The translations under genes were made by a program, and so were the position numbers. A stretch of 27,062 bases of DNA from a virus. Taxonomy: Duplodnaviria; Caudoviricetes. Below, in pieces: positions 1 through 27,062 of this stretch (its first letter is position 1; each line of letters begins with the position of its first letter). The notes under the pieces were generated by a model, which saw only the letters and a program-made list of their open reading frames with translations, was not told the origin of the DNA and ran no database searches. Location: IMG/VR virus record IMGVR_UViG_3300017784_001015, positions 1 through 27,062 of that record; one strand, given 5' to 3'.

Positions 1-69
1 AAGAACTACCCCGAAACATTGACCAATATGTCGGACGATCCGACAGGTCAAACCAACAGGAGATATGAT

Positions 70-342
70 ATGTGGAATGCAGTTAAGGCAAAGGTGTGGA
101 TGTCGTTTGTGTGTCTTGATTGGGAGCGTGAGCGCAATGGCATTGTCCAGCGCCTGAGTGTGTCGTTGTATAATGATGGCGGTATGGCTGTGCGTGTGAC
201 CTGTGCTACCCCTATCAAGGCTGACAAGTCCCGCTTTGAGCGCAGCTTTGAGATTGGGGATGTGCCTCGCTGTTACCTCAAGGATGACGAGTCACTTGAT
301 ACCCTATTCAACCATGTATTCTTCAACGGAAAGGCTTGCTAA
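70..342 (+). CDS. Hypothetical early phage protein (90 aa)
   Basis: ORF 19..342. The start is trimmed to ATG 70 (MWNAVK...), which follows a CAGGAG Shine-Dalgarno. No recognised motif. Confidence 0.6.
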   Translation: MWNAVKAKVWMSFVCLDWERERNGIVQRLSVSLYNDGGMAVRVTCATPIKADKSRFERSFEIGDVPRCYLKDDESLDTLFNHVFFNGKAC

Positions 343-343
343 G

Positions 344-544
344 ATGTTTTACCATAACCTAAAAGACCTAACGCTGTCGGCAATGTCTTGGGATACCCTA
401 ACAGAGGCTGAACAAAATACCCTCACAGATTTGGTTGATCTATACTTTGAACGGCTGCACAATCCGCCTGTAGGTGTCATTGGTGTGGGTGCAATCACCT
501 ATGCAGAACGTCAGCTAATGCTGGCCCAAGAGGTGGCGCTATGA
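344..544 (+). CDS. Small hypothetical protein, paralog A (66 aa)
   Basis: ATG 344 directly follows the previous stop. The C-terminus PPVGVIGVGAITYAERQLMLAQE matches the next ORF. Confidence 0.75.
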   Translation: MFYHNLKDLTLSAMSWDTLTEAEQNTLTDLVDLYFERLHNPPVGVIGVGAITYAERQLMLAQEVAL

Positions 545-744
545 TTGCCTACAAAAACCTAGATGACATCTGCGAGGGTGTGGCCGTGTGGCATCTGATG
601 AATGACGAGGGCCATGCTAAGCTAAAGAAGTGCGTCAAAGTATATTGGGGCGCATACTATGACCCGCCTGATGGTGTGGTTGGTGTGGGCAGGATCACAT
701 ACGCAGAGCAACAGCTAGTGCTGGCACAGGAAGGGGTGGCATGA
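541..744 (+). CDS. Small hypothetical protein, paralog B (67 aa)
   Basis: ATGA overlap with the previous gene. C-terminus PPDGVVGVGRITYAEQQLVLAQE. Confidence 0.75.
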   Translation: MIAYKNLDDICEGVAVWHLMNDEGHAKLKKCVKVYWGAYYDPPDGVVGVGRITYAEQQLVLAQEGVA

Positions 745-815
745 TGCAGTATTGGATGCTTGCCCTTGGGGCTTATGCCCTGTGCCTTGCCCTTGCCTAT
801 GCGCTGATGACCTAA
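741..815 (+). CDS. Putative 24-aa membrane micropeptide (MMQYWMLALGAYALCLALAYALMT)
   Basis: Hand-translated. ATGA overlap with the previous stop, purine-rich GGAAGGGG upstream, almost wholly hydrophobic, fills the gap between genes. Confidence 0.5.
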   Translation: MMQYWMLALGAYALCLALAYALMT

Positions 816-831
816 CATAAAGGATAACAAA

Positions 832-1251
832 ATGGACTATCTAAGCAAGACACTACCCCTATACACCTTCACAATAGATGGGTGGGTGCGTGTGTACCGC
901 CATGACGAAGTGGAATGGTACGAGGGCAGACCCTATGCAGAGGGGCAGACTGTGGAGCATACCCAAGACGAGCCTGCCACATGGTGGACAGTGGGCGTGT
1001 ACACGCAGCACAGGCAGTATGGTGGGCCTGAGGAAGGTGGCTGGTACTATGATGCGGGCAGTCTGACATGGCATGGCAAGCTAAAGTTCTTTGACAGCTA
1101 TGAGGAAGCTAAGGCTTATCAAGATGAACTGTGGGATTTTGTCGAGGCAGAAAACAAAGATACATATGGGGATGAGCGTCTGACTGTGCGCTGCACCACT
1201 GAGGCTATGCCTGACACGCACTATCCCAAGACACGCCCATACTATAGCTAA
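832..1251 (+). CDS. Hypothetical phage protein (139 aa) with YGGPEEGGWYY motif
   Basis: AAGGA Shine-Dalgarno before the ATG; tight operon packing. Confidence 0.75.
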   Translation: MDYLSKTLPLYTFTIDGWVRVYRHDEVEWYEGRPYAEGQTVEHTQDEPATWWTVGVYTQHRQYGGPEEGGWYYDAGSLTWHGKLKFFDSYEEAKAYQDELWDFVEAENKDTYGDERLTVRCTTEAMPDTHYPKTRPYYS

Positions 1252-1265
1252 GGAAAGGATAAGCT

Positions 1266-1433
1266 ATGATCCGTGAACAAACAGAACACTTGACAGCACT
1301 TGATGCTGAGTCTAAGGGTGAAGCATTCAAAAGTGCGTGGGGGTGGGGTTATGATGCCACCTATCGGGTATATTATAATGCAACTGATGATGTGTGGGTG
1401 TGTGAAACATCCCGTTATTCTAGCTGTGATTAA
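1266..1433 (+). CDS. Hypothetical protein (55 aa, MIREQTEHLTALDAESKGEAF...RYSSCD)
   Basis: Hand-translated and absent from the ORF track. AAGGAAAGGA upstream of ATG 1266, TAA at 1431-1433. Confidence 0.65.
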   Translation: MIREQTEHLTALDAESKGEAFKSAWGWGYDATYRVYYNATDDVWVCETSRYSSCD

Positions 1434-1444
1434 GGAGAAACATA

Positions 1445-1588
1445 ATGAAATACCTACAAGCGTTTACATACTGGATGGTGATTGTTGCAATCTTTATTCA
1501 CCACATCCCATACCTTCGGGCATCCCTTGAGGTGCAGACCGACTACTACTATGAGATCATGGCAGAGGATATGGGACTATGGGAGTGA
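1445..1588 (+). CDS. Hypothetical small protein with N-terminal hydrophobic segment (47 aa, MKYLQAFTYWMVIVAIFI...)
   Basis: Hand-translated. AAGGAG Shine-Dalgarno; ends 4 nt before the hydrolase start. Confidence 0.6.
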   Translation: MKYLQAFTYWMVIVAIFIHHIPYLRASLEVQTDYYYEIMAEDMGLWE

Positions 1589-1592
1589 AGGG

Positions 1593-1949
1593 ATGATCTT
1601 AGCAGCACTGTGCCTTGCAGGTAACGTGTATTTTGAAGCACGGGGTGAGCCTATTGATGGGCAAATACTGGTTGCGGAAGTTACGATGAACCGCGCAAGC
1701 ACAGGTGCTGACATTTGTGCAACAGTATTTGATTCTAGACAATTTAGCTGGACAAACGATAAGGACTTAGCTATAGATGAGCCAGAGGTATTCATTCAGT
1801 CTGTGATCCTTGCCTATGGCCTGATGAACAATGGGTGTGACCTATGCACTACAGCTACACACTTTCATACACGGGATGTTGAACCCTACTGGACTGAACA
1901 CTTGACACTCATTGGTGCATATGGGAACCATGTGTTTTACAGAGAGTGA
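1593..1949 (+). CDS. Cell wall hydrolase, SleB/Hydrolase_2 family
   Basis: Motifs CLAGNVYFEARGE, VTMNR, QFSW, ATHFH, PYW and GNHVFY. Start trimmed to ATG 1593. Confidence 0.9.
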   Translation: MILAALCLAGNVYFEARGEPIDGQILVAEVTMNRASTGADICATVFDSRQFSWTNDKDLAIDEPEVFIQSVILAYGLMNNGCDLCTTATHFHTRDVEPYWTEHLTLIGAYGNHVFYRE

Positions 1950-1981
1950 TTACTATTTGTTCTTGACCAAGAGATAACAAT

Positions 1982-2000
1982 AGGTTAACAGTGTTAACCT
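1982..2000. repeat. Perfect 9-bp inverted repeat AGGTTAACA-G-TGTTAACCT
   Basis: Read directly. It lies between convergent genes and overlaps the HNH stop codon. Confidence 0.85.
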
Positions 2001-2446
2001 GAATGCTTAGGATGATCGAACTCCCAGTGACAGTTGGGACATAACAAGATTAGGTTAGAGGGATCGTTGATGACAGATAGTTTTGTATCAAGAGGGTACT
2101 CAGAGACTGCCTTGATGTGACATACCTCTACGTGCTTTGAGTATCCGCAGTGTGTGCAAACCTTAGGCCAGTCTTTGGTTACTACCCTTGCCCTGCTACG
2201 CACTAAAGCAAAGGCACTTGACAGGTGGTGTAAGGTGTACATACCTTCCTCTAGGGTCATGTCTTTTGGTACAAGGCAATCATCACAAACAGTTCTTCGA
2301 GATGCCACTTGACAGCCACAACGAGTACAGCTATAAGTCTTAGATGTTCGTTTAGGTTTAACTCTATTGGATACTTTAGCTGAGCAAGAACGGGAACAGA
2401 ACTTTGGGTTGGGTGTAAGAACACCGCAACAAACACAAGAAATCAT
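1994..2446 (-). CDS. HNH endonuclease with several Zn-binding CxxC motifs (150 aa)
   Basis: C-terminal CTHCG...EVCHIK...NDPSNLILLCPNCHWEFD HNH signature; N-terminal CVCC/KFCSRSC and CTRC/CDDC. Start at ATG 2446 with AGAGAGGA Shine-Dalgarno. The first 26 codons of the listed ORF are only tRNA antisense. Confidence 0.9.
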   Translation of the reverse strand: MISCVCCGVLTPNPKFCSRSCSAKVSNRVKPKRTSKTYSCTRCGCQVASRRTVCDDCLVPKDMTLEEGMYTLHHLSSAFALVRSRARVVTKDWPKVCTHCGYSKHVEVCHIKAVSEYPLDTKLSVINDPSNLILLCPNCHWEFDHPKHSG

Positions 2447-2526
2447 GGGCGTGTATCCTCTCTGTCTTCTAAACAGGTGAAAAGGTAACTGGAAACATGG
2501 GGGTTCGAATCCCTCCACGCCCACCA
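2447..2526 (+). tRNA. Non-canonical tRNA-Arg(UCU) or tRNA-like RNA lacking a normally placed D-arm
   Basis: Acceptor GGGCGTG/CACGCCC plus A-CCA; T-arm GGGGG-TTCGAAT-CCCTC; anticodon arm TCTGT-CTTCTAA-ACAGG; only 7 nt between acceptor and anticodon stems; 21-nt extra region. Confidence 0.85.
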
Positions 2527-2554
2527 GTTATACACTAATCGAAACGAAAGTCAA
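2527..2554 (-). promoter_or_regulatory. Candidate sigma70-type promoter firing antisense through the tRNA into the HNH gene
   Basis: The minus strand reads TTGACT (2554-2549), a 16-nt spacer, then TATAAC (2532-2527). Confidence 0.55.
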
Positions 2555-2566
2555 GATAAACCTGCA

Positions 2567-2600
2567 CAGGTTGTAGGTTCGAGTCCTACTGGGTAGACCA
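2567..2600 (+). pseudogene. Orphan tRNA 3' half (variable region, T-arm, acceptor 3' strand, CCA), possibly Pro-type
   Basis: CAGGTT-GTAGG-TTCGAGT-CCTAC-TGGGTAG-A-CCA. No convincing D-arm or anticodon arm upstream. G72/A73 match tRNA-Pro identity elements. Confidence 0.7.
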
Positions 2601-2620
2601 ACATATTCATGGAGTAAATC

Positions 2621-4570
2621 ATGCAGACGAATACTAATCTACGTGTGGTTGAGAACAACAGCCACTCTACAAAAGACTTCACCATCCAAGCATCAGGTAA
2701 GATGTTTCACATGGTTATCTCTGGCCTCTACTCGAACAAGCCACAGTCAATCACTCGTGAGATTTGGTCTAACGCATTTGATGCACACGCTATGGTGGGT
2801 AAGCAGGACGTACCCTTCGAGGTTACATTCCCTACAGCACTGACCCCTGTGTTCTCCTGCCGTGACTTTGGTGCAGGTATTGCACACGAGAACATGGAAG
2901 GCTTCTACACTGTGCTTGGTCACTCCACTAAGGAGAACACCAACAAGGCTGTAGGTAAGTGGGGTGTTGGCCGTATGTCTCCAATGTCATACACAGATAC
3001 CTTCTCTGTGGTGTCTATCCACAAGGGTCTGGTTGCATACTACTCCATCCAGCTTGGCCCTGATGGATCACCACAGCTACACGTTCTGTCCGAGCCTTCG
3101 CCTACCAACCAGCCTGATGGGCTTGAGGTATCCTTCCCTGTTAAGCGTGATGATATCCCATCCTTCCAACGTGCAGCAGAGGTTGTATCTTATGGGTTCA
3201 AGGTTCAACCTCGTGTGAAGAACTCACGGGACAAACAGTTTCAGCCTATCAAGAAGTTGCTTGAGGGTGAAGGCTACTACTTCTACAACGACAGCCGTTT
3301 GTCTGGGCCTTATGCACAGATGGGGTGTGTCCTCTACCCTATCAATACCAATTCCCTACCATCTAGTTTGCTCTCATTCAACACTCGCAATGTTGTCTTT
3401 GAGTTTGACATTGGTGATCTTGAGGTGACTGCTTCCCGTGAAGACCTAAGCTATGGTGCTAACGACCCTACTTTGGAGAACATCAAGAGGGTTATCACCA
3501 GTATTAAAGATAATATGCAGGACAAGGCGCAGAAAGAGATCGACAAAGCGCCAAGCCTATACCGAGCGATCAAGGCTTCTTATGTGTACAATCGTACACT
3601 TCTTAACGCTAACTTTAGCTGGCGGGGGATGGCTATCAAGACCTATCGGCCAAGCCTACAGTACAATGGTCTGGCTATCCATGTGGGTAATAAGGGTTAC
3701 AAAGATACTTCTACTGTTGGGTTTGGTGCAGAGACAGAGGTTAACCTCACTGTGGACAATGTTATCTATGTGCAGGATGTGTCTGACAAGGTAGCTAATG
3801 TACGTGCAGCCAAGCGTATCTCATCTGACCTAAAGCCTAATGACAGGTTCATCTGGGTTAAGGCTGACCTGTCTGATGCAACAGCAAAGGCTAGTGTAGC
3901 TGCGCTGATCCATGACCTTGACTACCCTGTAAAGTATGTCAAAGACCTGTCAGATACTGGGCCAGTCAAGTCAGGGCCACGGAATAAACTATCCGTGAAT
4001 AGCGTAGATGAGAGCGGGTATCGCCGCGCGCTGGATATGGATCAAGCTATGTTCCAGAAGGGTGGCTTCTACTACCCTATGGAAGGTGGTGTGTACCCCA
4101 AGCATTTTATCAACCTTATTCCACTGGCTAAGAGTGAACTACTACAGGATATCATCCTTGTACCTAAGCCTATGTGGAAAAAGTTTGAGGCTGCACCACA
4201 ATGGCATTTGATTGAGCCTAAGTTGGACGAGTTGATTAAGGCTCGTGCTAAGTCTGCCCAAGATAAACTAGGTAATTCCTATCATTACTATACCTACCTA
4301 AGATTACGTCCCTTTGATGCTGCTACAGGTATTGTTGGTGACTTCGCTAAGAAACTGAATGGCGTTAAGCAATCAGAATATCTGGGCTTGACCCGTGGCG
4401 TGTGGGATGATAACCTAAAGAGACTTGAACTACCCCTGATCAATGATGAGAGGGTAAAGCAAGAGTATCAAGAGATCATTAACAAGTATCCCCTGTTGGG
4501 ACTAGACGCTATACTCGACAGGAATGCTAAACACTTCCTGCACTACATCAACCTAATCAACAACGCATAA
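2621..4570 (+). CDS. rIIA: RIIA-like protein with N-terminal GHKL/HATPase domain
   Basis: LYSNKPQSITREIWSNAFDAH, DFGAGI and STK...VGKWGVGRMSPMSYTD motifs; paired with an rIIB-like gene. Confidence 0.88.
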   Translation: MQTNTNLRVVENNSHSTKDFTIQASGKMFHMVISGLYSNKPQSITREIWSNAFDAHAMVGKQDVPFEVTFPTALTPVFSCRDFGAGIAHENMEGFYTVLGHSTKENTNKAVGKWGVGRMSPMSYTDTFSVVSIHKGLVAYYSIQLGPDGSPQLHVLSEPSPTNQPDGLEVSFPVKRDDIPSFQRAAEVVSYGFKVQPRVKNSRDKQFQPIKKLLEGEGYYFYNDSRLSGPYAQMGCVLYPINTNSLPSSLLSFNTRNVVFEFDIGDLEVTASREDLSYGANDPTLENIKRVITSIKDNMQDKAQKEIDKAPSLYRAIKASYVYNRTLLNANFSWRGMAIKTYRPSLQYNGLAIHVGNKGYKDTSTVGFGAETEVNLTVDNVIYVQDVSDKVANVRAAKRISSDLKPNDRFIWVKADLSDATAKASVAALIHDLDYPVKYVKDLSDTGPVKSGPRNKLSVNSVDESGYRRALDMDQAMFQKGGFYYPMEGGVYPKHFINLIPLAKSELLQDIILVPKPMWKKFEAAPQWHLIEPKLDELIKARAKSAQDKLGNSYHYYTYLRLRPFDAATGIVGDFAKKLNGVKQSEYLGLTRGVWDDNLKRLELPLINDERVKQEYQEIINKYPLLGLDAILDRNAKHFLHYINLINNA

Positions 4571-4579
4571 GGAGCAACC

Positions 4580-5491
4580 ATGCGTATTCCATATACACTC
4601 TCGAACGAAAGCATCACTGTCTTTGCTGGTGGTAAGATGCACACTGTCCTCGCTGGACATAAGAACTTTGATCTACTGCGTGACCACCTCAAGCTTCCTG
4701 AGCATTCCGTCGAGGTGATCCTGCGTCTGTCGGATCGTGAAGAGAACATCCGTAAGTCGATCAAGGGTTCCAAGGTAGTGGTCGAGCATGGTACTGTGTA
4801 CTATGAGGGTGAAGAAGTTCACAATGCACTGACAACCAAGCTGTTGAATATGCTGGACGATGGCTTCGATGCTACACCTTGGATCAAGTTCCTTGAGAAC
4901 CTGATGATGAACCCATCGTATCGTTCTCGTGAATGTCTGTTCGAGTTCCTTGAGAGATTCAACGCACCGATTACAGCGGATGGTAACTTCATTGCCTTCA
5001 AGCGTGTGCGTAGTGACTTCATGGACATCTACTCTGGTACGATTGACAACAGCGTAGGCAAGGTCATTCAGATGGATCGTGCTAAGGTGAATGATGATCC
5101 ACAGCATACTTGTTCGGCTGGTCTTCACGTCTGTGCTAATGAGTATCTGGATGGGTATGCCAATGCAGCATCGACCAAGACCTTGGTGGTTGAGGTGAAC
5201 CCTGCCCATGTTGTGGCAGTTCCTTACGACTACAACTTTGCAAAGATGCGTGTGTGTGAGTACAAGGTTGTAGCAGAGATTGATCCTAAGACTATCCCAG
5301 AAGTGCTTGACAGTGAGATGTATGGTGACTGTGAGTTCGAGTATGTAATCGAGGATGACTTTAACGAGCCAGAATTTGATGAAGAACACGAGTGGGAAGT
5401 GTACTACAATGAGGAACAAGAAGAACTTGATACTTTTGTAGTGGATGATGTCAAGTGTGGTGATTCTGACTGCTGGTGTGTGGACTTGTAA
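4580..5491 (+). CDS. rIIB: RIIB-like protein
   Basis: FLENLMMNPS, PITADGNFIAFKRV, CSAGLHV, VNPAHVVAVPYDY and KMRVCEYKV motifs; acidic tail; AAGGAG Shine-Dalgarno. Confidence 0.9.
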   Translation: MRIPYTLSNESITVFAGGKMHTVLAGHKNFDLLRDHLKLPEHSVEVILRLSDREENIRKSIKGSKVVVEHGTVYYEGEEVHNALTTKLLNMLDDGFDATPWIKFLENLMMNPSYRSRECLFEFLERFNAPITADGNFIAFKRVRSDFMDIYSGTIDNSVGKVIQMDRAKVNDDPQHTCSAGLHVCANEYLDGYANAASTKTLVVEVNPAHVVAVPYDYNFAKMRVCEYKVVAEIDPKTIPEVLDSEMYGDCEFEYVIEDDFNEPEFDEEHEWEVYYNEEQEELDTFVVDDVKCGDSDCWCVDL

Positions 5492-5559
5492 TGAGGGGTA
5501 TAGACTTAGCCTTTCTGGTAAATGCTATACTAATCATAATGTTACTGATCTTTGCATAG
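5491..5559 (+). CDS. Putative 22-aa membrane micropeptide (MRGIDLAFLVNAILIIMLLIFA)
   Basis: Hand-translated. TAATG coupling to the rIIB stop; a single hydrophobic helix. Confidence 0.45.
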   Translation: MRGIDLAFLVNAILIIMLLIFA

Positions 5560-5568
5560 GATAAGAAG

Positions 5569-5778
5569 ATGTATAGTGTTTACGTTAGGGATAGTGGTGT
5601 GACTGTTGCCTCATCTGTGTTTGAGGGGTTGGCTGAGGCTGTCTCCTTTGGCAGAGAAGAAAGTCTTGAGGGTAATATTATCACTGTCTATTCAGCAGTG
5701 CAAGATGCAAGTGGAGACATTATGCATCTTTATAAGGTTCTCTATATGGTTATGCCTAAAGAGACACCTTATGTTTAA
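5569..5778 (+). CDS. Hypothetical protein (69 aa)
   Basis: AGGA Shine-Dalgarno; same orientation as neighbours. Confidence 0.6.
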   Translation: MYSVYVRDSGVTVASSVFEGLAEAVSFGREESLEGNIITVYSAVQDASGDIMHLYKVLYMVMPKETPYV

Positions 5779-5815
5779 CTTAAGTATTATATTCTTAAGA
5801 GATAAATACTTAAGT
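5778..5815. repeat. AT-rich 38-bp quasi-palindrome with three CTTAAG units at 15-bp spacing
   Basis: ACTTAAGTATT (5778-5788) pairs with AATACTTAAGT (5805-5815); CTTAAG starts at 5779, 5794 and 5809. Confidence 0.85.
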
Positions 5816-5832
5816 AATACATAAAGAGATAG

Positions 5833-5871
5833 AGGGTAGCACATGATGATGACTTATGCAAGTGCTACCCT
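5833..5871. repeat. 10-bp inverted repeat AGGGTAGCAC / GTGCTACCCT with 19-nt spacer
   Basis: Read directly; immediately upstream of the recombinase ribosome-binding site. Confidence 0.85.
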
Positions 5872-5888
5872 TACACAAGGGGAACAAC

Positions 5889-6968
5889 ATGAAGTATACA
5901 AAGAAGATTACACTAAAGGATGGGTCAACTGTCTATAGGTTTAGTCCACCAGAGGAAGTCAGGAAGGCTGGTGTAGTTGCCTCTAAGACCTTTACGGACG
6001 GTAGGGCTGCACGTTATGAGATACCTAGACTACTCGAAAAGGTAGCAGCCTATCGTAAAGGATATATCAAAGAGGGTAACGTAGGCCCAACCTCTAAGGT
6101 CAAACATATCATCAACTACTACCTATTATCCAAACAGTTTGCCTCTCTTGCTGGTAGTTCCCAGATCAAGTATGAGGCTGAATTGCTAAAGGTATCAAGC
6201 ATTTGGATAGGTGATGTGTCTGTCAACAAGCTCACTGCCAAGCTGTGCAATGAGGCATACGAACAGTGGGTGTCCGAACATTCTGTGGCTAGGGCTAATG
6301 AACGAGCAAGGTTGTTCTCTGTTGTTCTAAACTTTGCACGATCCTTAGACTTGATTAATGATAACCCTATGGGTAAGGTCAAGAAACTTAAGCATGAACC
6401 ATCTACCCCTATCTGGAAACAAGATCAGGTAGAGTTGTTCCTTGACACAGCCTTCAAGGATTTCAAGTGGAGAAACGTAGGGCTTCTCGTGATGATGTGC
6501 TATGAGTGGGCGCAACGACCTACTGACATATGCCACCTGACATGGGACAATGTTGATCTGGTTGGTGCTAGGGTATCCATCAAGCAGTCCAAGCGTGGGG
6601 CCGAGGTGTTCCTACCCATTGACGAGCCACTGCTATCCATGCTCAAGCAACAACAGGATGACTGGGGTTTCCAAAAGCTAGTAGTACCACACCATCGTAT
6701 ATCCGATAACGCTTATGTCCCGTTGACACCAGTAACATTCGGCCCTATACTTCGCTCCATAAAAGTTGCGTGTGGACTACCAGAAGACTTGAAGATTGGT
6801 CACTTGCGTAAGACAGCTATCAATGAGTTCGTGGCAGCGGGCGTTGACAGTACTGGGATCATGCAGGTGACAGGACACAAGAACATTAGCAGCCTCAACC
6901 CATACATGAGGCACACATACAATGGTGCTAAGACAGCACAGGGTATCCGCAAGGGGAACAAGGCATGA
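5889..6968 (+). CDS. Tyrosine recombinase / integrase-family protein
   Basis: Catalytic R (AQRPTDI), K (KQSKRG), R (GHLRKT), H (TGHKN) and Y (LNPYM). Start trimmed to ATG 5889 after AAGGGG. Confidence 0.88.
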   Translation: MKYTKKITLKDGSTVYRFSPPEEVRKAGVVASKTFTDGRAARYEIPRLLEKVAAYRKGYIKEGNVGPTSKVKHIINYYLLSKQFASLAGSSQIKYEAELLKVSSIWIGDVSVNKLTAKLCNEAYEQWVSEHSVARANERARLFSVVLNFARSLDLINDNPMGKVKKLKHEPSTPIWKQDQVELFLDTAFKDFKWRNVGLLVMMCYEWAQRPTDICHLTWDNVDLVGARVSIKQSKRGAEVFLPIDEPLLSMLKQQQDDWGFQKLVVPHHRISDNAYVPLTPVTFGPILRSIKVACGLPEDLKIGHLRKTAINEFVAAGVDSTGIMQVTGHKNISSLNPYMRHTYNGAKTAQGIRKGNKA

Positions 6969-6974
6969 AAAACA

Positions 6975-7190
6975 ATGTCGGTACTAAAGTATCTTAATCG
7001 TATCTTCGTGGCACTGAGCGTCCTGCTAAATGTTATCCTTGGCGGTAGCAATAACCAGACGTTCAGTGCTAGGAACTATGACTGGCAACGCAGGGGTAAG
7101 CCCAACATCTGTGCGTTCATTGACACCTTCTTAGGTCAGGGTCATTGCATGGAGTGTTGGGTCTATTGGAAAATCAGAAAGGATTGGTAG
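6975..7190 (+). CDS. Hypothetical small protein with hydrophobic N-terminus (71 aa)
   Basis: ORF packing; IFVALSVLLNVILGG segment. Confidence 0.7.
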   Translation: MSVLKYLNRIFVALSVLLNVILGGSNNQTFSARNYDWQRRGKPNICAFIDTFLGQGHCMECWVYWKIRKDW

Positions 7191-7193
7191 AGC

Positions 7194-7424
7194 ATGATGA
7201 CAGAACTAACAGTTGGGCCACAGGTTATCACTAAGAACCTCTATGGACTACACGCTAACAAGGGTGAGTGGGTGATGCTTAGTCCTATCTTGATGGATGA
7301 CATCAACAAGTTGGAAGATATTGTTAATGATATCTACGATATGATTGACCAAGGTGGTCGCCATGTTTCCCTCTGGACGTTGATGTTCAAGCCAGAAGAT
7401 TTCAGCGCGTTTAGGATTGAGTGA
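7194..7424 (+). CDS. Hypothetical protein (76 aa)
   Basis: ORF packing between neighbours; AAGGA upstream. Confidence 0.6.
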   Translation: MMTELTVGPQVITKNLYGLHANKGEWVMLSPILMDDINKLEDIVNDIYDMIDQGGRHVSLWTLMFKPEDFSAFRIE

Positions 7425-7464
7425 CACTCACTGTTGCACACAATCTTTGGAGGAATTTGTGGAA

Positions 7465-8163
7465 ATGATTAAAGTTACCTACGATGAACATATGGGATCA
7501 GACCTTAGTGTTGTTAATAAAGCACGAGTATCATTTGGGAAGAAGTCTAAGTGGGAATATGAAGAGGATGGCACACATTATCTGTCCTACAAAGATGCAA
7601 AGCTAATCAAATATCTGGCCGAGCATAAACACCTCGCACCCTTTGGCCATTCTTTTGCATCGTTCCATATCAAAGCACCCATCTTTGTTGCTCGTCAACT
7701 GGTTAAACACAAGTTCATGCGCTGGAGCGAGGTCAGTCGGCGCTATGTTGATGATCCACCAGAGTTCTATGTGCCTGAAGTCTGGCGTGGTAAGTCTAAG
7801 GACAAGAAGCAAGGGTCTGATGGTGTTGTTGACCTAACAGCTACCAACTCTTGGGGTGGAGAATATGAAGGTCGTTTTGGAGAACAAAATCTTTCCGAAG
7901 AAGTTTGGGAGAGTATGTTTGATGCAAAAGATTTGTATGAGAACCTCTTGGAAATTGGGGTAGCACCAGAGCAAGCACGTATGGTTCTACCTCAATCGAC
8001 TATGACTGAGTGGTACTGGTCAGGCTCACTTGACGCTTTCGCAGATATGGCTAAACTACGCTGCAAGGAAGACACACAGTATGAGACACGGCTGGTAGCA
8101 GATCAGATCAGCAAAGAGATGAAGCAACTATTTCCCGTATCATGGGAGGCTTTAGTTGGATGA
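7465..8163 (+). CDS. thyX: Flavin-dependent thymidylate synthase
   Basis: GSDLSVVNKARVSF, HLAPF, APIFVARQLVKHK...EVSRRY, GVAPEQARMVLP and TQYETR motifs. Start trimmed to ATG 7465 after GGAGG. Confidence 0.95.
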   Translation: MIKVTYDEHMGSDLSVVNKARVSFGKKSKWEYEEDGTHYLSYKDAKLIKYLAEHKHLAPFGHSFASFHIKAPIFVARQLVKHKFMRWSEVSRRYVDDPPEFYVPEVWRGKSKDKKQGSDGVVDLTATNSWGGEYEGRFGEQNLSEEVWESMFDAKDLYENLLEIGVAPEQARMVLPQSTMTEWYWSGSLDAFADMAKLRCKEDTQYETRLVADQISKEMKQLFPVSWEALVG

Positions 8164-8446
8164 AGATGATATGTGTCCTAACTGTGTGACACCTTGGAAA
8201 TGTAATGGCCCTCACTTGACAGGAGAAGAAGATATGGGTAAGTACAAGTTAGAGTGGAGTGGACTAGACAGTGAACAGAAAGCCAGCATTGCTGTGGAAC
8301 TACTCACAGAAATCTTGGAAGATGTTGACCAGTACATTAAGTTATGGGATGAGTACCCTGAGTGGTGGAATAAGAAAGACTACAAGGCGATGGATCGTGT
8401 ACGTGATGCTCTCGTTGCTCACTACGGTATCCCATCTGGAGATTAA
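8156..8446 (+). CDS. Hypothetical protein with N-terminal CPNC-x4-C-x3-H motif
   Basis: Overlaps the thyX end. An internal AGGAG plus ATG at 8234 is an alternative start. Confidence 0.6.
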   Translation: MDEDDMCPNCVTPWKCNGPHLTGEEDMGKYKLEWSGLDSEQKASIAVELLTEILEDVDQYIKLWDEYPEWWNKKDYKAMDRVRDALVAHYGIPSGD

Positions 8447-8451
8447 GGTAA

Positions 8452-10023
8452 TTGGTTGAACACACACATAAAGACTGTCCCTTTGATGGGTGTAAAAGTT
8501 CTCAGTTTGCTTGGAACGACGAGAGGCACACAGGGTACTGCTTCGTTTGTACTGGTAGATACCCACCACCACGTATGAGAGGGCTAAAAGATTGGGCAAC
8601 AGAAAGGTATCCCGTGAAAGAAAAGATTGATATTAAGTCTGTGCCAACATCAGGGTTTACCTATGATGGTATTCGTGGCATTGACCCAGACGTATGCAAA
8701 AAGTATGGCATCCAACTACAGCTTGGACTTGATGGCAACCCAGTTCGTTATGCGTTCAAGCATACTGAAAACGTAAAGTATCGTGGGTTTGAGGAGAAGG
8801 TCTTCTGGACGAAGGAGAAGGGTAAGCCTATGGATGACCTCTTTGGCCCAGAGTTTAATGCTGGTACGTCAAAGAAAATCTTCATCACCGAGGGAGAGTT
8901 TGATGCTGCATCCCTGTATCAAATCCTAGGCAATACCTACCCAGTGAAGTCTCTGCCCAGTGCCAGCATTGGTGACAAGTTCGTCAAGAAGAACTACAAG
9001 TACCTGTCCACCTTTCAGGATATCATCTATGCTGGTGAGCTTGATGATGCTGGGCGTAGGGCAGCAGAGCTTCTGTATGCAGCCTTCCCAAAGAACTTCT
9101 GGTATGTGCCTATGTCCCAGTACAAGGATGCCAATGAGTTCCTGATGGCAGGTGCAGGGGAAACCCTTAAGTGGGCAGCAGTCAAACCCCAACGCTACAC
9201 GCCAGACAACTTCTTCTGTTCTGATGAGGCAGTTGATAACGCTATCCGTAAGGAGAACCCATACAGCTATGTCCCTACTGGTCATTCTGGTATCGACGAG
9301 AAGTGCCGTGGGTTGGTTAAGGGTGGCCTGACGTTTATCAAAGCACCCCGTGGTATGGGTAAGACAGAGGTTGTGCGCTTCTTCGAGATGGCTATGTTGG
9401 CTGATCCTGATGAGCGTATCGCCCTACTACACATGGAAGAGATGAAGTCCACAACGTATCGTGCTATGGCTACCTACGAGTTGGGTGTTAATGTACGTAC
9501 AAAGGATGATGCTCGTGATAACGGGGTGAGTGAAGAGGAAGTCATCAAGGCTGCACAGAAGGCAACCAAAGCAGAACGCACAATCATCTTCGAGATGCGA
9601 GTGCATGATGATCCCATGAAGTTGCTAGAGTATGTACGCCTTGCTGCATCTGTGTATGGTGCAGGGTATCTCTTCATTGACCATGTGCAACGTCTTGCTT
9701 ATCTCTCCAATGCTGGTGTAGATGGTGCAACCTCAACGCTTACCTCACTGGGCGCACAGATGGCACAGCTTGCTAAGGAGTTGAACATTGGTGTGATCTT
9801 CATCAGTCAGGTCAATGATGATGGTCGTACTAAGTATGCCGCAGCACTAGAGGAAGAAGCTATCATCTGTATCAAGATAGACCGAGACGTTGAGAGTGAG
9901 GATGAAGTGGAACAGAATACTACCCACTTCGTAATTGACAAGAACAGACCATTCGCTAAACTTGGTGATGCTGGTTCCCTATACTACGACACCGAGACAA
10001 CAATCCTAAGAGAAGGTTTCTAA
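8452..10023 (+). CDS. T7 gp4-like DNA primase-helicase
   Basis: Zn finger CPFDGC...CFVC; TOPRIM ITEGEFDAAS and KDANE; Walker A APRGMGKT; DnaB motifs HMEE, FIDH, ISQ and KNR. Confidence 0.95.
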   Translation: MVEHTHKDCPFDGCKSSQFAWNDERHTGYCFVCTGRYPPPRMRGLKDWATERYPVKEKIDIKSVPTSGFTYDGIRGIDPDVCKKYGIQLQLGLDGNPVRYAFKHTENVKYRGFEEKVFWTKEKGKPMDDLFGPEFNAGTSKKIFITEGEFDAASLYQILGNTYPVKSLPSASIGDKFVKKNYKYLSTFQDIIYAGELDDAGRRAAELLYAAFPKNFWYVPMSQYKDANEFLMAGAGETLKWAAVKPQRYTPDNFFCSDEAVDNAIRKENPYSYVPTGHSGIDEKCRGLVKGGLTFIKAPRGMGKTEVVRFFEMAMLADPDERIALLHMEEMKSTTYRAMATYELGVNVRTKDDARDNGVSEEEVIKAAQKATKAERTIIFEMRVHDDPMKLLEYVRLAASVYGAGYLFIDHVQRLAYLSNAGVDGATSTLTSLGAQMAQLAKELNIGVIFISQVNDDGRTKYAAALEEEAIICIKIDRDVESEDEVEQNTTHFVIDKNRPFAKLGDAGSLYYDTETTILREGF

Positions 10024-10024
10024 G

Positions 10025-11257
10025 ATGGCACTGTATGAACTGACAAGCGGTAAAGACTTTGTAAAGTTGGGCGACAAAGTTTTCAGTAAGTATATAGAAG
10101 TCCCAAAGAATCCCTTCTCGTTCAATGAATGGTTAGACAAACACGTACCTGAATACTGTGTAAAGCTTTGGGAAGACAAGGACGAGGTTAAGCCACGGGT
10201 GTTGAACAAAAAGATTCACGAGAACTTTGGTTCTAAGATAACCCTGCGCTTGAACGCTGCACTATACAAAACGTTCATCAAAGCGAACTTCCCCCGTGAG
10301 ACTTACTTTGCTATTAGTCGTAGAGGTATGCGGTGGAATACCTTTTCTCCCTACATGGTACAGACAGCACTAGAGAACAAGCATCTGATTGACCAAGCAG
10401 TTAAGGACAGAACGATCAACCTGATCCCACTAATGCTTGAGTTTGGGGAAGACCCACAACAGCTACGCAAAAGGTTTGGTAAGGGTTTGTGGAAACAACT
10501 AGCACACACCTCAAAGACTAGGATGAAACACCTTGCACCCCTGCTAAAATACAGCACAAAACTTACCTCTGTGAGGACAGGTATTTTACCCTTAGTATCC
10601 ACATATAATATGAATACTATGAACCTTGATGGATACTTATTAACCGCAGCTAGGATTGCTCCACGTATCAAAGACTTTGATCAGACACTTGATATCATAA
10701 GAGATACTATGTATATGGCTAATAGGGCTGGGGTTGAGGTAAACCATGACTGGTCTTATCGTCGTTGGAGTGAAGAGCATGATCGTCTGTCATGGGATGT
10801 GGCACGTAAGGGTTACTCCGAGACAAAGTTTGCAGAAGATTGTAGCTTTACACAGAATGGATATACCTTTACACTCCTAACTTCACAGGCTGATATCTCC
10901 GCAGAGGGTATGCAGATGAGACACTGTGTTGCATCCTATGCGCTATGTGCTAGTATTGGTACGTATGCTGTGTTCAAGATTGAGGGTAAGGAGAGGGCAA
11001 CCCTTGGTCTTAATATTACCCCAACACTTGAGGTAGTCAATCTGAAACCTAACAGGGTTCTTCACGCCTCACTACAACAATGCTATGGCCCACGTAACCA
11101 ACCTATATCCAGTGAACTACGCGACACACTACCAGATATTGTAAGGATGTATAATGATCTTATTCGACACGGAAACAGATGGACTGCTACGGCAAGCAAC
11201 GAAAGTCCATGTCCTGTCGTGGACAACGAATGGGAAAGAATTCGCGTCTACTTCTAA
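10025..11257 (+). CDS. PcfJ-like domain protein
   Basis: C-terminal EHDRL...LLTSQADISAEGMQMRHCVASY...RATLG...QCYGPRN signature. Confidence 0.7.
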   Translation: MALYELTSGKDFVKLGDKVFSKYIEVPKNPFSFNEWLDKHVPEYCVKLWEDKDEVKPRVLNKKIHENFGSKITLRLNAALYKTFIKANFPRETYFAISRRGMRWNTFSPYMVQTALENKHLIDQAVKDRTINLIPLMLEFGEDPQQLRKRFGKGLWKQLAHTSKTRMKHLAPLLKYSTKLTSVRTGILPLVSTYNMNTMNLDGYLLTAARIAPRIKDFDQTLDIIRDTMYMANRAGVEVNHDWSYRRWSEEHDRLSWDVARKGYSETKFAEDCSFTQNGYTFTLLTSQADISAEGMQMRHCVASYALCASIGTYAVFKIEGKERATLGLNITPTLEVVNLKPNRVLHASLQQCYGPRNQPISSELRDTLPDIVRMYNDLIRHGNRWTATASNESPCPVVDNEWERIRVYF

Positions 11258-13028
11258 CTACAAGGATATGCGTGACCTGCTTACTGGTGCGGATAGTCTA
11301 ATAGGCCATGATATCTGTCGCTTCGACGTTCCTGTACTAGAGAAAATCCTTGGCATCACCATCAAGGCTAAACTTTATGACACACTGCCTATGTCTTGGG
11401 TAATCAACACTGATCGTATGATCCACGGGCTTGAGTCCTTTGGTGAAGACTTTGGTATCCCTAAGCCTGTGGTTACAGACTGGGTTGGCTTAAGCTACGA
11501 GGAGTATAAGCATCGTTGTGAAGAGGATGTGAAGATCAACTGGATGCTGTGGCAGAACTTGCTCAAGAGGTACAAGATGCTGTACGGCAAGGACACAGAG
11601 ACTATGGAGAAGTTCTTCCAGTACCTTACCTTCAAGATGCGCGTGGCACACAAGGCTAGTGCTGCTGGTTGGCGCATTGACAAGAAGCTCGTGACTGAAT
11701 CTCTGGCTACGCTAGAGAAACTACAGTTGGAGAAGGTCGAGGAACTACGCAGTGTCATGCCTGATGTAATCAAGTACACCACCAAGTCCAAGCCAGAGAA
11801 GATGACCATCAAGGATGGATCACACAGCAAGGCTGCACTGGACTGGTTTAGGATACTCGAAGACAATGACCTACCCCTGTTCCACGAAGATGATGTGCGT
11901 GTAGTTAAGAGCGTGGAGAAGGCTAACCCTAATTCACCAGATCAGGTCAAGGACTGGCTGTTCTCCTTCGGGTGGGAGCCATGCACCTTTGACTACAAGA
12001 CCAATGATGATGGTAGCGAGAGGAAAGTCCCACAGGTACGCAAGGAAGGTGAGCTTGCACCATCTGTCCAACTACTCATTGAGGATCACCCAGAGGTGGG
12101 TGTTCTTGATGGTCTCACAGTCTTGCAGCACCGCAAGTCTATCTTCGAGGGTATGCTAGAGTCAGAGGTTGATGGGTACGTTAGTGCAGAGATTGCTGGC
12201 TTGACCAACACACTACGCTTCAAGCATAAGAAACCACTGGTCAATCTTCCCGGAGTTGATAAGCCTTGGGGTAAGGAAATCCGTGGTGCGCTTATTGCTG
12301 ACGAGGGTACGATCATGTGTGGTGCTGACATGGTGTCCCTTGAGGCTACCACTAAGCGTCACTTCATCTTCCCCTATGACCCTGAGTATGTGGCAGAGAT
12401 GTCAGTCGATGGTTTTGATGAACACCTTGATCTTGCTGTACGTGCAGGCTATATCGACAGGGATGACTATGAGTTCTACACATGGGCTGATGAGGCTACT
12501 GTCAACGATATCTCTCGCTTCAAGAGTATCAAGAAGACACGCAAGAAGTTCAAGCCTGTGAACTACAGCGCAGTGTATGGCGTAGGTAAGAGCAAGCTGG
12601 CTAGAACTACAGGCATGACAGTAGCAGAGGCTGGTGTATTGCTTGAGGCATACTGGGAGCGCAACTGGGCAGTCAAACAGTTTGCTAAGGAACAACAGGT
12701 GAAGACCTTGAACAAGCAGATGTGGGTGCGTAACCCTGTCAATGGCTTCTGGTACTCCCTACGTTATGAGAAGGATATCTTCTCTACGCTAAACCAATCC
12801 ACTGGGGCATACTGCTTCGACCAGTGGGTGGCTCACTACCTGACCAAGCGACCCAACATCATTGGTCAGTTTCACGACGAGTCTATCAATCGCATTCCAC
12901 TGGGTGAGGAGACAGAACATGAGTCAGTTCTTCGTTGGGCTATTGAGAAGGTGAACGAGAAGCTCAAGCTAAACATCAAGCTGGACATTGACGTACAGTT
13001 TGGTATGCGCTACTCCGATATCCATTAA
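11154..13028 (+). CDS. polA: Family A DNA polymerase with 3'-5' exonuclease
   Basis: ExoI FDTETDG, ExoII HDICRFD, ExoIII RCEED; motif A GADMVSLE, motif B RKKFKPVNYSAVYG, motif C QFHDE. Confidence 0.96.
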   Translation: MILFDTETDGLLRQATKVHVLSWTTNGKEFASTSNYKDMRDLLTGADSLIGHDICRFDVPVLEKILGITIKAKLYDTLPMSWVINTDRMIHGLESFGEDFGIPKPVVTDWVGLSYEEYKHRCEEDVKINWMLWQNLLKRYKMLYGKDTETMEKFFQYLTFKMRVAHKASAAGWRIDKKLVTESLATLEKLQLEKVEELRSVMPDVIKYTTKSKPEKMTIKDGSHSKAALDWFRILEDNDLPLFHEDDVRVVKSVEKANPNSPDQVKDWLFSFGWEPCTFDYKTNDDGSERKVPQVRKEGELAPSVQLLIEDHPEVGVLDGLTVLQHRKSIFEGMLESEVDGYVSAEIAGLTNTLRFKHKKPLVNLPGVDKPWGKEIRGALIADEGTIMCGADMVSLEATTKRHFIFPYDPEYVAEMSVDGFDEHLDLAVRAGYIDRDDYEFYTWADEATVNDISRFKSIKKTRKKFKPVNYSAVYGVGKSKLARTTGMTVAEAGVLLEAYWERNWAVKQFAKEQQVKTLNKQMWVRNPVNGFWYSLRYEKDIFSTLNQSTGAYCFDQWVAHYLTKRPNIIGQFHDESINRIPLGEETEHESVLRWAIEKVNEKLKLNIKLDIDVQFGMRYSDIH

Positions 13029-13038
13029 AGGAAAGATC

Positions 13039-13185
13039 ATGGAAAAAGCTACTAAAGGACTAAAGAAGTTGACCAAGCCAAACAGTATCCCTATGCGTAT
13101 GGCTGCTGGTGGCAAGGAGTTGGTTCGGGATAACTCGAAGCAAAGAAAATATCGTGTAGCTGGCGAGAAACCACTTGCACAATAG
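13039..13185 (+). CDS. Small basic hypothetical protein (48 aa)
   Basis: AAGGA Shine-Dalgarno before ATG 13039; Lys/Arg rich. Confidence 0.6.
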   Translation: MEKATKGLKKLTKPNSIPMRMAAGGKELVRDNSKQRKYRVAGEKPLAQ

Positions 13186-13204
13186 GACTGATATCTGTTA
13201 CAAT
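13175..13204 (+). promoter_or_regulatory. Candidate sigma70 promoter for the SSB/nuclease operon
   Basis: TTGCAC (13175-13180), 18-nt spacer, TACAAT (13199-13204) with an extended -10 TG; followed by AAGGAG and ATG 13228. Confidence 0.6.
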
Positions 13205-13227
13205 TACACATTGCAAAGGAGCTACAC

Positions 13228-13770
13228 ATGGCAACACGTAAAGTAAAACTAACTGGCATTGCATATTGGGGGAAGGTGTTCGAGGACAATCGAGACTTGA
13301 CTGGGTTTGAGAATGCACTCAAGGATATTGGTGGTCAGTGTACCATCGACGTTGACTTGGATGAAGAGAGCATGGCCAAGCTGGTTAAGAGCAAGACGAT
13401 GCTCAAGGGTAAGCCTAGCCCTGACAATGACGGACTGACTCGTGTACGCTTCAAGCGTAAGTGGGAAGAAGCCTATGCAGGCGGCGCACCTAAGGTGGTC
13501 AAGGAAGATGGTACTGTCTGGGACTACGACGAGGATGGCCCTATTGGTAACGGTTCTACTGTAGAGGTTATCCTGAATGTCTATGATACAACTCGTAAGA
13601 ACATCATTGGCACTCGTCTTGAAAAGGTTAAGGTTACTAAACACGTAGAGTATAACCCAGACGAAGACGAAGTGGACGAGGCTCCACCGCCTAAAGCAGC
13701 AGCCAAGTCAACCGCTAAGACAGCACCTAAGACTTACAAAGTCGAAGATGATGATGAGATTCCGTTTTGA
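13228..13770 (+). CDS. Single-stranded DNA-binding protein (gp2.5-like)
   Basis: IGNGSTVEV motif, acidic tail ending EDDDEIPF, position after the polymerase. Confidence 0.8.
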   Translation: MATRKVKLTGIAYWGKVFEDNRDLTGFENALKDIGGQCTIDVDLDEESMAKLVKSKTMLKGKPSPDNDGLTRVRFKRKWEEAYAGGAPKVVKEDGTVWDYDEDGPIGNGSTVEVILNVYDTTRKNIIGTRLEKVKVTKHVEYNPDEDEVDEAPPPKAAAKSTAKTAPKTYKVEDDDEIPF

Positions 13771-14621
13771 GTAAAACACTGGACACACTTGTAGAAGACA
13801 TCTACAGGGTTGTCGAGGGTAGAGGGGGATGGGATGCTACATCTACAGAGTTCCTGTCTTCCTCTATCGCTACTGTTGCAGAGGCTAGGTTTTCCCAAGA
13901 GCAAGTACCACGGGATTACCTAAGCCTCTCTGGCATTGGCTCACCCTGCGACAGGAAACTTTGGTACAAGATCAACCAAAGCAAAGACTCTGAACCACTA
14001 CGGGCAGAAACCTTAGGCACTTTCTTCTATGGTGATCTGCTCGAAGCCTTGATCCTAGCACTAGCTGTAGCCGCAGGGCATAAAGTAGAGGGTATGCAGG
14101 ACAGGGTGAATGTCTTTGGTGTCAGTGGGCAACGTGATGCTATCATTGATGGTGTTACTGTTGATGTGAAGTCTGCCTCTGAGCATGGGTTTAAGAAGTT
14201 CAAGAAGCATAACCTACGTCAGGAAGACCCCTTCGGATATATCAGCCAGCTAAGCTCGTATGTGTACGCAGGGAAAGATGATCCCCTTGTTAAGAATAAA
14301 ACAGAGGGTGCGTTTCTTGTAGTTCAGAAGGATAGGTTCAAGCTATGCCTAGACAAGTATGACTTTACGAAAGAACTTAAGGGTAAAGAACAGGAGATTG
14401 CTCGTGCTAAAAGTCTTGTTGCTGGCCCTATACCTTCGGATAGGCTACCCCCTGTACCTCAGTCAAAGACATCTGAGAACACTCAGCTATCCAGCACCTG
14501 TGGCTATTGCGAATTTCGTAAGGTTTGTTGGCCAGAGGCAAGAACTTTTCTATACAGCACAGGGCCAGTATACCTTGTTGATGTCGTCAATGAACCTCGT
14601 GTGACGGAGTGGATTGAATGA
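13767..14621 (+). CDS. PD-(D/E)xK exonuclease, Cas4/RecB-like
   Basis: LSGIGSPCDRKLWY, GQRDAIIDG..VDVKS, YISQLSSY and CGYCEFRKVCW (four Cys). Confidence 0.85.
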   Translation: MSKTLDTLVEDIYRVVEGRGGWDATSTEFLSSSIATVAEARFSQEQVPRDYLSLSGIGSPCDRKLWYKINQSKDSEPLRAETLGTFFYGDLLEALILALAVAAGHKVEGMQDRVNVFGVSGQRDAIIDGVTVDVKSASEHGFKKFKKHNLRQEDPFGYISQLSSYVYAGKDDPLVKNKTEGAFLVVQKDRFKLCLDKYDFTKELKGKEQEIARAKSLVAGPIPSDRLPPVPQSKTSENTQLSSTCGYCEFRKVCWPEARTFLYSTGPVYLVDVVNEPRVTEWIE

Positions 14622-14965
14622 CACGGGCAGCTAAACAAAAGGGTAGGCTTGGACAAAACGAAATCAGGGACAAACTTCTTGAGGTCTTCCCTGAGTTTGA
14701 GCCTGACGATATTAAGTCAACAACAATGGGTGACGGGGGAGAGGACATTCAGCTTTCCCCCGCTGCCCGCAAGAAGATGCCAATCACCATCGAAGTCAAG
14801 AGGCGTAAGTCTGGGATGAAGATGCAGTATGACTGGCTTGAGCAAGCTAAACGACATGGCAAGGGTGAGCCAGTACTTTTCTTTAGAGCAGATCGTTCTG
14901 AATGGATTGTAATGGTTGGCCTAGAACATTACATGGAACTCTTGAGAGGTTGGAAGAATGTTTAA
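14618..14965 (+). CDS. Holliday junction resolvase-like PD-(D/E)xK endonuclease
   Basis: AKQKGR, MGDGGEDI, IEVKRR, QA and PVLFFRADR motifs. Confidence 0.8.
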   Translation: MTRAAKQKGRLGQNEIRDKLLEVFPEFEPDDIKSTTMGDGGEDIQLSPAARKKMPITIEVKRRKSGMKMQYDWLEQAKRHGKGEPVLFFRADRSEWIVMVGLEHYMELLRGWKNV

Positions 14966-15278
14966 CTGGTTGAAAAAATGGGCTATGGATGTGTTTGATC
15001 TACAGATGATTGATCCTATCCCTAGTAACGATGCACAAATCTGGAGCATTATTGAGGGTGCTAAACGTGCAGAAGACTTAGACTATAACGAACTAGATGG
15101 GCTTGATGTATCTGATAGTGCGGTACGTTTGATCCTAAAGATTGCAGTAGGTTCGGAAGTGTTTGATATTGAGGCTTGGTTCGAGAATTACGGTGAAGCT
15201 AAACATATCATCGACCACTTCAACAAGTCTATCGAACCACTGCCTATGAACCTAAAGGAGTTTCACGAGTATGACTAA
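14958..15278 (+). CDS. Hypothetical protein (106 aa)
   Basis: Overlaps both neighbours by 8 nt; GAGG Shine-Dalgarno. Confidence 0.7.
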   Translation: MFNWLKKWAMDVFDLQMIDPIPSNDAQIWSIIEGAKRAEDLDYNELDGLDVSDSAVRLILKIAVGSEVFDIEAWFENYGEAKHIIDHFNKSIEPLPMNLKEFHEYD

Positions 15279-16047
15279 AACAATAGTAGTTTATTCCTGC
15301 GCACACTCTGAACCTGAGGTCAGCAACACCCGCTTCAAAGCATTGGGTAAGTTCCTGTATGACTTGAAACCAGACATGGTGTTTGATCTGGGTGATGGCG
15401 CAGATATGCGTTCGCTTAATACCTACGATGAGAAGTCCCCCAAAGCAATCTCATCACAGAACTATGAGCGTGACATTGAGTGTTACAACCAGTCTCAAGA
15501 ATACCTTCGTGAACCCTTCAAGCATCATCGTAAGAAGCGCCCCTACTGGGTAGGTTTTGAGGGCAACCACGAGCATCGTATCAAGTCCTACGTAGCTAAG
15601 AACCCACGCAGCGAGGGTGAGAAGTTTGGGATTTCTTTCAGTCACCTTGATACAGACCACTGGTTTGATGAGTATCACGAGTATGAGAATGGTGGGCCAT
15701 CTGTTGCTATGTATGATGGTGTAGCCTATGCACACTACTTTACCTCTGGTAACTCTGCTACTGCAACTGGGGGTATCCATCATGCACATAGTGTGATCCA
15801 AAACCTAAGTTGCTCTGCTACCTGTGGACATTCACATAAGCGTGACTTACACTTCAAAGACACAGCATTACCGCATGGTAACATTGGCCTAGTGGTGGGT
15901 TGCTTCAAGGGTGCAGAGGAAGACTGGGCTGGTCAAGCTAACAAAGGCTGGTGGCAGGGCGTGGTGGTTAAGCGAGAGTTGGCTAATGGTATGTATGAAC
16001 CAGAGTTTGTATCTCTTGCGCAGATTATGAGAGCGTATGAAGAATGA
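15271..16047 (+). CDS. Calcineurin-like metallophosphoesterase
   Basis: SCAH, LGDGAD, GNHE, AHY and GHSH motifs. Confidence 0.88.
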   Translation: MTKTIVVYSCAHSEPEVSNTRFKALGKFLYDLKPDMVFDLGDGADMRSLNTYDEKSPKAISSQNYERDIECYNQSQEYLREPFKHHRKKRPYWVGFEGNHEHRIKSYVAKNPRSEGEKFGISFSHLDTDHWFDEYHEYENGGPSVAMYDGVAYAHYFTSGNSATATGGIHHAHSVIQNLSCSATCGHSHKRDLHFKDTALPHGNIGLVVGCFKGAEEDWAGQANKGWWQGVVVKRELANGMYEPEFVSLAQIMRAYEE

Positions 16048-16202
16048 GGTACGAAATTACGTTAGTTGTTAAGGTTGATAAAGATGCGGACTTCGCAGGT
16101 ACTGATGATGAAATGGATAACGTCTACAGCCTTGTAGAATCAGCTATCCTAGACCTTGACGATTTTAAACTACAGACACTAGAAGTATTGGAGTATGACT
16201 AA
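16044..16202 (+). CDS. Small acidic hypothetical protein (52 aa, MRYEITLVVKVDKDADF...EVLEYD)
   Basis: Hand-translated. ATGA overlap upstream and TAATG coupling downstream. Confidence 0.7.
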   Translation: MRYEITLVVKVDKDADFAGTDDEMDNVYSLVESAILDLDDFKLQTLEVLEYD

Positions 16203-16693
16203 TGACACAAGAAGAAGTAATGTCGCATGAAGGACATATGGTTGCAGAGTTCATCAGAACTTTTAAGGCATCCCTAGACCTACGCCTGTGGGTTAAACTT
16301 ATGCGGGAAGAGTTGAAAGAGTTTAATGAGAGTGTTTATGGTAGTGAGGATGCGTTAAAGGAGATTGCAGACTTACTGTATGTTCGTACTGGTTTCATCT
16401 TGGTACTTGGTGGTGGTATCGGAGAGGGTGTTATCACTGAGGAAGAAGAGCAAGAGTGGAAAGATTTGCTGTACCTTATCAGTGACGCTTTTGTACTAGC
16501 AGAAGAACAGTTTAGCACTGCAACAATCTGGGAAGCTTTCAAGCGTGTACACATTAGCAATATGTCTAAGCTTGGTGACGATGGTAAACCTATTCTTCGT
16601 GAGGATGGTAAGATCATGAAGGGGCCAAACTATAAGGAACCATACTTGACAGACCTGTTGAAAGATAGTACTATTGAAGCTGTAATTGACTAA
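16202..16693 (+). CDS. MazG-like / PRA-PH family nucleotide pyrophosphohydrolase
   Basis: LMREELKEF, LKEIADLLYV and VHISNMSKLGDDGKPILREDGKIMKGPNY motifs. Confidence 0.88.
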   Translation: MTQEEVMSHEGHMVAEFIRTFKASLDLRLWVKLMREELKEFNESVYGSEDALKEIADLLYVRTGFILVLGGGIGEGVITEEEEQEWKDLLYLISDAFVLAEEQFSTATIWEAFKRVHISNMSKLGDDGKPILREDGKIMKGPNYKEPYLTDLLKDSTIEAVID

Positions 16694-16703
16694 GGGGGTC
16701 AGA

Positions 16704-16904
16704 ATGAAAAAGAAATTACTAGAGACTTGGATCATGCGGTTCCTGCGCTTTGTGCATACTTGGCGGGCGCATCGTAGGATCATCAAAGAGCTTAATGCTA
16801 TGGATGATAAGACACTACGGGATATTGGTATTGATCGTAATGATATTGATAAACTGATCTGGTTGGAATTTGACAAAGAGAACCGAGGCGCTAATGGGAA
16901 ATAA
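16704..16904 (+). CDS. DUF1127 (YjiS-like) small protein
   Basis: WRAHRRIIKELNAMDDKTLRDIGIDRNDI matches the family pattern. Start trimmed to ATG 16704. Confidence 0.85.
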   Translation: MKKKLLETWIMRFLRFVHTWRAHRRIIKELNAMDDKTLRDIGIDRNDIDKLIWLEFDKENRGANGK

Positions 16905-18810
16905 CTACCTGCCTACAGACTATCAGTCGTTTATCGGAATTTCACGCTATGCCCGCTGGCTAGAGGAACTAAGTCGTCGTGAAAACTGGGGTGAAACTGT
17001 CTTTCGCTACATGGAGAACGTAGTAAATAAACTCCTTGCAAGCATTAATCACGTAGGTGGTGAGGCTATCGCTATTGAACAGGCTATCCTTAGCCTAGAC
17101 ATTATGCCTTCCATGCGGGCTGTTATGACTGCTGGCCCTGCGCTAGATCGTGATAACACTGCGGGGTACAACTGTTCGTATATGCCAGTGGATGACCCTA
17201 AGGCTTTTGACGAAGCTATGTTCATCCTGCTGTGTGGCACTGGTGTGGGCTTCTCTGTGGAGCGCCAGTTCATCAGCAAGCTACCAGAAGTACCAGAGAA
17301 TATGTTCCAGTCCGAGACCACTGTTGTGGTTAAGGATAGCAAAGAGGGTTGGGCTAAGGCACTACGTCAAGTGATTGCCCTGCTATACTCTGGTGAAATC
17401 CCTAAGTGGGATGTGTCTCTGGTTCGTCCTGCTGGTGCTAAGTTGAAGACCTTTGGTGGCCGTGCATCAGGCCCAGCGCCTCTGGTTGACTTGTTCCAGT
17501 TCGTTATTAGTAAGTTCAAGGAAGCCAAGGGACGTAAGCTATCGTCTATCGAATGCCATGACATCATGTGTAAGATTGGTGAAGTCGTCGTAGTTGGTGG
17601 TGTTCGTCGTAGTGCTATGATCTCTCTGTCTAACCTGTCAGATGATCGTATGCGTTACGCTAAGTCTGGTAACTGGTGGGAGAATAACCCTCAACGTGGT
17701 CTGGCTAATAACTCTGTTAGCTATACCGAGAAGCCTGATGCAGTAAGCTTTCTACGTGAGTGGACTGCACTTGTTGAGAGTGGTTCTGGTGAGCGTGGTA
17801 TCTTCAATCGTCAGGCATCCAAGAAGCAGGCAGCAAAGAATGGTCGCCGCAAGACTGACTTTGAGTTTGGTACTAACCCATGCTCAGAGATTATCCTGCG
17901 TCCATATCAGTTCTGCAACCTGACGGAAGTTGTTGTACGTGCTACGGATACGATCAAGACACTGGAAGAGAAGGTTCGCCTTGCTACCATCTTGGGTACG
18001 ATCCAGTCAACCTACACCAAGTTCCCCTATTTGCGTAAGATTTGGCAAACCAATACAGAAGAAGAGCGTCTGCTTGGTGTATCTCTGACGGGGATCATGG
18101 ACAATCCTCTGATGACTACAAAGAATGCTGGTCTAGATAAAACATTGGAGCATCTAAAGAATGTCGCTATTACTACTAATGCTGAGTGGGCTGAGCGCCT
18201 TGGCGTTCCTGTATCTGCTGCTATTACTTGTGTTAAACCATCGGGAACCGTCTCGCAACTTGTTGACTCAGCCTCAGGTATCCATGCTCGCCATAGTGCT
18301 TACTACATTCGGACTGTTCGAGGCGACAATAAAGACCCTCTTACACAGTTTATGAAAGACCAAGGTATCCCATCTGAACCTGATGTGATGAAGCCTACAC
18401 AGACCACCGTGTTTAGCTTCCCAATGAAGGCTCCAGAGGGTGCAGTGGTAACGGCTGACCTGAGTGCTATCGACCAGCTAGAGATGTGGTTGGCCTATCA
18501 GCGTCACTGGTGTGAGCATAAGCCATCTGTTACGATCAACGTGAAGGCAAGCGAGTGGTTCGAGGTAGGTGCTTTTGTCTACAAGCACTTTGATGAAATG
18601 TCTGGCGTATCCTTCTTGCCATACAATGAGCATACCTACCAGCAAGCACCCTACCAAGATATTGGTAAGTCCGAGTATGATAACCTGCTGTCTATTATGC
18701 CACTAGCTATTGACTGGGCCAAGCTTGCAGACTATGAACAGGAAGACAATACTTCTGGATCACAGACGATGGCTTGCGTAGGCTCTTGCGAAATTGTCGA
18801 TCTATCGTGA
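16894..18810 (+). CDS. nrdJ: Class II (adenosylcobalamin-dependent) ribonucleotide reductase
   Basis: PSMR, YNCSY, GTGVGFS, VGGVRRSA, TNPCSEI, QFCNLTE and TCVKPSGT motifs; C-terminal Cys pair; no beta-subunit gene in the window. Confidence 0.92.
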   Translation: MGNNYLPTDYQSFIGISRYARWLEELSRRENWGETVFRYMENVVNKLLASINHVGGEAIAIEQAILSLDIMPSMRAVMTAGPALDRDNTAGYNCSYMPVDDPKAFDEAMFILLCGTGVGFSVERQFISKLPEVPENMFQSETTVVVKDSKEGWAKALRQVIALLYSGEIPKWDVSLVRPAGAKLKTFGGRASGPAPLVDLFQFVISKFKEAKGRKLSSIECHDIMCKIGEVVVVGGVRRSAMISLSNLSDDRMRYAKSGNWWENNPQRGLANNSVSYTEKPDAVSFLREWTALVESGSGERGIFNRQASKKQAAKNGRRKTDFEFGTNPCSEIILRPYQFCNLTEVVVRATDTIKTLEEKVRLATILGTIQSTYTKFPYLRKIWQTNTEEERLLGVSLTGIMDNPLMTTKNAGLDKTLEHLKNVAITTNAEWAERLGVPVSAAITCVKPSGTVSQLVDSASGIHARHSAYYIRTVRGDNKDPLTQFMKDQGIPSEPDVMKPTQTTVFSFPMKAPEGAVVTADLSAIDQLEMWLAYQRHWCEHKPSVTINVKASEWFEVGAFVYKHFDEMSGVSFLPYNEHTYQQAPYQDIGKSEYDNLLSIMPLAIDWAKLADYEQEDNTSGSQTMACVGSCEIVDLS

Positions 18811-19346
18811 AGAAAGACTTAACAGGTAAAACTTTTGGCTCCCTCTACGTTGTAGGGGTGGCCGAGGTTTCTCGCAATGGACACTATAGATACTGCGTAA
18901 AATGTTTGTGTGGTGTTGAAAAGGTTGTTTTAGGTACCCACCTTCTACAAGGTAATACAACACACTGTGGATGTTCAAAACGAAAACCAAGAAACTGGAA
19001 AGGGTGTGGAACCGTTTCTGCTACTTATTTTAGTTCCCTCAAGAGAGGTGCAGATGGTGGGAAGGGGCGTAAGCCTATCCTTTTCAAGGTTACGATAGAG
19101 TCTATTGCAAACTTGTTAGATGTAGTGCAGAAAGGTAAGTGTGCCTTGACAGGTCTCAAAATCTCTATTAAGGATAAGACAGCCTCACTAGACCGAATAG
19201 ATAGTTCTAAGGGCTACGAGGAAGGTAACGTGCAATGGCTACATAAGGATGTTAATATGATGAAACGTCACTACTCTCAGGATTACTTTGTTTATCTTTG
19301 TCACCTTGTATCTGGTGATGCTTGTGAGATTGTTGACTTGACTTAA
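18807..19346 (+). CDS. Free-standing HNH-type (beta-beta-alpha-Me) putative homing endonuclease
   Basis: The GTG start overlaps the RNR stop (GTGA). N-terminal DLTGKTFGSLYV...KCLCG; C-terminal CALTG...SLDRIDSSKGYEEGNVQWLHKDVNMMK. Confidence 0.85.
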   Translation: MKKDLTGKTFGSLYVVGVAEVSRNGHYRYCVKCLCGVEKVVLGTHLLQGNTTHCGCSKRKPRNWKGCGTVSATYFSSLKRGADGGKGRKPILFKVTIESIANLLDVVQKGKCALTGLKISIKDKTASLDRIDSSKGYEEGNVQWLHKDVNMMKRHYSQDYFVYLCHLVSGDACEIVDLT

Positions 19347-19349
19347 GGA

Positions 19350-19467
19350 TAAGCGTCTGACCTAGGCTTCGGCCTAATCTGTGGATGTTACACAGTGAGT
19401 GGAATTGATCAACCACAAGGTTATTGGGATAGGTTACAGCTAGTGCTTATTGCACCTGTCTGGCTTA
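19350..19467 (+). ncRNA. Candidate structured non-coding RNA (multi-branch)
   Basis: Hand-folded stems: TAAGC/GCTTA, TGACC/GGTTA, TAGGC-TTCG-GCCTA, CTGTG/CACAG, GTGG/CCAC and GGATAGGT/ACCTGTCT, within a 170-nt intergenic gap. Confidence 0.5.
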
Positions 19468-19516
19468 GGGTTATAGCGCCCCTCGTCCTACCTCTAGAAT
19501 ATAACAAGGAGTTAAT

Positions 19517-19747
19517 GTGTACACAATTATTGGAAGACCTGACTGCCACTGGTGTGACAAAGCCAAGCAGCTACTCACAGAAAAAGGGCGAGAGTATCAG
19601 TACATCGACTGCACTGAGAATACTTGGGTAGTGGCTATTATGTTGAAGGGCGGATACCGAAAGGTTCCACTTGTTATTCAACATACAGAAGTCATTGGTG
19701 GGTACTTGGAGCTAGAAGAGAAGTTTAAGGAACTAGCTGATGGATGA
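19517..19747 (+). CDS. Glutaredoxin
   Basis: CHWC active site, KVPLV and IGGY motifs; AAGGAG Shine-Dalgarno with GTG start. Confidence 0.92.
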   Translation: MYTIIGRPDCHWCDKAKQLLTEKGREYQYIDCTENTWVVAIMLKGGYRKVPLVIQHTEVIGGYLELEEKFKELADG

Positions 19748-20444
19748 GGGTAAGCCTAAGGGCAAACGAGTGAGTCGCTACAAGAATGCACCAGAGGAAG
19801 CTACTGTCCGCACTGTAAAGCTTGTGGCTATGAATGATACACAGCAGCGGTACATCTCTGCATTGCAAACACATAACCAGATCATTGTGACTGGCTTTAG
19901 TGGCACAGGGAAAACCTTTATCGCCGCATCTCATGCAGCTAATCTGTATGCTAATCGAAAGATTGACCGTATCATTATCACACGACCTAACATCGCTGTA
20001 GGTAAAGACCTTGGGTATCTTCCCGGAACTCTCGAAGAGAAGTACACCCCGTGGATCATGCCCGTACTAGACGTGCTGGAACAACATCTAGGTAAGAATG
20101 TGGTAGAGACGGGGATGAAGAACGGTAACATCCAGATGGTTCCCCTCTCTGTTATGCGGGGTCGTAGCTTCAATAAGTCTTTCATTATTGTGGATGAAGC
20201 ACAGAACCTGACGATTCATGAGATGAAAATGCTCTTGACTCGTGTAGGTAAAGAATGTACTATTGTCATCAACGGCGATATCAAACAAAGTGACATCAAT
20301 CAACAGAGTGGTCTTAGTAAGATTCTACATCTAGCTAAGAAGTACAACATGGATATCCCAACCATCGAGTTTGGTGTTGATGATATTGTTCGTAGTGATA
20401 TCTGTAAGCAGTGGATTATTGCATTTGAAGGAGAGAATCTATAA
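19740..20444 (+). CDS. phoH: PhoH-family ATPase
   Basis: GFSGTGKT, ITRP, LGYLPG, MRGRSF, DEAQN, GDIKQSD and DIVRS motifs. Confidence 0.95.
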   Translation: MDEGKPKGKRVSRYKNAPEEATVRTVKLVAMNDTQQRYISALQTHNQIIVTGFSGTGKTFIAASHAANLYANRKIDRIIITRPNIAVGKDLGYLPGTLEEKYTPWIMPVLDVLEQHLGKNVVETGMKNGNIQMVPLSVMRGRSFNKSFIIVDEAQNLTIHEMKMLLTRVGKECTIVINGDIKQSDINQQSGLSKILHLAKKYNMDIPTIEFGVDDIVRSDICKQWIIAFEGENL

Positions 20445-20770
20445 TGGCATGGTGGGATCACGAAGAACTAAAAGAAATTGTGAAGGAAGATGATATGGCT
20501 AAGTGGAATGTACTAGGTGTTGAAGAACCAGAATCAGACAATGTGAACCACCCAAAGCACTATGGTCAGGGTGACATTGAGTGTATTGACTATATTGCAG
20601 ACTTCCTGACTTATGAAGAGTATATCGGGTATCTGCGGGGTAATGTTGCAAAGTATCTGCATCGTTGGCGCTATAAGAGTGGTCTAGAAGACTTGAAGAA
20701 AGCACAGTGGTATCTGGCAAGGCTAGTTGAAGAGGTGGAAAATGCAGAAGACAACCCTGAACAAACCTAA
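20444..20770 (+). CDS. DUF3310 protein (T7 gp1.7 nucleotide kinase-like)
   Basis: DNVNHPKHY, IECID and GNVAKYLHRWRYKSGLEDLKKAQWYL motifs. Confidence 0.88.
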   Translation: MAWWDHEELKEIVKEDDMAKWNVLGVEEPESDNVNHPKHYGQGDIECIDYIADFLTYEEYIGYLRGNVAKYLHRWRYKSGLEDLKKAQWYLARLVEEVENAEDNPEQT

Positions 20771-20996
20771 CGAGAAGTCCGCTGAGGTGGTTAAAGTGAA
20801 TGCAATGCTTGAAGAAGAAGCCAAGCAGTTCACCGCCAAGAAGAAGTTTGGTGGCCCACCTAAACCTATGACATCCCGAATCTACCTAATGGGGATGGCA
20901 ATGAATGCCCTGCTGTCTAGGTCTACAGGCATGGTACGTAGGGATGATGTCAAGCGAGAGGCAGAGGAATGGGCTGACTTTATGCTTGAGGACTAA
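20742..20996 (+). CDS. Hypothetical protein (84 aa)
   Basis: GAGGTG Shine-Dalgarno before ATG 20742; last gene of the + arm. Confidence 0.7.
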   Translation: MQKTTLNKPNEKSAEVVKVNAMLEEEAKQFTAKKKFGGPPKPMTSRIYLMGMAMNALLSRSTGMVRRDDVKREAEEWADFMLED

Positions 20997-21002
20997 ACTT
21001 AA

Positions 21003-21031
21003 AGGGAGCCACAAAGGCTCCCTCTCTTTTT
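21003..21031. terminator. Rho-independent terminator between convergent arms, probably bidirectional
   Basis: Stem AGGGAGCC-ACAAA-GGCTCCCT followed by CTCTTTTT; A-rich sequence on the left flank. Confidence 0.85.
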
Positions 21032-21033
21032 GT

Positions 21034-24000
21034 TTATTGTGGTTGATCCCTTCTTTGATCTGGGAAACCCTTAACAGGCTCTGCCATCTGAGTAGACCAC
21101 GCCATAATAGCCTGTCTTTTCCTGACCTCTTCCTCAACATTCTCAGAGGCACCAAGGAAAGAAGCAGCATCCGCAAACTCTCCGTTAGTAAAAGTTCTTA
21201 CTGCGGCGTCATAGATGTCTTTCTTACCAGAACTTTTGATGGCTTTTCTTTCTTCAATAACGTAAAGATTACGAACATACCCTGCAGCCAACCTAGGTTT
21301 TTTCTCTAGAAGTTCCTTAAAGCTTTGCTCTACTTGATTCTTAGCTTTGTCTCTCTCAATCGTGATAAATTGATTTAACAGATATCTCTGATCATCCGTA
21401 TTTGTAATCTCATTATAAGTCTTATCACCAAACCTACCACCATGCTTAACTTGATCTCTCCAAGCAAAGAACTTCCTAGGCAGGTTTTTACCCAGAATTT
21501 CTCTCACAAAGATATCTGCAGCAGGGTTTTCTACAGTCTTGTTCCCATAGATTTCAAACTCTTTGATTTGCATACGGCTCATCTCTTCTTGCAACTGGTT
21601 AGGTTTTGCAGATGTCTGCATACCAAGCTGCTTAGATAGAGGGTCAAAAGTGCCAATAGGGGTCGAACTAAATGGGCTGTAGTAAGGGATAGCTGATTTA
21701 CCGTTATAGCTCTGTGCGTATTGAACAAAGTCTACCTCTGGCAAGAAGCGTGTTGCCCTACGGATCATCTCATCTAGGAAGTTACCTTCACCGTAGGTTT
21801 CAACATTATCCAAGTCTCCACCAAGAACTTCTCTTGTATACGGGGTAGTACCTAGCTCAGGATTAACCTGTCCATAGAAGTCTCTTGTAGGTGTCAGTGG
21901 GTACGTAAACGTGGCAGCAATGTCTCCCAAAGACCGAGCAAGTCCAACTGTTAGTACACCCTCTTCATAACTCTTCGCTATCTCTTTGAACAAGGGCGCG
22001 TCAATACCTATGTCAGTCTGACCAATAGAGATATCCATCATGGTACTAAAGATACCCTCTGTTGGCAGGTCATTCTTCCAACGATAATAAAGATCGCCCA
22101 AGTACATATTCATCAGCCAAGGGCCAGCAGTACGGCTTAAGTCAACAAGACCTGTATCTGTTTTGTGCTTATCATAGTCAACAGTACCTTCGGTAGATGC
22201 AGCAGTGTATGCACCCAACATAAAGAGGGAAGCCCCTGTCATCTGCCTTGCAAAACGATCCTGACCAGTCTTGTTGACATCCCCAAAGACAACACTATCA
22301 TACTTATTTAGGCCACCAGTCATAAGACCAATAGGGGTGTAGTCATTGATGTGTTCAAGGTGGTTGGCAATGTACCTTGGGAATGGGATACCAAAACCTG
22401 CGGATACAACAAAGGGAAGCTTGTGGTGTGCGTCAATAACACCCTGTGCTACCTTACCAAAGGCAGACTTGTCGCCCCTATAGGAACGCTGGAAGGTAAA
22501 CCTACGAGCATCATCAATAGCCTTGGTCATAACACCCTCTGGAAGATTGTCCAGTGGGATTTTCTTCGCTAGGAACTCACCGAGATTCTTACCAATAGCA
22601 GGATCAGCAATGTCTCTCAACTGTCTGTCTACACTAGAATACAAGACACCCTGCTTGAACACAGAGTCCACAGTGGAGTTCAGTACGTTGACACCCCTGC
22701 CAACCTTGGCCAAGCGGGAGGTACTCTCAGAGGCTGTCTCCGCACGAGAAGCTTCATAGAAGAGTTCAGAATACTGTTCTGGTTGTTCCTCAAGGAAGAC
22801 CTCTTTGAAGAGCTTTGCATCACCCTTGTTCAAGGAGAGTCCTTTGATTGTAGAGAGAACGCCACCAACCCATTTACGTTGAACTTTATCCCCAACCTTT
22901 TTACCTACAGTGACGTTAGCTACGTTCTTCCAGAATTGATCTGACATATCAATGAGTACGTTACCAGCAGAGGTGATGGTGTTAGCAGCAGTAGTACCAA
23001 GCTGAGAGGTCATAAAGGCAATACGAATAGAGTCTGCCTCTTTCAATGCGTTATAGATAGGGTTACCTTTATCCTTATACACGCTGGCAGCAACAGTACG
23101 TAGCTCAGAGTCAGCCAGAGTTTCAAGTCCGCTTGCTGCCAAGAAGTCCAAGTCTCTAGTAGTTGCCTCGACCTCTGCCTTTGCAGCACCCTTTGCTGTG
23201 GAACGAGTCTGAGCCTGCTTGATGTAGCTTGCTTCTGCCAATGTCTTACCAGCTTGAGACAAGTCAGCCAGAAAGATATAAGAAGTTTGTTCTTTTGATA
23301 GACCATACTTAGTACGTAGGTCAGCCAAGTAGCTGCTATCAATCTCACTCTTTTGTAGACCTCTTGCAACAGCAGAAGAGATACGTTCGTTAGGTTCAAC
23401 TTTAAAACGATCTATAATGTCAATGGTGGCAGCAGTAATGCTACGTAAGGTATCTATAGAGAGGTTACCTGTGATAAACCTATCAACCGTACCAGACAAA
23501 ACTTCCTTCTTGAGGAGATTACCTTTCTCAACCAACTTAGGATCAAGAGGATCAAGCTTAACACCCTTAAACCGCGCATCTAAGGCCAACGCTGTAGAGA
23601 CAGCACGATCAGCAGCAGCAGAAACTTTTGCAGGTTTTACTGAGGCTATCGTTGTCTTAGCATTAGTAACACCAGTAGTTTTAGTTGCAAGATTTGCAGC
23701 ATCACGAGCGATAAGGCTCTCAACAATACCACGCTGAGTTCTTGTATCTAAGGCACGAGTGGCAGAACCTAATGCACCACCAATGGTAGCTGCAACAAGC
23801 CCATCACGAAGAAGATTCCCTGTTGTGTACTCTTGTCCAGAAGCTTTCTCACGAGTCTTACCTTGTAAGAAGGATTGACCAGCACCAAGAGAACCCTCTA
23901 CTACAGCAGAAGATACACCCCCCATAAGGGCTTGTTTACCGATTGTACCTACAACCTGATCCTTCACAGCACCAGTGGCTACACCCTTACGAACAAGCTC

Positions 24001-24465
24001 AGAGATAGTCTGACGCATTGCAAGCTGTGCAGCCTTACCCGCTGCCTTTGCAGCAAGCTTAGAGCCTACGCCCCAACCAGCAGTACCCACTGTGGCAAGA
24101 GTGCTGGGAGACGTAGCAAAGGCTGACAGATAGTCTATTGCACCATCCAGCTTACCTGTGCCACCACCCTCAGCCCTGTCATAGGCCATCATAAGATTAC
24201 CAAAAGATTTTAACTCTTCTTGAGGTAGGTTCTCTTGTTTTACAAAATTGTAATCCTTAAGGGCAGTAATCTCATTGGTATCCTGCCAGCGCATATGCTC
24301 AACAAACTTATCCGTTAAGCCTTCTGCCCCAAGCTCCTTCATCTCGTCACCAGACAGACCATAACGAGAACTTCTAAAGAACAGCACAAGGTCTTTTTGA
24401 AACTCAGGGTTATCCTTAAGTTCCATAAAGTCTTTGCCATCGACCTCTTCTAAGTAACTGCCCAT
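21034..24465 (-). CDS. Large putative internal virion (ejection) protein (1143 aa)
   Basis: Size, Ala/Gly-rich N-terminal region and position at the end of the late arm. Function inferred, no diagnostic motif. Confidence 0.65.
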   Translation of the reverse strand: MGSYLEEVDGKDFMELKDNPEFQKDLVLFFRSSRYGLSGDEMKELGAEGLTDKFVEHMRWQDTNEITALKDYNFVKQENLPQEELKSFGNLMMAYDRAEGGGTGKLDGAIDYLSAFATSPSTLATVGTAGWGVGSKLAAKAAGKAAQLAMRQTISELVRKGVATGAVKDQVVGTIGKQALMGGVSSAVVEGSLGAGQSFLQGKTREKASGQEYTTGNLLRDGLVAATIGGALGSATRALDTRTQRGIVESLIARDAANLATKTTGVTNAKTTIASVKPAKVSAAADRAVSTALALDARFKGVKLDPLDPKLVEKGNLLKKEVLSGTVDRFITGNLSIDTLRSITAATIDIIDRFKVEPNERISSAVARGLQKSEIDSSYLADLRTKYGLSKEQTSYIFLADLSQAGKTLAEASYIKQAQTRSTAKGAAKAEVEATTRDLDFLAASGLETLADSELRTVAASVYKDKGNPIYNALKEADSIRIAFMTSQLGTTAANTITSAGNVLIDMSDQFWKNVANVTVGKKVGDKVQRKWVGGVLSTIKGLSLNKGDAKLFKEVFLEEQPEQYSELFYEASRAETASESTSRLAKVGRGVNVLNSTVDSVFKQGVLYSSVDRQLRDIADPAIGKNLGEFLAKKIPLDNLPEGVMTKAIDDARRFTFQRSYRGDKSAFGKVAQGVIDAHHKLPFVVSAGFGIPFPRYIANHLEHINDYTPIGLMTGGLNKYDSVVFGDVNKTGQDRFARQMTGASLFMLGAYTAASTEGTVDYDKHKTDTGLVDLSRTAGPWLMNMYLGDLYYRWKNDLPTEGIFSTMMDISIGQTDIGIDAPLFKEIAKSYEEGVLTVGLARSLGDIAATFTYPLTPTRDFYGQVNPELGTTPYTREVLGGDLDNVETYGEGNFLDEMIRRATRFLPEVDFVQYAQSYNGKSAIPYYSPFSSTPIGTFDPLSKQLGMQTSAKPNQLQEEMSRMQIKEFEIYGNKTVENPAADIFVREILGKNLPRKFFAWRDQVKHGGRFGDKTYNEITNTDDQRYLLNQFITIERDKAKNQVEQSFKELLEKKPRLAAGYVRNLYVIEERKAIKSSGKKDIYDAAVRTFTNGEFADAASFLGASENVEEEVRKRQAIMAWSTQMAEPVKGFPDQRRDQPQ

Positions 24466-25514
24466 TATTGCCCTAGCCCCATGTTCTCGTCCACTATACT
24501 GTCAAGGGTGGACTCTGCAGTGCCAGTGATAGCCCTTTGAAGTTCCTCTTCTGTGTTAGTAGGGTTAACTGGAACTTCAGGGATCGGGTCAACTACAGGT
24601 GCAGTGGTTGTAGTAGGTGTAAAGATAGTCTCAGGGTTTTCCATAACTGCATCAAAGTTATCTAGAATAACTTGCGCACTAAGGTTACCTGCATTGACTG
24701 CAGTACGGATTTGTTCTGCTACAAAAGCACCCGACTCTGTAGGACTACGAGTACTAGTAGCACTATAGGCTAATTCTCCTGCCCGTTCTGTAGCTCGTGC
24801 AAACAGGTTTGCCACGCCCGTATCAGTATTATTTGGCGCTATATCTAGCTCTCCTGTATAAGGGTTTAGCGCGAAAGAATCTACAAATTGAGACTGCAAA
24901 GCGGACGCAATCTGATTTCTCATAGCCTTAGTGTCACTGAAGTCTGGGCCAGATACATAGTTAAAGTTCAAATCAAGGGGTGCCATTGGGGTTACCCCAA
25001 TAGGAGCATAAACCTCTTCACCCAGTCTCTGCAATTCTTCTAGGTTAGTCGCACTGTAGATAGCTTCTGCCAGCGCCTCAATAGATTGTTCTGGGTCTGT
25101 CGTATCTTTATCAGTAGATACACCATTTATGAGGGCAGTTGAGATAGTTTCGTCATCAGAGTCTTTAAGGTAATTAGTTATGGCAATATTTAGGTCTTTG
25201 ACAAAAGGTTTATCAACTTTTTTATTCTTCTCATACTGGTCAAGGAAGAGTCTAAGCTGACCTGTACGTTGCAATACGAGGGCATTTACATCTGTCAGCC
25301 CCAACTCAATGCCAGAAGAAAGTTCCTCTTGCATAGCAGCTTTTGTCTCTATCTTTTTTGCAAGACGCTCAATATAACGATCCTGATAGGCTGCAAGCAG
25401 AGTCTTTTGATACTCTTCCCTCTTGAAAGCGTAGGCTCTGTCTTCAGTTTCTTTTGCAGCTTTCTGGTCAAGCACATACGTCAAGCCTTCATTTATACCC
25501 TGCCAAAAACCCAT
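24465..25514 (-). CDS. Putative internal virion protein (349 aa)
   Basis: TAATG coupling on both sides; starts MGFWQG followed by a coiled-coil-like segment. Confidence 0.6.
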   Translation of the reverse strand: MGFWQGINEGLTYVLDQKAAKETEDRAYAFKREEYQKTLLAAYQDRYIERLAKKIETKAAMQEELSSGIELGLTDVNALVLQRTGQLRLFLDQYEKNKKVDKPFVKDLNIAITNYLKDSDDETISTALINGVSTDKDTTDPEQSIEALAEAIYSATNLEELQRLGEEVYAPIGVTPMAPLDLNFNYVSGPDFSDTKAMRNQIASALQSQFVDSFALNPYTGELDIAPNNTDTGVANLFARATERAGELAYSATSTRSPTESGAFVAEQIRTAVNAGNLSAQVILDNFDAVMENPETIFTPTTTTAPVVDPIPEVPVNPTNTEEELQRAITGTAESTLDSIVDENMGLGQ

Positions 25515-26014
25515 TACTTAACTCCTCTTGACATCAGACCCTTAGTCTTTTCTGCAGTAACTTGTTCTGCGGGGGATACTACTAGCTCTTCTTTAACTAC
25601 CACTGGTGGCATATTTTTAATCATCTTCTTGGCTAAGTCAGATTTCTTTGACTTGTTATACTCAGCCTTCTCTGCCTTATCCTCAAACCCATCATCAGGA
25701 TCAAGACCAAAGGCAACAGCACCCTGCTTAATAAACTCGTGTATGACGGGGGAGATAATTAGTGCAACATCAACAGAGTGTAGACCCTTAGCCACAGCAC
25801 CCCGCATAATCCCATTAGTGATAGTCTTTAAGTCTAGGTTATCTATCTCAATAATATCAAGAATACTCTCAAGGGCTTCTGGCTCCGAGATACGTGCAAG
25901 ATGATACTGGATAGCTTCTTCTGGATCAGTAATCTCTGGGGGTCGTTCCCAAGGAAAACCTTTAGGTTCCGTAGTCAGTGACTGACCGGGGATAGGCGCA
26001 CTAAACATATCCAT
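25514..26014 (-). CDS. Phage late-region protein (166 aa)
   Basis: Starts APIPGQSLT..P...PWERPP; GGAG Shine-Dalgarno; operon packing. Confidence 0.65.
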   Translation of the reverse strand: MDMFSAPIPGQSLTTEPKGFPWERPPEITDPEEAIQYHLARISEPEALESILDIIEIDNLDLKTITNGIMRGAVAKGLHSVDVALIISPVIHEFIKQGAVAFGLDPDDGFEDKAEKAEYNKSKKSDLAKKMIKNMPPVVVKEELVVSPAEQVTAEKTKGLMSRGVK

Positions 26015-26016
26015 AC

Positions 26017-26706
26017 TTATTCTCCAGACATTGCATTGTATCTACGCATCCAGTCTGCCTGATACCTATCGGCAGTAAGACCATTGTTAGCCTTCAAGGC
26101 TGCTTCACTCATTGACCCTGCAGAGTTACCTGTATACCAAACAACAGGAACTTTTGTAACATCATTGTTATTTTCAGCAAGGATATCCGCAACATATCTT
26201 GCAGCTACAATATCCTGTACTTCAGGGGGTGCAGACTTAGCGGTTTTATATTCTGTACCTATACCATACTTATTTGAGAGACTTCGCCAAGTACTATCAA
26301 TGAACTGATAACCACCAGACGCAGAACTCTTAGGGTTCTTAGCATTGTAGTCACCACTAGACTCCTTGCTCTTGAGTGCAGAGAGGATACGTATAATACC
26401 CTTGTCACCTACATCAGCAGAGATAAAACCTGTAAGCGAACCTGAAGTGTTGACAGCACCCATAGGTGATCCTGCAGGAGTAGTCTGCATCTGTTGTCTT
26501 TGGGCTGCAACAGGAGCAAACACATCCCGTGCAAAACTCATGTACTGGGGGAGTAGGTCATCAAACTCTGAAGTCTTTTGTTCTGTCTTTGCCATACGCG
26601 AGACAAGACCAGTACCGACCCTCACGTTTTCTCCAGAGGCAGCGGCTGCTCGAATACTATCTACGAGGGAAGACGCTGACTTATAACTTTTGCTGTAGTC
26701 CATCAC
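26017..26706 (-). CDS. Virion-associated lytic transglycosylase / lysozyme-like protein
   Basis: KESSGDYNAKNPKSSASGGYQFIDSTW, QD..A and WY.G motifs in the C-terminal half. Confidence 0.85.
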   Translation of the reverse strand: MMDYSKSYKSASSLVDSIRAAAASGENVRVGTGLVSRMAKTEQKTSEFDDLLPQYMSFARDVFAPVAAQRQQMQTTPAGSPMGAVNTSGSLTGFISADVGDKGIIRILSALKSKESSGDYNAKNPKSSASGGYQFIDSTWRSLSNKYGIGTEYKTAKSAPPEVQDIVAARYVADILAENNNDVTKVPVVWYTGNSAGSMSEAALKANNGLTADRYQADWMRRYNAMSGE

Positions 26707-26721
26707 TATTCCTTAGTGTTA

Positions 26722-27062
26722 TTAAAATGCCAAACCAAGAAACTTCATAATGGCAGAGGCTCTGCCTTGGGCTTCTGCTGCTGCCTCTTTCTTATTCGCA
26801 AGGAAGAGTTCTGCGGCCCTGTCTCTTTCAGACTCAAGTGCAGTGAAAGCAAATGCCATAATGTCACGCTCGTTTTGCCAGATATTATCCAGTGCTTGAG
26901 TAGTCAGACCATTACGCGCTCTGGCTGATTCTAGGTTAGCAGTATTCTGTGCGGCAGTGTTTATTGTAGCTACGTTCTGTCTCCACTGGGCATTAGCCTG
27001 AGCAATCACCAAAGAGTTAGTAGCGTTAAACTGGTCACGCTGTGCTTCCAACTGCGCGTTAA
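26722..27062 (-). CDS. Putative internal virion protein, C-terminal part (truncated by window edge)
   Basis: The frame stays open to the window end (...NAQLEAQRDQFN); Ala/Asn/Gln-rich helical sequence. Confidence 0.65.
   Translation of the reverse strand, partial: NAQLEAQRDQFNATNSLVIAQANAQWRQNVATINTAAQNTANLESARARNGLTTQALDNIWQNERDIMAFAFTALESERDRAAELFLANKKEAAAEAQGRASAIMKFLGLAF

Follow-up and report, generated by a model that had tools for sequence, protein, structure and literature searches.

A putative homing HNH nuclease cassette with a rewired tRNA-Arg(UCU) gene at the site of a resident phage tRNA gene

The window, a 27,062-nt stretch of phage DNA (IMG/VR record IMGVR_UViG_3300017784_001015), encodes on its plus strand rIIA, rIIB, an integrase, ThyX, a primase-helicase, a family A polymerase, a class II ribonucleotide reductase and PhoH. 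The polymerase shares 48-53% identity with its counterparts in small Pseudomonas and Roseobacter phages, so the host is not settled and an alphaproteobacterial host is not established. The sequencing runs containing window DNA are mostly from freshwater. A tyrosine integrase gene lies within the replication arm (5856-6968) and a PcfJ-like gene between the helicase and polymerase genes (10025-11257). A second, unrelated endonuclease (HNH / endonuclease VII-like) is encoded at 18774-19346, directly 3' of the ribonucleotide reductase gene.

At the locus studied here, a gene for a free-standing HNH endonuclease stands head-to-head with a tRNA gene, and the two, together with a promoter-like site, form a segment of about 560 bp that we refer to as the cassette (Table 1). 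As the preliminary description of this DNA had stated, the HNH gene is the sole credible minus-strand gene in the first 21 kb, where 17 other minus-strand ORFs of at least 83 aa gave no PHROG match, and its ATG (2446-2444) touches nucleotide 1 of the tRNA at 2447 with no gap. Homologues align from the Met at 2446; a longer GTG start at 2524 was rejected, as homologues begin at Met 2446 and the extensions are translations of antisense tRNA. The protein consists of a Cys-rich N-terminal part and a C-terminal HNH domain, in which His, Asn and Cys residues are invariant (alignment, n = 34) and the catalytic and metal-binding residues are intact. Only HNH families were matched in Pfam and PHROG, with no GIY-YIG catalytic domain, and the family of the window HNH comprises at least 1007 clusters. 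The structural model (pLDDT 88) matched the HNH fold at a middling Z of 5.5-5.7; a sequence search of PDB gave no significant match, Foldseek returned none at E 0.001 or better, and PADLOC yielded weak HNH-motif matches only. No intron family was detected in the window by Rfam at gathering score. The cassette is wholly occupied by the HNH gene, the tRNA and the promoter, and is not inside a self-splicing intron or intein.

Table 1. Features of the cassette and its flanks, in window positions
Feature	Position	Strand	Details and evidence
Promoter-like site of the resident locus, TTGACC-17-TAACAG	1963..1991	plus	sequence; similar site in cassette-free L295-L299
Left flank, same sequence as upstream of the ordinary tRNA-Arg(UCU) in L298	1972..2005	plus	tRNA nucleotide 1 equivalent to G2005
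Palindrome at the HNH stop codon, resembling a minus-strand terminator	1982..2000		also in cassette-free sisters
Free-standing HNH endonuclease, 150 aa	1994..2446	minus	Pfam HNH_2, E 2e-10; PHROG HNH
Rewired tRNA-Arg(UCU)	2447..2526	plus	acceptor 2447-2453/2516-2522; anticodon TCT 2468-2470; T arm 2499-2515; A73 2523; CCA 2524-2526
SD-like site of HNH, antisense of the 5' strand of the swapped D-stem	2456..2463	minus	sequence; same origin in 7 zero/one-gap rows
Swapped D-stem, CCT 2457-2459 paired with AGG 2483-2485, enclosing the anticodon arm	2457..2485	plus	covariation, RNAalifold
Relocated D-loop (A14 A15 ... G18 G19 at 2491-2492, A20 at 2493), leading on to U48 and the T stem	2486..2498	plus	numbering inferred
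HNH promoter-like site, TTGACT-16-TATAAC	2527..2554	minus	sequence and relatives; predicted start near 2520
Operator-like inverted TTCRA pair, 34 bp apart, flanking the -35 box	2539..2582		candidate binding site
What is left of the resident ordinary tRNA-Arg(UCU) at its 3' end, from the variable loop through the T arm and acceptor 3' strand to CCA	2568..2600	plus	match to L298

The Rfam tRNA model matches positions 2447-2523 with 35.7 bits, in an alignment that skips the D-arm, while ARAGORN calls nothing at 2447-2526. A 19-bit model match at 5669-5747 falls within an ORF and is without a T-loop, and was taken as chance. The tRNA had been described as D-armless, and a canonical D-arm hairpin 5' of the anticodon arm is indeed not present in the Rfam alignment. 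The term nevertheless does not fit, since the 5' linker pairs with three bases located 3' of the anticodon arm in an alternative helix that covaries, and the D-loop motif then follows. We infer that the two strands of the D-stem are swapped, such that nucleotide 9 would lead into the strand that is normally 3', the anticodon arm into the strand that is normally 5', and the D-loop into the T arm. The strand links needed by a stem swapped in this way would be short in the L-shape of tRNA. The anticodon loop is unchanged from that of the ordinary gene.

BLAST with the region retrieved stretches of Streptomyces, Microbacterium and Salmonella phages that had been mis-annotated or carried no annotation, and a search pattern was built from these matches. 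The pattern fixed the motifs U8-A9-U-C, G-U-A-A, UGG, A-U and TTCRA, which are not evidence because they are imposed by the search; it placed no constraint on the anticodon, on any stem, on two of the three D-stem pairs proposed or on the base that follows GG. A search of viral DNA gave at least 120 stretches (an estimated 280), with 105 distinct matches, of which 101 had tRNA-like stems and four were dropped. Among the matches listed, the two free D-stem pairs are Watson-Crick in 100/101 and 92/101 genes, as compared with shuffled means of 30 and 47. In an alignment of 104 genes, these pairs have undergone 64 and 38 double changes, all four helices covary, and RNAalifold recovers the swapped helix unaided; the comparison of sequences thus establishes covariation of the swapped D-stem. 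A single-sequence fold of the rewired tRNA could not be distinguished from shuffles (z -1.0); the structure rests on covariation.

The anticodons among the matches listed were of two kinds, Arg in 68 and Ile-type (GAT, TAT or CAT) in 33, with no others; an assumption that all rewired genes are tRNA-Arg was therefore wrong for 33 of the 101. Base identity follows this division. Among the genes listed, the relocated GG is followed by A in 68/68 with an Arg anticodon and by T or C in 33/33 of the Ile-type, all 33 of which also carry A73, so that the link between base 20 and isotype is plain in the aligned genes. The identity rules set out in passages of PMC9976931 are A20 for Arg, and U20 together with A73 for Ile. 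The window's rewired tRNA-Arg has the ArgRS identity set A20, C35 and U/G36, the number of position 20 being our assignment. As judged from these sequence features, the rewired RNA probably folds into the normal L-shape via different strand connections and is charged by ArgRS.

Rewired genes are rare, with about 280 stretches as compared with about 22,000 having the ordinary Arg(UCU) pattern. One of them is present in the genome of phage Felix O1, and this form was found over 80% of its length in 252 cultured-phage records, cultured coliphages included. Among 30 matches listed for the Felix O1 form, four have a tRNA label and none names Arg. In Felix O1 itself (L006), the unannotated rewired tRNA-Arg(UCU) at 3401-3482 is followed directly by a small gene at 3498-3845 with a weak HNH match (E 0.008); the authors of the Felix O1 genome paper noted that one would have expected to see a tRNA for AGA there (PMC3185647). 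Annotation has also gone astray in Streptomyces phage Mildred21, where a gene annotated as tRNA-Phe(gaa) is a rewired one with the anticodon TCG (L001:2508-2586). The 33 Ile-type tRNAs (GAT, TAT, CAT) include those of L017, L021, L023 and L102, among others of L007-L126, and two or three rewired genes apiece were seen in L079, L099 and L102. In prokaryote genomes the pattern gave 34 matches, 19 with a strong model score, nearly all of them in metagenome bins; one rewired gene lies on a contig of an isolate genome (Aquamicrobium, L212:1483-1560). We also noted a second type of rewired tRNA-Arg(UCU), with a longer swapped stem and linker (L129:1240-1340, L138:1340-1430, L142:1400-1490, L237:632-720). 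This type is unmatched by our model R1; reading by eye placed it head-to-head with a family HNH in L129/L130, L138, L142 and L237. In the open full-text literature searched, we found no paper on the rewired tRNA topology or on a cassette of nuclease and replacement tRNA.

To place the cassette among related phages we read the locus in 15 of 18 rIIA relatives; three, at 34-40% identity, were left out, and L215, which is the window itself, was excluded from all counts. The tRNA before rIIA is an ordinary tRNA-Arg(UCU) in 11 of these sisters, a rewired gene alone in two and part of a cassette in one, and one sister has none at the locus (L299). The window's cassette is absent from 14 of the 15 sisters; it is thus optional at the locus, and empty alleles exist. 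The intact tRNA of L298 lies between two stretches that are common with the window, 1972-2005 and from 2568 through the T arm. The 5' half of the host tRNA after G2005 is gone from the window and the 3' remnant is kept. Because the tRNA is complete in sisters that share these flanks, the remnant at 2568-2600 comes from replacement, and the series of sister alleles establishes at sequence level that the resident gene was replaced. Other cassettes are placed alike. An intact gene of L295 matches both halves that flank the cassette in L304/L127, where the anticodon arm alone is missing, and in L128 the break falls within the resident gene's anticodon loop. Orphan Arg-type 5' halves were found at the HNH end of 7/116 distinct loci, four of them with a matching 3' half 570-670 nt away. 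The preliminary description had proposed, as one option, a mobile unit in the manner of SegB; the sister alleles and split halves support this option and sharpen it, in that the cassette replaced the resident tRNA-Arg gene and brings a substitute.

Contigs that skip the cassette occurred in three of four sequencing runs, with two of the three joints being weak, as they rest on a 20-letter side at 88% likeness. In run X9 the depth was about 267 for the cassette form as compared with about 103 for the form that skips it, the flanks being separated by 76 letters; the short sides make this comparison weak also. Several further alleles were observed. The rewired tRNA-Arg(UCU) that stands alone at the window's locus, with no nuclease, belongs to another subtype (L296:2403-2480, L297:2403-2480). 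In L300 (1630-1830) a broken rewired gene opens with the resident acceptor strand and is followed by an ordinary Arg gene and another nuclease-like gene, an arrangement that bears signs of repeated invasion of this locus. In L308 (1108-1545) an unrelated 95-aa HNH-like gene and an ordinary but divergent tRNA-Arg(UCU) split the resident Arg gene. The two genes stand head-to-head and a promoter-like site lies beyond the tRNA, so that the layout of the cassette has been arrived at independently; the same replacement tRNA is found in L306. In L146 (1905-1970) an apparent 3' half of a rewired tRNA comes just after an HNH gene that is preceded by an ordinary Arg gene with an altered T-loop, an order that would result if a rewired gene had in turn undergone replacement.

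The HNH family is associated with tRNA-Arg beyond this locus. A rewired tRNA adjoins 25 of 116 HNH loci. A family HNH lies in the 800-nt flanks of 10/80 rewired loci, as compared with 0/80 and 1/80 ordinary Arg loci, and the single ordinary case has an altered T-loop. ARAGORN calls within 260 nt of a family HNH were Arg(UCU) in 40/124 instances. The ordinary-shaped Arg(UCU) genes beside HNH are unusual in that a normal T-loop TTCRA is kept in 17/34 of them vs. 106/109 background Arg genes, although the two sets passed through different filters and their rows, which include near-copies, are not independent. At the same HNH loci, non-Arg tRNAs keep TTCRA in 199/224 cases. Where the T-loop of such an Arg gene is altered, a matching change in the D-loop is often present. 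In L285 a rewired gene and an intact ordinary gene occur together.

We consider it probable, on the strength of these sequence comparisons, that the segment is a homing "home-and-rescue" cassette, which would cut the ordinary tRNA-Arg(UCU) gene and carry a rewired substitute that is predicted to remain uncut. An alternative, itself compatible with a cassette, is that the rewired tRNA was selected against a tRNA-cutting defence of the host, or for the codon needs of the phage, with the HNH being a passenger or amplifier as SegB is for tRNA-Tyr in T6. As a family HNH is missing from the 800 nt around 70/80 rewired loci, and as the rewired gene stands alone in L296 and L297, rewiring may have another origin or use; the 252 cultured-phage records of the Felix O1 form, the existence of Ile-type versions and PMC13096335 also speak for such selection. 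Yet the anticodon loop is the same in the rewired and the ordinary gene, and the explanation leaves without a cause the split remnants, the altered T-loops beside HNH and the pairs of half-sites at HNH promoters that are described below. We therefore regard it as unlikely.

The two signals proposed for HNH expression lie where the preliminary description placed them. The promoter-like site TTGACT-16-TATAAC is found at 2554-2527 on the minus strand, directly after the CCA. Alone it is within chance (three matches at one mismatch vs. a mean of 1.95), and it misses the rule of the sigma-70 scanner, which does not list it; a matching promoter lies at the same place in L127, L128 and L129. The complement of TCCTCTCT (2456-2463) is an SD-like site 9-10 nt upstream of the HNH ATG. 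When the leader was folded free, without any tRNA, 7/8 SD bases were predicted to be paired (unpaired probability 0.01-0.18) within the leader's own stems, which mirror those of the tRNA. On the other strand, the promoter-like site at 1963..1991 would be expected to drive the tRNA and rIIA through the HNH gene in antisense; we take it to be the phage's own and not the cassette's. The palindrome at 1982-2000 overlaps this plus-strand promoter, is kept in sisters with and without the cassette, and could be a repressor site of the phage.

It had been suggested from this layout that the nuclease is gated by the tRNA, which itself or as precursor would anneal to the antisense leader and block HNH translation, so that loss of the tRNA would switch the nuclease on. 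The predicted 74-nt leader would be fully complementary to the tRNA, with a duplex of about -160 kcal/mol calculated for a 121-nt leader, and the promoter beyond the tRNA 3' end is conserved in the three loci named above. The unrelated small HNH of L308 is also head-to-head with an ordinary replacement tRNA. Of the 26 tree rows with a rewired tRNA, a gap of zero or one was found in 7, in two tree groups, where the SD derives from the swapped stem of the tRNA and gives a duplex energy of -6 to -8 kcal/mol (-3.6 or weaker in rows with a 45-58-nt gap). However, in 14/26 rows the rewired tRNA is separated from the gene by 45-76 nt, and this gap and not the tRNA holds the SD region; an RBS overlapped in antisense is confined to the seven rows and is not conserved across the family. 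HNH and tRNA are even in tandem on the same strand in L139 and Erwinia phage Ep030. As 7/8 SD bases are predicted to be paired in the free leader, which would bury its own SD, tRNA loss alone would not open the site; and as the plus-strand transcript runs in antisense across the full length of the HNH gene, an antisense effect would not be specific to the tRNA. These results leave the gating circuit very unlikely. The zero-gap overlap is itself real and, by its distribution over the tree, may have arisen twice. Some antisense damping of HNH is plausible; a switch released by loss of the tRNA is neither needed nor general.

Could the rewired RNA be something other than a translating tRNA, such as a decoy, a processing signal or a pseudogene, with a cassette that destroys a dispensable tRNA gene? 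ARAGORN misses the rewired gene, L299 does without a tRNA at the locus, AGA makes up 14/196 Arg codons in the ten plus-strand genes counted, and the top pair of the anticodon stem fails in 55/104 aligned genes. But four helices covary, the anticodons are confined to Arg and Ile-type even though the pattern left them free, bases 20 and 73 follow the identity rules of the synthetases, and the rewired gene stands in the place of the ordinary one. Such a role is thus very improbable.

For a candidate target of the nuclease we scanned the 220 nt before the HNH start codon for TYGAA...TTCRA, with 31-34 bp between the halves, at the 73 of 133 loci that had a safe start, enough flank and a distinct sequence. 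An inverted pair of half-sites was present at 31/73 loci, in 23 of them with neither half in a T hairpin; the strict pair was missing at 42/73. In controls, the pair occurred in 6/654 windows around ordinary Arg genes, in 0/73 regions downstream and in 0-2 per shuffle. Beyond the five bases used in the search, the half-sites also agree with the T-loop consensus (T at +6 in 51/62). In the window, one half of the pair is a mimic located in the promoter spacer (2539-2543), and the other is the T-loop remnant of the host gene (2578-2582). A comparable arrangement exists within the ordinary gene, whose D-loop TGGA is 33 bp from the T-loop in 9/11 sister genes and at 31-34 bp in 78/107 background genes. 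The centre of this interval is the anticodon loop, where cassettes break the ordinary gene. Such a half-site at 31-34 bp is found in 1/104 rewired genes. Any tRNA with a short variable loop has, by its construction, a D-to-T distance near 33, and the D-loop half agrees with the operator half at 3/5 bases. The full predicted target is kept in 10/34 ordinary-shaped Arg genes beside HNH, nine counted by script and L141 by eye. An escape mainly via the D-loop half was considered and rejected, for 9/11 genes with a normal T-loop and anticodon loop keep TGGA; the signal is in the T-loop.

SegB recognises GGTTCRANTCC according to passages of PMC2330249, and I-TevI represses its own synthesis through a mimic of its homing site (as related in part of PMC2988022). 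The half-site and T-loop data suggest a candidate target, autorepression and immunity by rewiring. We give about even chances to a model in which the HNH recognises a pair of half-sites in the tRNA gene separated by 33 bp, namely GGTTCRANTC of the T-loop and, on the opposite strand, TGGA of the D-loop, which includes the Arg-specific A20. The cut would fall in the interval, at the anticodon, and the move of the D-loop would destroy the spacing. We lean slightly towards the view that the uncuttable copy of the target across the HNH promoter acts as an operator for autorepression. That the half-sites are instead the two sides of a hairpin in RNA, or what remains of decayed tRNAs, with the 3' remnant being an attachment site for the integrase that the window encodes, would fit the right half-site lying 1-9 nt before the ATG in 11/31 cases, as do RBS hairpins of T4 endonucleases in passages of PMC2988022, but is extremely improbable given about 5-7 complementary bases around an A+T-rich 31-34-nt spacer of fixed length and variable sequence.

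By the proposed mechanism, the cassette would spread by homing, with the nuclease cutting the ordinary gene of relatives that infect the same cell. Arginine decoding would be restored by the rewired tRNA, whose own gene would not be cut, since the D-loop moved beside the T arm would destroy the half-site spacing. The nuclease would repress itself via the target copy at its own promoter, for which the victim's T-loop is reused, and the antisense orientation and the self-folding leader would keep its output low. The head-to-head overlap could then be a compaction that ties the HNH RBS to the tRNA. In its fullest form, the model holds that working tRNAs of a new topology arose as an immune rescue allele against a nuclease that cuts tRNA genes. 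The HNH would read the D-loop TGGA/T-loop TTCRA pseudo-palindrome, cut at the anticodon, insert together with its rescue tRNA and repress itself, making up a natural home-and-rescue drive that reshapes tRNA architecture. We offer this complete account tentatively and hold it to have somewhat less than an even chance of being right.

Should the rewired RNA prove to be charged and to decode, the order of the cloverleaf arms would not be required for the function of a bacterial tRNA, and tRNA finders would be missing genes in well-studied phages, e.g., Felix O1. Escape from selfish nucleases that cut tRNA genes would be a selective cause for odd phage tRNA sequences besides host defence. The half-site model also makes sharp predictions for a 150-aa enzyme.

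Free-standing endonucleases in phage tRNA clusters are known, as described in parts of PMC2330249 and PMC13096335. Like SegB of T4/T6, as portrayed in those passages, the cassette has a free-standing nuclease in a phage tRNA region, and the T-loop motif GGTTCRANTCC of SegB is the consensus of the cassette half-sites. SegB, however, is a GIY-YIG enzyme encoded between tRNAs, whereas the cassette HNH replaces part of a tRNA gene, brings a substitute tRNA and is linked mainly to tRNA-Arg(UCU), with a predicted site of two inverted halves around the anticodon. I-TevI and other T-even endonucleases, in the sections of PMC2988022 that deal with them, have a homing-site mimic over their own promoter, for which we have a candidate here, and a leader structure that damps translation. 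In contrast to I-TevI, the cassette is without an intron, one of its putative operator halves is a remnant of the invaded tRNA, and its leader is the mirror image of a tRNA. It would also resemble SegF and SegG, described in the same source as examples of intronless homing, in that an endonuclease outside any intron or intein moves by cutting the allele of a related phage; the cuts made by those enzymes lie hundreds to thousands of bp away from where their genes are inserted, whereas the cassette sits in its predicted target. The cassette is a variant of free-standing homing endonucleases, and the topology of the tRNA is its most surprising part.

In permuted tRNA genes the usual order is restored by processing, and the rewired order is beyond such restoration. 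With bacterial class I tRNA-Arg (RF00005) the rewired tRNA shares the 7-bp acceptor, the 5-bp T stem, the 7-nt anticodon loop, U8, the GG motif, A20 and CCA; it differs in that its D-stem encloses the anticodon arm and its D-loop lies between the anticodon arm and the T arm. The D-arm passages of an account of described non-canonical tRNAs (PMC7609411) make no mention of phage. D-armless mitochondrial tRNAs lose the D-arm to an unpaired linker, whereas the rewired tRNA loses nothing.

Fungal mitochondrial homing endonuclease genes that invade atp6 or rps3 bring along a gene end by which the interrupted gene is restored. As in these and in synthetic home-and-rescue gene drives, the nuclease would invade a gene and bring a sequence that restores its function. 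The cassette differs from both in that the rescue is a whole, separate tRNA gene, predicted to be resistant by its changed architecture.
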